A stretch of DNA of 56,635 bases, taken from contig RPQN01000017.1 in the NCBI GenBank assembly GCA_003819715.1, forward strand, positions 1 through 56,635, written 5' to 3'. Below, piece by piece: positions 1-56,635 of this stretch. The number at the start of each line of letters is the position of its first letter. Position 1 is the first letter of the stretch. Source of the stretch: Ignavibacteriota bacterium (lineage in GTDB: Bacteria; Bacteroidota; Ignavibacteria; UBA10030). Below the pieces are notes generated by a model, which worked only from the letters and a program-made list of their open reading frames with translations, was not told the DNA's origin and did no database searches. Position numbers and translations under genes: made by a program.

Positions 1-132
1 TAAAAACATTTCCGACACGGGAAAGAGTTCTTGAAGTACTGGAGTCAGCGTTCGTGCAGAGGTGAGTCCCCTGTCGAACCCTGTTTCACCCGGGAAACGG
101 ATCTTTATCCGTTCCTGGAGGAGGAATAAAAA

Positions 133-495
133 ATGACTGAAATGCTTTCTTTCTGCGGCCTTGTTTGCACGACCTGTCCCATCTATATCGTCACCCGGGA
201 GAAGAATAAAAAAGAACAGACGAAGAAGCGGACAGAAATTGCTGAAATCTGCAATGAACACTATGGAACGCACTACGGAGTTTCAGACATTACGGATTGC
301 GACGGCTGCCGGATGGAAGGCGGAAGGTTGTTTTCCGGGTGTATCGATTGCACCATCAGGGAATGCGCAAAGAGTAAAGCGATAGAAAATTGTGCAGCGT
401 GTTCCGATTACGGTTGTCAGAAACTTGAATTATTTTTTAGCAAGGACCCGTCTGCAAAGTCACGCCTCGACGATCTCAGAAAACGAATTTCATAA
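133..495 (+). CDS. DUF3795-like cysteine-rich protein
   Basis: 120-aa ORF. It has N-terminal CGLVCTTCPIY and several further Cys pairs (CDGC, CIDC, CAAC), typical of the DUF3795 family. GGAGGAGG lies about 8 nt upstream of the ATG. Confidence 0.7.
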   Translation: MTEMLSFCGLVCTTCPIYIVTREKNKKEQTKKRTEIAEICNEHYGTHYGVSDITDCDGCRMEGGRLFSGCIDCTIRECAKSKAIENCAACSDYGCQKLELFFSKDPSAKSRLDDLRKRIS

Positions 496-667
496 TTTCG
501 GCCCCGCGGTTTCTTATGAGTTATGGAACCGGAGACTTCCGGCACAAGAACTTGAGGACCTGGCGGGTACGTTTAAATTTAAATAAATCCGCGGGAACCG
601 CTCCTGTTGTTTCTTGCTCATTCCTTCTTTAGCTCTTCCTGAAAATTTGATATATTAAGGATCAGAG

Positions 668-1273
668 ATGCTCCTCACGGTGATCGAAATATTGGGGATT
701 GCAGTCGCAGCGTTTTCCGGGATTATGGAAGCGAAGCGCAACAGCATGGATTTGATCGGCATCTATACGGTTGCATTTATGACCGCCCTCGGCGGCGGAA
801 CCATCCGCGATATATTGTTGAACCGATATCCAATATTTTGGGTGATTCATCCGGAATATGCCGTTGGAATTTTCATCCTGTCGGTGATCACGGCGCTCGT
901 TCTCCGCTACAAGCAAATTATCATCCGGCCGTACGCGATCATTATTCCGGATGCATTAGCGCTGGGGTTGTACAGTGCCATTGGCGCGGCCTATGCGATG
1001 GAATTAAACGTCTCGTGGTTCATCGCCGTGCTGATGGGCACCATTACGGCAACATTCGGCGGAGTGATGCGCGATATTCTGTGCAATAAAGTTCCGGATA
1101 TCTTTAAACATGGCGGACACCTTTATGCGACATGCGCACTCAGTGCGGCGGTGATGTACATTCTGGTGAAGTCGGCGACCAACGATCATGCATCTGCTGC
1201 GACTGCGAGCTTGATAACCGCAACAGCGCTTCGGCTTCTCTCGGTGAAGTTCGACATTACATTACCGATATAA
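668..1273 (+). CDS. Trimeric intracellular cation channel family / UPF0126 (YadS-YicG-like) membrane protein
   Basis: 201-aa polytopic membrane ORF. The motif is duplicated (GGGTIRD and GGVMRD), characteristic of the two UPF0126 repeats. Confidence 0.8.
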   Translation: MLLTVIEILGIAVAAFSGIMEAKRNSMDLIGIYTVAFMTALGGGTIRDILLNRYPIFWVIHPEYAVGIFILSVITALVLRYKQIIIRPYAIIIPDALALGLYSAIGAAYAMELNVSWFIAVLMGTITATFGGVMRDILCNKVPDIFKHGGHLYATCALSAAVMYILVKSATNDHASAATASLITATALRLLSVKFDITLPI

Positions 1274-1345
1274 AAAAAGATCATACGGTCCGATGCGTAA
1301 GGAACTGCAATTCTCTCAGGAATGTTGTTGAGACGAGACACACGT

Positions 1346-2278
1346 ATGTCAAAAGAACGAAAATATACATTTGGCCCTGTTCCATCACGGCGGCTGGGAT
1401 TGTCGCTCGGCGTTGATGTGATCCCGAATAAACTCTGTTCACTCGATTGCATCTACTGTGAAGTCGGCGTGACCGACAAACGGGGACTCGCAAGAAAAGA
1501 ATATTTGCCGGCAAATGAAATCCTTGCCGAAGTCAAAGCGGTCATCGCCGAATACCCGGATCTCGACCATATTACCATTTCAGGTTCGGGTGAACCAACA
1601 TTGAACAGTAAAATCGGAGACATTATCCGGGGGATCAAGGCGATGACCAAGGTTCCGGTTGCCGTCCTCACCAACGGAACTCTCCTGGATGATCCTCAGG
1701 TCCGGCTCGATTTGATGGAAGCCGATATTGTCTCGCCGTCGCTGGATGCAGTCACTACGGACGTGTTTCTCAAAGTCGACCGGCCCAACCCCAAACTGCG
1801 GATAGAAAACATCATCGACGGCATCAAACAGTTCCGCCGGGAATACAAGGGGAGAATGTGGATCGAGATCCTGTTCGTCAAAGGCATGAACGACCATGAT
1901 GAAGAAGTATTCAAAATGAAACAGGTCCTGGATGAAATCCAGCCGGAAAAGATTCACCTCAACACCGTGATCCGCCCGCCGGCATATGCCGTGGCGCAGC
2001 CGGTGGAGGAAAGCCGCCTGAAGGAGATTCAGAAGATCCTGGGGGAACGAAGTGAAATTGTCGGGGTATTTAAAGAGACTCACAAAACCATCGAACATAA
2101 CGCCGATGGACAATCTATCCTTGCCCTGCTCAAGCGCCGCGCAATGACTTTGGAGCAGATGACCGTTTCGCTGGCCATGAAAAATGATGATCTCTCCGCA
2201 TCATTAAAACAATTGCACCAGGGAAAGTTTATTAAGTCCTATATGTTCAACGGCGAAGAATACTACCAGGCGCTGTAA
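1346..2278 (+). CDS. Radical SAM protein
   Basis: Contains the CSLDCIYC (CxxxCxxC) cluster motif, followed by GSGEPTL. The ORF-track start is 1322. I prefer the internal ATG at 1346 (MSKERKYTFGPVPSRRLG), but the start is uncertain. Confidence 0.85.
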   Translation: MSKERKYTFGPVPSRRLGLSLGVDVIPNKLCSLDCIYCEVGVTDKRGLARKEYLPANEILAEVKAVIAEYPDLDHITISGSGEPTLNSKIGDIIRGIKAMTKVPVAVLTNGTLLDDPQVRLDLMEADIVSPSLDAVTTDVFLKVDRPNPKLRIENIIDGIKQFRREYKGRMWIEILFVKGMNDHDEEVFKMKQVLDEIQPEKIHLNTVIRPPAYAVAQPVEESRLKEIQKILGERSEIVGVFKETHKTIEHNADGQSILALLKRRAMTLEQMTVSLAMKNDDLSASLKQLHQGKFIKSYMFNGEEYYQAL

Positions 2279-2366
2279 CTGCTGTTCCTCCCCAAACCGT
2301 TTTGATCCTCCGTTCTTCCGCACTGCCGGGAGAGGCCGCTCGCTTACAAATTTAACGTCAAGATTT

Positions 2367-3080
2367 TTATAATCCCAGGAACTGGATTGCTATTCCGCAG
2401 AAGAAAATGGAGATGCCGGCGAGTGCATGGGTGTAGCGTTCGAACTGTTTCGTAGGAAGGAAGCGGAGCCCGGCAATGGACCCAAGGACAATCCCCACCA
2501 TCGTACCGATGGTGACGACTCCAAACACGAGGCTGACGATCACGACGTAAAAGAGATGGCCCTGGGCTGCGGGGTACATAAGAATGGGGATCAAAGGCTC
2601 ACAAGGACCGAGAACAAATATGATAAATAACACCCAGGGAGTCATTCCGGTGCCGTCGGGCTGTTCGTGAATGTGCGCGTGTTCCTCTGCATGGATATGC
2701 GTGTGGCTGTGCGTATGACCATCGCTGTGAGGATGAATGTGGGTGTGCGGTTTATTGAGAATTGCCTTGCGTATCCCCCAGATCCCGTAGACCAATCCGA
2801 AGGCGATCAGGAACCAGCCTGCAATATTACCCCGGATCGACTCGACGGTCTGGAGATGGGCGACCGCAATACCAAAGCCGACACCGACGAATCCAAGGAG
2901 CACCGAGCTGCCCACATGTCCGATGCCGCAAAGTATGGTGACCAGTGTCGTTTTCAGCGTGGACCATTTGCCTGCCTTGGACATAACGATAAATGGCACA
3001 TAATGGTCCGGGCCGAGGAGCGTATGAAAAAGCGCAACGGAGACTGCGGTGATTATTAATATGCTGAGTTCCTGGTTCAT
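2367..3080 (-). CDS. His-rich polytopic membrane protein, probable Ni/Co or other metal transporter (NicO/RcnA-like)
   Basis: 237-aa ORF with about 6 hydrophobic segments. It has an LGPDH motif in TM1 and a central loop HTHIHPHSDGHTHSHTHIHAEEHAHIHE. The family call comes from the motif only. Confidence 0.6.
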   Translation of the reverse strand: MNQELSILIITAVSVALFHTLLGPDHYVPFIVMSKAGKWSTLKTTLVTILCGIGHVGSSVLLGFVGVGFGIAVAHLQTVESIRGNIAGWFLIAFGLVYGIWGIRKAILNKPHTHIHPHSDGHTHSHTHIHAEEHAHIHEQPDGTGMTPWVLFIIFVLGPCEPLIPILMYPAAQGHLFYVVIVSLVFGVVTIGTMVGIVLGSIAGLRFLPTKQFERYTHALAGISIFFCGIAIQFLGL

Positions 3081-3259
3081 GGGATTCTCATATAAGATAA
3101 CAAAATAAACCGAAAACGAGAACTGTTTTATTTTCTGAAGAAATGATCTGAAGGCGAACGTCGATCCATGACTCTTTTACGTTTGCGTACCCTTGCAAAC
3201 TGAACAGAGGTGCTGTATCTTATATCGTTTCACCTCCCTGTGGATACTGTCTCGAACGA

Positions 3260-4327
3260 ATGATGATAAAAGAATCCAGGATAAAAAATACCTTGACGCG
3301 GCAGCTCAATCAAAAGAGCCTGCAGAGAATTCGCGCCGCCGTCCAGAGCCTTAAAATTGATATCGGACAACCCGCGAATGATGCGCGCGCCGTGAAAGCG
3401 AACAGCGCGGCAAAAAAATCGAACCGGGTGAACGCCGGATATTTATTGCCCGAGTTTGATCAGATTCTCGCTGCGCAAACTCTCCCGCGGGCAAAATATT
3501 ATATCCGGAGGCTGATCCGATCGCTCTCGGAAAAAAAGACGGGGGCAGCGAACGATCTGAATTTGCATCGCTGGAAGGAATATGAAGATATTCTCACCGA
3601 CAGCCTCTGGATCGTAGAGAAACGCGATACGTCGGGCGCCCATCAGGGCGGATACTGGGGCAACTTTATTCCGCAAATACCGAATCAATTCCTCAGACGA
3701 TATACCAAAAAGGGGGAATGGGTGCTTGACGCATTTCTCGGAAGCGGAACAACACTCATCGAATGCAAGCGCCTCGGCCGGAACGGTGTCGGCGTCGAAC
3801 TGCAGGGCAGAGTTGCTCGCACGGCATCAAAAACGATTGGCCGGGAGGACAATCCCTCTTCATCCCGGACTGAAATTATTGTCGGCGACAGCACACGGCT
3901 TGATTTTCAGTCCGAACTTTCGAAGAGGAAAATCAAATCCGTTCAATTTTTAATGATGCATCCTCCGTATTGGGATATCGTAAAATTCAGCAGCAAGAAA
4001 AGAGATCTTTCGAATGCGAAAACGATGGATGAGTTTTTACAGCTCCTGGGGGATATCGTCGATGCCACCTATCCGGTGCTGGACCAGAACCGTTATTTTG
4101 CGTTGGTGATTGGCGATAAATATTCGGGCGGCAACTGGATCCCCCTGGGATTTTTTGCAATGCAGGAAGTTTTAAAACGCGGGTATATATTGAAATCTAT
4201 TATCATTAAGAATTTCGATGAGACAAAGGGAAAAAGAAATCAAAAGGAATTATGGCGGTATCGTGCGCTCGCCGGCGGGTTCTATATTTTCAAGCATGAA
4301 TATATATTTCTTTTCAAAAAACGATAA
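3260..4327 (+). CDS. DNA methyltransferase (N6/N4 family), solitary
   Basis: LDAFLGSGTT (AdoMet motif I) is followed about 75 aa later by HPPY (motif IV). SLW and YWGNFIPQIP segments lie upstream. No adjacent nuclease gene. Confidence 0.7.
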   Translation: MMIKESRIKNTLTRQLNQKSLQRIRAAVQSLKIDIGQPANDARAVKANSAAKKSNRVNAGYLLPEFDQILAAQTLPRAKYYIRRLIRSLSEKKTGAANDLNLHRWKEYEDILTDSLWIVEKRDTSGAHQGGYWGNFIPQIPNQFLRRYTKKGEWVLDAFLGSGTTLIECKRLGRNGVGVELQGRVARTASKTIGREDNPSSSRTEIIVGDSTRLDFQSELSKRKIKSVQFLMMHPPYWDIVKFSSKKRDLSNAKTMDEFLQLLGDIVDATYPVLDQNRYFALVIGDKYSGGNWIPLGFFAMQEVLKRGYILKSIIIKNFDETKGKRNQKELWRYRALAGGFYIFKHEYIFLFKKR

Positions 4328-4455
4328 CGATGATTGCATATTCTGAAGATTCATTTTCTTCTCCACAGAAAACAGTTCTTCCATGAATATCGCGTCATTT
4401 GCATAAAAAAATGTTATCATTCGAATGATCATTCAACCACTTCCAGGAGGGACCC

Positions 4456-5019
4456 ATGTTCTTCTTTCTCTTGCTTGCACTCGTCATTATTCTTGCCGCC
4501 TTTGCCATTGGCGGATATAATTCTCTTATCCAGATTCGAAACCAGGTTCGGAACGCGTGGAAACAGATCGATATCCAGCTCAAACGCCGGCATGATTTGA
4601 TACCCAATCTTGTCAATGCCGTGAAAGGACAGATGGAATTTGAAAAAGGTACGCTGGAACGGGTCATCCAGGCGCGCGCCGCAGCGGTCGGGGCGCATTC
4701 GATTCCGGACAGCATGGCAAAAGAGGATGTCCTGTCGTCGGCGCTTTCCAAACTGTTAGCGGTCGTTGAAAATTATCCAACGCTGAAAGCGAACGAAAGC
4801 GTCGGGCCGCTGATGGAAGAATTGACGACCACCGAAAATCAAATCTCTTTCGCCCGTCAATTTTACAACGACATCACGACGAAATACAACACCAAATTGG
4901 AAATCTTTCCGACCAATCTCTTTGCATCGTCGTTCGGATTTAAGATGTTTCCCCTGTTCACCATCAAAGATGCCGGCGAACGGGAAACACCGACGGTGGA
5001 TCTTTCACTGAAAAATTGA
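4456..5019 (+). CDS. lemA: LemA family protein
   Basis: N-terminal TM segment, then GGYNSLIQIRNQVRNAWKQIDIQLKRRHDLIPNLV, the canonical LemA signature. Confidence 0.9.
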   Translation: MFFFLLLALVIILAAFAIGGYNSLIQIRNQVRNAWKQIDIQLKRRHDLIPNLVNAVKGQMEFEKGTLERVIQARAAAVGAHSIPDSMAKEDVLSSALSKLLAVVENYPTLKANESVGPLMEELTTTENQISFARQFYNDITTKYNTKLEIFPTNLFASSFGFKMFPLFTIKDAGERETPTVDLSLKN

Positions 5020-5074
5020 TCCAGAAGATAGAGTCCATCTTTACGATGGACTCTATCAAAAACCCGCAAATCCC

Positions 5075-6058
5075 ATGACAGAACCTTTTATTCTCCAGGC
5101 TCGTAATTTCTACGAACAGCAGGCGCACAATCGCCGGATGACGCTGGTCATCATGTCCGGGTTCGTTCTTCTCTTCGGCGCCATCGGCCTGGGGATTGAT
5201 TATTTTTATCTTGGTGTTTTTGAAGAAGGGTTCGTCCTTCCGCCGGTCTCCACCATCGCGGTGGTCATGAGTATTGCATTTGCGGTCGGATGCTTCAATG
5301 GCGGATCGTCTCTGGTTCTCAAAAGTACTGAAGCAGTTCAGGCAGATCCGATTCATCCTGAGAATCAACGGCTCCTGAATATTGTCCGGGAAATATCTCT
5401 TGCCTCCGGCCTGCCGGTACCCAGGGTCTACATTATTCCTGATGATGACCCGAATGCGTTTGCCACGGGGAAGAACCCTGATACCAGTTCTCTTGCCGTC
5501 ACCCGCGGTCTCCTGAATGTCCTGGATCGCGATGAATTGCAGGGGGTCGTCGCTCATGAAATGAGCCACATCCGGAATTACGATATCCGTCTGATGACGA
5601 CGGTTGCGGCGTTTGTCGGGATCATCGTTCTCCTCTCTGATGTCATGGTCCGCGGATTACGATTCGGCGGTTTGTCAAAGGGCCGCCGTTCGAAATCCGG
5701 CGGCTCGCTCGGCGCATTGTTATTTATTTTATGGATCATCGTGATGATTTTTGCTCCGCTGATCACGAGGATTATGGCGATGATGATATCGCGTAAACGG
5801 GAGTATCTTGCCGATGCCTCGGCAGCCGAACTGACACGAAATCCGATAGCTCTTGCGAATGCATTAAGTAAACTGGAAAACGCATCCGCTCCGACGAAAT
5901 CAATTAAACAGGGAGTGGCACATCTCTGTGTCGTCGATCCGGCGGGAAAATCGTTCAATGAAAAAGAAGGATTCTGGGCGGAACTCTTTTCAACCCACCC
6001 GCCGATGCAGAAGCGGATCATGTACCTGAAATCGATGGCGTATCAAAAATCCGGTTAA
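5075..6058 (+). CDS. M48 family zinc metallopeptidase (HtpX-like)
   Basis: Contains the HEMSHIRNYD zinc motif, DPNAFATG, a C-terminal REYLADASAAELT and THPPMQKR. Multiple TM segments. Confidence 0.9.
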   Translation: MTEPFILQARNFYEQQAHNRRMTLVIMSGFVLLFGAIGLGIDYFYLGVFEEGFVLPPVSTIAVVMSIAFAVGCFNGGSSLVLKSTEAVQADPIHPENQRLLNIVREISLASGLPVPRVYIIPDDDPNAFATGKNPDTSSLAVTRGLLNVLDRDELQGVVAHEMSHIRNYDIRLMTTVAAFVGIIVLLSDVMVRGLRFGGLSKGRRSKSGGSLGALLFILWIIVMIFAPLITRIMAMMISRKREYLADASAAELTRNPIALANALSKLENASAPTKSIKQGVAHLCVVDPAGKSFNEKEGFWAELFSTHPPMQKRIMYLKSMAYQKSG

Positions 6059-6066
6059 TACGGCCT

Positions 6067-7305
6067 ATGTCCGAACCTCTCCTGGCACATGCTCACAATA
6101 TTTATGAGCAGCAGACACATAATCGACGGATGACGTGGCTGCTCATTATCGCCTTTGTGGTCCTTATCGCGCTGGTTGGTGCAGGATTCGATTTCTTTTT
6201 CACCATAAATTCACCAGTTCGTTTTCTCATGCTTCCGTTTGTACTGCTCATGGTCGGTTCAGGGCTTTGGAACTTCAAGCAAAGGGCTGCAGCAGGGTTG
6301 TGGAAAGAACCAAGCAAGTTTGCTGAAGATGAAGACGACTTTTCACTCTTTAAATGGCTCTTCGCGTTTGGCATCCTCTCAATAATTATTCTTATGTACT
6401 TACCGGCTGTAATGTTTAAGCCTCATCTCATTGAAAATTTTTTTTCGTACACACTCAATCTTCCTCTCCTTCGTTATTTTCCTCTCGGAACAATCTTAGC
6501 TGTCATTATTGCTGTCGTTACCATCCTCACCAGTCTCCGCTGGGGAACGAACTCCGTGCTGTGGTCTGTCCATGCCGAGCAGCCGGATGAACAGGTATGC
6601 GATCTGCCGGAATTGCTGAACGTCGTCAAAGAGATGAGCCTTGCGGCGGGAATGCCGTCTCCTCCCAAAGTATTTATCGTACGGGATTCTGATCCGAATG
6701 CGTTCACTATTGGAACGACGGCAAGCGACAGTTCTCTTGTCGTTACGTCCGGATTGCTTCAACTGCTGGATCGGGAAGAATTACAGGGCGTCATCGCACA
6801 CGAAATGAGCCACATCCGGAATTCCGATACGCGCTTGATGACCATGATCACCATTCTTTTTGGTGCGGTGATCCTGCTTTCCGAGTGGATGAAGAAGTGT
6901 GCTCTTCTCGGCGGTTTTGCCGGAAGCCGTGTTCCCGGAGCGGGTTGGGCGCTGCGGGGGGTGCTGCTTATCGGCTGGCTTGTGACGCTGCTGCTGACCC
7001 CGCTGATTGCGCGCATTGTGGCGATGGCCGTCTCACGCCAGCGGGAATATCTTGCAGATGCAGGTGGAGCGGAATTGACTCGCAATCCGAAAGCACTGGC
7101 GAGCGCTCTTTTAAAAATTGAACAGGCAGCGGTGCCCACCACTTCTTTTCAAAAAGGCATTGCCCATTTGTGCGTCGTTGATCCCCTGGGGAAAAAAGTC
7201 AATTCAAAGGAGGGATGGTGGGCGAACCTCTTTGCAACCCATCCACCGATGAAGAACCGGGTGATGCTGTTGAATGCCATGGCGTATAACCAGAGACAAC
7301 TCTGA
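6067..7305 (+). CDS. M48 family zinc metallopeptidase (HtpX-like), paralog with N-terminal insertion
   Basis: Contains HEMSHIRNSD, DPNAFTIG, REYLADAGGAELT and THPPMKNR. It aligns with the upstream paralog by eye but has about 85 extra residues, including two hydrophobic segments and an EDEDD stretch. Confidence 0.9.
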   Translation: MSEPLLAHAHNIYEQQTHNRRMTWLLIIAFVVLIALVGAGFDFFFTINSPVRFLMLPFVLLMVGSGLWNFKQRAAAGLWKEPSKFAEDEDDFSLFKWLFAFGILSIIILMYLPAVMFKPHLIENFFSYTLNLPLLRYFPLGTILAVIIAVVTILTSLRWGTNSVLWSVHAEQPDEQVCDLPELLNVVKEMSLAAGMPSPPKVFIVRDSDPNAFTIGTTASDSSLVVTSGLLQLLDREELQGVIAHEMSHIRNSDTRLMTMITILFGAVILLSEWMKKCALLGGFAGSRVPGAGWALRGVLLIGWLVTLLLTPLIARIVAMAVSRQREYLADAGGAELTRNPKALASALLKIEQAAVPTTSFQKGIAHLCVVDPLGKKVNSKEGWWANLFATHPPMKNRVMLLNAMAYNQRQL

Positions 7306-7374
7306 AACTTAATCATGACGGGTAACGTTTCGAATATGAGAGTAACACCTTTGCCGCGAGAGAAGAACAAAAGC

Positions 7375-8715
7375 ATGAATCGTCATGAATGGAGGGATAT
7401 CACTCAACATGTTCCTCTGAGAATTTTTTACGGACATCGGATCCTGCAGCTCATTCTCATCGCTGTTTGTTCGTTCTCGATTTTTACCTCGCCTCTGTCT
7501 GCACAGACCAAGCTTCTCATTCCGATGGACTTAAAACAAACCGATCACCTGAAATCTTACGGAATCGCGTTCTGGCTTCTGGAACACGGCGGAGAAGCGG
7601 ATTGGCTTTTAAACTATCGGGGCGGATCTTTTTTATGTGATTACACCGATGCCCTGGCGAAGGAATGCCGCATCCGCGGAGTCTTTTTCGAACCGCTCGC
7701 CGCAGTCGAAGCCGCCTCTCTGTATGCGGAAGTCCAGCGCGAGGATAATAACGAGGATGTCGTCCGGCTGGAGAAAACGCCGAAGATTGCCGTTTACGTT
7801 CCTCCGGGATTTAAACCATGGGACGACGCCGTCACCATGGCGCTTGAATATGCGGAAATCCCGTATACAAAAGTGTGGGACGAAGAAGTTCTTTCCGGCA
7901 AGCTCGCGGAGTACGACTGGCTCCACCTGCACCATGAAGACTTCACCGGACAGTACGGCAAGTTTTACGCGAACTTTCGCGGTGCGCCATGGTACATCGA
8001 GCAGCAAATGCTGTACGAGCGTGAAGCAAAGCGGCTCGGGTATAAGAAAGTATCTGAAGAAAAGAAAGCGGTTGCACGGGCTATCAAGGAATACATCGGC
8101 AACGGCGGATTTATGTTCGCGATGTGTTCTGCAACGGACAGCTACGACATCGCCCTGGCGGCGGAGAACGTCGACATCTGCGATGTCATGTTCGACGGCG
8201 ATCCGATGGATCGCAATGCCCAGGCGAAACTGGACTTCAGCAAAACACTTGCATTTGAAAATTTCAAACTGGATCTGAATCCATTCCGATATGAATATTC
8301 GGATATTGACCTTCCTCCGAGCGATCCGCCTCCCATTCGCGATCCCAACACGGATTATTTTACACTGTTCGAATTCTCCGCAAAGTACGATCCCGTACCC
8401 ACCATGCTGACGCAGGATCACGTGAATATCATTAAAGGATTTATGGGTCAGACTACGGCATTCAAGAAAAGCTTGATAAAAAGATCCATTACCATACTTG
8501 CCGAACGCGAGGGAACGGAGGAAGTGAAATATATCCACGGCAATTTCGGCCGCGGCACGTTTACGTGGTACGGCGGTCACGATCCGGAAGATTACCAGCA
8601 TTCGGTCGGCGACCCGCCCACCGATTTGAACCTGCATAAAAACTCGCCCGGCTACAGGCTTATTCTCAACAACGTCCTGTTTCCCGCCGCAAAGAAGAAA
8701 CAACAAAAGACATAG
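7375..8715 (+). CDS. Conserved secreted hypothetical protein (possible GATase1-like fold)
   Basis: Long ORF with the signal-like segment ILQLILIAVCSFSIFTSPLSAQ. The internal GGFMFAMCSATDSYD resembles a nucleophile elbow. Function is not assignable. Start chosen at the ATG at 7375; the ORF track gives 7315. Confidence 0.6.
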   Translation: MNRHEWRDITQHVPLRIFYGHRILQLILIAVCSFSIFTSPLSAQTKLLIPMDLKQTDHLKSYGIAFWLLEHGGEADWLLNYRGGSFLCDYTDALAKECRIRGVFFEPLAAVEAASLYAEVQREDNNEDVVRLEKTPKIAVYVPPGFKPWDDAVTMALEYAEIPYTKVWDEEVLSGKLAEYDWLHLHHEDFTGQYGKFYANFRGAPWYIEQQMLYEREAKRLGYKKVSEEKKAVARAIKEYIGNGGFMFAMCSATDSYDIALAAENVDICDVMFDGDPMDRNAQAKLDFSKTLAFENFKLDLNPFRYEYSDIDLPPSDPPPIRDPNTDYFTLFEFSAKYDPVPTMLTQDHVNIIKGFMGQTTAFKKSLIKRSITILAEREGTEEVKYIHGNFGRGTFTWYGGHDPEDYQHSVGDPPTDLNLHKNSPGYRLILNNVLFPAAKKKQQKT

Positions 8716-8738
8716 AACGTCCGACGGGCGAATGTGAA

Positions 8739-9821
8739 ATGGAAATGAAAGGTACGGAATCCCTCGAAGACCGCGTGAAGCGGGTGGTGCAGGAAGAAGT
8801 GGTGATAGTTCCGTACAACCCGCTCTGGCCGGAATTATTTGAAGAAGAAAAAAAACATCTGTTCGACTGCCTGCCGCATGCTCTCATCAAACGAGTGGAA
8901 CATTTCGGAAGTACCGCAATCCCCCGGGTTTCTGCAAAACCCATTATTGATATCCTGGTGGAAGTGACCTCGCTTGACGCGGCGAAAGAAGTGATTGTCC
9001 CGATATTAATTTCGCAGGGATATGAATACTTCTGGCGGCCGGCGTTCGGCAATGACGGCCCGCCCTTTTACACCTGGTTCATCAAACGGAATACCGATGG
9101 ACACCGCACCCATCATCTCCATATGGTGGAAAGGGACAGCGAACTCTGGGACAGGCTGCTCTTCCGGGATTTTCTCATTGAACATCCTGCCATGGCAAAA
9201 GAATATGAACAATTGAAACGAGCCGCATCAGATACATTCCCGAACGACCGGAGTGCATATACCGCTGCAAAAACAGAATTCATTCTCAAGACGACAACCG
9301 CAGCAAAGGAATATTATACGATGAAAACATCATGCATGATAAGAAAAGCCGGCCTGTCCGACGTGGAAGCCATAAAAGAAATCTATAATGACGCCATTCT
9401 CACCACCACTGCAACGTTCGACACGGAACCGAAGAGCACGGAGGATCGGAGGCGCTGGTTTGAATCGCATGACGCGCGGCATCCGGTCTGGATAGCCGAG
9501 CTTGATGGAAAAGTCGCTGGCTGGGCCTCCTTAAGCGAGTGGTCGGATCGTCCGGCCTATAACGGCACCGGCGAATCATCGGTGTACGTCCGGCCTGAAT
9601 TCCATGGCCGGAAAATCGGTACCGCATTGATGCAAACCATGATCGACGAAGCCCGGCGGCTGCAGTACCAGACCATCATCGCGCGTATCGCCGGGGAGAG
9701 CGAGGTGAGTTTGATGTTGCATAAGAAATTGGGATTCGTCCGGATCGGCACGATGAAAGAAGTCGGACGAAAATTCGGAAAACTTCTGGATGTGCACATC
9801 CTGCAGAAAATGCTGGAGTAA
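8739..9821 (+). CDS. GrpB domain fused to GNAT N-acetyltransferase (phosphinothricin/methionine-sulfoximine acetyltransferase-like)
   Basis: The N-terminal ~190 aa carry GrpB-like motifs (VEHFGSTAIP, KPIIDILV, HHLHMV). The C-terminal ~165 aa form a PAT-type GNAT (YNDAILTTTATFDTEP, VYVRPEFHGRKIGTALM). One continuous frame. Confidence 0.75.
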   Translation: MEMKGTESLEDRVKRVVQEEVVIVPYNPLWPELFEEEKKHLFDCLPHALIKRVEHFGSTAIPRVSAKPIIDILVEVTSLDAAKEVIVPILISQGYEYFWRPAFGNDGPPFYTWFIKRNTDGHRTHHLHMVERDSELWDRLLFRDFLIEHPAMAKEYEQLKRAASDTFPNDRSAYTAAKTEFILKTTTAAKEYYTMKTSCMIRKAGLSDVEAIKEIYNDAILTTTATFDTEPKSTEDRRRWFESHDARHPVWIAELDGKVAGWASLSEWSDRPAYNGTGESSVYVRPEFHGRKIGTALMQTMIDEARRLQYQTIIARIAGESEVSLMLHKKLGFVRIGTMKEVGRKFGKLLDVHILQKMLE

Positions 9822-10050
9822 GCGGCTCGCTTTGAATGCACCGATGCCGATCATGAAAACGCATGACATCGCGCCATCAGGAGGAAGAATGGTAATTCTC
9901 CATCCTGTTTATCAAATTGATTTTAGAATCATTATCGAGTAAATTGTCTCAGAGGGTCACGGTTCAGGCAGAGTTCCGCTTTCTTGCCATGCGATCATTC
10001 ACTCTCCCCGCAGCATTCATCAATGAAAAACAGTGAGAAAGAAGTATCCA

Positions 10051-10605
10051 ATGAAAGAGAAGATACAGCTTATCGCCGAGCGGATCAGGGAGTTACGGGA
10101 AATTTCCGGTCTTTCCGCTTCGGCTCTGGCTCAAGAACTTGAAATTCCTTTGGAGGTCATACTTCAGTATGAGAGCGGAACGGTTGATATTCCCGTCGGA
10201 TTCCTGTATAAGGCAGCGCATAAATTCGGCATTGAACTGACTGCACTCCTCACCGGAGAAAATCCCAGGCTCCATGTGTATTGTGTCGTTCGCAAAGACC
10301 ATGGATTGAGCGTGGAACGAAGAAAGCAGTACAAATACGAAAGTCTTGCTTTTAATTTTATCAACAAAAAAGCGGAGCCGTTTGTCGTCAAAATTGATCC
10401 GGAACCCGAATCCGCACCGGTGGAATTTAATTCGCATCCCGGGCAGGAGTTCAATTATGTAATCGATGGAACGTTGAAGATTATTATTGATTCCCACGAA
10501 GTGATATTGAATCCGGGAGATTCCATCTATTTCGATTCCGCCTGCCAGCATGCCATGAAAGCGATGAATCAAACCCCGGTAAAGATGCTCGCGGTCGTTT
10601 TATAA
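10051..10605 (+). CDS. XRE-family HTH plus cupin domain transcriptional regulator
   Basis: N-terminal HTH_3-like segment [33 protein letters not shown]-terminal cupin segment ([12 protein letters not shown] ... [12 protein letters not shown]). Start taken at the ATG at 10051. Confidence 0.85.
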
Positions 10606-10627
10606 CCATAAGATTAAAGAGAACCGT

Positions 10628-12283
10628 ATGCTTGATCATTTCCTTTCTCAAACAGATTTTCAATCCTATAAGGAATTTTACGAGAAGTTCGAAATCCGTA
10701 TCCCGGAAGATTTCAATTTTGCATTCGATGTCGTTGACGAGACCGCACGCCGCACACCCGGGAAGACAGCCATGGTCTGGTGCGACGACAAGGGAGGGGA
10801 AGCGACATTCACCTTCGGGCAGATGAAACGCTTCAGCGACAAAGCGGCAAATTTCTTCAGGTCGATCGGCATCCGCAAAGGAGATCCGGTCATGCTGATC
10901 TTGAAGCGCCGATATGAGTACTGGTTCTGCACACTGGCGTTAAACAAAATCGGCGCGATCACAATCCCTGCAACGCATCTTCTGAGTACGAAAGATATTG
11001 TCTATCGAAACAATGCTGCGGATATAAAAATGATCGTCAGTGTTCCGGATTCCGAAGTCCTCCGCCATGTGGAAGAAGCGGAAGCGAAATCGCCGACACT
11101 CCGGCAGAAGGCGGTCATCGGCACGACGCGTCAAGGCTGGTTGAACTTCACGGAGGAAATGGAAAAAAGTCCGGAGACGTTCGTCCGGGCCGATGAAGAT
11201 AAAACGTCCATCAAAGACACGATGCTCCTTTATTTTACATCCGGCACGACCGGGATGCCCAAAATGGTGAATCATAACTTTGCCTATCCGCTCGGACATA
11301 TTCTCACTGCAAAATACTGGCAATACGTTCAGGAGGACGGCCTTCATTTTACCGTCGCGGATACCGGCTGGGCAAAATCAGCCTGGGGGAAAATATACGG
11401 TCAATGGATTTCGGGCTGCGCCGTGATGACGTACGATTACGACAAATTTGTTCCGCGGCACCTCATGAAAGTCATTGAAAAATATCACGTGACCTCTTTT
11501 TGCGCGCCGCCGACCATCTATCGATTTTTAATAAAAGAAGATTTGAAACAATACGATTTGAAGCATTTGCACTATTGCGTCGTTGCCGGTGAACCGTTAA
11601 ATCCGGAGGTCTATAAACAATTTCTTGAATCGACGGGCATCCGGCTCATGGAAGGATACGGGCAAACGGAATGCACGGTCGCCGTTGCAACCTATTCGTG
11701 GATGGAACCCAAACCCGGATCCATGGGAAAACCCTCGCCGGGATATGATATCGACCTCATTGACATGGACGGCAAAGTCTGCGAAGTGGGGGAAATCGGG
11801 CAGATCGTTATTTATACTGCAAAAAGAAGACCGGTGGGGATGTTCGACGGATATTTCCGGGATGAAGAGCTGACAAAAAAAGTCTGGCAAAACGGTATCT
11901 ATTATACGGGTGATACCGCATGGCGCGACGAGGACGGGTATTACTGGTTTGTCGGGAGGGCCGACGATATTATTAAAAGTTCCGGCTACCGGATCGGCCC
12001 GTTCGAAGTGGAAAGCGCTCTCCTGGAACATCCGGCAGTATTGGAATGCGCCATCACGGCGGTCCCCGATCCTGAACGCGGTCAAATTGTGAAGGCAACG
12101 GTTGTCCTGGCGAAAGAGTTTCTGCCAGGCGATAAATTGGCAAGAGAATTGCAGGAGCACGTCAAGAAAGTCACCGCCCCGTATAAATACCCGAGGATTG
12201 TGGAGTTTGTCACAGAACTTCCGAAAACGATCAGCGGGAAAATACGCCGTGTGCAAATCAGAGGTGAGGAGAGCAGCGAATAA
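10628..12283 (+). CDS. AMP-forming acyl-CoA synthetase (medium-chain type)
   Basis: Contains [11 protein letters not shown] (AMP-binding motif), GYGQTE, YYTGD, and C-terminal [11 protein letters not shown]. Confidence 0.9.
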
Positions 12284-12414
12284 CCGATGGCCGTTCTGGA
12301 TCATGCTCCCCGCAATACGAGATGTCTGCCGGCAGAGCGCCATGGACGGCAGGTGAAACTTTTATTCTCATCACCTCAATCATGGTGTTTATCTCCGAAG
12401 AAGGGAAAATCCAT

Positions 12415-12852
12415 ATGACGGAAATGCAAATTACGTATCGCGGAGTGGTTCATCCTTGGCATTGCGATATCATGGGCCATATGAATGTGGTCTGGTACGT
12501 CAGTAAGTTTGATGAAGCTGCATGGCAGTTTGCTGCCATGATGGGTCTGGATAATTCGTATTTTATTAAGAAGCATATGGGAATTGCGGCAGTTCAACAG
12601 AACATCACCTATAAATCAGAGATCACTGCCGGCAGCGCTGTGACCGTGCGCTCCGGCGTGCTTGAAATAAAAGAGAAAACAGTGCGCATCGTTCATGAAA
12701 TGCGCAACGATTCGACGGGTGCCGTTGCCGCGGTGATGATATTGACGGTCGTCCATTTTAATACTCAAAAAAGAAAATCCTGCCCCCTGCCGGCAGATAT
12801 ACGGAAACGGGGAAACGAATTCATGGTGCAATACGATGGTGTGGAGAGATAA
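12415..12852 (+). CDS. Acyl-CoA thioesterase, 4HBT/YbgC-like hotdog fold
   Basis: RGVVHPWHCDIMGHMNVVWY is typical of 4HBT thioesterases. GAAGAAGGG lies upstream of the ATG at 12415; the ORF-track start of 12322 is probably an over-extension. Confidence 0.85.
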   Translation: MTEMQITYRGVVHPWHCDIMGHMNVVWYVSKFDEAAWQFAAMMGLDNSYFIKKHMGIAAVQQNITYKSEITAGSAVTVRSGVLEIKEKTVRIVHEMRNDSTGAVAAVMILTVVHFNTQKRKSCPLPADIRKRGNEFMVQYDGVER

Positions 12853-12922
12853 AGGGCCCGCTGCTTTCCGCTTGAATAATTTCCACTGAATAGTCCGCAC
12901 ATCCCTGGATGGAAAAATCAAA

Positions 12923-13624
12923 ATGAATGTACATTATTTTCAGCATGTACCGTATGAAGGACTGGGGAGTCTTGAGCCTTGGTTGAAGTCAGCATCTGCC
13001 CGGATTACCGCAACAAAATTTTATGAAAACACGTATCTCCCTAATATCCGCGATATCGATTGGCTGATCGTCATGGGCGGACCGATGAGTGTCAATGATG
13101 AACGGCGGTATCCGTGGCTGGCTGCAGAAAAAAAATTCATTGCTGACGCAATAGCAAACGGGAAGATTGTTTTCGGGGTGTGCCTCGGTGCCCAGTTAAT
13201 TGCACGTGCGCTGGGAGCCCGCGTGTATCCGAATCGCCATCGTGAAATTGGATGGTTGCCCGTTGAAGGGGTTGCACCGGGAAAGACATCAGCCCTTGGT
13301 ACTCTTATCCCTTCGCCGATGAATGCGTTTCATTGGCATGGAGAGACGTTTGATCTCCCTGAGCATGCAATTCATCTTGCACGAAGTGAAGGCTGCGAGC
13401 ATCAGGCCTTCTGTATCGGTGACCGGGTGTTGGGGCTGCAATTCCATCTTGAAGCCACACCGGTCATGGTCAGATTGCTGCTCGATCAATGTCCAGACGA
13501 TCTCATTCCGGGGCCGTACGTTCAAAACGGGGAAGAGATGCTCTCTAACCCTTCGCGGTTTCAGAGCATCAATGCAGTAATGGATGCAATTCTTGAATAC
13601 TGGAACGGTCCGGGTTCAAGATAA
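12923..13624 (+). CDS. Class I glutamine amidotransferase (GuaA-N-like)
   Basis: Contains the GVCLGAQL nucleophile elbow and a later HWHGETF / FHLE segment. Confidence 0.85.
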   Translation: MNVHYFQHVPYEGLGSLEPWLKSASARITATKFYENTYLPNIRDIDWLIVMGGPMSVNDERRYPWLAAEKKFIADAIANGKIVFGVCLGAQLIARALGARVYPNRHREIGWLPVEGVAPGKTSALGTLIPSPMNAFHWHGETFDLPEHAIHLARSEGCEHQAFCIGDRVLGLQFHLEATPVMVRLLLDQCPDDLIPGPYVQNGEEMLSNPSRFQSINAVMDAILEYWNGPGSR

Positions 13625-13749
13625 CAAGTGGGTGCGTAAAACATCCACGCAGCGGTTTTTTTGTTTTTCAATTCTCTTTTTTCTCTGGAATTTGCGGTTC
13701 GAATCATTTAAGGGTGTGGTATCTTTTTTTTAATAATCGATCGAAAATT

Positions 13750-16281
13750 ATGAAAATTATCATGTTCGGTGTTCTCATATTCATTGCTGTTCTCCCGCTT
13801 TCAGCACAATCATTTAAGGGGGATATTGTCGGCTATATCATTGACGGAAAAACCCAGGAACCTTTACCGGTCGTCAACGTGCGGGTGGTGGAACTGCCGG
13901 CCTTCGGTGCCGTCACAGATTCATCGGGAAATTTCAGCATTCACGGGATCCCGGTCGGTACCTATAGTCTGAAAGCGACACTGATCGGCTATGAGAGCAT
14001 GATCCTGACGAACGTTGTGGTATCGACCGGAAGAAGCACGAAAACTTCTTTAAAACTGTTTGAGCAGGCGGTCGAAGTCGGCGGCGTCACCGTCCGGGCA
14101 TCGTATTTTACGAGGAATAATGAAATCGCGCCGTTGAGCGTGAATAGCTATGATCGGGCGGAAGTAAAACGCCAGCCGGGTTCCGTTCAGGATGTGCAGC
14201 GTGTCGTCCAGAATCTTCCGGGTGTCGCCAGTTCGAACGACAATATGAATGAACTCATCGTCCGCGGCGGCGCACCGTATGAAAATCTTACGGTGATGGA
14301 ACACATGGAAATCCCTTCCATCAATCATTATCCCAACGAATTTAATTCTTCCGGTCCGATCAATATGGTCAATATCGATCTCGTCGAGGATGTTCAATTT
14401 TCAGCGGGCGGATTTCCCGCACAATACGGAGATAAAATATCTTCCATTATGGATATCACCATCCGGGAGGGCGACCGGGAAAAAGGATTTGCCTCCAATA
14501 CCGGCTTTAATATGGCAGGCTTCGGCACATTAATGGAGGGCCGGCTCGCCGATGGAAAAGGATCATGGATCCTTTCTGCTCGAAGAAGCTTTTTAGAGGT
14601 CATCGATCAGATGATCGGGATGTCGGCCATTTCACTCACCGCGATTCCCAAGTACTGGGATGCGCAAACGAAGATCGTCTACGACCTTTCGCCGACGCAG
14701 AAGCTGACGTTGAACGGCCTGTTCGGCGACAGCCGAATTTATATCGACGGTAATCCCAAGCAGCAAAATAAAAATCTTGCCGGCATGACAACGCTCTCGA
14801 GCGTCGAAAACGTCAACAATCAAAACAAACAGTATGCCCTGGGAATGAATTTAAAAAGTCTGTGGGGGAAGGAAGGATATTCTGTGCTGTCGTTGTATAC
14901 CGTTGGCACACAGTATAACACCGATGTTCAGCAGGTTTTTTCGGACCGAAGATACGATCGAAACGGGAATGTGGTATCCTACCAGTTCCATAGTGCAAAA
15001 AATGTATTTAATTCGCACAACGACGAGGCGTTTTACGCTTTGAAATATGAATTGTTTTATAAAGTCCATCCGCAGCATGATTTCAGGATCGGCGCGCAAT
15101 TGTTCACGGCCAGTCACTGGATCGGAAGAACGACCTTTGGAGGAGATACCATTTATTATGATCTCAACCAGAACGGCCGGCCCGATCCCCTGTCGGATAA
15201 ATTTGTCATTTCGCCGAACGGCGACATCCCCAACGCAATTCATTTTGGCGACGCCAGCAAAGGGTACGCCTATGTGAGCGACCGGTATCGGATCGCTCCC
15301 CGTCTCGCCCTCACCCTTGGCGTGAGGTACGATTATTTCACCTATTCCGGGAAAGGCCATATCGGTCCCCGGGCGAACATCGCCTATGAACTCATTCCCT
15401 ATGTGACCACCGTTTCGTTTGCCGCCGGAGAATACTGGCAAACCCAGCCCTTCCCGAATTATTCCGACCGGCAAAACATCGGATATAATAAATCCATCGA
15501 CCATGCAAAAGCGCAGCATGCCGTTCTCGGCCTTCAGCATATCCTGGATGATGGCGTAAAAATGAGTCTCGAGACATATTATAAAAAGTTTTCCCAAATC
15601 CCGATTGAAGAGCAGTATATTCATTCACTGGTTGACACTCTCTGGACAGATCGTCAGCTGGCCGTCGGCAGACGAACCTCTTACGGCCTTGAGTTTCTGT
15701 TGCAGAAAAAACAGGTCACTAATTACTACGGCACCATCAGCGTCTCTCTCTCAAAAACTCTCGACGAAGACCCGCGCATCGGGAAAGAAGGGCGGACCTA
15801 TCCTTCGCAGTACGATTATCCGGTGATCGTCAATCTCGTCGGCGGGAAAGTGGTAAAAGGGATCCGTTCGTGGTTAGACGAACAGCCGTTTTTTATCAAG
15901 TATCCATCGTATATTCTTCCGCTGTCCGATGAGATGGAAATAAGTTTCCGGTACCGTTACCAGACCGGCAAGCCCAGCACGCCCAGGATATTCAATCCGG
16001 ATGTGCATTACAGGGAGGGAGGAATACAATGGTCCAAGGGATCGTGGGAATATAATAAAAACGAAGTCAACAGCACTCGTTACCCCGACTACAGCCGGAT
16101 CGACATTGAATGGATCAGCCGGTTTTACATGGAGCGATGGAATATCAATGTCTACATCGCTCTCATGAATGTGCTCAACCACAAAAATGTGTTTTATTAT
16201 GAATATAAAAGCGATGGAACAATTGAACCGGCGTATCAATTTGCGTTCTTCCCTGTCGGAGGAATCGAAATAGAATTTTAA
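13750..16281 (+). CDS. TonB-dependent receptor with N-terminal carboxypeptidase-regulatory-like domain
   Basis: Signal peptide, a CarbopepD_reg-like segment (GYIIDGKTQEPLPVVNVRV ... GNFSIHGIPVGTYSLKATLIGY), plug motifs, a long beta-rich region and a C-terminal GGIEIEF ending in Phe. Confidence 0.85.
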   Translation: MKIIMFGVLIFIAVLPLSAQSFKGDIVGYIIDGKTQEPLPVVNVRVVELPAFGAVTDSSGNFSIHGIPVGTYSLKATLIGYESMILTNVVVSTGRSTKTSLKLFEQAVEVGGVTVRASYFTRNNEIAPLSVNSYDRAEVKRQPGSVQDVQRVVQNLPGVASSNDNMNELIVRGGAPYENLTVMEHMEIPSINHYPNEFNSSGPINMVNIDLVEDVQFSAGGFPAQYGDKISSIMDITIREGDREKGFASNTGFNMAGFGTLMEGRLADGKGSWILSARRSFLEVIDQMIGMSAISLTAIPKYWDAQTKIVYDLSPTQKLTLNGLFGDSRIYIDGNPKQQNKNLAGMTTLSSVENVNNQNKQYALGMNLKSLWGKEGYSVLSLYTVGTQYNTDVQQVFSDRRYDRNGNVVSYQFHSAKNVFNSHNDEAFYALKYELFYKVHPQHDFRIGAQLFTASHWIGRTTFGGDTIYYDLNQNGRPDPLSDKFVISPNGDIPNAIHFGDASKGYAYVSDRYRIAPRLALTLGVRYDYFTYSGKGHIGPRANIAYELIPYVTTVSFAAGEYWQTQPFPNYSDRQNIGYNKSIDHAKAQHAVLGLQHILDDGVKMSLETYYKKFSQIPIEEQYIHSLVDTLWTDRQLAVGRRTSYGLEFLLQKKQVTNYYGTISVSLSKTLDEDPRIGKEGRTYPSQYDYPVIVNLVGGKVVKGIRSWLDEQPFFIKYPSYILPLSDEMEISFRYRYQTGKPSTPRIFNPDVHYREGGIQWSKGSWEYNKNEVNSTRYPDYSRIDIEWISRFYMERWNINVYIALMNVLNHKNVFYYEYKSDGTIEPAYQFAFFPVGGIEIEF

Positions 16282-16366
16282 GTACACAATTGATTCGCAG
16301 AACTTTTCCTGCCATATTGAAGCCGGCGGATGCTGTTGAAGAACCGCCTCCACCGGTTTTCGAACG

Positions 16367-17188
16367 ATGAACATATCACAGGAATTTGCTTTGCGTTTTC
16401 ATACTGCCGCCATTGCCCTGATCCTTACCCTCATCTCTTCTCAAACAATTTTTGCACAAGAGACTACACTTGTCGCAACGGATACTTCCCGTTCGTCGCA
16501 GACATGGACATACGTCGGTGCCGGCAGTGCCGTCCTGATTACTGCAGTGTTGATTCACTATGATCAGGAGATTTATGACCATCTTTATGCCTGGAGAAAA
16601 AGGTACAGACCCGCGGATAAGACAAGTCCGGTAATAACCAATATGGGCGACGGAACCTTTTCCATCGGATTGTTTGGAGGATTTGCCGGATACGGGTTGA
16701 TCTTCAACGATAAAAAGGCGGTCGAAGTCGGCAAGATCGGCCTCGAATCCTTCCTGCTGACCGGAATCACAGTGCAGATATTTAAAAATCTCTGCGGGCG
16801 CGAACGGCCGAGTGCATCAACACGTCCCGGAGGTTTCTGGCATGGACCATTTTCCTATTTACGTGAACCCAAAGGCGGCAAAGGGATCGCTTCGTTTGAT
16901 GCGTTTCCTTCCGGTCATACGACCACGGTTTTTGCAGCCGCAACAACCATCTCCGACTTCTATACCGAACCATGGGTGTCTTACGTGAGTTATTCGCTGG
17001 CCTCTCTCACCGCCATAAGCAGAGTAACCCAGAGTACGCATTGGATGAGCGATTGCTTTGTCGGAGCGATCATCGGCTATTACGGTACAAAACTGGTGGA
17101 ACACTTGAATTATGGAAACAGCAGCTTCACCCTCCAGCCGAAAGCGGATGAATATCAGTACGGCTTAACTCTGAGTGTGAAGTTTTAA
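16367..17188 (+). CDS. PAP2 superfamily phosphatase
   Basis: Contains the three PAP2 motifs: KNLCGRERP, PSGHTT and SRVTQSTHWMSD. N-terminal signal-like segment. Confidence 0.85.
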   Translation: MNISQEFALRFHTAAIALILTLISSQTIFAQETTLVATDTSRSSQTWTYVGAGSAVLITAVLIHYDQEIYDHLYAWRKRYRPADKTSPVITNMGDGTFSIGLFGGFAGYGLIFNDKKAVEVGKIGLESFLLTGITVQIFKNLCGRERPSASTRPGGFWHGPFSYLREPKGGKGIASFDAFPSGHTTTVFAAATTISDFYTEPWVSYVSYSLASLTAISRVTQSTHWMSDCFVGAIIGYYGTKLVEHLNYGNSSFTLQPKADEYQYGLTLSVKF

Positions 17189-17189
17189 A

Positions 17190-18110
17190 ATGGACACGAT
17201 GAAAAAATTTCTTTTTTCCGGAATTCTCTGTGTTGGATTAATGACCTGCTGCTTCTCCAGAAGCCATGCGCAAGCGATCCAACAACAATCTCCGCAAGAT
17301 TCAAGTCTCGCCACCGGCCAGGCGAATCAGGAAAATATTCAATGGTATACCATGATGGCAAACATTCCACGCGACTGGGGCCGCTGGTATGATATTTCCT
17401 TCCGGAAAGAACGAATCAATGACTGGCTTCTGGTCGGCGGATTGACACTCGCGACATATTTGAGCGATGACATGACCTATACTCCATCGGCAAAATTTTA
17501 TCACAGTTCTCCGGAGGCAAAGAAATGGAGCGACTTCTGTGCGAACATCGGCGACGGGACGACACAGTTTGCACTTGCCGGATCTTTTGGTGCCTATGGC
17601 CTCCTTTTTAAAGATCAGAAAGCGCTGCGAACCGGCAGCCAGATTGTCCAGGCGGTGCTCGCGTCCGGAGCAATCATTCAAGTGCTGAAACACGTGACCG
17701 GCCGCGAAAGTCCGTTCGTGCGGACGACCCCGACCGGTGTCTGGAAAATCCTGCCGAACCAGATCGATTATCACCGCAGGGTCCCGCAATTTGACGCATA
17801 TCCATCCGGACACATCTGCACATCCATTGCGACGGTTATCGTTATTGCGGAAAATTATCCGGATGTAAAGTGGATTCGACCTGCGGGTTACGCGTTTACA
17901 ACACTGGTTGGGCTTGGTATGCTGAGCAACGGCATTCACTGGGTCAGCGATTACCCGCTCGGATTATTCATCGGGTACTATTTCGGGATGCTTGCGGCCC
18001 ACCCTGAAGGAATGCCGGTCATGGATTCCGGTGACGGAAAATTGAAAGTGCAGCTCCTCCCAAACATTACTCCAATCGGTACCGGCGTCACGTTGACGAT
18101 GAAATTTTAA
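17190..18110 (+). CDS. PAP2 superfamily phosphatase (tandem paralog)
   Basis: Contains KHVTGRESP, PSGH and GIHWVSD. It starts 2 nt after the upstream paralog's stop. Confidence 0.85.
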   Translation: MDTMKKFLFSGILCVGLMTCCFSRSHAQAIQQQSPQDSSLATGQANQENIQWYTMMANIPRDWGRWYDISFRKERINDWLLVGGLTLATYLSDDMTYTPSAKFYHSSPEAKKWSDFCANIGDGTTQFALAGSFGAYGLLFKDQKALRTGSQIVQAVLASGAIIQVLKHVTGRESPFVRTTPTGVWKILPNQIDYHRRVPQFDAYPSGHICTSIATVIVIAENYPDVKWIRPAGYAFTTLVGLGMLSNGIHWVSDYPLGLFIGYYFGMLAAHPEGMPVMDSGDGKLKVQLLPNITPIGTGVTLTMKF

Positions 18111-18166
18111 TTGGGCAAAAAACAACGATCATCTCACCGACCATTGTTCATACGCAACCGCTCACA

Positions 18167-19264
18167 TCACACATTAAACCGTACAAACATCACATCCCCA
18201 TCTTCAATTATATATTCACGTCCTTCAACGTGTAGCAATCCTGCATCGCGGACAGCAGCTTCGGTTCCAAGCCGGTCAAAATTCGCATATTTGATAATTT
18301 CAGCGCGGATAAAACCCTGTTCAAAGTCGCTGTGGATTTCTCCGGCGGCCTGCGGCGCAGTCGTGCGGCGCTTCACCGTCCAGGCATGGACTTCCTTCGG
18401 GCCGGCGGTAAAGAACGTGATGAGGTGCAGGAGATCGTACCCTTCGCGAATAACTTTGCTTAATCCGGATTCCTGCAAACCGAGCCCGGTCAGAAATGCC
18501 TGCCGTTCCGATTCGGGGAGCTGTGAAATTTCTGATTCGACTGCCGCACTGACCGTGACGACCTTGGCGTTTTCTTTGGCGGCCGTTTCACGGACCTGTT
18601 CCACGTAGTTATTGATGCCGGATAATTCACGTTCATGCACATTACAGACATACATCACGGGTTTATCGGTGAGCAGGTGCAGATCGCGGAGTGAGCGCTG
18701 TTCGTCATCGCTTCCCGGAAGGAGGTACCGCGCGAGCCTTCCGTTCAGCAAATGGTTTCTGACCGCCGCATAAAATTCTTCTTCCGCCTTTATCTTTTTA
18801 TCACCGATCCTGGCACGCTTTTCGACTTCCGACAGTTTTTTCTCAACGGTCTCCAGATCCTTTAATATCAACTCCGTCTCGACGACTTCGATATCATACG
18901 ATGGATGAACCGCACCGTCGACATGGATAATGTCCGGATCGTCGAAGCAGCGGACGACATGGACGATGGCATCCACCATCCGGATGTGCGCGAGAAACTG
19001 GTTGCCGAGCCCTTCGCCTTTGCTCGCCCCTTTCACCAGCCCGGCGATGTCGAGAAACTCCAGCGTGGTCGGAACAATTTTCGGAGTGTTATAAATCTTC
19101 GCCAACCGCTCGATCCGGTGATCCGGCACGGCGACCACGCCGATATTCGGATCAATAGTACAAAATGGATAATTGGCGACATTCGCCCCGGCAGCGGTGA
19201 TAGCATTAAACAATGTCGATTTGCCGACATTCGGTAATCCGACTATTCCGCACGTAAATCCCAT
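18167..19264 (-). CDS. ychF: Redox-regulated ATPase YchF
   Basis: 365 aa. Contains [16 protein letters not shown] (P-loop), [10 protein letters not shown], and a C-terminal TGS-like [19 protein letters not shown]. Confidence 0.95.
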
Positions 19265-19410
19265 GTCGTTTGTTTTGTCCTAATCGTGTGTAACGATGTT
19301 ATTGCGGAGAGACCTTCAACTCCTCTGGAGTTGCATATCGGCTTCCGCATAAAATATAGCCAGCGGTTTCCTGCAAACCAAGTGAGACACAAAAATGCGC
19401 AAATTTTTTC

Positions 19411-19439
19411 TTGCATAATTATCCATAATATGGTATATT
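19411..19439 (+). promoter_or_regulatory. Putative argC promoter (TTGCAT-N17-TATATT) overlapping AT-rich dyads (candidate ArgR operator)
   Basis: TTGCAT at 19411-19416 and TATATT at 19434-19439, with 17-nt spacing. TGCATAATTATCCA (19412-19425) matches 12/14 positions of both its own reverse complement and the TGAAT-N4-ATTCA ARG-box core. The CCATAATATGG dyad follows. Confidence 0.4.
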
Positions 19440-19477
19440 AATACAACCCAAAATTGACTGAACAAGAGGTGGATTTT

Positions 19478-20494
19478 ATGATTTCTGTTTCTGTGGTCGG
19501 TGCATCGGGGTATTCGGGCATCGAGCTGTTAAAAATACTCGCACGGCATCCCGGCGTAACAATCGACAGGCTTTTTGCGAATTCCTCCGCCGGCAAGCTT
19601 CTTGCCGATGTGGCGCCGGTCTTCGGCAAGACATTGGACATCATGCTCGAACCGTACGCTCCGGATAAAATCAGCGGCAGCGACCTGGTCTTTATCGCTC
19701 TTCCGTCCGGAGAAGCGATGAACATCGTGCCGGATATTCTTGCAGCGGGAAAACGGGTCATCGATCTCGGCGGCGACTTCCGTCTCCAGGACACGTCGCT
19801 CTACGAACGTTTTTACAAACGACCGCATACCGCACATGCAGTACTGAAGCAATCGGTATACGGCCTGCCGGAATGGAATGCTGCCCAGATCAAAACGGCT
19901 TCGCTCGTCGCAAATCCAGGATGTTATCCCACCAGTGCGATCCTTCCGCTTGCTCCATTATTAAAAGAAGGGATTATTGAACCGGCAGGTATTGCCGTCA
20001 GTTCGCTTTCGGGCGTATCGGGCGCGGGACGAAGCGCGGCCGTCGAAATGTCATTCGGCGAAGTTAATGAATCGGTCCGTGCGTACAAAGTCGGCACCCA
20101 CCAGCATATTCCGGAAATCAAGACAGCGCTGAACGCGATTGCTCAGACAACGGTGAAGCTCTCGTTTGTCCCGCATCTTCTTCCCATCACACGGGGCATC
20201 TTTACTTCTTCCTATGCGGCACTGAAAAAATCGGTCAATGAACAGATGGTTCTGGATGTGTATAAAAAATATTACGGCACCGCTCCATTCGTGCGGTACT
20301 CGGCCGCCGCACTGCCGGAAATTAAAAATGTCGCCTACACCAATTTCATCGACATTGGTTTCCGCATCAACCAGGAAGACGGACAGCTCGTGGTGCTTTC
20401 GACGATTGACAACTTAATCAAAGGCGCGGCAGGCCAGGCCGTGCAGAATATGAATCTGATGGTTGGATTTAACGAAACTGAAGGAATAAAGTAA
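19478..20494 (+). CDS. argC: N-acetyl-gamma-glutamyl-phosphate reductase
   Basis: VVGASGYSGIELLKIL at the N-terminus and the NPGCYPTS active-site Cys motif. AGAGGTGG lies upstream of the ATG at 19478; the ORF-track TTG is at 19454. Confidence 0.95.
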   Translation: MISVSVVGASGYSGIELLKILARHPGVTIDRLFANSSAGKLLADVAPVFGKTLDIMLEPYAPDKISGSDLVFIALPSGEAMNIVPDILAAGKRVIDLGGDFRLQDTSLYERFYKRPHTAHAVLKQSVYGLPEWNAAQIKTASLVANPGCYPTSAILPLAPLLKEGIIEPAGIAVSSLSGVSGAGRSAAVEMSFGEVNESVRAYKVGTHQHIPEIKTALNAIAQTTVKLSFVPHLLPITRGIFTSSYAALKKSVNEQMVLDVYKKYYGTAPFVRYSAAALPEIKNVAYTNFIDIGFRINQEDGQLVVLSTIDNLIKGAAGQAVQNMNLMVGFNETEGIK

Positions 20495-21711
20495 TGGAAC
20501 TTGATGCATCTCAGGAATGCGCCGGCGGCGTGACCGCAGCAGAGGGATTTACTGCCGGCGGAGTGTATTGCGGTATTCGGAAAACAAAAAAAGATATTGC
20601 CATTGTGCGATCATCGAAACCGGCCGTGGTGGCGGGCGTATTTACCCTGAATAAAGTCGTCGCCGCACCCCTGCTCGTTGATAAAATTCAACTCAAGAAA
20701 TCGAACGTGTGCTCCGCGGTGGTGATCAACAGCGGCAATGCCAATGCCTGCACCGGAGAACATGGGTTAAACGACGCATGGACAATGGTCCAGACCGCCG
20801 CCGACGCTCTCCACCTCCCGCGCGAACAGGTCATGGTTTCGTCGACCGGGGTCATCGGACAGTATCTTCCGATGGAAAATATCGTCAACGGCATTAACGA
20901 CCTCTCCACAAAACTTTGCAAAGAGGGAAATAAAGACGCGGCCGAAGCGATTATGACGACGGATGTTTTCTCCAAGGAATGCGCCATGCGCTTTTCTCTG
21001 GATTCATCGGTCATTACGGTCGGTGGAATGGCAAAAGGATCCGGTATGATCGCGCCGAATATGGCCACCATGCTTGCCTTTGTCACGACCGATGCGGCCA
21101 TCACACCGGCCGCACTGCAGTCGGCGCTGCGCACCGCAAACGGCCATTCGTTCAACCGCATTACCGTCGACGGCGATATGAGCACGAATGATATGCTCCT
21201 CGTCCTTGCAAACGGACTGGCACAGAACGACGAGATACAAGAGCACACCCCGGCATTCGACCAGTTTGTCAACGCACTTGAATATGTTCTCATCAAACTT
21301 GCCAAAATGATTGCGCGCGACGGCGAAGGAGCCACGAAGTTCGTCGAGATTCTGGTGAACGGGGCGCGAACGGAAGACGAAGCGGCTCAGGCGGCCCGGT
21401 CGGTAGCAAATTCGAACCTGGTGAAAACGGCCCTTCACGGTGCCGATGCGAACTGGGGACGGATCCTGTGCGCCGTGGGGTACTCCGGGATTGACTTCGA
21501 TCCTGCAAACGTCTCCATCGGGTTTAACGATCTGCCTGTTCTGAAACCGAATTATGAAATCGTTCTGGACGAAGAAAAAGCGAAAGCAGTCCTGTCCAGG
21601 GAAAACATCATCGTGCAGATCGACCTCCATCAAGGTTCTGCCGAAGCCCGTTTCTGGACGTGCGATCTGACGAAAGAATATATTCATATCAACGCGAGTT
21701 ATCGTTCATAA
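20494..21711 (+). CDS. argJ: Bifunctional ornithine acetyltransferase / N-acetylglutamate synthase
   Basis: 405 aa. Contains the GMIAPNMATMLAFVTTDA autoprocessing site and TVDGDMSTND. The start overlaps the argC stop (TAATG). Confidence 0.95.
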   Translation: MELDASQECAGGVTAAEGFTAGGVYCGIRKTKKDIAIVRSSKPAVVAGVFTLNKVVAAPLLVDKIQLKKSNVCSAVVINSGNANACTGEHGLNDAWTMVQTAADALHLPREQVMVSSTGVIGQYLPMENIVNGINDLSTKLCKEGNKDAAEAIMTTDVFSKECAMRFSLDSSVITVGGMAKGSGMIAPNMATMLAFVTTDAAITPAALQSALRTANGHSFNRITVDGDMSTNDMLLVLANGLAQNDEIQEHTPAFDQFVNALEYVLIKLAKMIARDGEGATKFVEILVNGARTEDEAAQAARSVANSNLVKTALHGADANWGRILCAVGYSGIDFDPANVSIGFNDLPVLKPNYEIVLDEEKAKAVLSRENIIVQIDLHQGSAEARFWTCDLTKEYIHINASYRS

Positions 21712-21759
21712 TACAACAGCTCATGATGGATGTTCGGACTTTGAAAAGCGAGAAGTGCA

Positions 21760-22608
21760 ATGCTCAATAAACAAACCAAACAAGAAGTCCTCATTGAAGC
21801 GCTGCCGTACATCCAGACGTACGAAGGCAAAACGTTCGTCATCAAGTACGGCGGTGCGGCCATGCGCGACGAACGCCTGAAGGCCTCGTTTGCCCAGGAC
21901 GTGACGATCCTCCGCAAGATCGGCATCAATATTATTATTGTTCATGGCGGCGGAAAAGATATTACCGATCTCGCAGCCGCACTCAATATCCCGACCCGGT
22001 TTGTCGACGGACAGCGGTATACGGACGAGAAGATGGTGGATGTCGTGCTCATGGTGCTCGCCGGAAAATTGAACAAGGAAATCGTCAACCTCATCAATAC
22101 CAACGGCGGTAATGCCGTCGGCCTCTGCGGGATGGATAACGGGCTCATGAAAGCACGCCGGATTACGGAAAAAGACCTCGGATTGGTCGGCGATGTGAGT
22201 TCCGTAAACACCGTTTTTTTAAATTTGCTGTTGAACAACGGGATGATGCCCGTCGTTGCTCCGCTGGCGGTGGGCGAAGACAACAAAATTCTCAATATCA
22301 ATGCCGACCTCGCCGCCGGTGCGATCGCCACGGCATTGAAAGCGGAAAAACTGGTTTATCTCAGCGATATCGAAGGCGTCCTGGTGGAAGAACAGTTGAT
22401 CTCTTCACTCACCCACGCGGAAGCCGAATCGCTCATTGACCGCGGCTCCATTCACGGCGGTATGATTCCCAAAGTGCGCTCGGCTTTTACCACACTCGAT
22501 GCCGGAGTGAACAAGGTGCACATTATCGACGGCCGGATCAAGCATTCGCTGCTGCTGGAAATCTTTACCGACGAAGGTGTCGGAACCCAAATGATACATC
22601 CATCATAG
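21760..22608 (+). CDS. argB: Acetylglutamate kinase
   Basis: Contains GKTFVIKYGGAAM, IVHGGG and NINADLAAGAIA. Confidence 0.95.
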   Translation: MLNKQTKQEVLIEALPYIQTYEGKTFVIKYGGAAMRDERLKASFAQDVTILRKIGINIIIVHGGGKDITDLAAALNIPTRFVDGQRYTDEKMVDVVLMVLAGKLNKEIVNLINTNGGNAVGLCGMDNGLMKARRITEKDLGLVGDVSSVNTVFLNLLLNNGMMPVVAPLAVGEDNKILNINADLAAGAIATALKAEKLVYLSDIEGVLVEEQLISSLTHAEAESLIDRGSIHGGMIPKVRSAFTTLDAGVNKVHIIDGRIKHSLLLEIFTDEGVGTQMIHPS

Positions 22609-22619
22609 AGGTATTGTTT

Positions 22620-23069
22620 ATGGAAAAACAACGGCGTCTTCTTACCATCAAACAGATCCTTGCGAGCCATACGATCACCACGCAGAGTGAACTGGCTTCG
22701 GCAATGAGGAAAGAGGGATTTAAAACGACCCAGGCAACCCTCTCGCGGGACATGAAAGAGCTGGGCATCGCATGGGTATACACCCCGAGCGGTGCAAAAT
22801 ATATGCTCAGTCCGGAACAGGAAGAAGAGCGCCTGACCACGCTCATCGGTTTTGAAATTGAAAAGATCGAGGCCAATGAAACCATTGTCGTCATAAAGAC
22901 GCTCCCGGGACGTGCGCAGGGGGTGGCGGAAATTATTGACCATCTGCGGCTGCCGACGGTGCTTGGCACACTGGCAGGCGACAACACCGTGTTTATACTT
23001 CCGCGTTCGGTGAAAAAGATTAAGGAAACGGTCAATGCACTTCGTGAAGTACTTGAAAAGAACAAGTGA
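22620..23069 (+). CDS. argR: Arginine repressor
   Basis: ~150 aa. N-terminal winged-helix segment (ITTQSELASAMRKEGFKTTQATLSRDMKELG) and C-terminal GTLAGDNTVFIL oligomerisation/arginine-binding motif. Confidence 0.9.
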   Translation: MEKQRRLLTIKQILASHTITTQSELASAMRKEGFKTTQATLSRDMKELGIAWVYTPSGAKYMLSPEQEEERLTTLIGFEIEKIEANETIVVIKTLPGRAQGVAEIIDHLRLPTVLGTLAGDNTVFILPRSVKKIKETVNALREVLEKNK

Positions 23070-23407
23070 CATACATCCGGACGATCGATATTGCACATCC
23101 GCCTCTCTCATCCGGAACCGCCGAAGAACTTCTTGATGATGAAGTGAGACAGATTCGGTCGGGAAAGCAATGGCGGGTATTGAAAGTAATTCATGGAATC
23201 GGAAAGAACGGCCGGCCGGCAGTATTGAAACAGACGGTCCTGAACTGGGCATATCGAAATCGAAAACAGCTCAAGGCAGTTATCCCGGGAGAAAATTTTA
23301 ATATCCTGGATGCACAATCGCAGGAAATGCGCAAGCAATGCGGGCAAGAGCCGGATGCTGATCTTGGCGCAACAAATTCAGGTATGACGATACTCTGGAT
23401 AAAATGA
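23066..23407 (+). CDS. Smr-domain protein (small MutS-related nuclease-like)
   Basis: GTG start overlapping the argR stop (GTGA). IDIAH ... LKVIHGIGKNGRPAVLKQTVLNW ... GATNSGMTILWI fits the Smr pattern (LDLHG ... IHGKG ... VLK ... GGxG). Confidence 0.55.
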   Translation: MTYIRTIDIAHPPLSSGTAEELLDDEVRQIRSGKQWRVLKVIHGIGKNGRPAVLKQTVLNWAYRNRKQLKAVIPGENFNILDAQSQEMRKQCGQEPDADLGATNSGMTILWIK

Positions 23408-23451
23408 GCAGATGAGCCAGAGAGCCATTGAGCCGATGAGTAGTTGAGTTT
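23404..23451 (+). repeat. Six tandem degenerate octamers (WTGAGYNN)
   Basis: ATGAGCAG ATGAGCCA GAGAGCCA TTGAGCCG ATGAGTAG TTGAGTTT. The first unit contains the Smr-gene stop codon (23405-23407). Confidence 0.8.
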
Positions 23452-23505
23452 AAAGATTGTATAATCAAAGAACATTCAAAGACCATAATCCTTGGGAGAA
23501 CAAAT

Positions 23506-24723
23506 TTGAAAAAGGAAAGAATTGCTGTCGCATACTCAGGCGGACTTGATACGTCGGTCATTGTAAAATGGCTGCAGGAAAAATATAATGCCGATGTGAT
23601 CACCGTGACTGGAGATTTGGGCCAGAAAAAAGAGCTCGTCGGCGTGAAGGAAAAAGCCATCAAGACCGGCGCAAAAAAGGCCTATGTTCAGGATTTGCGG
23701 AAAGAATTCGTCGAGGAATATATCTGGCCGTCCTTGAAAGCCGGAGCGCTGTATGAATATAACTATCCGATGGCGACGGCCATCGGCCGCCCGCTGCTTG
23801 CGAAATCACTGGTGGAAGTCGCCTTGAAAGAGGGATGCACTGCGGTCGCACATGGCTGCACCGGGAAAGGAAACGATCAGGTTCGTTTTGAAGTCGCCGT
23901 TGCGGCGCTCGCTCCGGAATTAAAAGTTCTGGCGCCGGTGCGCGAATGGGAATTCAAATCCCGTGAAGAGGAAATCGCGTATTGCGAAAAGTACGACATT
24001 CCGGTGTCCGCAACAAAAAAGAATCCTTATTCCATAGACGAAAATCTTTGGGGCACTGCGATCGAATGCGGTGTGCTGGAAGACCCGATGGTCGAGCCGC
24101 CCGCCGATGCGTATCAACGCACCGTTCCTGCAAATTTGGCGCCCGATGAACCGACCTATGTCACCATCGAATTCGAACTTGGCGTTCCGGTGAAATTGAA
24201 CGGCAAGAAAATGAGCGGTCCGGATCTCATCGATCGCCTCAATGAAATTGCCGGAGCCAACGGCGTCGGCAGGCTGGACCTCATCGAGAACCGGCTCGTC
24301 GGTATTAAATCCCGCGAAGTGTATGAAGCACCTGCAGCAACGGTCCTGCATTTTGCCCACCGTGAACTCGAGCGGCTGGTCCTGGATAAAGACACGGCGC
24401 ATTTCAAATCCAAGCTTGCCAGCGATTATGCCGATATGATTTACAACGGCCTGTGGTTTACGCCGCTCAGGGTTGCAATGGATGCGTTTATCAACGAAAC
24501 GCAAAAAGTAGTTACCGGATTGGTGAAAGTGAAACTCTACAAAGGCAATCTCGATATCGCAGGGCGCAAATCTCCTTCTTCGCTCTACGACACGAAGCTT
24601 GCAACGTATACCGAAGAGGATTCCTTCGACCACAAAGCGAGCGTCGGTTTCATCAAAATCTACGGCCTGCCAATAAAAACATTCTATCAGGTCAACAGGG
24701 GTTTGCTGAAGAAGAAAAAATAG
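23506..24723 (+). CDS. argG: Argininosuccinate synthase
   Basis: Contains AYSGGLDTS (ATP pyrophosphatase motif), [14 protein letters not shown] and [14 protein letters not shown]. Apparent TTG start. Confidence 0.95.
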
Positions 24724-24728
24724 CACCT

Positions 24729-24755
24729 GTAGCCGAGGTCGACGACCTCGGCTAC
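24729..24755. repeat. Perfect 13-bp inverted repeat centred on GTCGAC
   Basis: GTAGCCGAGGTCG-A-CGACCTCGGCTAC, located 6 nt after the argG stop. Confidence 0.85.
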
Positions 24756-24772
24756 AATATTAATCATATTAT

Positions 24773-24809
24773 CCCCATTGTGTGAACACACGGTGGGGAT
24801 TTTGTTTTT
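24773..24809 (+). terminator. Rho-independent terminator after argG
   Basis: CCCCAUUGUGUG-AA-CACACGGUGGGG forms a 12-bp stem including two G-U pairs. It is followed by AUUUUGUUUUU. Confidence 0.7.
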
Positions 24810-24901
24810 AGCAGACGCAAAAGCTTTACTTTGGTCGGTTGCATTCTCTTAAGAAAACTGATACATTCACTATATACTTCACACCTGAAATACAAAAACG
24901 A

Positions 24902-25864
24902 ATGTCCACATCAAAGAAAATCAAAAAGAAGCATATTAATCTTGAAGAAAAAAAGATTACACTTGTAAAGTCACGAGTTGCAGATCAGAATGCTATATTT
25001 CGCGTAAATGTATCATCTACTCATTCTTCTCTCCCGCTAAATTCAATAATATATGGCGATGCCTTACAAGTTCTTCAAAGTTTTCCTGATCATTTTATCG
25101 ATTTTATAGTGACATCTCCACCTTATGCTGATAAACGAACAAACTCTTACGGTGGAATTCACCCTGATAAATATGTTCAATGGTTCTTACCGATTTCAAG
25201 CGAGCTTAAAAGAGTACTGAAACCATCTGGTTCATTCATCTTTAATATTAAAGAAGGGGTTTCGGATGGAGAAAGACAGACATATGTTCTTGAACTTATT
25301 CTTGAAATGAAAAAACAAGGATGGTTATGGACAGAAGAATATATATGGCACAAAAGGAATAGCTATCCAGGGAAATGGCCCAATAGATTCCGAGACGCTT
25401 GGGAGCACTGCTATCAATTCAACAAAGAAAAAAAGTTCTCTATGTATCAAGAAAATGTAATGGTTCCAATGGGTGATTGGGCAAAAACTCGCTTAAAAAA
25501 ACTTAGTTCAACTGATAGACGGAGAGATGAATCAAAGGTTGGAAGTGGATTTGGAAAGAATATTTCTAATTGGGTCGGTCGAAAATTGGCGTATCCTGAT
25601 AATGTGTTGCATTTAGCCACTGAATCGTCCAATAAAAATCACAGCGCAGCCTTTCCTACTTCGTTGCCTGAATGGTTTATTAAGCTTTTCACAAAGCCGG
25701 AAGATATTGTTCTTGATCCATTTCTTGGATCAGGCAGTACGGCTGTTGCTGCAAAAAGGACTGGCAGAAGATATATCGGTATTGAAATATTAAAAGAGTT
25801 TTGCCAAATAGCAGAACAACGTGTAAAAGATGAACCATCCAACGGGGAAGACTTATTCAAATGA
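24902..25864 (+). CDS. Beta-class DNA methyltransferase (SPPY motif, probably N4-cytosine) of a type II R-M pair
   Basis: VTSPPYADKR (motif IV) precedes DPFLGSGSTAVAAKRTGRRYIGIEI (motif I), the beta-class order. The gene is very AT-rich. Start taken at the ATG at 24902; the ORF-track TTG is at 24839. Confidence 0.85.
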   Translation: MSTSKKIKKKHINLEEKKITLVKSRVADQNAIFRVNVSSTHSSLPLNSIIYGDALQVLQSFPDHFIDFIVTSPPYADKRTNSYGGIHPDKYVQWFLPISSELKRVLKPSGSFIFNIKEGVSDGERQTYVLELILEMKKQGWLWTEEYIWHKRNSYPGKWPNRFRDAWEHCYQFNKEKKFSMYQENVMVPMGDWAKTRLKKLSSTDRRRDESKVGSGFGKNISNWVGRKLAYPDNVLHLATESSNKNHSAAFPTSLPEWFIKLFTKPEDIVLDPFLGSGSTAVAAKRTGRRYIGIEILKEFCQIAEQRVKDEPSNGEDLFK

Positions 25865-26601
25865 AAAAAATATCTTTAACAGATGTTGAAAATTATGTAA
25901 ATGAAAATATTGGTGCATTTCATGAAAACCGTGTAAACATCCTTAAGAAGATTAAACTCAATCAAGTCTTGCAGAAAAAGAATCCCTATCTTTTCAAGGC
26001 AAAAAATCTTCTTACAGCAGAAAGATTGGTCGAATCTGTTTTACAAGCATATCTTTCCTCCTCAGAAGAAGAACTTTTTGGCGAATTCCTTGAAGAATTA
26101 GCAATTTTTATAGCGAGTAAAACACTGGGTGGCCGAAAAGCTCATGGTTCAGGAATTGATTTAGAATTTAAACGAAGCAAAGTAATCTACCTTGTGTCTA
26201 TTAAGTCTGGCGTAAACTGGGGAAATAGTTCGCAATATAAAGCATTAAGGGACAATTTTAAAAAAGCGGTACAAATTTTAAAACAATCAAAATCTATTAA
26301 GACGGTACAGCCGGTTCTTGCATCTTGTTATGGAAAAAGAAAAACAATAGATAATGGCGAGTACTTAAAAATCTGTGGACAGGAGTTTTGGTACTTTATC
26401 AGCGGGAACAGAGAACTCTATACCGACATCATCGAACCCATAGGACATCACGCAAAAGAACACAATCAGCATTATGAAGAAGAACGTGCGGTCCTCATAA
26501 ATAAATTTACGGCAGAGTTTTCCAGTGAATTTTGTGTAGACGGAAGAATAGATTGGAAAAAGCTCGTTCAATTTAATAGTGGTAATTCTAAAATGACTTA
26601 A
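25861..26601 (+). CDS. Probable type II restriction endonuclease
   Basis: The ATG overlaps the methylase stop (ATGA). Composition matches the AT-rich methylase gene. It has a PD-(D/E)xK-like GIDLEF ... YLVSIKSG segment. I recall the KKNPYLFKAKN segment from several type II nucleases, but the family is not assignable without a search. Confidence 0.6.
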   Translation: MKKISLTDVENYVNENIGAFHENRVNILKKIKLNQVLQKKNPYLFKAKNLLTAERLVESVLQAYLSSSEEELFGEFLEELAIFIASKTLGGRKAHGSGIDLEFKRSKVIYLVSIKSGVNWGNSSQYKALRDNFKKAVQILKQSKSIKTVQPVLASCYGKRKTIDNGEYLKICGQEFWYFISGNRELYTDIIEPIGHHAKEHNQHYEEERAVLINKFTAEFSSEFCVDGRIDWKKLVQFNSGNSKMT

Positions 26602-26650
26602 CGATAGATCTTTGATCTATTGTACGAATAAAGAAAACCAAGGAATTTCC

Positions 26651-28489
26651 GTGCTTCGACAATTGTTCATCGTATTTCTCTTTACCTCAAGCCTTCTCGC
26701 TCAAGTCAAAATTGATACAACCCAGGCACCGTCCTCTGCGCAAACCAAATTAGCAACTGATTCATTATTCCTGCGAGTCCAGCGTCCGGATAATGATACC
26801 ATACGGACATTCGGGTCGCATTACCGGATCGCTGCATGCACGCGGCCGGATGCAAAAGCATTCATTAACGGGAAACAATCAAAAGTATATGCGAGCGGTG
26901 CGTTCGTCGACCTCCTGCACGTGAATGTCGATACCAATACATACCGCTTCACCGTAAAAGCCGCATCCGGCGATTCATTGTGGAAAGAGTTTGTCATAAT
27001 CCGGCCGCAGCCGATGAAGAACTCTTCGCACGATACACTCGTCATCGAACAGGCGATGATGGAGCCGGCGGAAGATCTGTGGCTGACCTCCGGCGATGTA
27101 CTGGAATTAAAATTTAAAGGAAGCCCGGGATGGGAAGCATCGTGCGATATTCCGGATGTCGAATCGGGAATTCCGATGCGGGAACTTTCGCCTTCCGAGG
27201 GCGGCGGATTTACCGGAGTCTACATCGGCCGGTATATCGTGAAACCGGAAGATGAAACACGGGATGTGCAAATCAAATTTCGCCTGAAGAAGAACTTCTG
27301 GAGCAGGACCACGGTTTTATCGAAAGCGAAACTTTCCATTCTTCCGAAAGAACTGCCGCGCGCTGCTGAGGTGATTGGAAAGCGTCCATATCTTAATGCC
27401 GGACTCGGGGTCGATCGGCTCGGCGGATCGAAGCTTGGATTTCTCCAGGAAGGCGTTCTGGTCGAGATCATCGGTAAAGTCGGCTCGCAATACCGCATAA
27501 AACTTTCAGCATCGATGGAAGCATGGCTGCCGGAGGAATTCGCAAGACTCCTGCCGCCGGATACACCGCTTCCGCGCGGACTTGCCGGAGCAATATCTGC
27601 AACAAGCAGCGGCGATGAAGAAATTGTCGCTGTTGTTCTCTCCGATAAACTTCCCTATACGAGCGACCTGTCGGTGAATCCCAATGCCATCATTGTCGAT
27701 ATTTACGGGGCAACCTCCAACACCAACTGGATCTCGCAGTCACGGTTCGTGAAAGGAATCGAAAGCATCACCTGGAAACAACTTAACACCGATCAGTACC
27801 GCATCATTATTGACCTGTCGCATCCGCATTGGGGATACGACATTGATTATGCGGGTAAATCATTGCGCATTAAAATCCGCAAGCCGCCGGTCATTACCTC
27901 ATCTGAATCGGTTCTTTCGGGGTTGACGATTGCAGTCGATGCCGGACATGGCGGCGACAACAAGGGGGCCGTCGGCGCGACGGGAGCGCTGGAAAAAGAA
28001 TTAAATATTTCGATGGCTTATCATCTCGATTCACTGCTTGCCGCGAAAGGGGCAAAGGTCATTCTGACACGAACGGAGGCGGATGTTCCCTTCATGGCGG
28101 AACGGATCAATAAGATTGTACAATCCGATGCGTGTCTCCTCGTAAGCATCCATTGTAATTCTGCCGGCGATGCATCCGATCCGCTGGCACTGCGAGGAGT
28201 CAGTGTCTATTACCGGCCGATCGGATTCAAGCCGCTCGCCGATATGATGTACGATAAAATGCTAGCGCTCGGACTGAAACAGTTCGGCGAGGTAGGGGGC
28301 TTCAACTTCACACTCAACGCACTGACCCAGCTGCCCAATGTGCTTGTGGAAACTGCATTTCTTTCAAATCCGGAGGATGAAATTCTGCTGCTGGACGATG
28401 GCTTTCGAAAGAAAGTAGCGGAACAGATCGTCAAAGGATTGGAAGAGTTTGTAAAAGCTTACGCGGAAATGAAAACTGCCGGCAAGTGA
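26651..28489 (+). CDS. N-acetylmuramoyl-L-alanine amidase (Amidase_3) with long N-terminal beta-rich region
   Basis: C-terminal IAVDAGHGGDNKGAVG ... SIHCNS ... ETAFLSNPEDE. Signal peptide present. AAGGA lies 7 nt before the GTG at 26651; the ORF-track TTG is at 26612. Confidence 0.85.
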   Translation: MLRQLFIVFLFTSSLLAQVKIDTTQAPSSAQTKLATDSLFLRVQRPDNDTIRTFGSHYRIAACTRPDAKAFINGKQSKVYASGAFVDLLHVNVDTNTYRFTVKAASGDSLWKEFVIIRPQPMKNSSHDTLVIEQAMMEPAEDLWLTSGDVLELKFKGSPGWEASCDIPDVESGIPMRELSPSEGGGFTGVYIGRYIVKPEDETRDVQIKFRLKKNFWSRTTVLSKAKLSILPKELPRAAEVIGKRPYLNAGLGVDRLGGSKLGFLQEGVLVEIIGKVGSQYRIKLSASMEAWLPEEFARLLPPDTPLPRGLAGAISATSSGDEEIVAVVLSDKLPYTSDLSVNPNAIIVDIYGATSNTNWISQSRFVKGIESITWKQLNTDQYRIIIDLSHPHWGYDIDYAGKSLRIKIRKPPVITSSESVLSGLTIAVDAGHGGDNKGAVGATGALEKELNISMAYHLDSLLAAKGAKVILTRTEADVPFMAERINKIVQSDACLLVSIHCNSAGDASDPLALRGVSVYYRPIGFKPLADMMYDKMLALGLKQFGEVGGFNFTLNALTQLPNVLVETAFLSNPEDEILLLDDGFRKKVAEQIVKGLEEFVKAYAEMKTAGK

Positions 28490-28732
28490 TAGAGCGGATG
28501 TCGAACTGATAATTTAGGGCGAACCGATCTATTCGATGAAGAACATTGTCCATTCAAAAGGGACATTCAGGAATGAATGTCCTACGATTCAACAGCATAA
28601 AAACATTGTCTTATAGAGCTTTCTCAAAATAGCCCATTACCAATTCCCTGCATTCATTGTTCCCTCTCCTTTTTTTAAGTAAATTGAAGTCAGCGGTATT
28701 CTTATATCATCCATTATCATTCGGAAATCATC

Positions 28733-30124
28733 ATGCCTACTCAAACGCTCTGGAGCGGAAGGTTCAAAGAACCTCTTGCTGAAATCGCACTGAAATTTTC
28801 CTCATCCATAGAATTCGACAAAATACTTTACGAGGAAGATATCGCCGGAAGCATCGCGCATGTGGAAATGCTCTCGGCCTGCAAAGTGCTGACCGCATCC
28901 GAAATGCGGCGCATCCGCACCGCCCTGAAATCCATCCAGAAAGAAATTGAAACCGGCAAATTTGAACTCACCGCCGACTATGAAGACGTCCATATGGCGG
29001 TTGAAAAACGCCTGACACAAAAAATCGGGGCGCTGGGCGGAAAACTCCACACCGGCCGCAGCCGCAACGATCAGATTGCACTCGACGAACGGTTATTTCT
29101 CCGCTCTGCAATCCGGGAGATCAGCAAACTGGTCCTCAACCTTCAGCGTGTTCTGCTTTATAAATCGGAAAAAGTTTTCGGCGTGGTGATGCCCGGGTAT
29201 ACGCACACACAGCGCGCACAGCCCATTCTGCTATCCCATCATCTCCTCGCATATGTTTCCATGCTCGAACGCGATTTTGAGCGGCTGCAGGAATGCAGCA
29301 AACGGCTCAACAAGTCGCCGCTCGGCGCTGCAGCCTTTGCAGGAACAACGTTCCCGATAGACCGCGCCATGGTTGCAAAGAAACTGCACTTCGATGGGAT
29401 CGTGGAGAACAGCATCGACGCCGTGAGCGACCGGGATTATCTTATTGAATTCACCGCCGCATGCAGTATTCTGATTATGCATTTGAGCCGGTTCGCGGAA
29501 GAACTGGTCCTGTGGACGACAAAGGAATTTGGCTTCGCCCAGATCAGCGATTCGTACACCACCGGCAGCAGTATCATGCCGCAGAAAAAGAATCCCGACA
29601 TGGCAGAGCTCGTCCGCGGGAAAACAGGCCGTATTTATGGCGCGCTCATCAGCCTTCTGACGATGATGAAAGGACTGCCTCTGGCGTATAACCGCGATAT
29701 GCAGGAAGACAAAAAACCGATGTTCGATGTCATCAGCACGGTGCGGCAGTGCCTGTACATCTTTGCGCACGTGCTTGTCCACACCTCGTTCAATAAGACG
29801 CATATGGAGGAAGAACTCCGGACGGATTTCCTTTCCGCCACCGATATGGCGGATTATTTGGTGCGCAAGGGACTGCCGTTCCGTGAAGCGCATGAAATTA
29901 CCGGGAAGGTTGTGGCGTACTGTATCAGCCATAAAATGTACTTCGGGAATATAGACATCGATACCTTGAAGCAATTCTCTGCGAAATTCAACGGTGACAT
30001 CTTCGATTATATTCTGCCGCAGAACAGTGTGAACCAGAAACAATCGGCCGGCAGCACGAATCCTCATGAAGTGAAGAAGCAAATCGCTGTGTGGAACCGC
30101 GTGCTGGGAAAACGGAGAGGGTAA
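28733..30124 (+). CDS. argH: Argininosuccinate lyase
   Basis: Contains LWSGRF at the N-terminus, HTGRSRNDQ, YTHTQRAQP and GSSIMPQKKNPD (fumarate-lyase signature). Confidence 0.95.
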   Translation: MPTQTLWSGRFKEPLAEIALKFSSSIEFDKILYEEDIAGSIAHVEMLSACKVLTASEMRRIRTALKSIQKEIETGKFELTADYEDVHMAVEKRLTQKIGALGGKLHTGRSRNDQIALDERLFLRSAIREISKLVLNLQRVLLYKSEKVFGVVMPGYTHTQRAQPILLSHHLLAYVSMLERDFERLQECSKRLNKSPLGAAAFAGTTFPIDRAMVAKKLHFDGIVENSIDAVSDRDYLIEFTAACSILIMHLSRFAEELVLWTTKEFGFAQISDSYTTGSSIMPQKKNPDMAELVRGKTGRIYGALISLLTMMKGLPLAYNRDMQEDKKPMFDVISTVRQCLYIFAHVLVHTSFNKTHMEEELRTDFLSATDMADYLVRKGLPFREAHEITGKVVAYCISHKMYFGNIDIDTLKQFSAKFNGDIFDYILPQNSVNQKQSAGSTNPHEVKKQIAVWNRVLGKRRG

Positions 30125-30149
30125 GATTCCGTTCATCTTCTGAAACACG

Positions 30150-30186
30150 AAAGCCGTCTCCTTATTGGAGACGGCTTTTTTATTTT
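30150..30186 (+). terminator. Rho-independent terminator after argH (possibly bidirectional with the tnaA-like gene)
   Basis: AAAGCCGTCTCC-TTATT-GGAGACGGCTTT forms a perfect 12-bp stem, followed by TTTATTTTC. It lies between the convergent argH and lyase genes. Confidence 0.8.
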
Positions 30187-30208
30187 CTTGAGAATCGATG
30201 AACCGCGG

Positions 30209-31663
30209 CTACAAGCTGGTGCCAAAATCATTTTTAAATTTCGCAACGAGTGTGTTTGTCCAGTCGCTGGTGGGCGCCAGCCTGCCGACAAAGAACCTCA
30301 ACACCTTCGGTTCATCGACAAATTTTAATCCGCCGACAAGTTTTCGGTTTTCATACAGCCATGTGACGCGGTCCTCGACATATTTTATCTGTGAGAGAGT
30401 GAAGACCCGGCGCGGGAGTGCTAGACGAAGCAGTTCGACTTCTGACGGAACATCGTTGCCCTGAGCGTCGCGGTCCATCGAGATGGTGCCGCGTTCCATG
30501 CCGCGTATTCCTGAAATAATGTAGAGCGCCCCTGCCAATGCGCCTGCGGGATACTGCAGTTGAGGAACATGCGACAAGAATCCTTTTGCATCGAGGTGGC
30601 ATCCCAACCCGCCGGCGGGAGTGACGACCGGAATTCCTTTTGCATCCAGGCGTTCCACCAGGTACTTAATAAACTGCGGCGAATGGCTGATGACGTTCAT
30701 ATCCACCGATTCCCGCAATCCTACGGCCATCGCTTCGATCTCGCGGACCGACATGCCGCCATAGGTTAAAAATCCTTCGAAGAGTGGCACCAGATCGCGC
30801 ATGGCCATATACAACGCATGATTATTGGTTGCAATGCCGCCGCCGCGCGTGCAGCTGATTTTCCGTCCGGAGAAATATATGATATCGGCAAGGCCGCACA
30901 TGGTGAGCAGGATATCCTTGACCGGCGTATTTTTGAATTCTTCTTCACGAATTTTGTTAAAATAAATGTTTTCACAAGCGAGGCTGACATCGAGAACGAT
31001 CAGGATCCCGTTTTCGTCCGCTACCTTGCGCACGTCGCGCATATTCTGGATGGAGAACGGCTGGCCGCCGATGAGGTTCGTGCCGGCTTCCATGCGGATG
31101 TACGGCACCTGTTCCTTTCCCTTGGCCTTGATCAAGGCACGCAATTTATTGATATCGATATTCCCCTTGAACGGAACGTTACTCTTGATGGTCAGCGCAT
31201 CATCGGTAAATAACTCCGAGACTTTCCCGCCAGCCAGTTCGATATGCGCTTTCGTGGTCGTGAAATGATAATTCATCGGCACGGTCTGATCTTTTTTCAC
31301 AAAGACCTGCGAGATGATATGTTCTGCGGCACGCCCCTGGTGCACCGGAAGAAAATATTTTGTTCCGAACACTTCAACAACGGCTTCATACAGTTTCGTG
31401 TAGGAGGACGAGCCGGCATAGGCGTCGTCCGCCACCATCATCGCTGCCGTCTGCTGGTCGCTCATGGCGTTCGTGCCGCTGTCGGTCAGCATATCGAGGA
31501 AGACATCCTTGTTCTGAAGGAGAAAGGTGTTAAACCCTGCTCCCTCGACCGCTTTTAACCGCTCTTCAATCGGCAGTAAATTTAATTTCTGAACGACACG
31601 GACTTTATGCATTTCTAACGGGACATATTCTCCGCTGGCAAATTTAATCATGGAATCCGACAT
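30209..31663 (-). CDS. tnaA: Tryptophanase / tyrosine phenol-lyase family beta-eliminating lyase
   Basis: Contains FNTFLLQNKDVFLDMLTDSGTNAMSDQQ and YAGSSSY, typical of the TnaA/TPL family. GAAGGA lies 9 nt upstream of the ATG. Trp versus Tyr specificity cannot be decided by eye. Confidence 0.85.
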   Translation of the reverse strand: MSDSMIKFASGEYVPLEMHKVRVVQKLNLLPIEERLKAVEGAGFNTFLLQNKDVFLDMLTDSGTNAMSDQQTAAMMVADDAYAGSSSYTKLYEAVVEVFGTKYFLPVHQGRAAEHIISQVFVKKDQTVPMNYHFTTTKAHIELAGGKVSELFTDDALTIKSNVPFKGNIDINKLRALIKAKGKEQVPYIRMEAGTNLIGGQPFSIQNMRDVRKVADENGILIVLDVSLACENIYFNKIREEEFKNTPVKDILLTMCGLADIIYFSGRKISCTRGGGIATNNHALYMAMRDLVPLFEGFLTYGGMSVREIEAMAVGLRESVDMNVISHSPQFIKYLVERLDAKGIPVVTPAGGLGCHLDAKGFLSHVPQLQYPAGALAGALYIISGIRGMERGTISMDRDAQGNDVPSEVELLRLALPRRVFTLSQIKYVEDRVTWLYENRKLVGGLKFVDEPKVLRFFVGRLAPTSDWTNTLVAKFKNDFGTSL

Positions 31664-31894
31664 GGATGCATCCTTCTGTATTAGTTCGAGAATGAGAGAT
31701 AGCCCAACGATTTTACAAACAACTATTTTCTTCCGGCAGAGAGGACTCTCTTTTTCCCTCTCTTCAGATATACTTCATTCGAATGGATCACGATCAGCGA
31801 TGGAACAGCCTTCATCACCCCGGAAATGGACTGCAATAAACGCCCTGAGGAATAAGAAAAGCTTCCAGCGGTGGGGTCAGGATACTACTTTACC

Positions 31895-31923
31895 ATAGTA
31901 CGAATCGGGAAGAATAATGTCAA
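31895..31923 (-). promoter_or_regulatory. Near-consensus sigma70-type promoter for the lyase gene
   Basis: The minus strand reads TTGACA (31923-31918), a 17-nt spacer, then TACTAT (31900-31895). This predicts a leader of about 225 nt before the ATG at 31663. Confidence 0.5.
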
Positions 31924-31985
31924 GAATGGACGGGATTTTTTTACGGGAGATGTAAAATTTATAGCCGGGAGAGAAGGAGGATGCC

Positions 31986-32056
31986 GGTTGGTTCGTAGTG
32001 CGTTGTGCGTAGTTCTTTGTTCGTGGTGCGTAGTTCGTAGTGCTTTGCTTGTTAGC
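31986..32056. repeat. G/T-rich (plus strand) degenerate direct-repeat block
   Basis: GTTCGTAGTGC occurs at 31991-32001 and 32033-32043. GTGCGTAGTTC occurs at 32005-32015 and 32026-32036. The plus strand here has almost no A outside the TAG triplets. Confidence 0.8.
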
Positions 32057-32060
32057 TCTT

Positions 32061-32116
32061 CTACTCATCGACTCAAAGACTCATAGGCTCAACTGCTCAT
32101 CTGCTCATCTGCTCAA
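32061..32116 (-). repeat. Seven tandem degenerate octamers (WTGAGYNN on the minus strand)
   Basis: The minus strand reads TTGAGCAG ATGAGCAG ATGAGCAG TTGAGCCT ATGAGTCT TTGAGTCG ATGAGTAG. The array begins about 25 nt after the permease stop codon (32142-32144). Same unit as at 23404-23451. Confidence 0.8.
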
Positions 32117-32141
32117 TGGCTCCAGGCATCGTTCACCGCAT

Positions 32142-33611
32142 CTATATTTCATTCCTGCGTCTGGTGATCTTCCAGATAAAATAGACCGGAATGCCCAGGA
32201 GAACGATCCCGAGCCCCGGCCAGGTATACTGCGGTTTGAAGATCAGCAGATCGACGGAGATCGCGGCGGCAAGAACGATATACAGAGCAGGAACGACCGG
32301 ATACCCGAATGCCTTGTACGGCCGCTCTGCGTTGGGTTGTTTTTTCCGGAGAATAAAAATTCCGGCAACCGTTAATATGTAAAACAACAGTACTGCGAAA
32401 ACCACATAGTCGAGCAGATCGCCGTAGGTTCCTGAGAGACAGAGAAGGCAGGTCCATACTCCCTGAACGAACAGCGCCGAGCCGGGGACCGATTTCTTAT
32501 TGAGCACACCCGCATTTTTAAAAAATAATCCGTCCTTGGCCATCGCATAATACACACGCGCTCCGGCAAGGATCAATCCATTGTTGCATCCGAAGGTGGA
32601 GATCATAATCATGACCGCCATGATGACGGCGGCGCTTTCTCCAAAGATCATGGACGCGGCGGCAGTTCCGACACGGTCGCTCACTGCAAATTGGATTCCC
32701 TGCGCCGTGACATCGGCCGCTTCCGGCGAGCCGGTCAACGGCAGCACCAGCAGATAACCGATATTGGCGAGAAGATACAAAAGGATGACCGTTCCCGTTC
32801 CCAGCACGAGACTGAGCGGGATGTTCCGTTTTGGATTCAGAACTTCGCCGGCGGTAAACGTGATATTATTCCATGCATCGGCGGAAAACAGTGACCCCAC
32901 CATCGCAACTCCGATGGCGGACAGGAGCATCCAGCCCGACAGCGGCGTTATGGAAAGTATTGTCCCATTGGAGACCTGCGTCCATGTCGCATTCCAGAAA
33001 CTGCCGATATTCGCAGCAATGGCCGACGAATTACGTCCTACAAAAAGAGCGAGCAGGACAAATCCGAGAAGTGCCGCTATTTTTGCGATCGTGAAAACAT
33101 TCTGGACTATTTTGCCTTCCTGCAGCCCGCGCGTATTGACAAACGTCAGGATAAGAACGCTCACGATGGCAAGAATCTGCGCTGCAGAAATATGGTACGT
33201 CCCTGCCGAAAAAAGGATGTGCTGTTCACTGAACCATGGGAGAAGCACGCCGGTGAATTTTGCAAACGCCACCGCCACTGCTGCGATCGTGCCGGTTTGA
33301 ATAACCAGGAACAACGTCCAGCCGTACAGAAAAGCAATAAACGGATTATAGGCCTCGCGAAGATAGGCATACTGTCCTCCCACATGCGGCATCATCCCGG
33401 CAAGTTCGCCGTAACTGAGCGCGGCGATCACCGTCATAAAGCCCGTTATGACCCAGACCAGCAGAAGGACTCCCGGCGCTCCGACGGTTCGTCCAATATC
33501 CGCACTGACGATAAAAATCCCGGAACCGATCATCGATCCGATAACGATCATCGTTGAATCGAGCAATCCGAGACCGCGTTTGAATTCAGGCTGTGTATTC
33601 GAAGTTGCCAT
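32142..33611 (-). CDS. APC-family amino acid permease
   Basis: 489 aa with about 12 TM segments. The N-terminal GLLDSTMIVIGSMIGSGIF motif is typical of APC transporters. Confidence 0.9.
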   Translation of the reverse strand: MATSNTQPEFKRGLGLLDSTMIVIGSMIGSGIFIVSADIGRTVGAPGVLLLVWVITGFMTVIAALSYGELAGMMPHVGGQYAYLREAYNPFIAFLYGWTLFLVIQTGTIAAVAVAFAKFTGVLLPWFSEQHILFSAGTYHISAAQILAIVSVLILTFVNTRGLQEGKIVQNVFTIAKIAALLGFVLLALFVGRNSSAIAANIGSFWNATWTQVSNGTILSITPLSGWMLLSAIGVAMVGSLFSADAWNNITFTAGEVLNPKRNIPLSLVLGTGTVILLYLLANIGYLLVLPLTGSPEAADVTAQGIQFAVSDRVGTAAASMIFGESAAVIMAVMIMISTFGCNNGLILAGARVYYAMAKDGLFFKNAGVLNKKSVPGSALFVQGVWTCLLCLSGTYGDLLDYVVFAVLLFYILTVAGIFILRKKQPNAERPYKAFGYPVVPALYIVLAAAISVDLLIFKPQYTWPGLGIVLLGIPVYFIWKITRRRNEI

Positions 33612-33737
33612 ACGGATATTCCATGGTTGATCGGTCGATAGAGTTCAACATCAGTTCCATCACCGGAGTTGCGTGCTGCTTTTTTATCTTCAGCAATTAA
33701 AATAAAAGGCTCTTCCTGGAAGAGCGCTGGAATATCA

Positions 33738-35264
33738 TTATTGATTAATTTCCTCCGGTGGGAGGACGATCTCACCCCGCCGGATCCTCGCGGTAACGCA
33801 ATGACGCCGGCCGTAGCTGAAGTAAATAAGAAACCCGATTCCCAGCCAGATAAACAAACGCCACCAGTTTTCAACAGGCAATGAAAACATAAGTATCAAG
33901 CAGCAAACGATACCGGCGATCGGGACGAATGGAGACCACGGTGCGCGGAACGGCCGTTTGGCGTGCGGATGTGTTTTTCGCATGATCAGCACCGCCGCAC
34001 AGACGATCACAAATGCAAGCAGTGTCCCGATATTGGTCAGCTCTGCCAGGATTCGCAGCGGAAGCAATGTCGCCATCGTTGCAACAAAGAACCCGGTAAG
34101 AAGAGTGGATTTCCAGGGAGTACGGAATTTGGGATGCACTGCACCAAAAAAACTTTCCGGCACCATACCGTCGCGAGCCATCGCCAGGAGCACCCTCGGC
34201 TGACTGAGCATCATCACCAGCAGAACAGAGGTTATTCCGGTGATCGCACCGACATCAATGAGGCGCTGCGCCATCGGCAATCCCTTCTGGGCAAAGGCGT
34301 TGGAGACCGGTGCGTTGATATCGATTTGGTCGTAGGGAACCATGCCGGTCAGGACCGCACTCACCGCGATATACAAGAACGTACAAATGAGAAGGGAAGA
34401 GATAATGCCGATCGGGACATCGCGCTGTGGATTTTTTGCTTCTTCCGCGTGAGTCGATACCGAATCAAAGCCGATGTATGCAAAAAAGATGATGGCTGCG
34501 CCGGCAAGCATGCCGAGAGGAACACCGTCCGCACTCGTTTGGCCGAAGAGCGTATGACCGAAGAAACTGATCCCGGTAAATCCGAACGGCGCAAACGGCT
34601 TCCAGTTATTCGGATCGATATAGAATACCCCGACCACGATCACAAACAACACAATAACCAATTTAATGGCGACCATGGTGGTGTTAAATACCGCGCTTTC
34701 TTTAATCCCCTTGACCAGTATGTACGTGATGATTGCCGTAATGATGATCGCCGGAACGTCGAGGTACGATCCCGTAACAAAAAAATGTCCGGCCGCAAGA
34801 TCATAATCGATCGGGGCGCTGGAGAAGGACTGTGGGATATACATGCCGAAACTTTTTAAGAGATCCTGAAAATGTGCAGACCACCCGTGCGCCACCGCAG
34901 CGGATGCGACGGCATACTCCAGTACGAGATCCCAGCCGATGATCCATGCAAATAATTCGCCCAGGGTTGCATACGCATACGTATACGCCGAGCCGGCAAC
35001 AGGCACCATCGACGCAAATTCCGCATAACAAAGTGCGGCAAAGATACAGGCAACACCCGATGCGGCAAATGAGAGGATGAGTGCAGGGCCGGCTTTATCA
35101 TGAGCACCGACCCCGGTCAGGACGAAAATGCCTGTGCCGATAATGGCCCCGACACCGAGACTCGACAGGGTCACCGGACCGAGCACCCGGCGCAGGCGAT
35201 TTTCTCCCTTCATTTCTTCAAGGAGGAGTGATAATGGTTTCTTCGCAAAAAAGGAACTATTCAT
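33738..35264 (-). CDS. APC-family amino acid permease (cationic amino acid transporter-like)
   Basis: 508 aa. Contains LGPVTLSSLGVGAIIGTGIFVLTG and 12 or more TM segments, with a C-terminal extension. Confidence 0.9.
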   Translation of the reverse strand: MNSSFFAKKPLSLLLEEMKGENRLRRVLGPVTLSSLGVGAIIGTGIFVLTGVGAHDKAGPALILSFAASGVACIFAALCYAEFASMVPVAGSAYTYAYATLGELFAWIIGWDLVLEYAVASAAVAHGWSAHFQDLLKSFGMYIPQSFSSAPIDYDLAAGHFFVTGSYLDVPAIIITAIITYILVKGIKESAVFNTTMVAIKLVIVLFVIVVGVFYIDPNNWKPFAPFGFTGISFFGHTLFGQTSADGVPLGMLAGAAIIFFAYIGFDSVSTHAEEAKNPQRDVPIGIISSLLICTFLYIAVSAVLTGMVPYDQIDINAPVSNAFAQKGLPMAQRLIDVGAITGITSVLLVMMLSQPRVLLAMARDGMVPESFFGAVHPKFRTPWKSTLLTGFFVATMATLLPLRILAELTNIGTLLAFVIVCAAVLIMRKTHPHAKRPFRAPWSPFVPIAGIVCCLILMFSLPVENWWRLFIWLGIGFLIYFSYGRRHCVTARIRRGEIVLPPEEINQ

Positions 35265-35298
35265 AAACGCATCCTCCAGGAATTTGGATGAACAATGC

Positions 35299-35418
35299 TT
35301 AAAATAATAACAGCTTCAGTAAATAAAGTACGGCAATTGTTCCAACGATGAATCCGATAATTCCAAACGCAAGTTGTTTGCCGGTTTGTTCCGGTTCGTT
35401 ATTTTTCTGCTCGTTCAT
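35299..35418 (-). CDS. Possible 39-aa single-pass membrane peptide
   Basis: MNEQKNNEPEQTGKQLAFGIIGFIVGTIAVLYLLKLLLF. GGGAGA lies about 7 nt upstream of the ATG. It ends 34 nt upstream of the co-oriented permease start. No homology support. Confidence 0.35.
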   Translation of the reverse strand: MNEQKNNEPEQTGKQLAFGIIGFIVGTIAVLYLLKLLLF

Positions 35419-35558
35419 AGCGATTCTCCCGATATTAATTTGTTGGGTGACATGTCCGCGCGGACATCGGAAACTATTTCCGCATGCCGCAAATAAGGAT
35501 TCCTGTCCAGGGAACGCAAGTTCCATGAACAAAGATAATTTACATGTACCGGGGAGAA

Positions 35559-35918
35559 TCACAGGTCTGAAGACGTTGTTTGTGTGTAGAGAATGGAATG
35601 GATCAGTATTCGAAAATATTCTAATGAGGAATGTTCGATGGTTGTAAAGATTTGTTCATGTTTTTCTAAAACTGGTTCATTGATGAGAATGGTGAGAATT
35701 TCCGAATATTCCGGTGCGGTCTTTGAAAGAATCCTTGGCGAAACGAACGGCAATGGATTAGACGGAAGGAATCGTTGGACAGATGTATGCTCGGGAGCGG
35801 CATTGAGGTCCAACGCCGGAATCGAGATAAGCATTGCCACCCATAACAGGACCACATTGAAATAACAAAGAGAACGGTTTTGCCGCAGCCAGGTGATATA
35901 CTGAATTTTGTTTTTCAT
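35559..35918 (-). CDS. Hypothetical protein with N-terminal membrane anchor
   Basis: 119-aa ORF in a lower-GC stretch with one hydrophobic segment (VVLLWVAMLISIPAL). No recognisable motif. Confidence 0.3.
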   Translation of the reverse strand: MKNKIQYITWLRQNRSLCYFNVVLLWVAMLISIPALDLNAAPEHTSVQRFLPSNPLPFVSPRILSKTAPEYSEILTILINEPVLEKHEQIFTTIEHSSLEYFRILIHSILYTQTTSSDL

Positions 35919-36074
35919 CTTCCTGCTGAAAAACTACCGAGTTTTCCTTCGAAACGCAATACGAAAACCGCCGGAAATGCCGAACTGCATTCATTGCACC
36001 TCTCCACTCTTTTCCCTATCATATTCCACGAAGGTGGCGAACAACCATTCCGGATGACGAGCGGCAAATTACTC

Positions 36075-37214
36075 ATGACAAATCAAGAATCGCCAAATCC
36101 ACAACGAATCCGCGTCGGTGTCATTTTCGGAGGCCGGTCGGTCGAGCATGAGGTTTCGCTCGTTTCTGCCGCTTCGGTGATCGATGCACTCGATAAAAAC
36201 AAGTATGACGTTATTCCCATTGGAATTGCCTCTACCGGACAGTGGCTCAGTTCAGGCGACACACTCCGCCTGCTGAAGGAAAAGAAACCGGTTGAACAGG
36301 AACAGGAACAAACGCTCGTTCCGGACCCGCGAAAGCAGTCATTGGTTGCCATAAACGGCGGCGGCGCAGGAAAGGCGCTCGATGTGATCTTTCCCGTGGT
36401 TCATGGAAAGTACGGAGAGGATGGAGCACTCCAGGGATTGCTGGAACTTGCCGACCTTCCGTACGTCGGTCCCGGCGTGCTGGGATCTGCCGTAGGCATG
36501 GATAAAGTGGTACAGAAAGAACTGCTCATCCGCGCGAAGATACCGACCACACCGAGTTTCTGGTTTACGCTGGAGGAGTACGGTGCGGGTCAAAGAAAAA
36601 TAATCGCGTCGATTGAACGGGCCCTGAAGTATCCGCTCTTCGTGAAACCGTCCAATTCCGGTTCCAGTATCGGGATCAGTAAAACGCATGGCCGAAAAGA
36701 ATTACTGTCTGCCATCGACCTCGCCATGCAGTTTGACAGGAAGATTTTAGTGGAGCAGGGAGTGAATAATGCCCGTGAGATTGAATGCGGCGTCCTCGGG
36801 AATGACCGGCCGATTGCATCGGTGCCGGGTGAAATTGTCTCATCAAATGAGTTCTATGATTACGACGCAAAGTATGTGGACGGCCAATCGGATGCGATCA
36901 TCCCGGCGAAACTTCCCGCCGGGGTGATAAAAAAAATCAAGCAGTATGCCCTTGCGGCATTCCGCGCCCTGGATTGTGCGGGGATGGCGCGCGTTGATTT
37001 CCTGGTCACTAAAAAAACAAACCGGATATTTTTGAACGAGATCAACACGATTCCCGGCTTTACCTCCATCAGTATGTACCCGAAACTCTGGCAGGCATCG
37101 GGGATACCGTATGCGGAGCTGCTGGATCGGCTGATTCAACTCGCCATCGAACGATACGCTGCAAAGGCAAAGTTGAAAACGACCTACCAGCCCAAAAAAG
37201 ACTGGTTTAAATAA
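36075..37214 (+). CDS. ddl: D-alanine--D-alanine ligase
   Basis: Contains IRVGVIFGGRSVEHEVSLVSA, HGKYGEDGALQGLLEL, the ATP-grasp motif PLFVKPSNSGSSIGI and FLNEINTIPGFT. The ORF-track start of 35880 is over-extended, so I took the ATG at 36075. Confidence 0.9.
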   Translation: MTNQESPNPQRIRVGVIFGGRSVEHEVSLVSAASVIDALDKNKYDVIPIGIASTGQWLSSGDTLRLLKEKKPVEQEQEQTLVPDPRKQSLVAINGGGAGKALDVIFPVVHGKYGEDGALQGLLELADLPYVGPGVLGSAVGMDKVVQKELLIRAKIPTTPSFWFTLEEYGAGQRKIIASIERALKYPLFVKPSNSGSSIGISKTHGRKELLSAIDLAMQFDRKILVEQGVNNAREIECGVLGNDRPIASVPGEIVSSNEFYDYDAKYVDGQSDAIIPAKLPAGVIKKIKQYALAAFRALDCAGMARVDFLVTKKTNRIFLNEINTIPGFTSISMYPKLWQASGIPYAELLDRLIQLAIERYAAKAKLKTTYQPKKDWFK

Positions 37215-37225
37215 GCACGGATTCG

Positions 37226-37570
37226 ATGGAAGATCAATTTTATAGAAATCTTCAGCCCGATCGCATGCTTAAAAAGATCGCCAAAAGTGCCGCGAAAAAT
37301 AAGAAACGCACCGTGCTCCTCATTTTTCTGTTTCTTGTCCTGCTGTATCTTCTCTTTGATAATAAAGGGATCATTACCCGCCTCCGGCTCGAAGCACAGC
37401 ACCGGGAATGGATCGAAAAAGTAAAAGCCGACAGTGTGGAAACCCTGCGGCTGCAGGAACAGATCAAAGCGCTCGAAGGAGATAAGAAGACCATAGAAAA
37501 AACAGCCCGCGAAAAGTACGGCATGGCACGCGAAGGTGAAACGGTCTACCAGATCAAGAAGGAAAAGTAG
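37226..37570 (+). CDS. Septum formation initiator family protein (FtsB/DivIC-like)
   Basis: One N-terminal TM segment, a coiled-coil segment, and the conserved end IEKTAREKYGMAREGETVYQI. Confidence 0.8.
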   Translation: MEDQFYRNLQPDRMLKKIAKSAAKNKKRTVLLIFLFLVLLYLLFDNKGIITRLRLEAQHREWIEKVKADSVETLRLQEQIKALEGDKKTIEKTAREKYGMAREGETVYQIKKEK

Positions 37571-37665
37571 CTTCAAAACAGTTGTGAGTAACCAGTAACG
37601 AGTCATCAGTTTTCAATAATGGCTCGAAGTAAAAACAATAGAACCGATTATTCAATGTAATCTCA

Positions 37666-38991
37666 ATGTCCGACCTGTTCTCAAAAGAAGAAACTCAATC
37701 TGTTCGACCGCCCGCCGCACCGCTGGCAGAACGGGTACGCCCGAAAACTCTTGAGGAATATGTCGGGCAGGACCACCTGACCGGACCGGGCAAACCGCTG
37801 CGGCTCATGCTGGACCTGGGCGATGTAAATTCGATGATTCTCTGGGGACCGCCGGGTGTCGGCAAGACGACGCTCGCACGCTTGATTGCGAACCATGTGA
37901 AAGCGGAGTTTCATCAGCTCAATGCAGTTGCCGCCGGAGTCAAAGAGGTCCGGGAAGTCATTTCCCGGGCAGAGAAAAATTTAAAAGGACTTCACAAACG
38001 CACCATTTTATTCATTGATGAAATCCACCGCTTCAATAAAGCCCAGCAGGACGCACTCCTGCATTCCGTTGAAGAGGGGACCATCACCCTGATCGGTGCG
38101 ACAACGGAGAATCCGTCATTTGAAGTGATCTCTCCGCTGCTTTCCCGCTGCCAGGTCTATATTCTGGAATCGCTCGGCAGGGAAGCGCTGAACAGGATTC
38201 TCGATCAGGCATTATCAAAAGACCCGCTCCTGGCAAAACGCACCATTGAAATTTTAGACCGCGATTTTCTCATGCTTCTTTCCGGGGGAGACGCGCGCAA
38301 ACTCCTGAACGGTTTGGAAAACGCAATTCGTTTGACAAAACCGAATGCCAACGGTTCTATCACGATCACCAAACAAAAGATCGAGGATGCCCTCCAGCGT
38401 AAGTTTACGCTTTATGATAAAGAAGGCGAACAGCACTATGATATCATTTCGGCATTTATTAAAAGTGTACGCGGAAGCGATCCCGATGCGGCAGTGTACT
38501 GGATGGCACGGATGCTCGACGGCGGGGAAGATCCAAAATTCATCGCACGGCGAATGATTGTCCTCGCCTCTGAAGATATCGGGAACGCCGATCCCTACGG
38601 ACTCACGCTGGCAACTTCCTGTTTTACCGCTGTGGATTATATTGGCATGCCGGAGGCGCGCATCATTTTGGCGCAGACGGCGGTCTACCTTGCATCGTGT
38701 CCCAAAAGCAATGCCTCCTACAAAGCCATTGAAGGCGCCTGGAGCGATGTCCGGAATGTCCCCAACCTCCCGGTGCCGCTGCATATCCGCAATGCGCCGA
38801 CGAAGTTGATGGATGAACTGGGTTATGGAAAAGAGTATAAATACAGCCACGATTTTCCGGGACACTTTATCGAACAGCAGTTTCTTCCCGAGAATTTGAA
38901 GGAGAAATTGTATTACCGTCCATCCGAAAATGGAAGGGAAAAAGATATTCGCGAACGGCTGAATAAGTGGTGGAAGAAAAAACAGAGATAA
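37666..38991 (+). CDS. rarA: Replication-associated recombination protein A (AAA ATPase)
   Basis: Contains [38 protein letters not shown], and C-terminal MgsA motifs ([32 protein letters not shown]). Confidence 0.95.
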
Positions 38992-39548
38992 ATATTTTCA
39001 GCGACAGCGTGTCATCTCCCCTTTTCTCCTCCAGCATCCGTTAAAAAGCTCAACGTTACCCATCCATCATAAATTCTGCGTAACTTGTGACTACATTTTT
39101 CTCGCATGTTTGGTATTGTGCCCGCCGTTCGATTCATGCACCATTCCTCCTTTCGTCAATTGAGAAAATTTTGCGATTTCAAAATCCGTCCGGCGGTAAC
39201 TCTTCAGGGTAAAGGCATCCATGAATTTCAGCTCAATCTCTTTATGAGGTTATCGATGCCATGCATGCACCCGGTTGTGAGATCGAATATTCTCTTCGTG
39301 CATGCTTCTTGACATTCAGCCGAATTATTTCGAACATTCAAAGAGGAAATCCAGGGAGACTATCAGAAAAATCCTATAAAATTTCAATTGCATGCAACAA
39401 TTCGTTTGTTGAAATTACAGGCCGCTGGTTCCCGATCGATGCGCGGGGGAGGGTTTCTCGGGGGCTTGATATATAACACATGAACTTTCAGTACAAAGCA
39501 GTATAATAGAGTGTCTTGTCATTGAAGAAATTGAAGAAGGAGAGGTCT

Positions 39549-41990
39549 ATGGAACGTAGAATTGTTCTCTGCGCCATGCTGGCGATGAGCATCGCCGCAT
39601 CTCTGACCTATGCGCAGCAGGCAGACCCGAGTTCTTTGAACACCGGCGGCCAGGAAATATATGTCGAGCCGCTTCAATCCCTGGATGCGGCGAAAACATC
39701 TATCGATCTCTGCGCGATCTCGTTGAAATCGAATGTCGTCGTCACTCTTTCGTCTGAAGGGATTATCAAACTTTACGATCTCCCGACACTGAAAGAGAAA
39801 ACAGCACTTGCCGCCATCCCCGTCCACGTGAATACCTTCGCGTTTTCCGCCTCCGGCCAAACACTGGCTCTCGGAGCTGCAGATGGAAAGGCATACCTGT
39901 TCAATATTAATGCTCCAACCAGTCCCAAGAAATTATCTCCCCATTCGCTGGGGATTACCTCCATGGCGTTTCAGGGTGAGAATTGGATGTTCACCGGAGG
40001 TTTTGATAAGAAAGCGGTTATCACAGAAACAACGAACGGCGATGTGCTGGGAACGCTGCCGGATTTTCAGGAAGATGTGAGTGCGCTGGCGGTTCATCCC
40101 ACCGCAAAGCTATTCGCCGTGGGATTGTCTTCCGGCACGATTCAACTGTATGCGGTGGCAAAAATGGAGCTTCAAAAAGCCCTCACCGAAAGCAGAAATA
40201 AAATTTCATCCATGAGTTACAGTGTTGATGGAAAATTCCTTGCCGCCGGGGCCGTCGATGGCAGTGTGTACCTCTGGGATATGCAAACCGGTGCCCTGAA
40301 AATACGATATTCCCAGAAAGGGATGATTGCATCCGTATCCTTCGATCCGAAGTCACGCTGGCTCGTTTCCGCTGCATCAGACAGTTCTCTGAGATTTCTT
40401 GATGTAGCATCGCTTGCCACGGTCAAAACGATGGTGGAACGGGACGGCCGCACCACGTTTGCAGGATTTATAAACGACGATATCCTTCTTACCAGTACCA
40501 GCAAGGGAAAACTGAAAAGCTGGAAAATCGCATTAGCCCCGCCGGACACCACCAATCCGGGTATCGTATTGGAGAACACGGCGGATAGTACGGTGATCGC
40601 CAAAGTGTTCGGCAAAGAGTATGAAATCCGCGGCGTGATTTATGACGATAATGAATTGAAAGATCCCGTGATCAACGGAAAACCGCTTTCGCTGGCTCCG
40701 CTCGGAACCAATACCACGGTCAAAATTCCGGCGGGCATGAAGGCGGTAAAACAATTCAGCACCGTGCTGAAATTAGATTCCGTTGGCCTGATCCCGTTTG
40801 AAATCAACGCGGCAGACAATGCGAAACATATAACCCGCACAAGCGGATTTGTTCAGCGCCTCTCAAATGATCAGGCGGTGGAAGTCGAATATCCACTTCT
40901 GAATTCTGAAACGGACGCCATGTCCGTCCCGGTAAAATTCCGGACATGGTTTGATGTCGGTTCGTATTCGATCTCGGTGAACATGGTGGATATCGTGAAC
41001 GGCCAGGTGCCGGAATTCAAAGTTGCCGGCGATGTCATTGCGGATGAAGTACCGCTGGTTGCCGGATATAATCAGATTCAAATTTCCATCACGAGTAAAA
41101 ACGGTGAACGGTTTTCCAAAACGATCGGCATTAACCGGAAAGCATCGATTCTCGGTGCAGGCACTTTTGCTGCGGATGGCGGTGCAAAGAAACAGCGTGT
41201 TGCGGGCGCCGGTCCGCAGGCGTGGGCAGTGGTCGTTGGTGTTTCGGAATATCAGAGTGCTGGAATTCCAAGCTTGAAATACGCCGATAAGGATGCAGAA
41301 GCGCTCGCAAATTTCCTTCGCCGTCCGGAAGGCGGGGGATATGACTCCAACCATATGCTCGTGTTATTGAATAAAGATGCAACGTTGGCAAACTTACGGC
41401 AGGCATTGATCACGTTCCTTAATCAAGCGATCGACATGGACCTGGTCATTATCTATTTCGCGGGTCATGGCGCCTCGGATCCGGCGAAGCCGAAAAATAT
41501 GTACTTGCTGACCAATGACAGCGATCCCAACACGCTCGGCACCACGGCATTTCCCATGTGGGATATTCAAACCGTACTGGCACGGTACATCAGTGCAAAA
41601 CGCGTTGTGGTCTTTACCGATGCGTGCCACAGCGGCGGTATCAGTGTGAACTTTGCAACACGCGGGCTGGGGGAAACGGAACCCAATTTGGTCAACCAGT
41701 ATATCGCGGATCTTTCGAAAACGAAGGAGGGGATTGTCGTTTTTACCGCGAGTGCAGCTGGTGAAGTATCGCAGGAGTTTCCGGAATTTTCTCATGGGGC
41801 ATTCACCTACTATCTCCTGGAAGGGATGGCGGGCAAAGCCGACGAAAACAACGATTACACGGTCACGATCAATGAACTGATGCAGTACGTCGAAGAGCAG
41901 GTCAAGCGCAAGACGCACGGCGCACAGAACCCGACCCGGAGTCAAACCGAGTTCGATAAAGAGATGACGATTTCGACTATTCCTCATTAA
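39549..41990 (+). CDS. Secreted WD40-repeat protein with C-terminal caspase (peptidase C14) domain
   Basis: AAGGAGAGG SD and a signal peptide (MERRIVLCAMLAMSIAASLTYAQQ). About 7 WD40-like blades (e.g. GSVYLWDM, SSLRFLD). The caspase domain starts at AWAVVVGVSEYQ. The His is in IIYFAGHGAS (codon 41466-41468) and the Cys in FTDACHSGG (codon 41625-41627). Confidence 0.85.
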   Translation: MERRIVLCAMLAMSIAASLTYAQQADPSSLNTGGQEIYVEPLQSLDAAKTSIDLCAISLKSNVVVTLSSEGIIKLYDLPTLKEKTALAAIPVHVNTFAFSASGQTLALGAADGKAYLFNINAPTSPKKLSPHSLGITSMAFQGENWMFTGGFDKKAVITETTNGDVLGTLPDFQEDVSALAVHPTAKLFAVGLSSGTIQLYAVAKMELQKALTESRNKISSMSYSVDGKFLAAGAVDGSVYLWDMQTGALKIRYSQKGMIASVSFDPKSRWLVSAASDSSLRFLDVASLATVKTMVERDGRTTFAGFINDDILLTSTSKGKLKSWKIALAPPDTTNPGIVLENTADSTVIAKVFGKEYEIRGVIYDDNELKDPVINGKPLSLAPLGTNTTVKIPAGMKAVKQFSTVLKLDSVGLIPFEINAADNAKHITRTSGFVQRLSNDQAVEVEYPLLNSETDAMSVPVKFRTWFDVGSYSISVNMVDIVNGQVPEFKVAGDVIADEVPLVAGYNQIQISITSKNGERFSKTIGINRKASILGAGTFAADGGAKKQRVAGAGPQAWAVVVGVSEYQSAGIPSLKYADKDAEALANFLRRPEGGGYDSNHMLVLLNKDATLANLRQALITFLNQAIDMDLVIIYFAGHGASDPAKPKNMYLLTNDSDPNTLGTTAFPMWDIQTVLARYISAKRVVVFTDACHSGGISVNFATRGLGETEPNLVNQYIADLSKTKEGIVVFTASAAGEVSQEFPEFSHGAFTYYLLEGMAGKADENNDYTVTINELMQYVEEQVKRKTHGAQNPTRSQTEFDKEMTISTIPH

Positions 41991-42011
41991 ATTGTAGAAA
42001 GGAACCACCAC

Positions 42012-42707
42012 ATGCGATTCTTCATTCTTCTTGTAATTCTCCTGGGTTGTTTCGCAGTTGGATTTCGATCCAGCGATCAACCGGCGCCGGCCGTCCCCGC
42101 GGTTCAGCAAAACGAAGCGAACATCGGATTTGAATGGGCATTCGGTGCCCTCGTGGGAAAAGAAAAAACGATGGTCCCCGTGACACACGATACGACCCTG
42201 AAGACCGGGGATGAAATTAAAATGATGGTAAAGCTGACCAAAGATTGTTACGTGTATGTGATTTATCAGGGTTCAAAGGGCGAAGTGAACCTACTCTTCC
42301 CGTATGAGATCCGGCAGTTCCAGGCCGACTACAAAGCCGAGAAAAATTATTATGTCCCCAAAGGCCGTCCATGGATTGCCCTTGATAAAAACACGGGAAA
42401 GGAAGTTTTTTTCCTGGTCGCCTCTACGGAACGGCTGCTCGATCTGGAAGTGAAACTCGGCAATTACTTGTCTGCCGACGATACAAAAAAACAGCTCCTC
42501 GCCGGTGACGTCATATCGGAGATACGCAGCGTGCGAAAACGTTATTCAACATTTTCAACGCTTGCTGAAAAACCGGTCACGATCGGAGGAAATATCCGGG
42601 GCACCGAGAAGGTGGAAAAGGCACGCCGTCCGGACGTCGCAACCATCGCCACACAGATCAGCGCCAACAACTTCTACAGTAAAACGATCACTATTGACCA
42701 CCAGTAA
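42012..42707 (+). CDS. DUF4384 domain protein, probable lipoprotein
   Basis: Lipobox-like LLGC at residues 10-13. GDEIKMMVKLTKDCYVYVIYQGSKGEVNLLFPY matches the DUF4384 core pattern. It starts 21 nt after the caspase gene. Confidence 0.75.
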   Translation: MRFFILLVILLGCFAVGFRSSDQPAPAVPAVQQNEANIGFEWAFGALVGKEKTMVPVTHDTTLKTGDEIKMMVKLTKDCYVYVIYQGSKGEVNLLFPYEIRQFQADYKAEKNYYVPKGRPWIALDKNTGKEVFFLVASTERLLDLEVKLGNYLSADDTKKQLLAGDVISEIRSVRKRYSTFSTLAEKPVTIGGNIRGTEKVEKARRPDVATIATQISANNFYSKTITIDHQ

Positions 42708-42729
42708 AAAAAGAACGTTGAGGGACACG

Positions 42730-44682
42730 ATGATCATCATCGTGTCCTCCTTTTTGTTCGGACATCTGATCTTCTGGCTGCTTCCAAGTGTATTTGAAAC
42801 ATGGAACTCCCAGGCATTTGACCAGATATTTGTACTGCGTACAAAATATTTTCCTTCCTCCACTCCATACGATAGCACCATTGTCCACGTCAGCGAGACG
42901 GACAGCAGCAAACAGGCAATGTCGGGTGGAACGTATGTTGCCCGTTCACAATATGGACAGATCGTCCGTAATTTAGGCGAAGTGGGTACGGCAGCACAAA
43001 TCTGGGATTATTTTTTCTTGTATAAAGATCCTACAGATCCGAGGGAAGACTCCATATTCATCGCTTGTAATAAAGCTGCCGGTAATGTGTATTATGGAAT
43101 GTATTTCGATTTAAAAGACAAACCGCTTCTCTCAAAGCAATCTCGTCCGGCTTCTCATCTGGAATACCTCTCCTCGACAAAATGGCAAGTAAAAGTAGAG
43201 GGTGATATAAGTAAAATGTATGTTGGAGAAAACCCGGTCATCACCTATCCGGAGGTCGCCTCGGTAATTCGTGGACAAGGGTATCTGAGCTTAAGACAGG
43301 ATCCCGATGGTGTTTTTCGCCGTGCGCCTCTTCTTATTCGCTATGACGATGCTTTTTACCCAAGTTTTCCGTTCAGGACAATTTGCGATTATCTCCATGT
43401 TGCGCCCGACCGAATTATTCTTCATCCAGGAAAAAGCATTACACTTCAAGGCGCATACCGTCCCGGTGCAAAACCGCATGACATAGTCATTCCTGTGGAT
43501 GAACGATGCAATATTATCGTCAATTTTGTTGGACCCTGGGGCACCATGATCGATTACAAAACGGTGCAAATTTACAATTTGTCGAATGACCGTGATGCAA
43601 TGGAATATGATTGGAAACCTCTCCTGCAGGGTAAAATTGCCGTTGTGAATGAAGCTTCAACGGGTGCAACCGATATTTATTCGGTACCGACAGACGTGAA
43701 GTACCCGCTGGGCGGATTGCATGCAAATGTTATGAATACAATCCTTACAGAAAACTTTTTGCAGGAAGCGAGTTCAACTGAAAAAATTGGAATTGAATTT
43801 TTGCTCCTTATTGCCATTGGACTGCTTGCAGTAAAATTCAGCTCTCGCGGATTATGGCTGGGTGCCCTGGCACTCTTGATTGGTTATATTGCGTTCATTA
43901 TCGCGGCATTTCTGTACGGTAACCTGATCATCAATATTGTACGGCCTATTCTTATCACAGGAACCGCAGTGTTTTGTGTGCTGGTCTATCGATTTATCAA
44001 TGAAGAACGGGAAAAAGAAGCAACGCAAAGATCGTTTGAAGCATATTTGCCGCCGTCGGTGGTTAAACGCCAGCTGGCACATCCGGAATCTATCTTCGAG
44101 GTCCAGAAAAAAGAACTTACGATCATGTTTACCGATATCAAGAGTTTTACAACCTATTCTTCTACCATGACGCCGGATCAAATTCAAAATTTTCTTGCTG
44201 AATATTTTGATGCAATGGTTCAAATCGTTTTCAAATACGAAGGTACAGTCGACAAATATATCGGAGATGGGCTGATGGTGTTCTTCGGCGCTCCTGAACC
44301 GCAATCTGACCATGCCGTACGCGCCGTAAAAGCAGGTATCGAGATGCAGTTAAAATGCCGTGAGCTGAAAGAGAAATGGGTGAAAGAAGGATTGTTCCCG
44401 TTAAAAATCCGGGTCGGCATCAATACGGGCGAGGTGGTGGTGGGCAATATGGGGACGAGAAAAAAACTCGCCTATACTGTACTCGGCTCGGATGTGAACC
44501 TCGCCAACCGTCTCGAATCCAACGCACCGGTTGAAGGGATTATGATTTCACGCCGCACATACGATTTGGTAAAAGACCATGTGACGACGCTCCCGCATGA
44601 ACCGGTGCTGGTCAAGGGTCTTGATACCCCGATTGAAGTGTATACCGTCCCGGTCGAGGATGCCGTTCCGCCTCTCGCTTGA
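42730..44682 (+). CDS. CHASE2 sensor domain-containing class III adenylate/guanylate cyclase
   Basis: N-terminal TM segment, about 330 aa of extracytoplasmic CHASE2-like region, and 3-4 further TM segments. The cyclase domain has TIMFTDIKSFT, DKYIGDGLMVFFGAP and RVGINTGEVVVGNMG. The ORF-track start of 42505 overlaps the upstream gene, so I took the ATG at 42730. Confidence 0.85.
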   Translation: MIIIVSSFLFGHLIFWLLPSVFETWNSQAFDQIFVLRTKYFPSSTPYDSTIVHVSETDSSKQAMSGGTYVARSQYGQIVRNLGEVGTAAQIWDYFFLYKDPTDPREDSIFIACNKAAGNVYYGMYFDLKDKPLLSKQSRPASHLEYLSSTKWQVKVEGDISKMYVGENPVITYPEVASVIRGQGYLSLRQDPDGVFRRAPLLIRYDDAFYPSFPFRTICDYLHVAPDRIILHPGKSITLQGAYRPGAKPHDIVIPVDERCNIIVNFVGPWGTMIDYKTVQIYNLSNDRDAMEYDWKPLLQGKIAVVNEASTGATDIYSVPTDVKYPLGGLHANVMNTILTENFLQEASSTEKIGIEFLLLIAIGLLAVKFSSRGLWLGALALLIGYIAFIIAAFLYGNLIINIVRPILITGTAVFCVLVYRFINEEREKEATQRSFEAYLPPSVVKRQLAHPESIFEVQKKELTIMFTDIKSFTTYSSTMTPDQIQNFLAEYFDAMVQIVFKYEGTVDKYIGDGLMVFFGAPEPQSDHAVRAVKAGIEMQLKCRELKEKWVKEGLFPLKIRVGINTGEVVVGNMGTRKKLAYTVLGSDVNLANRLESNAPVEGIMISRRTYDLVKDHVTTLPHEPVLVKGLDTPIEVYTVPVEDAVPPLA

Positions 44683-44746
44683 TTTTCCCGCCGCCATTCT
44701 TCATATTGATTGACCCGAAAGACGTGATGGATGAGCTTGAGCGGTC

Positions 44747-45634
44747 ATGCCCAACATGAGTAATCCGAAACTTCATATCAAAGGAAAATATTGGTCGGCA
44801 GACGATGGATTCCGCTACTGTGAATCCATCGCCCGCAGCCACTATGAAAATTTTCCTGTCGCGTCGCATTTTGTTCCAAAAGAAATACGCAAATACGTCT
44901 GGACCATTTATGCCTTTGCGCGCATCGCAGATGATTATGCAGATGAGCCCGGGTTTACCATCGCCGAACGGATGGATAATCTGAATCAATGGGACCAGTA
45001 CCTCGACGAATGTTATGACGGCAACCCGGCGCACCGCGTGTTCGCTGCTCTTGCAGAGACGGTGGAACGATTTCAAATTCCGCGTGAATTATTGCAGAAT
45101 CTCCTTACGGCATTCCGCTCGGATGTCACCGTCAAGCGGTATGAGACCTATGAAGAGGTCCTGGCCTATTGCCGCAACTCCGCCAACCCCATCGGGAGAT
45201 TGCTCCTGCTGCTCTTTAATTATCGCAGTGAATCGTTGCTCCACCTGTCTGATTCCATATGCACCGCACTGCAGCTGACAAATTTTTGGCAGGATGTTTC
45301 GCTCGATCTGCTCAAAGACCGTATTTATCTTCCGCTGGAGGAAATGGAGGAGTTCGGCTATACCGAACAGGAGTTGATCGGCCGGATCGTAAACGACCAT
45401 TTTCGCGATTTCATGGCATTCCAAGTCAGGCGCACCGCGGATCTTTTTGTTGAAGGAAAACCGCTCCTTTCGATGGTGGGGAAGGATTTATCACTGGAAT
45501 TGAAGCTGACCTGGAACGGCGGGACGAGAATTCTTCAAAAAATACACCAGCAGAATTACGACGTGCTGTCCAAGCGTCCGTCATTATCGAAACTGGACAA
45601 GCTGGGACTACTCTTTCGTTCATTTTTATCGTAA
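44747..45634 (+). CDS. hpnC: Squalene synthase HpnC (squalene/phytoene synthase family)
   Basis: YCESIARSHYENFPVAS ... IYAFARIADDYADE fits the HpnC N-terminal signature. Confidence 0.75.
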   Translation: MPNMSNPKLHIKGKYWSADDGFRYCESIARSHYENFPVASHFVPKEIRKYVWTIYAFARIADDYADEPGFTIAERMDNLNQWDQYLDECYDGNPAHRVFAALAETVERFQIPRELLQNLLTAFRSDVTVKRYETYEEVLAYCRNSANPIGRLLLLLFNYRSESLLHLSDSICTALQLTNFWQDVSLDLLKDRIYLPLEEMEEFGYTEQELIGRIVNDHFRDFMAFQVRRTADLFVEGKPLLSMVGKDLSLELKLTWNGGTRILQKIHQQNYDVLSKRPSLSKLDKLGLLFRSFLS

Positions 45635-45643
45635 CTTAGATCT

Positions 45644-46528
45644 ATGCCAACAGCCGCATCGGTCATACCGGACTTCTCGCAGAATCGGAAGAGCAGTTTT
45701 TATTACTCCTTCCTTATCCTGCCGCGCCCGAAGCGCGATGCGATCGAAACGATTTATGCCTTTTGCCGTTTCACCGACGATATTGTCGATGAAGCCGGGG
45801 ACGAAAAAGAAAAACATGCATTGCTCCTGCAGTGGACGGAGGAACTGAAGCGTTCATTGTACGGAGTCTCGCGTTATTCTCTGCTGAATAAACTTTCCGC
45901 CATCATCCAGCGGTTCCATATCCCGATTGAACATTTTTATGAATTGATTAAGGGGATGGAAATGGACCTGCTCAACACGCGGTACGGAACATTTCATGAA
46001 CTCGAGCAATACTGCTACCGCGCCGCATCCACCGTCGGATTGATCTGCGCGGAAGTATTCGGTTACAAGAATGAAAAGACGAAGCAGTACGCCATCAACC
46101 TCGGCATCGCGCTGCAGCTCACGAATATTCTGCGGGATATCAAAGCCGATGCCAAGCGCGGGCGTATTTATCTGCCGCTGGAAGATTTGAGAACGTTCGG
46201 GTATTCTGAAAACGATCTGCTCAACTGCACCTATGACGAACGATTTGTGAGCCTGATGAAGTTCGAATGCGACCGTGCTCATGAATATTTTCACCGGGCA
46301 AAGGCATGCCTCGCGGAGGAGGATAAACCGCTCTTCACCGCCGCGCGCACCATGGGGAATATCTATTATTTGCTGCTCCTCAGAATTGAACGCGCGCAGT
46401 ACGACGTCTTTTCCAAGCGTATTCGATTATCATCGCCGCTCAAGATCCTCGTTGCGATGGTCCTTCAGCTCAGGAAAAATTTTCCGAAAAATTTCCACCG
46501 GTATGTCCATACGGAACTGCCGGCATAA
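45644..46528 (+). CDS. hpnD: Presqualene diphosphate synthase HpnD (squalene/phytoene synthase family)
   Basis: SSFYYSFLILPRPKRDAIETIYAFCRFTDDIVDE fits the HpnD signature. A second Asp-rich region lies near NILRDIKADAKRGRIYLP. Confidence 0.75.
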   Translation: MPTAASVIPDFSQNRKSSFYYSFLILPRPKRDAIETIYAFCRFTDDIVDEAGDEKEKHALLLQWTEELKRSLYGVSRYSLLNKLSAIIQRFHIPIEHFYELIKGMEMDLLNTRYGTFHELEQYCYRAASTVGLICAEVFGYKNEKTKQYAINLGIALQLTNILRDIKADAKRGRIYLPLEDLRTFGYSENDLLNCTYDERFVSLMKFECDRAHEYFHRAKACLAEEDKPLFTAARTMGNIYYLLLLRIERAQYDVFSKRIRLSSPLKILVAMVLQLRKNFPKNFHRYVHTELPA

Positions 46529-46663
46529 CCGGACGGGAATACGATTGGATGGATTCCTGGAATTCGCCGGGAATGTTCTTGAACAGCGGGAAGATTGCAA
46601 CTCAACGCAACATTTACTACTTTTGTGTCGAATAACCGTCCTGTTCCTTTGAATGAGGCGTCC

Positions 46664-47050
46664 ATGAAAAGCACGAGTATCAAAAAACTGTATTATTCCA
46701 TCAGCGAAGTCAGCAGAATTACCGGACTGGAGCAGTATGTCCTGCGCTATTGGGAAACCGAATTTCCGGAGTTGAAACCTGCAAAAAATCGCGCCGGCAA
46801 CCGTATCTATACCAATAAAGATATTAAGCTGATCATGCACATCAAGCAGTTATTACGGGACGAGAAGTATACCATTGAGGGTGCAAAGCAGGTGATGAAA
46901 GAGTTCACTCCCGAACCGGACACCGGGGAACAACTTGAGCTGCTCAATGTGCCGCAAAAGAAAAAAATTCAGGACGATGATATCAGAAAAGAAATGACCG
47001 AAGTCAAAGAATTTTTAGAAGAGATCCTCGTCAAGCTCGATACACCGTAA
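46664..47050 (+). CDS. MerR family transcriptional regulator
   Basis: YYSISEVSRITGLEQYVLRYWETEFPELKPAKNRAGNRIYTNKDI is a MerR-type HTH. There is no C-terminal ligand-binding domain. Start taken at the ATG at 46664. Confidence 0.8.
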   Translation: MKSTSIKKLYYSISEVSRITGLEQYVLRYWETEFPELKPAKNRAGNRIYTNKDIKLIMHIKQLLRDEKYTIEGAKQVMKEFTPEPDTGEQLELLNVPQKKKIQDDDIRKEMTEVKEFLEEILVKLDTP

Positions 47051-47143
47051 CCGTTCCCCGCCGGCCGATAAAATAACCCTCGGGGTCCCTCGTCGCAGTT
47101 CCCCGTTTCAATCTCCTGTCGCCAATTCAGGTCAACCGAAAAA

Positions 47144-48817
47144 TCAGTTTCGCGTCAATCGTTTATATTTAATCCGGTGCGGCTGGTCGGCAGCGATGCC
47201 GAGCTGTTTCCTGCGGTACTCTTCGTACTCGGAATAGTTGCCATCGAACCAGACCACGCTGCTTTCTCCCTCGAAGGCGAGAATATGTGTCGCAACGCGG
47301 TCGAGAAACCAGCGGTCATGCGATATAACGACCGCACAGCCCGCGAAGTTCGCGAGTGCCTCTTCCAGTGCCCGCAGCGTATTCACATCAAGATCATTGG
47401 TCGGTTCATCCAGGAGAAGAACATTCGCACCTTCCTTGAGCACTTTTGCGAGATGGACACGGTTCCGTTCGCCGCCGGAGAGTTTGCCGACAGGCTTTTG
47501 CTGGTCCGTGCCGCTGAAATTGAACCGGGCAACATAGCCGCGCGAATTCACTTCGCGGCTGCCCAGCATGAGAAGATCTTCTCCGCCCGAGATTTCCTGC
47601 CAGATTGTTTTATCGGGATCGAGCGGCCGCAGCTGGTCGACATAGGCAAGCTTCACCGTATCGCCGATCTTGATCTCACCGGCGTCCGCCTTTTCCTGGC
47701 CGGTGATGAGTCTGAACAGTGTGGTTTTGCCTGCGCCGTTTGGCCCGATCACTCCGATGATGCCGCCGGGCGGAAGAGCAAAATCCATCTGTTCAAACAA
47801 TAATCGATCGCCGAACGCTTTGGAGACGCCATGAGCTTCAATGACCACATCCCCCAGACGCGGACCGGGCGGGATATAAATTTCCATTTCTTCATCACGT
47901 TTCTCACCCTGTTCCGCAAGCATCTTTTCGTACGAAGCAATGCGCGCCTTACTTTTGGCATGGCGGCCTTTCGGGTTCAGCCGTACCCATTCTAATTCAC
48001 GCTGGAGTACCCTCTGCCGCTTCGATTCCTGTTTCTCTTCCTGTTCCAGCCGGCGTTTCTTTTGATCCAGCCACGAAGAGTAATTCCCTTCGAAGGGAAT
48101 TCCCTCGCCGCGGTCAAGCTCCAGGATCCATCCCGCAACATTGTCGAGAAAGTAGCGGTCATGGGTGACGGCAATAACCGTTCCCTGGTACAATCCCAAA
48201 TGGTGTTCCAGCCATGCGACCGATTCGGCGTCGAGGTGGTTCGTGGGCTCGTCGAGCAGGAGCACATCCGGTTCCTGGAGCAGCAGACGACAAAGAGCGA
48301 CGCGCCGCCTTTCACCGCCGGAGAGTACGTTTACCGGCGTTTCAGGAGGCGGACATCGTAATGCATCCATGGCCTGTTCTAATTTGCTGTCCAAATCCCA
48401 CGCGTTGAGATGATCAATTTTTTCCTGAAGCGTGCTCTGCTGCGCAAGCAGTCTGTCATAATCCGCATCCGGTTCGGCAAGCTTCAGGTTCACCGCCTCG
48501 TATTTCTTCAGGAGATCGACCGTTTCCTGAACGCCTTCTTCAACGATGTCCTTCACGGTCTTCGCAGGATCGAGCTCCGGTTCCTGCGAGAGGAATCCAA
48601 AGGTAATCCCCTTCTGGGCGGTAATTTCACCAAGATAATCTTTATCGATACCGGCAATAATGCGCAGGAGCGTGCTTTTCCCGGCGCCGTTCAATCCCAG
48701 CACGCCGATCTTCGCACCATAGAAAAAGGAGAGATAAATATCTTTTAAAATCTGACGGTTCGGTTTAACCACCTTGCCGACGCCGATCATCGAAAAAATA
48801 ATTTTATTGTCGCTCAT
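47144..48817 (-). CDS. ettA: Energy-dependent translational throttle protein EttA (ABC-F ATPase)
   Basis: Two ABC cassettes (GLNGAGKST / LSGGERRRVAL and GPNGAGKTT / LSGGERNRVHL) and the EttA-like N-terminus MSDNKIIFSMIGVGKVVKPNRQIL. The ORF-track start of 48904 is over-extended. Confidence 0.95.
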   Translation of the reverse strand: MSDNKIIFSMIGVGKVVKPNRQILKDIYLSFFYGAKIGVLGLNGAGKSTLLRIIAGIDKDYLGEITAQKGITFGFLSQEPELDPAKTVKDIVEEGVQETVDLLKKYEAVNLKLAEPDADYDRLLAQQSTLQEKIDHLNAWDLDSKLEQAMDALRCPPPETPVNVLSGGERRRVALCRLLLQEPDVLLLDEPTNHLDAESVAWLEHHLGLYQGTVIAVTHDRYFLDNVAGWILELDRGEGIPFEGNYSSWLDQKKRRLEQEEKQESKRQRVLQRELEWVRLNPKGRHAKSKARIASYEKMLAEQGEKRDEEMEIYIPPGPRLGDVVIEAHGVSKAFGDRLLFEQMDFALPPGGIIGVIGPNGAGKTTLFRLITGQEKADAGEIKIGDTVKLAYVDQLRPLDPDKTIWQEISGGEDLLMLGSREVNSRGYVARFNFSGTDQQKPVGKLSGGERNRVHLAKVLKEGANVLLLDEPTNDLDVNTLRALEEALANFAGCAVVISHDRWFLDRVATHILAFEGESSVVWFDGNYSEYEEYRRKQLGIAADQPHRIKYKRLTRN

Positions 48818-48824
48818 GCTGTTT

Positions 48825-49481
48825 TCATGTGATGTGAGAGAAAAAAGATTCAAGTTTATGAGGATCCAGCCGTCCGCCGGTGCGGACGCCGCTGCAGACA
48901 TCAACGGCGTACGGATGAACCTGTTCTATCGCATTCTGTACATTTTCCGGCGTTAATCCCCCTGCAAGGTACACCGGAATATGAACACGGTCTCGTATAC
49001 GTCTGCTGATGGTCCAGTCATGAGTGCGGCCGGTCCCGCCAAGTTCTTTTACCGCCAGTGATGGTTTCCCGGAATCCAACAGGAGCGCATCGACCAACGG
49101 TGCAACCGCAGCAGCGTCTTGAATTGAACTCTCTCCGGTGACGTGGATAACCTGCACGAGACGGATCCCCGGCAGGGATTGACGGAGCACCGAATAACCC
49201 TGGAGCGGAAATGCATCGACCAATTGAATGGTCGTAACGCCGCATTTTCGCTGCTGAAGGATAACCGCTGCCGGATCCTGTCTGCAGGTGAGGAGAAACG
49301 TCTCGATACCGTCCGGAACACTCTGCGCAATATCTCTGATGAGATCTTCCGGAATCACTCCGGGGCCGCTCGGCATTTCAGAGACCAACCCAATCGCCGC
49401 TGCGCCCAATCGAATTGCCAGCTGTGCGTCTTCAATGCTGCCCATGCAACAAATTTTTACCAGCGTTCTTTGATGTTCCAT
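48825..49481 (-). CDS. trpF: Phosphoribosylanthranilate isomerase
   Basis: VKICCMG ... IGLV ... IQLVD ... LLLDSG ... GGTGRTHDW ... YLAGGLTPENV ... VDVCSGVR follows the TrpF pattern. Start taken at the ATG at 49481. It ends 7 nt before the ettA start. Confidence 0.8.
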   Translation of the reverse strand: MEHQRTLVKICCMGSIEDAQLAIRLGAAAIGLVSEMPSGPGVIPEDLIRDIAQSVPDGIETFLLTCRQDPAAVILQQRKCGVTTIQLVDAFPLQGYSVLRQSLPGIRLVQVIHVTGESSIQDAAAVAPLVDALLLDSGKPSLAVKELGGTGRTHDWTISRRIRDRVHIPVYLAGGLTPENVQNAIEQVHPYAVDVCSGVRTGGRLDPHKLESFFSHIT

Positions 49482-49830
49482 TCTTATCAACAAAATATTC
49501 CTGCTTTTTAGCTGTACTCCATGACAATATACGAAAATGTATGGAAGGTAATTGAACAGAAATGGGGAAATGAACGTCAAATAGTTATCCTCTCGGAGAG
49601 GAACAAGCACGTGACGATGACTCACGGAATGCCCGAGTTAGTTTAATGTGGAAATTATGATGACAATATGCGAAATTGAGTGAGGTGTAACGATCGCGAG
49701 GTCCCGTATTCATAGAAAATTTTATAGTGTCACCATCGCTGCAGCTGTTCTTGTTTCGATTCTTCAGGTCCGCCTGTCTGCACAAGAGCAAAAGAAGTCG
49801 CAGGCATTCAGAAATTACGAATCGGTTTCG

Positions 49831-51234
49831 ATGCCGCTGGTCCTTCCCTCCACCCTTGATCTTCAGCTCCTCGAAGCGTTTGTGTTGATGCAGAAAGCGA
49901 ATGCAGGCGAGTCGCCCGCTCAACATGAATTAGGGTTGCGTTATTTATTCGGCAAAGGATTTCCCGCCGACACGGCAAAGGCCGCCTATTGGATTCAAAA
50001 AGCCGCTGACCAGCATTTGATGCTTGCACAGTACAACCTTGGCATTCTCTCCATGAACGGCCGCGGTGTGGAGTGGAATCCATTTAAAGCGTTCGAATGC
50101 TTCCATGCCGCCGCAGAGCAGGGAAATCCGGAGGCGCTGTATGTGGTGGGTTTAATGTATACCGAAGATCTCATTGTGCCTCGGAGCTGGCCGACGGCAT
50201 ATTCCTACTTTACCAAAGCGGCGGTATCCGGATCGGAGGCGGGAAAGAGTACCAAAAAAGAAATGGAACGGCGCGGACTCAATAAGAGCGACACCGCAAA
50301 TACCACTTCGGCGAAAGCGGTCCATCCGGATAAAAGCGCTGCGCATCCTGCAAAAATTGACACCAGTACCAACCTCCTGTTTATTGATTTCCACACCGAC
50401 ACCACTTCGACCATTGAAGATACCACTCTCATTCGCGAAGCATATCAAGGAATTGACACACTTTCTCCGTCCGCCGCCGCACCGGATTTAGGAAATCAAT
50501 CCTTCCTGTCAAAAACGGCAATGTCCGGAAATCCTGAGGCGCTCTGCCTCCTCGGACGCTGTTATGAACATGGATTGAATGTTCCTCGTGACGTTATTCT
50601 TGCGGGAGTATATTACCTCCGTGCATTTATTCTGAACTCCAACCGTGCACCGGCGCTTCTCTGGAAGCTGATGAATACGGATGATTTTGCCCGCGAACTT
50701 GAACTCCGTTCCTCAAAAAACGATGCGGAAGCTCTCTATGTCTGGGCCGGATTAACGTCGATTGGTTTCAGTAAAGTATTGAACGAGAAACAGGCCTTGA
50801 ACCTCCTGCAGCGCGCCGCAGCCGCCGGACATGTCCCATCGATGGTAGAATTAGGTTCGTGTCATTTCACCGGCCGCTGGGTGAAGCAGAACCGCGAAAA
50901 AGCGGTCGAGTGGTGGAGCCGTGCCTCATCCCTGGGGAGTGTTGAAGCGGACATCCGTCTCGCGGCTGCGAACGTCCTTGGACAAATCCATACGCAGGAT
51001 ATCGAATCTTCGATTTCTCTTCTCCGCAACACGGCAAAAGAAGGGTCCCTGCTCTCAGATTTAACACTGGCACGATGTTATGAAAAAGGAATTGTCTTAT
51101 CGCAAAATAAAGGCGAATCATACCGCATCTTTCACAAATCCATGCTGAGAGGAAGTGAGACGGCTTATGTTGCCCTCCGAAGCATGCACGATGAAATCCG
51201 GCCTCCGGCCCGGGAATACCAGATGCCGGATTGA
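49831..51234 (+). CDS. Sel1-repeat (TPR-like) protein
   Basis: Repeated A..W..KAA.QG...A...LG..Y..G.GV units (e.g. AAYWIQKAADQHLMLAQYNLGILSMNGRGV). The frame stays open upstream to 49684 and encodes a signal-peptide-like segment without a canonical start (see findings). Confidence 0.85.
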   Translation: MPLVLPSTLDLQLLEAFVLMQKANAGESPAQHELGLRYLFGKGFPADTAKAAYWIQKAADQHLMLAQYNLGILSMNGRGVEWNPFKAFECFHAAAEQGNPEALYVVGLMYTEDLIVPRSWPTAYSYFTKAAVSGSEAGKSTKKEMERRGLNKSDTANTTSAKAVHPDKSAAHPAKIDTSTNLLFIDFHTDTTSTIEDTTLIREAYQGIDTLSPSAAAPDLGNQSFLSKTAMSGNPEALCLLGRCYEHGLNVPRDVILAGVYYLRAFILNSNRAPALLWKLMNTDDFARELELRSSKNDAEALYVWAGLTSIGFSKVLNEKQALNLLQRAAAAGHVPSMVELGSCHFTGRWVKQNREKAVEWWSRASSLGSVEADIRLAAANVLGQIHTQDIESSISLLRNTAKEGSLLSDLTLARCYEKGIVLSQNKGESYRIFHKSMLRGSETAYVALRSMHDEIRPPAREYQMPD

Positions 51235-51558
51235 TGAGGAATACTCATATCGGAAAGTGGAGCGGCGCGTTTTATGTTCAGACTCCGTTCGAAGATCTCT
51301 CTCCGTCTTCCGACGATAAGACACCTCTTATGTTTATTCTTGCTTAACCATGTGCATCCCTTCCATTCTCCCGATCAATTTCACCCTGTCATTGTTGGCA
51401 TCCCTTCGGTGGTCCCTGCATGAAAGGAAAACCGGCCATAATGATTTAGAATATGAAAAACATTGAGAATGACGTATGAAACCGGATTAAATTTCATTGT
51501 TCATTTTTATACAAAAATCTTTGACATGTTAATCCAAAATCCACTATGTTTCAAAATC

Positions 51559-54186
51559 ATGATACGCGCATGGATTATCCTGAAATCGTCAAGAAGTAAT
51601 TTTTTACTCCGGCCGATATCCTTCTTCATCCTCTTTTTACTTCTCAGTTCCGGAACCCCGGCAAAAGAACTTCGCCCGAATCCTCTTCTTCAGTACATCC
51701 ATAAAACTTATACGAGCGACGACGGATTGCCTCAAAACCGAAGCAGGGCAATGGTCCAAACTCGCGACGGTTTTCTCTGGATAGGGACACAGGACGGACT
51801 TGCCAGGTTTGATGGAACTTCGTTCCAGGTTTATGATAAAGAACATACACCCCAATTAAAAAGTAACGATATCACATCCCTTTTTGAATCCCCGGACAGC
51901 AGCCTGTGGATTGGGACATTCAATGGTCTGACTCAATTGAAGAATGGGATATTTTCCTCCCATGCTCTTCAGACCGGACCTGTCCGTGGAATTGCTGCAG
52001 ATCCGGCGGGGACTCTTTACATCAGCACGATGAATAATGGGATTTATAAGTATAAAGATGGGAACTATGATTCCATCACGACGTCCCAGGGATTGAACGA
52101 CAACTCGTTGAATGTGTTTACCGTCGATCAGCAGGGAACCATTTGGGTCGCTTTAAGCGGGAAGGGGCTGAACGTCTATCGGAATGGCCGGTGGCTGCTC
52201 TATAACACTAAAAATGGATTTCCCAGTAATACCATCCGGAGTTTTTGTGCCGGTTCAGATCAGACCGTCTGGATCGGTACTGAGAACGGGCTGGTCCGCT
52301 GGAAAAACGGATCGTTCCATACCTATACCACCGCCGACGGACTCACCGATAATATTATTCCCTCTCTCTTCGAAGACCGATCGGGCGCGTTGTGGATTGG
52401 AACGGAGCGCGGCGGAATCTGCCGATTGAAGGATAATGTGTTTTCCTCATACCGTTCCGTGGACGGTCTCTCCAGCGATTATGTCACCACCATTCTGGAA
52501 GACCATGAAGGAAGCCTCTGGGTCGGTACGTATAATGCAGGATTAAATCAATTTTGGAAGGGAAAATTTATAAACTATTCTGTGCGTGATGGAGTGCCTG
52601 CCCGGACCATCCGCACGATGCTGACCGCACATGATGGTTCGGTGTGGGCGGGCACCGAAGGCGGCGGTGTTTTACATTTTAACGGAAATAAATTTGTGCC
52701 GTTCGAAGAAAAGAATATTCCCAGCGATTATATCCGGTCACTCTTCGAAGATTCCCATGGGAATTTGTGGATCGGTTTACGCGAAGGACTTGCACAATAC
52801 CGCAATGGGAATTACCGAATCTTTACGACCAAAGACGGCCTGTCGCAAAATTTTATCCGGGTGATGGCGGAAGATCATGAAGGGACTCTTTGGGTGGGGA
52901 CTTACAACAACGGCATGAACCGATTCGAGAAAGACCATTTTGTCAATTACCAAAATAAAGGAATGCCAGTCAACTTAATCCGGTCCATCCTTGTCGATCA
53001 TGCAGGCGTGATCTGGATCGGAAGCAATGAGGGACTTCTGCGATGGCAAAATGGATTGATGTCTCTCTACACGAGTAAAGACGGACTGCCCTCCGATCCT
53101 TTCTTCGATATGATTGAGGACAGTGAACACACGCTATGGATGGGGAGTTATGGCGGCGGCCTGGTGAGGTTAAAAAACGGGAAGTTTACATGTTTTACCA
53201 CTGCGCAGGGTCTTTTTAACGATGTCATCATGAAAATTCTTGAAGACGACTTCGGCAATTTATGGCTGGGGAGCATGAAGGGGATCGGATGCATCAGTAA
53301 AAAAATACTGGATGATTTCAGTAACGGCACGATAGACCGTCTTCAGTGCGCTTCGTACAGTTCCTCGGACGGCATGCTGGTAAGCGAATGCACGGGTCCG
53401 ACCGGATGTAAAACTGCCGACGGCCGTCTCTGGTTCCCGACACCCAAAGGGATTGTTGTGGTTGATCCGAAAAAAATACTGAAAAACAATCTTCCTCCGC
53501 CGGTGGTTATTGAACGGGTGGTTTTTGACAGAAAAGATTATTCTCCGTACGAGTATGCCGCATTCCCTCCCGGAACGGGACAGGTGGAATTCCAGTACGG
53601 GGGGATGAGTTTTATCGCGCCTCAGAAGGTTCATTTCCGTTATATGCTGGAAGGGTTTGAAAAAGAATGGAGAAACGCAGGGACAAGGCGCAGCGCGTTC
53701 TATACCAACCTGTCTCCGGGAAAATACACCTTCCGCATCACCGCCTGCAATAACGACGGTGTGTGGAATGAATCCAGAGCAAGTTTTGCGTTCGAGCTGG
53801 AACCGCATTTCTATCAGACGTTCTGGTTCATGGGCGTTCTGCTACTGGCTATTGGTGGAGCCGGATTTGGGTTACATCGCCTCCGGGTCTGGCAGCTCGT
53901 CGCAAGAGAAAAAATGCTCAAAGTGTATGTCGCCGAAGCAATGACGAAAATAAAAGTACTGAACGGCCTCATTCCGATTTGTTTCAACTGCAAAAAAGTG
54001 CGCGATGATCAAGGATATTGGAAGGGATTGGAACGCTACATCAAGGATAATTCCGAGGCGACATTCAGTCATGGCGTTTGCCCCGAATGTGCGGAAAAAT
54101 TACGCGATGGCTTTCTCTCAAAAAACAATGAAAAGCTGGGAAGTATCTTATCTCAATTTCTACCGACGGATACTTCAAAAAAGTGA
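51559..54186 (+). CDS. Two-component-regulator-propeller / Y_Y_Y domain transmembrane protein with C-terminal four-Cys module
   Basis: Many Reg_prop-like repeats (LWIGT/WIGT..GL about every 45-50 aa). The Y_Y_Y segment is FRYMLEGFEKEWRNAG ... YTNLSPGKYTFRITACNNDGVWNE. It has one TM segment (FWFMGVLLLAIGGAGFGL) and then ends in ICFNCKKVRDDQGYW ... FSHGVCPEC. Start taken at the ATG at 51559. Confidence 0.85.
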   Translation: MIRAWIILKSSRSNFLLRPISFFILFLLLSSGTPAKELRPNPLLQYIHKTYTSDDGLPQNRSRAMVQTRDGFLWIGTQDGLARFDGTSFQVYDKEHTPQLKSNDITSLFESPDSSLWIGTFNGLTQLKNGIFSSHALQTGPVRGIAADPAGTLYISTMNNGIYKYKDGNYDSITTSQGLNDNSLNVFTVDQQGTIWVALSGKGLNVYRNGRWLLYNTKNGFPSNTIRSFCAGSDQTVWIGTENGLVRWKNGSFHTYTTADGLTDNIIPSLFEDRSGALWIGTERGGICRLKDNVFSSYRSVDGLSSDYVTTILEDHEGSLWVGTYNAGLNQFWKGKFINYSVRDGVPARTIRTMLTAHDGSVWAGTEGGGVLHFNGNKFVPFEEKNIPSDYIRSLFEDSHGNLWIGLREGLAQYRNGNYRIFTTKDGLSQNFIRVMAEDHEGTLWVGTYNNGMNRFEKDHFVNYQNKGMPVNLIRSILVDHAGVIWIGSNEGLLRWQNGLMSLYTSKDGLPSDPFFDMIEDSEHTLWMGSYGGGLVRLKNGKFTCFTTAQGLFNDVIMKILEDDFGNLWLGSMKGIGCISKKILDDFSNGTIDRLQCASYSSSDGMLVSECTGPTGCKTADGRLWFPTPKGIVVVDPKKILKNNLPPPVVIERVVFDRKDYSPYEYAAFPPGTGQVEFQYGGMSFIAPQKVHFRYMLEGFEKEWRNAGTRRSAFYTNLSPGKYTFRITACNNDGVWNESRASFAFELEPHFYQTFWFMGVLLLAIGGAGFGLHRLRVWQLVAREKMLKVYVAEAMTKIKVLNGLIPICFNCKKVRDDQGYWKGLERYIKDNSEATFSHGVCPECAEKLRDGFLSKNNEKLGSILSQFLPTDTSKK

Positions 54187-54243
54187 TATCCTCTTGATTC
54201 TCATCCCCTTCGGGGGAGAGAGCGTTGTAAGAACACTGTATTT

Positions 54244-56635
54244 ATGACATGCAGGAAATCAATACGACAACTGTTGATGATTGCTCTTCTCGGCAATGGT
54301 GTGGTGTATTCATCCAGTCCCCCGCCGAACGAACATGCCAAACCGCTGACACAATACATCCAGAAAGTATGGACCAATAAAGACGGATTACCGCAAAATT
54401 CCGGCAGAACATTGCTCCAGTCATCCGATGGATTTCTCTGGATTGGCACACAGGACGGCCTGGTCCGTTTCGATGGCGCATCGTTTCAGGTTTTTGATAA
54501 GCAAAACACACCGGCGCTCAAGCACAATGATATTACAAAATTGATCGAATCCCGGGATGGAACACTGTGGATCGGATCGTACAATGGTTTAACGAGCCTG
54601 AACAAAGGAGTCTTTACCTATTATCCATCCAGCGCAAACGATGAACCGGACGTCGTTCGGGCGCTTCTCGAAGACCATGAAGGATGCGTGTGGGTGGGAA
54701 CGATGAATGCAGGGATCAGAAAGTATACGCATGGGAATTTCAGCATCATTTCAAAATCCCAGGGCCTCACAAGCGATGCCATTTATGCACTTGCAGAAGA
54801 CCAGCGTGGAGACATCTGGATCGGAACAGATGCCGGTGTCAATGTCTACCGGCAAGGTCAATGGGTGTATTATCATGAACGCGATGGGCTTCCCCATGAG
54901 GCAATACGATGTATTTGTGTTACTTCGGACAGCAGCGTGTGGATCGGAACGTACAATGGATTAGTACAATATAAACGAGGGGTGTTTCACACCTACACCA
55001 CATCAGATGGATTATCCGATAATACGATCCGCACCATTTATGAAGATCATACAGGAGAAATATGGATCGGTACGGAACGCGGAGGGGTCAGTCAGTTTAA
55101 TCACGGCGCCTTTATTCCGTTTCGTTCGTCGGAAGGACTTTCGGGAGATTTTGTTTCTGCGATCCTGGAAGACCGGGAAGAAAACATATGGATCGGAACG
55201 TACAATGCCGGACTCAATCAGTTCTCCAAAAGCACGTTCTTCAATTATACCTCGCGTGATGGGTTGCCGAATGACTTCGTCGCTTCAGTGATTCAGAGCC
55301 GCAACGGCGATGTCTGGATCGGTTCCGGCGGCAGCGGGGTCTATCGGTTCAATGGAAAAAAATTTATCGCCTATACCCGCAGCAATGGATTGCCCAGTAA
55401 TTCTATCAGGTCGCTGTTCGAAGATTCCCAGGGGACAATTTGGATTGGTACGGTCGGTGGTTTGGCGCAGTATAAACGGGGAACCATCCGTGCCTTTACG
55501 GAGAAGGACGGCATATCGCAGAGTTATATCCGCGCGATCGGCGAAGACCTGGAGAAGAAAATCTGGGTGGGCAGTACCAGCAGCGGTGTATTTCGACTGA
55601 CATCAGGCCGCTTTGTGAGCTATAAGGAGAAGGGCATCCCTGCGGCCGTGATCCGTTCTCTTCTTGTCGACCATGAAGGTGCGGTCTGGATTGGAAGCAA
55701 TGATGGAGTACGCCGCTGGAAGGACAATCGCGTCACACTCTCTACACAAAAAGACGGACTGCCTTCCGATCCAATTTATGTGATCATGGAGGACAGTTCT
55801 CATACGCTTTGGATGGGGAGTTATGGCGGCGGATTAGTCCGCTGGAAGAATGGAAAAATCACACGTATTACGCAGGCACAAGGGCTCTACAACGACGTCG
55901 TCTTTCATCTTCTCGAAGATAACAACGGCCTCATCTGGATGAGCAGCCTCCGGGGGATTAGTTCTGTCAGCCGTCAAATGCTGAATGACTTTGCAGACGG
56001 CAAGATCGACCGCATACAATGCAATTCGTACACCTCCTCTGACGGTATGGTGAACAGCGAATGCACCGGAAACGCGCAGTCGGGCGGATGTAAAACCTCG
56101 GACGGGCGCTTATGGTTTGGCACCACGGGCGGGATTGTTGTCATCGATCCGAATCAGCTTCACAAAAAAAGTGATCCGCCGCCGGTGGTCATCGAACGTG
56201 TCGTGGTGGACCGCAGTGATTATACTCCGTACGATTACGGATATTTCGCCCCCGGACGCGGGCAGGTGGAGTTTCATTATGGCGGGCTGAGTTATATTAC
56301 TCCCCAGAAAGTAAATTTCCGTTACAAGCTGGAAGGTTTTGAAAAAGAATGGAGATTTGCGGGAACCAGGCATGGAGCGTTTTATACGAATCTCGCACCG
56401 GGGAAGTATGTCTTTCGCGTCACCGCATGCAATAGCGACAATGTCTGGAATGAAACCGGGGCCAGCTACGCATTTGAACTCGAACCGCATTACTACGAAA
56501 CATGGTGGTTCTACGGCCTCTTATCGCTCGTGGTCGTCGGGGCTGGATTTGGGCTGTATCGCCTCCGTGTGTGGCAGCTCCTTGAACGCGAGAAAGAACT
56601 CACCGTGCGAGTCAACGAGGCCACTGCAAACATCA
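54244..56635 (+). CDS. Paralogous propeller / Y_Y_Y transmembrane protein, 3'-truncated by the window end
   Basis: Absent from the ORF track because it has no stop codon. I translated frame 1 from the ATG at 54244 to the last base and found no stop. The architecture is the same: signal peptide, WIGT repeats, FRYKLEGFEKEWRFAG ... YTNLAPGKYVFRVTACNSDNVWNE, and TM WWFYGLLSLVVVGAGFGL. Confidence 0.85.
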   Translation, partial: MTCRKSIRQLLMIALLGNGVVYSSSPPPNEHAKPLTQYIQKVWTNKDGLPQNSGRTLLQSSDGFLWIGTQDGLVRFDGASFQVFDKQNTPALKHNDITKLIESRDGTLWIGSYNGLTSLNKGVFTYYPSSANDEPDVVRALLEDHEGCVWVGTMNAGIRKYTHGNFSIISKSQGLTSDAIYALAEDQRGDIWIGTDAGVNVYRQGQWVYYHERDGLPHEAIRCICVTSDSSVWIGTYNGLVQYKRGVFHTYTTSDGLSDNTIRTIYEDHTGEIWIGTERGGVSQFNHGAFIPFRSSEGLSGDFVSAILEDREENIWIGTYNAGLNQFSKSTFFNYTSRDGLPNDFVASVIQSRNGDVWIGSGGSGVYRFNGKKFIAYTRSNGLPSNSIRSLFEDSQGTIWIGTVGGLAQYKRGTIRAFTEKDGISQSYIRAIGEDLEKKIWVGSTSSGVFRLTSGRFVSYKEKGIPAAVIRSLLVDHEGAVWIGSNDGVRRWKDNRVTLSTQKDGLPSDPIYVIMEDSSHTLWMGSYGGGLVRWKNGKITRITQAQGLYNDVVFHLLEDNNGLIWMSSLRGISSVSRQMLNDFADGKIDRIQCNSYTSSDGMVNSECTGNAQSGGCKTSDGRLWFGTTGGIVVIDPNQLHKKSDPPPVVIERVVVDRSDYTPYDYGYFAPGRGQVEFHYGGLSYITPQKVNFRYKLEGFEKEWRFAGTRHGAFYTNLAPGKYVFRVTACNSDNVWNETGASYAFELEPHYYETWWFYGLLSLVVVGAGFGLYRLRVWQLLEREKELTVRVNEATANI

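Follow-up and report, generated by a model that had tools for sequence, protein, structure and literature searches.

Within the 56,635-nt stretch of Ignavibacteriota DNA analysed here (the window), genes for a WD40-caspase, a DUF4384 protein and a CHASE2 cyclase follow one another on the same strand. This raises the question of whether the three products work together and, if so, how a signal might pass between them. A preliminary description had proposed an extracytoplasmic protease-to-cyclic-nucleotide module. The core of that idea is supported by co-occurrence across genomes, by the catalytic residues and by tight gene packing; its WD40 element, on the other hand, proved replaceable.

The three genes are packed as one unit

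The three plus-strand ORFs lie at 39549-41990, 42012-42707 and 42730-44682 and are separated by spacers of 21 and 22 nt, as originally described. No promoter-like site was found in the spacers between them, which, together with the tight packing, agrees with a single unit. Upstream, after a rarA-like gene, is a non-coding gap of 557 nt (38992-39548, no strand assigned), which probably represents the promoter and 5' leader of gene 1. A block at 39308-39402, with TTGACA at 39309, is kept in two related loci (blastn of the gap: 74% identity over 95 nt in L001 and 91% over 33 nt in L153). The longest ORF in the gap has 71 aa and no relatives. An Rfam search of the gap gave nothing at gathering score; at E ≤ 1, the sole return was a plant miRNA model at chance level (E 0.09).

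The unit is flanked by housekeeping genes, with DivIC and MgsA/RarA upstream and two SQS_PSY genes, a MerR gene and an ABC-F gene downstream. Its base composition resembles that of its surroundings, and within its own lineage it is inherited together with these flanks. As the preliminary description had it, the neighbouring genes include no STAND or other NTPase, effector nuclease or toxin; a cAMP receptor gene was likewise not found in the window.

Gene 1 encodes a predicted secreted metacaspase-type protease

The product of gene 1 (813 aa) combines WD40, Ig-like and caspase (Peptidase C14, metacaspase type) regions according to Pfam, hydropathy and alignments, and is predicted to be secreted. 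Its single N-terminal hydrophobic segment (39549-39614, + strand) ends in TYA|QQ and is followed by a seven-blade propeller (39627-40538, + strand; Pfam beta-propeller/WD40 models at aa ~27-330), of which all seven blade-end motifs are readable in the sequence. A beta-rich middle region (40539-41189, + strand; aa 330-547) gives weak Ig-like matches (Glucodextran_B, E 0.004) and leads into the caspase domain (41190-41987, + strand; Peptidase_C14 at aa 559-804, E 9e-23). The signal peptide, the roughly seven blades and the C14 domain had all been recognised before. The same is true of the His/Cys dyad: His640 in AGHG (aa 638-641, within 41460-41471, + strand) and Cys693 in DACHSGG (aa 691-697, within 41619-41639, + strand) align with the catalytic residues of Arabidopsis metacaspase-4 (6w8s).

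Among orthologues of gene 1, the caspase domain is the best-conserved portion. The His, the Cys and an Asp at position -2 from the Cys are kept in 48/48 unique caspases from related loci, and every caspase checked in these loci starts with a signal peptide. In metacaspases, an Asp at this position accompanies specificity for Arg or Lys at P1. The accessory domain, by contrast, differs among loci (WD40, FGE-sulfatase, TPR or Ig-like), so that the caspase domain, and not the WD40 propeller, is the constant part. Orthocaspase surveys (PMC3501461, PMC7475262) list bacterial WD40-, FGE-sulfatase- and TPR-metacaspases, including the WD40 plus C14 architecture with a His/Cys dyad seen here, and name DUF4384 among the domains joined to such proteases. 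In the parts searched, these surveys describe no operon in which a caspase is joined by a DUF4384 protein and by a CHASE2 receptor, and they mostly treat cell death, whereas the caspases considered here are exported and receptor-linked.

Gene 3 encodes a CHASE2 receptor predicted to produce cAMP

Gene 3 codes for a 650-aa receptor in which, based on Pfam and hydropathy, a first transmembrane segment (42730-42786) is followed by a predicted periplasmic CHASE2 domain (42769-43827; aa 14-366), three further transmembrane segments (43786-44001; aa 353-424) and a class III cyclase domain (44107-44643; Guanylate_cyc at aa 460-638), all on the plus strand. The closest solved relative of the cyclase domain is CyaB of P. 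aeruginosa (3r5g, E 1e-43). Alignment to CyaB places the two metal-binding Asp residues in FTDIKSF and IGDGLM, in agreement with the initial domain assignment, and the transition-state Asn/Arg pair in VNLANRLES. The specificity pair consists of Lys in DKYIGDG and Thr in YTVLGS, the combination of adenylate cyclases. Of the two products originally considered, cAMP is therefore predicted and cGMP is not. A model of the CHASE2 domain (pLDDT 83) gave no match among PDB folds.

Translation of gene 3 may in fact begin at 42718, where a TTG lines up in register with the GTG from which orthologues start; the protein would then have 654 aa, and the spacer from gene 2 would shrink to 10 nt. The start region is spanned by an RNA hairpin (42722-42748, + strand) of 12 bp with a 3-nt loop, followed by CCTTTTTGTT and flagged by a terminator scan. 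Related loci fold at the same site, with a covarying sequence. Across 20 sequences, pairing holds in 92% of cells, and in 9 of the 12 pairs both sides have changed. The observed value was reached by 0/500 shuffles, and slid controls give 32-54%. The hairpin would probably hold receptor levels under those of the partner protein or tie the two together.

A cyclase beside a caspase also invites comparison with anti-phage or programmed-death systems of the Pycsar or caspase-conflict type, in which the cyclic nucleotide would be the alarm and the caspase the executioner. The cyclase does partially match PADLOC PycC models (best E 1.8e-30), and a PADLOC 'caspase' model recognises gene 1. The PycC similarity, however, is confined to the generic class III fold, and the Lys/Thr pair is that of adenylate cyclases. 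Likewise, the score of gene 1 against the NCBIfam EACC1-associated caspase model (119.8 bits) falls below the cut-off of 140, and no effector, cNMP-binding, NTPase or EACC gene is nearby. The predicted export of the caspase would put cytoplasmic targets out of its reach, arguing against an executioner role. Given in addition the housekeeping flanks, the ordinary base composition and the joint inheritance with the flanks, we regard a defence function as very improbable.

The DUF4384 protein is the constant partner of one CHASE2 clade

Gene 2 specifies a 231-aa, predicted periplasmic protein of the DUF4384 family, with the DUF4384 beta-sandwich (42198-42431, + strand; aa 63-140) scoring 64.7 bits against a Pfam cut-off of 27. 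It had been called a lipobox-bearing DUF4384 protein. The family assignment stands and an LLGC motif is present, but the Cys is missing from many orthologues, and a lipobox-like N-terminus occurs in 10/82 family members, most of which carry ordinary signal peptides; the lipoprotein label is thus doubtful. The protein is probably membrane-tethered.

The triad is retained at 53-83% identity in related loci. A forward test covered 80 CHASE2-cyclase loci from species genomes; in 13 of them, including all 11 top-ranked ones, the gene directly upstream of the cyclase was a gene-2 relative. These 13 loci come from Ignavibacteriota/Bacteroidota, Spirochaetota, Deltaproteobacteria-type bacteria and Neomarinimicrobiota, and a caspase adjoins 7 of them, compared to 0/67 of the others (Fisher p = 5e-7). 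The reverse test started from 80 metagenome loci found via gene-2 relatives, which are not phylogenetically independent. Where at least 300 nt of downstream sequence was available, a CHASE2 receptor gene followed the gene-2 relative directly in 67/67 cases; where at least 2600 nt was available upstream, a secreted caspase adjoined the pair in 27/31 (approximately 87%). Because the profiles used for the caspase and for gene 2 derive from the loci compared here, very divergent members may go undetected. The three families co-occur far beyond chance and across phyla, as the module proposal required.

In a tree, the CHASE2 domains with a gene-2 partner form one clade, making up 17 of its 19 tips. 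The receptors are mostly cyclases, but CHASE2-SpoIIE phosphatases take their place twice (L100 and L164), and in L019 a divergent DUF4384 protein is followed by a CHASE2 cyclase and then a CHASE2-sigma54 activator, showing that the partner follows the sensor and not the output. Outside this family, other DUF4384 proteins adjoin C14 or TPR-CHAT proteases and Ser/Thr kinases, and the neighbours of the distant proteobacterial CHASE2 cyclases sampled are FHA, PP2C, cAMP phosphodiesterase and Crp genes. The invariable pair is gene 2 plus CHASE2, with the gene-2 family the obligatory genomic partner of one CHASE2 clade. A predicted secreted metacaspase-type protease, catalytically intact as judged from its aligned residues, usually accompanies this pair.

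These comparisons leave next to no room for the view that chance or lineage-specific synteny alone put the three genes side by side, without a functional link. The flanks (rarA and the two SQS_PSY genes) are also syntenic in the window's own lineage, so that conservation among close relatives proves little by itself. However, the unit survives with different flanks (L005), in unrelated phyla, and with different caspase architectures and a different receptor output, and the 67/67 adjacency of gene 2 and CHASE2 also contradicts this view.

A second possibility is that the gene-2 protein and CHASE2 together sense something other than a protein, for instance a small molecule or an envelope state. 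The caspase would then be only a modulator, one that might reset or adapt the signal by removing the co-receptor, or it would have a separate, co-regulated function. The pair lacks an adjacent caspase in approximately 13% of the metagenome loci as well as in L016, L021 and L026, and can thus function without an adjacently encoded one. In addition, the Ig-like sandwich of gene 2 weakly resembles the lipid- or ligand-binding folds of MD-1 and RhoGDI, albeit not significantly (E 0.03-0.3); a PDB search with structure and sequence found no relative. On the other hand, the strong enrichment of caspases at these loci, their intact active sites and their signal peptides argue for a direct caspase role, and we consider a sensor of this type unlikely.

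A candidate cleavage site and a proposed protease-activated receptor

Gene 2 contains a conserved flexible loop (42555-42620, + strand; alignments and AlphaFold2 model) with a near-invariant Arg196 (42597-42599, + strand) in the motif TIGGNIRG. An equivalent Arg is present in 89/90 unique gene-2 relatives, and the AlphaFold2 model (pLDDT 78) has low-confidence segments at residues 182-187 and 193-203. The C-terminal strands, which end in ITIDHQ, are conserved as well. From alignment and model, the Arg fits a candidate metacaspase P1 site. It is also found where no caspase adjoins (L104, L128, L141, L145, L021 and L026) and could therefore serve CHASE2 binding instead of cleavage.

In the mechanism that we propose, the gene-2 protein would sit on the CHASE2 domain in the periplasm as a co-receptor. 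Guided by whichever accessory domain it carries (here the seven-blade WD40 propeller), the caspase would dock on the exposed conserved loop and cut after Arg196. Cleavage would remove or rearrange the C-terminal strands and so alter the state of CHASE2, and the change would reach the cyclase dimer via the three-helix membrane segment, altering cAMP synthesis. The flow could also be reversed, with cAMP controlling secretion or expression of the protease.

The same loop allows for a different role of gene 2, as a tether or standard-mechanism inhibitor whose Arg loop is a reactive-site loop filling the active site of the caspase and holding it at the receptor. The true substrate would then be elsewhere (the CHASE2 domain, or an incoming foreign or envelope protein), and the signal would be release of the protease. 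Canonical protease inhibitors, too, carry an invariant Arg within a conserved loop that is exposed, and the large variable binding domains of the caspase could hold other substrates. DUF4384 is, moreover, often fused to protease domains (bioRxiv 10.1101/2022.08.17.504292). Sequence-level features do not separate an inhibitor from a substrate, but gene 2 is tied more tightly to CHASE2 (67/67) than to the caspase (27/31), and we think that such a role is rather improbable.

Cleavage of the gene-2 protein as the signal has parallels in known systems. In type III-E CRISPR Craspase, the caspase-fold CHAT protease Csx29 cuts a dedicated partner, Csx30, releasing a signal, and some Csx30 substrates have a C-terminal DUF4384 (bioRxiv 10.1101/2022.08.17.504292). 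Craspase is cytoplasmic and RNA-guided and has a sigma-factor switch as output, whereas the parts of our unit that precede the membrane are predicted to be periplasmic, the unit has no CRISPR genes beside it and its predicted output is cAMP. C14 and CHASE2 are also joined in a Trichodesmium erythraeum metacaspase-CHASE2 fusion (PMC3501461, PMC2853523). There the caspase serves CHASE2 as its output in the cytoplasm, in contrast to the separate, exported caspase on the sensing side and the cyclase output described here. The earlier statement that no ligand is established for CHASE2 is partly outdated: the Sinorhizobium meliloti cyclases CyaD1, CyaD2 and CyaK, built like gene 3 from one transmembrane segment, CHASE2, three transmembrane segments and a class III cyclase, respond to a plant protein via the outer-membrane protein NsrA (PMC13001267). 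The scheme, in which the envelope perceives a protein signal with the help of an accessory protein, is the one proposed here, with cAMP as the (here predicted) output. In S. meliloti, however, the accessory protein is an outer-membrane beta-barrel and the cue a plant ribosomal protein, instead of a DUF4384 protein and a secreted caspase; the three-gene locus has no beta-barrel gene.

In envelope regulated proteolysis (DegS-RseA, SpoIVB/CtpB-SpoIVFA) and in animal protease-activated receptors, a protease outside the cytoplasm cleaves a protein bound to a receptor, and this cleavage is sensed through the membrane. The logic is that proposed here, but those systems use serine proteases, have sigma factor release or G proteins as outputs and share no homology with the parts of the unit. 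We favour, with a probability of roughly 45%, the reading that the caspase, the gene-2 protein and the CHASE2 cyclase constitute a conserved envelope signalling unit in which extracytoplasmic cleavage would be converted into cAMP, following the overall logic of a protease-activated receptor.

Locus layout and flanking genes

The three genes are open reading frames on the forward strand, encoding a secreted WD40-caspase of 813 aa (gene 1, 39549-41990), a DUF4384 protein of 231 aa (gene 2, 42012-42707) and a CHASE2/class III cyclase of 650 aa (gene 3, 42730-44682). The arrangement reported in the preliminary description, three co-directional genes with spacers of 21 and 22 nt behind a gap of 557 nt that separates gene 1 from the preceding gene, was recovered, and each spacer holds a purine-rich ribosome-binding stretch. 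The flanks are housekeeping genes, with ddl, DivIC/FtsB and MgsA/RarA upstream and two squalene/phytoene synthase genes, a MerR regulator and an ABC-F ATPase downstream, and the GC content of the locus is similar to that of the remainder of the window. The nearest relatives are metagenome-assembled genomes labelled Bacteroidota, Ignavibacteriales or Ignavibacteriota.

Searching the 557-nt gap against Rfam gave no match at the gathering score and a single chance miRNA match (E 0.09). The sole part of the gap conserved in related loci is a block at 39308-39402 (74% over 95 nt in locus L001, 91% over 33 nt in L153), which has a TTGACA at 39309 and could serve as a promoter or operator, approximately 200-240 nt 5' of gene 1. 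Locus L003 has a 102-aa ORF between rarA and gene 1, for which no homologue was seen when the small-ORF translations of the window were compared by eye only. The two squalene/phytoene synthase genes, of the HpnC/HpnD kind (44747-46528), start 64 nt after the cyclase gene with no terminator-like site between; the same order is found in the Ignavibacteria-type loci L001, L003, L006, L011 and L013 and is absent from L005, and could reflect co-transcription or mere lineage synteny. Elsewhere in the window, a type II restriction-modification pair (24839-26601; an N6/N4 DNA methylase and an EcoO109I-type endonuclease) sits in the GC minimum (0.416 over 24001-26000), between the argininosuccinate synthase and AMIN-amidase genes, and is probably an inserted cassette.

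A predicted metacaspase and a predicted adenylate cyclase

The domains proposed earlier for gene 1 were confirmed: beta-propeller/WD40 Pfam models cover aa ~27-330, where seven blade-end motifs can be read, and Peptidase_C14 (PF00656) scores 81.6 bits at aa 559-804 (cut-off 21.4). The middle part gives weak Ig-like Pfam matches and nothing else, and the only hydrophobic segment is N-terminal. AGHG and DACHSGG align on the catalytic His and Cys of Arabidopsis metacaspase-4 (6w8s), which places the intact dyad in catalytic positions; His, Cys and the Asp two residues before the Cys are kept in all 48 unique caspases of related loci. In metacaspases, an Asp at this position goes with Arg/Lys specificity. 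Judged by its sequence, gene 1 belongs to Peptidase C14 of the metacaspase/orthocaspase type, with an acidic S1 residue that predicts cleavage after Arg or Lys. The triad-locus caspases that were checked all begin with a signal peptide.

Within gene 1, comparison of orthologues shows that the caspase domain is far better conserved than the propeller. Caspases that adjoin a gene-2/CHASE2 pair carry WD40 repeats in 13 loci, an FGE-sulfatase domain in L010, L012 and L087, TPR plus Ig-like domains in L133 and L143, and Ig-like domains only in L091 and L152.

Pfam and hydropathy bear out the architecture proposed for gene 3, a CHASE2 domain (PF05226, 97.2 bits, cut-off 26.3, aa 14-366) between one preceding TM segment (aa 1-19) and three following ones (353-424), with a Guanylate_cyc match over aa 460-638. 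The true start may be the TTG at 42718, which lines up with the GTG start codon of the orthologues. In L001 (8707-10666 of a 1.1-Mb contig), gene prediction divides the orthologue into a CHASE2 gene (301 aa) and a cyclase gene (316 aa), because of a frameshift, a misassembly or a genuine separation of the two parts. We obtained an AlphaFold2 model of the CHASE2 domain with a pLDDT of 83. Compared with PDB folds, the model had no match with E below 0.39, and the sequence gave only two PDB matches, to NusG/Spt5 at a chance-level E of 0.15; these searches lend no support to CHASE2 being a caspase-like or other known fold able to pair with a protease.

The cyclase domain is nearest to CyaB of P. 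aeruginosa (3r5g; E 1e-43), with which FTDIKSF, DKYIGDG, YTVLGS and VNLANRLES align residue for residue, so that both metal-binding Asp and the transition-state Asn and Arg are present and in catalytic positions. The two base-specifying positions are Lys (in DKYIGDG) and Thr (in YTVLGS); in the guanylate cyclase Cya2 they are Glu and Gly. Because of this Lys/Thr pair, gene 3 is predicted to be a class III adenylate cyclase with cAMP as its product; of the two outputs previously left open, cAMP is retained and cGMP, for which the Cya2-type residues are absent, is dropped.

These residues also bear on whether the triad might be a Pycsar-like or caspase conflict system. Profile matches to PycC are partial and cover the common cyclase fold only, and the Lys/Thr residues are of the purine type. 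The caspase scores 119.8 bits against the EACC1-associated caspase model (NF047832), below its cut-off of 140, and has no EACC1 or NTPase neighbours. Moreover, the protease is exported, the flanks are housekeeping, and no effector or cNMP-binding gene occurs in the window (a phmmer search for Crp or another cNMP-binding protein found none), in keeping with the earlier remark that no NTPase or effector is encoded alongside. A conflict function is very unlikely, and the triad is outside every described defence system.

In genomes, gene 2 is the obligatory partner of one CHASE2 clade

The triad is kept in close relatives, with orthologues of genes 2 and 3 that are 53-83% identical. In L005, the flanks differ (a TPR protein, trigger factor and ClpP upstream, DUF4199 downstream) and the triad stays together, indicating that the three genes move as a unit.

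For a wider view, 31 CHASE2 cyclases from a diverse set sharing 29-47% identity with gene 3 were aligned with it, a relative of 32% identity in first position, and used as query; taking one genome per species gave 80 CHASE2-cyclase loci from many phyla, whose neighbours were identified by six-frame profile (HMM) searches. In 13 of these 80 loci, including all 11 top-ranked ones, the gene immediately before the cyclase, in the same orientation, is a gene-2 relative. The partner-bearing loci belong to Ignavibacteriota/Bacteroidota (L007, L011, L013, L021), Spirochaetota (L008, L015, L016, L017), Deltaproteobacteria-type lineages (L009, L010, L012), Neomarinimicrobiota (L026) and an unclassified bacterium (L014). 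Caspase profile matches were obtained for 7 of the 13, compared to 0 of the 67 others (Fisher p = 5e-7). The reverse test, in which a 10-sequence alignment of the gene-2 family was searched against metagenome contigs, also gave 80 loci. All 67 with at least 300 nt downstream have a CHASE2 gene directly after the gene-2 relative, a cyclase domain is visible in 31 of 36 with at least 2200 nt downstream, and a caspase is present in 27 of 31 with at least 2600 nt upstream. C14, DUF4384 and CHASE2 therefore co-occur beyond chance in both directions, and that the three genes are adjacent by accident is barely credible.

In a neighbour-joining tree of CHASE2 domains, one clade has 19 tips, 17 of which are receptors with a gene-2 partner. 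Of the other two, L019 (Nitrospirales) has a divergent DUF4384 protein of 373 aa upstream after all; its order is DUF4384 gene, CHASE2 cyclase and a second receptor, a CHASE2-sigma54 activator (10148-12967). In L100 (809-2935) and L164 (1066-3243), the gene-2 relative is directly followed by a CHASE2-SpoIIE (PP2C-type phosphatase) receptor and no cyclase. Both arrangements imply that it is the sensor domain, and not the output, to which the partner is tied. Across genomes, the gene-2 family is the obligatory partner of one clade of CHASE2 receptors, and an exported metacaspase with an intact active site is the usual third member. Alternatively, the pair might sense a non-protein cue with the caspase acting only as a modulator, a reading that we consider unlikely. 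A plasmid collection gave one weak CHASE2 match and no DUF4384 match.

Distant, mostly proteobacterial CHASE2 cyclases have other neighbours: FHA, PP2C, class II cAMP phosphodiesterase, Crp and NHL/TPR proteins, and SH3_3 plus M48 peptidase. Gallionellaceae and relatives (L054, L063, L065, L067, L071) have a conserved set of PP2C phosphatase, FHA protein, CHASE2 cyclase and class II cAMP phosphodiesterase, which is a different, self-contained cAMP module. In L033, L037, L078 and L082, an SH3_3 protein and an M48 metallopeptidase are encoded downstream of the CHASE2 cyclase, and an S8 subtilase adjoins it in L014 (4494-7100); these neighbours hint that the pairing of CHASE2 receptors with envelope proteases may be wider than the caspase case. 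A second DUF4384 subfamily of ~300-370 aa (L168, 2261-7524; L169, 4081-8330; L170, 5001-9402; L167, 5001-8254) belongs to different envelope signalling settings, either in the order C14 caspase, LPP20-like protein, DUF4384 and Ser/Thr kinase, or before a TPR-CHAT protease. In general, DUF4384 seems to accompany caspase-fold proteases.

The DUF4384 protein and its conserved loop

Gene 2 matches DUF4384 (PF14326) with 64.7 bits at aa 63-140 (cut-off 27), confirming its assignment, and has a single, N-terminal hydrophobic segment. It had also been described as a lipoprotein, which it probably is not: the Cys of LLGC sits within the hydrophobic core and is absent in many orthologues, and lipobox-like N-termini are found in only 10 of 82 family members, most having plain signal peptides. 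The protein is periplasmic and, in the window's lineage, possibly membrane-tethered.

Across phyla, the family has few invariant positions. Among these is Arg196, in the motif AE(K/R)P(V/I)xIGGxxRG, which is kept in 89 of 90 unique members. The AlphaFold2 model (pLDDT 78) consists of a beta-sandwich (aa 38-138) and a helical hairpin (143-179), followed by a low-confidence loop (193-203) that contains Arg196 and by two confident C-terminal strands ending in the conserved ITIDHQ. Gene 2 has no sequence relative in the PDB, and a fold search returned non-significant Ig-like matches only. A loop that is conserved, flexible in the model and equipped with a basic residue matches the expectation for a protease site or a reactive-site loop. 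It may be an inhibitor or tether loop, with the caspase acting on some other substrate; we regard this as rather improbable.

A conserved hairpin at the start of gene 3

A terminator scan flagged a 12-bp RNA hairpin (42722-42748) that overlaps the start of gene 3, lying in codons 2-11, and is followed by a T-rich stretch. Related loci have a hairpin at the same position with a different sequence. Covariation was assessed in 20 sequences, the window and L001, L003, L005, L006, L011, L110, L112, L118, L136, L139, L144, L149, L153, L154, L156, L157 and L161-L163: 92% of cells are paired and 9 of the 12 pairs have changed on both sides, one position occurring as A-U, C-G and U-A. None of 500 shuffles attained these values, and slid controls reached 32-54%. 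The hairpin corresponds to no Rfam family. Possible roles are to tie translation of gene 3 to that of gene 2 or to terminate transcription in part; in both cases, the amount of receptor would not exceed that of its partner.

A proposed pathway and its relation to known systems

Our main reading, to which we give a probability of roughly 45%, is that the gene-2 protein binds the periplasmic CHASE2 domain and that the caspase, aimed by an exchangeable recognition domain, would cut this partner after Arg196; the altered partner would change the CHASE2 receptor and, with it, cAMP synthesis. A more specific version is somewhat unlikely, namely a true bacterial protease-activated receptor in which the metacaspase cuts the DUF4384 co-receptor after Arg, and the cut partner or a released C-terminal peptide with a TIDH-x end would be the CHASE2 ligand.

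DUF4384 is the C-terminal domain of some Csx30 proteins, which are substrates of the CHAT protease Csx29, and has been described as often fused to proteases (bioRxiv 10.1101/2022.08.17.504292). In S. meliloti, CHASE2 cyclases respond to a protein signal through NsrA (PMC13001267). That pathway has an outer-membrane beta-barrel accessory, whereas none is present among the genes flanking the triad (DivIC, MgsA, SQS_PSY, MerR, ABC-F). The caspase-CHASE2 fusion of Trichodesmium differs as well, since there the caspase is the cytoplasmic output (PMC3501461, PMC2853523). The WD40-caspase architecture and the single domains are already known (PMC3501461, PMC7475262). An operon of DUF4384, CHASE2 and caspase is not described in the part of the DUF4384 literature covered by a limited check, and the one paper there that also mentions CHASE2 names the two merely as domains fused to cyanobacterial orthocaspases. 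We regard the triad as a variant of receptor-cyclase signalling.

CHASE2 is among the commonest extracytoplasmic sensor domains of bacteria, with one signal pathway partly known, and bacterial caspase homologues are numerous, their roles mostly guessed as cell death. The conserved unit joins three open questions, those of CHASE2, of bacterial caspase homologues and of DUF4384. If the protease-activated receptor reading is true, it would provide the first defined ligand class for CHASE2 and a non-lethal signalling role for bacterial caspase homologues, conserved across at least 4 phyla. Recognition domain and output domain would each be swappable in such a system, the interchangeable outputs being cAMP, PP2C phosphatase and possibly sigma-54 activators, and caspase-type regulated proteolysis would join the known routes by which information crosses the bacterial inner membrane.

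Follow-up and report, generated by a model that had tools for sequence, protein, structure and literature searches.

Organisation of the sensor locus

The distal part of the window, i.e. of the whole stretch of 56,635 nucleotides analysed here, carries two paralogous sensor genes in tandem on the forward strand. Sensor gene A (51559..54186) is given in the ORF list as encoding 875 aa from an ATG at 51559, and its mechanical open reading frame starts at a TTG at 51463, resulting in 907 aa. The predicted protein begins with a putative signal peptide or anchor MIRAWIILKSSRSNFLLRPISFFILFLLLSSGTPAKE (51559..51660), which was read by eye without a predictor. It is followed by a periplasmic ligand-binding region of Reg_prop beta-propeller repeats (51661..53820; Pfam PF07494, E 1.8e-66; 10 stretches in the Pfam scan), within which a Y_Y_Y domain is located (53614-53796; Pfam PF07495, E 3.6e-18). 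Reg_prop and Y_Y_Y were the only significant Pfam matches of the gene A product. The hydrophobic stretch FWFMGVLLLAIGGAGFGL at residues 755-772 (53821..53874), which is succeeded by HRLRVW in agreement with the positive-inside rule, forms a single TM helix.

The remaining 103 residues after the TM helix comprise a 30-residue signalling helix or coiled coil HRLRVWQLVAREKMLKVYVAEAMTKIKVLN (53875..53964), modelled by AlphaFold as a helix with a pLDDT >95, a four-cysteine tail domain covering residues 803-850 (53965..54108; GLIPIC-FN-C-KKVRDDQGYWKGLERYIKDNSEATFSHGV-C-PE-C-AEKLRD) and a poorly conserved C-terminal extension of 25 residues with the stop codon (54109..54186). The first-pass annotation had assumed a helix of about 25 residues behind the membrane segment; a helix is indeed predicted there, its length being 30 rather than 25 residues. 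The tail reads GLIPICFNCKKVRDDQGYW...FSHGVCPEC with Cys codons at 53980, 53989, 54079 and 54088, the first of these residues (Cys1) being located 35 residues past the TM helix, and the translation of 53959-54186 on the forward strand (LNGLIPICFNCKKVRDDQGYWKGLERYIKDNSEATFSHGVCPECAEKLRDGFLSKNNEKLGSILSQFLPTDTSKK*) is identical to the letters quoted in that annotation. No HisKA, HATPase, REC or AraC domains were detected in the gene A product by the Pfam scan (E<=1), and no kinase or regulator gene adjoining gene A was found. The earlier proposal that the kinase, receiver and AraC output of hybrid sensors is missing from this protein is thus supported, the TM segment, the helix and the tail representing its entire cytoplasmic part.

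Sensor gene B (54244..56634, forward strand; 797 codons) remains open to the contig end. Its product shares 56% identity with that of gene A across the periplasmic region, and the frame breaks off about 10 codons ahead of the expected Cys1. In the relative L001, gene B has a C-terminal part that is colinear with this gene and runs on as ...KILGGLIPICASCKKIRNDKGYW...FSHGVCPEC; the open question whether the truncated paralog carries the same tail was thereby answered positively for its counterpart in a syntenic genome. No terminator-like site was found in the 57-nt gap between genes A and B. Tandem tail-bearing paralogs were detected at the window locus and at four further loci (L001, L002, L016 and L057), and some polypeptides, e.g. 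P0051 and P0052, contain two complete sensor-coil-tail units.

Occurrence, conservation and genomic context of the tail

A profile built from 12 tail sequences was searched against 1.84 billion cluster representatives and matched 23,218 protein clusters at E<=1e-3 and 18,715 at E<=1e-10. The family comprises at least 18,000 clusters defined at 50% identity, and the recurrence of the tail motif lies far beyond chance. The hosts are bacterial and belong to at least 12 phyla. The homolog searches also bore out the statement of the first-pass annotation that similar tails close diverse sensory proteins of spirochaetes and other phyla, as members from Spirochaetota including Leptospirales were recovered. 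Plasmid and viral data yielded one weak plasmid match and, out of 2.9 million, a single viral contig; the tail domain is thus chromosomal and cellular.

The family follows the pattern L-x-G-[LI]-[LI]-P-I-C-x2-C-K-K-[IV]-R-D-D-x-G-Y-W ... F-S-H-G-[IV]-C-P-x-C, located C-terminally behind a coiled coil, and the tail of gene A fits it with every invariant column present. The spacing C-x2-C-x29-C-x2-C was kept in 134/134 copies examined. The four cysteines, whose conservation in homologs had been named as a point on which the idea could fail, were invariant in these sequences. The two CxxC knuckles keep a fixed distance, and that they hold one metal is inferred from the sequence alone. Besides the cysteines, 20 positions are conserved at >=74%, including K5, R8, D9, D10, G12, Y13, W14, E18, Y20, S30 and H31, and CPxC forms the second knuckle in 75% of the tails. 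These statistics were obtained from top-scoring or pattern-selected sequences and consequently overstate the invariance across the full family.

Full-length homologs of gene A were 87-95% identical across the C-terminal 93 residues, which served as the query. In homologs whose periplasmic domain is down at 20-46% identity the tail is still 60-77% identical, and no other part of the gene A protein is as well conserved. Tails carried by unrelated TPR architectures are matched by that of gene A at E 1e-16 to 1e-13. The C-terminal extension of gene A shows only 0-44% identity beyond the closest relatives. The tail is nearly always C-terminal, lying 7-41 residues from the C-terminus in 70/70 genomic examples, and the extensions behind it have a median length of 15 residues and appear of low complexity by eye in the printed examples. 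Stand-alone coil-tail proteins exist as well, e.g. P0122 with 75 aa.

Clustering of 841 ORFs from the surroundings of tail genes revealed no conserved neighbour, each family being limited to at most 9 of the 82 loci, nor was any conserved small ORF identified within 900 nt downstream. The recurrence of neighbours was confined to orthologous loci. According to the representatives, which were read without Pfam annotation, the recurring neighbours look like unrelated housekeeping genes.

Partner domains and linker register

Among 121 proteins the N-terminal partners of the tail were PAS (39), REC (11), TPR (7), GAF (5) and HAMP (5), in addition to MASE6 and sCache; DUF3365, CHASE3 and Reg_prop were encountered in other tail proteins. 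The profile search and tabulation proposed in the first-pass annotation thus place the tail behind input or receiver modules only. Response regulators of the architecture REC-coil-tail are common, so that the tail is situated downstream of phosphorylation. The REC domains of these proteins are nearest to those of REC-GGDEF, REC-HisKA and REC-cyclase proteins. When a REC-tail protein served as the seed of a homolog search, REC domains dominated the matches, and little new was gained except fusions with an internal tail.

The linker between partner and tail changes its length in whole heptads: Cys1 lies 35 residues from the PAS 'DIT' motif in 55 cases and 42 residues from it in 2, and its distance from the REC 'KPF' motif is 41, 48, 55, 62 or 69 residues (41+7n) in 79/90 cases. 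In all Reg_prop-type members the RxRVW motif lies at a constant offset of -35. Furthermore, hydrophobic a/d positions were found at -20, -16, -13, -9, -6 and -2 before Cys1, and there were no indels in 306 tails. The tail proteins therefore possess the heptad-periodic, length-quantised linker of S-helix or coiled-coil-coupled signalling proteins.

Sorting tags such as the T9SS C-terminal domains and GlyGly-CTERM are C-terminal, occur on diverse carriers and have no conserved neighbour. As the tail shares its strictly C-terminal position, its very diverse carriers and the lack of a conserved neighbour with such elements, it might be conceived as a tag for localisation, array assembly or regulated degradation instead of a signalling output. 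However, a tag could do without a rigid linker that keeps heptad register with the upstream sensor, the proteins consisting of input domains and the tail would be left without any output, and coil-tail proteins occur on their own. We therefore regard a mere tag as very improbable.

Some proteins contain further domains beyond the tail, namely wHTH, REC-GGDEF or REC-Hpt. In these the role of the tail could be one of transmission or dimerisation and not that of the final output. The winged helix after the tail was found in a small Chloroflexota clade, and proteins bearing wHTH account for about 13 clusters among >300 scored.

Search for known families and folds

Scans of the tail against Pfam, NCBIfam and PHROGs returned noise only, the best Pfam scores being those of XPA_N (14.5 bits, cut-off 27.1) and Zn_ribbon_3 (12.2 bits, cut-off 27). 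Searches of PDB sequences with profiles of 12 and 57 sequences gave best E values of 0.11-0.26 (R-spondin, glutamate dehydrogenase), which represent noise, and Foldseek comparisons of both AlphaFold models with PDB and BFVD gave no match at E<=0.001. Full-text searches of the literature, motif strings included, revealed no description of the tail domain. The absence of an assigned function, as stated in the first-pass annotation, hence holds for the sequence families, structures and literature searched. No curated Pfam or NCBIfam model of a classical Cys4 zinc-finger or zinc ribbon family was reached.

The two AlphaFold models (pLDDT 78.5 and 74.6) disagree after the first CxxC. With moderate confidence they suggest a compact strand-helix-helix-strand-helix fold in which each CxxC is placed at a strand end; helices follow the knuckles and no ribbon hairpins are present. 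The term 'zinc-ribbon-type' used in the first-pass annotation is therefore only an inference, and the metal is unknown.

Nucleic-acid binding is frequent among Cys4 modules, and the tail could accordingly be a small zinc-ribbon-like nucleic-acid-binding domain. The sensor would in that case be a one-component regulator, either tethered to the membrane (ToxR/CadC-style) or soluble, which directly contacts a conserved DNA or RNA element. The conserved K5, K6, R8 and K40 together with the aromatic Y13, W14, Y20 and Y42 would suit phosphate contacts and stacking, and the missing conserved neighbour is compatible with such a target. Moreover, DNA or RNA binding has been proposed for the analogous archaeal domain HalOD2 (Galperin et al. 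2018, PMC5847659). Nevertheless, this scenario seems unlikely, given that the tail is slightly acidic (median net charge -2 in 460 distinct tails), that only 35 residues separate Cys1 from the membrane in the gene A product, that the extra winged-helix DNA-binding domain of the Chloroflexota clade would be redundant if the tail itself bound DNA, and that no nucleic-acid-binding zinc-finger family or structure was matched.

A relationship to rubredoxin, whose cysteines show the same spacing (C-x2-C-x29-C-P-x-C), was considered because of this identity and rejected: hhalign assigned a probability of 7% over 9 columns, restricted to the CPxC knuckle. Neither CxxC of the tail is followed by Gly, unlike the C-x2-C-G and C-P-x-C-G knuckles of rubredoxin, and rubredoxin families were not listed in the Pfam scan at E<=1.

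The four cysteines might nonetheless constitute a redox- or oxygen-sensitive centre, such as a Zn-thiolate switch, a rubredoxin-like Fe(Cys)4 site or a bridging Fe-S cluster. In that case the tail would serve as a second input or as a regulated dimer lock, with output arising from tail-to-tail association with those less common tail proteins that bear an effector, namely wHTH, REC-GGDEF or REC-Hpt. Apart from the shared spacing and the prevalent CPxC knuckle, this idea draws on the existence of proteins combining the tail with effectors, on the tandem and fused double units, which suggest homotypic pairing, and on the structural Cys4 sites of Fur/PerR, the sole faint echoes of the tail in sequence and fold (PerR E 0.87; Fur 9ire E 0.37-0.7; both at noise level). 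Many hosts belong to lineages known as anaerobes (Desulfobacterota, Nitrospirota, Anaerolineae, Syntrophia), but the tail is also present in lineages known as aerobes (Gemmatimonadaceae, Chitinophagaceae, Leptospirales). Taking furthermore into account that the profile-profile comparison and the Pfam scan speak against rubredoxin, that tail-plus-effector proteins are rare, and that the heptad-quantised coupling to upstream sensors shows that the tail receives signals and does not only generate them, a redox centre of this kind is considered a rather improbable explanation.

Proposed signalling mechanism and significance

We are strongly inclined to view the tail as a real regulated output domain. 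Based on the conserved cysteine pattern alone, the four cysteines probably bind one metal per module, Zn being more likely than Fe. That the tail works as a dimer controlled by the coiled coil also appears fairly probable, the dimer itself being inferred: the dimer logic rests on the tandem tail-bearing paralogs and the polypeptides with double sensor-coil-tail units.

In the gene A product the Reg_prop/Y_Y_Y domain is inferred from its family to bind a ligand; Bacteroides hybrid sensors of this family bind oligosaccharides. The sensor would form a homodimer, or a heterodimer with its tandem paralog, and the signal would run along the TM helix to reach a parallel coiled coil. The part of this coiled-coil step that has been demonstrated is the fixed, heptad-quantised linker. 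As the coil runs straight into the first strand of the tail (L-x-G-L-I-P-I-C), its rotation or scissoring may re-pose the paired metal-bound modules. In one state the paired tails would expose a near-invariant polar and aromatic surface formed by KK-R-DD-G-YW, E, Y, HS and FSH, and this surface may bind or release a conserved soluble partner that is common to the tail-bearing sensors of a cell. The partner is presumed to be encoded elsewhere, because neither a recurrent neighbour family nor a conserved small downstream ORF was detected. The signal would thus leave the protein by regulated recruitment or sequestration of a protein, neither phosphotransfer nor the synthesis of a nucleotide messenger being involved; the first-pass annotation had offered no mechanism for this step.

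Taken as a whole, the description of the tail as an undescribed, metal-stabilised dimeric output module of about 48 residues with four cysteines, driven by a coiled coil and recruiting a conserved partner encoded elsewhere, is put forward tentatively, its chance of being correct in every part being judged slightly below even. A protein hub as target, in preference to nucleic acid or a small molecule, is possible but somewhat less secure still, as no partner has been identified. It remains doubtful whether the tail is the docking element of an undescribed phosphorylation-free route in which many sensors and response regulators of a cell, with PAS, REC, TPR, Cache, propeller and other modules, converge by way of identical coiled-coil-driven Cys4 modules on one hub protein or ligand. 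If this were true, the scope of the route would be comparable to that of chemoreceptor-to-CheA or GGDEF-to-c-di-GMP signalling and would extend over at least 12 bacterial phyla.

In censuses of signal transduction in bacteria, proteins are sorted by output domain. Tail proteins are currently named 'PAS domain S-box protein', 'response regulator', 'tetratricopeptide repeat protein' or 'two-component regulator propeller domain-containing protein', i.e. by their input domains only, and therefore appear to lack an output. Its 18,000 or more clusters make the family a large group of sensors and response regulators for which the exit of the signal is unknown and which abound in sediment- and soil-type lineages. 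The tail accounts for the kinase-less state of the two large periplasmic sensors in the window. Naming the domain and determining its structure and partner would fill a gap in one-component and two-component signalling, and the tail could provide synthetic sensors with a very small modular output.

Comparison with known systems

The hybrid two-component sensors of Bacteroidota, e.g. the glycan sensors of Bacteroides thetaiotaomicron, have the order Reg_prop/Y_Y_Y - TM - HisKA - HATPase - REC - AraC HTH. Gene A shares with them the periplasmic propeller, the Y_Y_Y domain, the single TM segment and the helical exit from the membrane, whereas the kinase/receiver/HTH cassette is replaced by the 30-residue helix and the 48-residue Cys4 tail.

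ZAS domains (H-x3-C-x2-C) are located N-terminally on single-pass membrane anti-sigma factors, with an adjacent ECF sigma gene. In concept they resemble the tail, being a tiny cytoplasmic metal-binding module on a single-pass sensor which holds or releases a soluble regulator. However, the tail is C-terminal, its motif is H-x2-C-x2-C, and no adjacent sigma factor gene was found; an identity with ZAS was rejected for these reasons and for the absence of any anti-sigma zinc-finger Pfam match at E<=1.

In Fur/PerR/Zur proteins a structural Cys4 zinc site consisting of two CxxC pairs locks a small alpha/beta dimerisation unit. These proteins differ from the tail in having an N-terminal winged helix and another Cys spacing (36 residues in B. 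subtilis PerR), and they are not sensor tails.

In archaeal response regulators, HalOD2 (PF18547) and TackOD1 have been described provisionally as Cys-rich output domains (Galperin et al. 2018, PMC5847659). Like the tail they are small, carry CXXC pairs after REC and are predicted zinc fingers of unknown function. HalOD2 has about 130 residues with CXXC pairs 20-25 residues apart and was described from 14 halobacterial proteins (PMC5847659), whereas in the tail the pairs are separated by exactly 29 residues, its hosts are bacteria, and it is at least 1000x more abundant. HalOD2 was excluded as the identity of the tail, since PF18547 was not matched in the Pfam scan and spacing, size and hosts all differ.

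A parallel in linkage is provided by the outputs coupled through S-helices (PAS-HisKA, REC-GGDEF, HAMP-cyclase), which are joined, as in the tail proteins, by a parallel coiled-coil linker of whole-heptad length. This length rule for S-helix and PAS-kinase linkers is established knowledge (Anantharaman, Balaji and Aravind 2006, PMC1592074); a domain like the Cys4 tail is not mentioned in that paper. The S-helix outputs are enzyme domains of 150-250 residues, whereas the tail is a Cys4 module of 48 residues without known activity. The design of a sensor, a signalling helix and a C-terminal output is thus familiar, and it is the output domain that lies outside any described family.

Sensor gene A and its tandem paralog

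The open reading frame of sensor gene A is located on the forward strand and extends from a TTG at position 51463 or an ATG at position 51559 to the stop codon at 54184-54186. The TTG represents the mechanical start of the ORF and a signal-peptide-like sequence opens at the ATG (window 51463-51558), which was judged the more plausible start. Since the database entry of the protein comprises 905 aa, gene callers differ on this start. Counted from the ATG, the 875 residues include a hydrophobic N-terminal stretch, some 720 residues of periplasmic region, a single TM helix (residues 755-772), a helix of 30 residues, the four-cysteine domain termed Cys4 tail (residues 803-850) and a poorly conserved C-terminal end of 25 residues. 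The first-pass annotation had correctly assumed a single TM segment and had put the coiled coil at about 25 residues. The translation of 53959-54186 (forward strand) is identical to the tail sequence which it quoted. In sensor A, Pfam matched Reg_prop ten times (E 1.8e-66) and Y_Y_Y once (E 3.6e-18), with no HisKA, HATPase, REC or AraC domain, in agreement with the proposed propeller/Y_Y_Y sensor devoid of the usual kinase cassette.

Gene B, which shares the design of sensor A, starts at 54244 on the same strand, 57 nt downstream of A with no terminator-like site found between the two, and leaves the contig after 797 codons. Whether this truncated paralog carries the same tail could be inferred from a relative (protein 80% identical) with conserved synteny (SQS_PSY twice, MerR, ABC-F, Sel1, sensor A, sensor B; loci L001 and L002), whose sensor B terminates in ...KILGGLIPICASCKKIRNDKGYWSQLEEYINEHSEATFSHGVCPECAEKLYGG... 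Gene B is colinear with this tail-ended protein until the contig end, 10 residues before the first tail cysteine (Cys1), and judging by this alignment it almost certainly carries the tail. Tail-bearing genes also occur in tandem at two further loci (L016 and L057).

Both L001 and L002 encode sensor B as two ORFs (765 and 169 aa) that lie in different frames. In L001 eight consecutive A are found at the junction (L001:13150-13175). The break may stem from a sequencing slip or a slippery site, or mark a pseudogene; gene B of the window is intact across the matching point. The gene of a Sel1-repeat protein (window 49831-51234) immediately precedes the sensor pair here as well as in L001 and L002, and it may be functionally linked to the sensors in this lineage.

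Distribution and conservation of the tail

A homolog search with the last 93 residues of sensor A retrieved the same tail on Reg_prop/Y_Y_Y sensors from Bacteroidota MAGs and on unrelated TPR proteins (E 1e-16 to 1e-13), including one that belongs to a Gemmatimonadaceae MAG. When 1.84 billion cluster representatives were searched with a profile built from 12 tails (A1), 23,218 clusters matched at E<=1e-3, of which 18,715 also passed E<=1e-10, and at least 593 tail loci were detected in the genome collection. The hosts among the matches listed belong to Bacteroidota, Ignavibacteriota, many Desulfobacterota lineages, Acidobacteriota, Nitrospirota, Nitrospinota, Spirochaetota/Leptospirales, Verrucomicrobiota, Hydrogenedentota, Marinimicrobia and Victivallales; additional searches revealed Chloroflexota, Zixibacteria, Cloacimonetes and Omnitrophica. 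The statement of the first-pass annotation that similar tails occur on diverse sensory proteins in spirochaetes and other phyla thus proved accurate. The tail is nearly absent from plasmids (one weak match) and viral contigs (one locus). The sole plasmid match (NZ_CP028898.1:36178-36288, Dongshaea marina; 51% identity, E 1e-5) coincides with no listed gene.

The spacing C-x2-C-x29-C-x2-C was intact in 134 of 134 tail copies, so that a lack of cysteine conservation in homologs, which would have refuted the initial reading, is not observed. Beyond the cysteines about 20 tail positions are conserved at >=74%; the conserved positions are L-6, G-4, L-3, P-1, I0, K5, K6, I7, R8, D9, D10, G12, Y13, W14, E18, Y20, H24, S25, A27, F29, S30, H31, G32, P35, L41 and Y42. 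These figures derive from top-ranked or pattern-selected sequences and are therefore skewed to high scorers. Among Reg_prop homologs the tail is 60-77% identical, whereas identity of the periplasmic domain falls to 20-46%. A divergent tail in the second match at locus L014 (fragment L014_1; FTICSNCGNAKIDSNRWIQI...RISHGICPDCLYSLYPE) retains the four cysteines, the Trp, SHGICPxC and LYP and lacks KKIRDD, which suggests that the KK-R-DD loop may be dispensable for the fold.

Searches with the tail against Pfam (2025 copy), NCBIfam 20.0 and PHROGs yielded only sub-threshold noise, and profile searches against all PDB sequences yielded nothing. AlphaFold predicted the tail alone with a pLDDT of 78.5 and coil plus tail (57 sequences) with 74.6, the coil part exceeding 95; for neither model did Foldseek retrieve a match in PDB or BFVD at E<=0.001. 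The archaeal Cys-rich response-regulator output domain HalOD2 is unlike the tail in spacing, size and hosts, and it gave no match. Rubredoxin has the same cysteine spacing as the tail; a relationship was rejected at an hhalign probability of only 7%. The source databases name tail proteins solely by their N-terminal domains. No description of the domain was found in the full-text literature, motif strings included, and the S-helix paper (PMC1592074) does not mention it. The earlier statement that no function had been assigned therefore stands.

Domain architecture of tail proteins

The N-terminal partners in 121 tail proteins were PAS (39), REC (11), TPR (7), GAF (5) and HAMP (5), besides MASE6, sCache and a diguanylate-cyclase-type sensor domain, and none of the 25 most frequent families represented an enzymatic output. 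Other searches added DUF3365, CHASE3, a 7TM sensor and Y_Y_Y. In all 70 genomic cases 7-41 residues separate the tail from the C-terminus; the sequence behind it is short and poorly conserved. We conclude that the tail is a real, very widespread and undescribed domain at the output position of bacterial sensors.

Four kinds of exceptions to the terminal input-coil-tail layout were found. Firstly, some polypeptides contain two complete sensor-coil-tail units, such as P0051 (two Reg_prop/Y_Y_Y units) and P0052 (REC-tail-REC-tail). They account for about 40 of the best-scoring 150 proteins (P0049-P0089), a share that need not be their true frequency since ranking by summed score favours them. One double Reg_prop/Y_Y_Y sensor comprises 1405 aa, and the double-unit proteins mirror the tandem gene pair of the window. 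Secondly, proteins of the types REC-coil-tail-REC-GGDEF, REC-coil-tail-REC and REC-coil-tail-REC-Hpt (P0209, P0210, P0211, P0214, P0218) carry the tail internally; they may be genuine fusions, or else adjacent genes that were merged. Thirdly, stand-alone coil-tail proteins occur, e.g. P0122 with 75 residues.

Finally, a small response-regulator clade comprising about 13 clusters (P0250, P0265, P0318-P0329; named members from Chloroflexota and Anaerolineae) combines REC-(GAF)-coil-tail with a winged helix of about 70 residues (HTH_IclR 24.2 bits, cut-off 22; HTH_24 22.2 bits, cut-off 21.9). No other architecture encountered has a recognisable DNA-binding domain behind the tail. That the tail itself binds nucleic acid directly seems unlikely, because this clade adds its own winged helix and the median net charge of the tail is -2.

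Coupling to the sensor and possible mode of action

In the 20 residues preceding the tail, hydrophobic residues occupy the a/d positions -20, -16, -13, -9, -6 and -2, without indels in 306 sequences. The distance from the C-terminal 'DIT' motif of PAS domains to Cys1 is 35 (n=55) or 42 residues (n=2), that from the REC motif 'KPF' is 41, 48, 55, 62 or 69 residues in 79 of 90 cases, and the RxRVW motif after the TM helix of Reg_prop sensors is always at -35. Changes in linker length therefore survive almost only as whole heptads. As far as can be read from sequence, such a linker is typical of a rigid, parallel coiled coil which would transmit rotation or scissoring to a dimeric output. This quantisation argues for a regulated output acting as a pair and speaks against a passive localisation or turnover tag, which we consider very improbable. 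The linker data constrain the tail to act as a putative coiled-coil-controlled pair; its oligomeric state itself is inferred.

Among 841 clustered ORFs from 82 loci no neighbour family recurred in more than 9 loci, those recurring resembled unrelated housekeeping genes when representative sequences were read by eye, and no conserved small ORF was found 3' of the tail gene.

The data show a Cys4 module under very strong constraint, which forms the output end of input-only or receiver proteins and is joined to them by a heptad-locked coiled coil. We presume that the four cysteines bind one metal per module, for which no metal data exist, and that the two modules of a dimer, here possibly an A/B heterodimer, would rearrange mutually with the state of the coiled coil. 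This would expose or hide a conserved polar/aromatic surface, which may bind a partner encoded elsewhere and common to all tails of the cell. Such a partner, for which there are no data, would account for the lack of any conserved neighbour gene as well as for the extreme conservation among paralogs and between phyla. The chain as a whole is tentative, and we would not quite count on it. Alternatively, the tail could be a redox- or metal-sensitive centre or a dimer lock, with output via tail-to-tail association with rare effector-bearing tail proteins, which we likewise hold to be rather improbable. The observation underlying the first-pass annotation is confirmed and its interpretation supported.

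Among known domains, the best echoes of the tail, at noise level only, come from Fur and PerR, namely from their Cys4 dimerisation domains. Its linker resembles those of PAS-kinases and other S-helix proteins, for which the same heptad-linked signature of a coiled coil feeding a dimeric output is established (PMC1592074).
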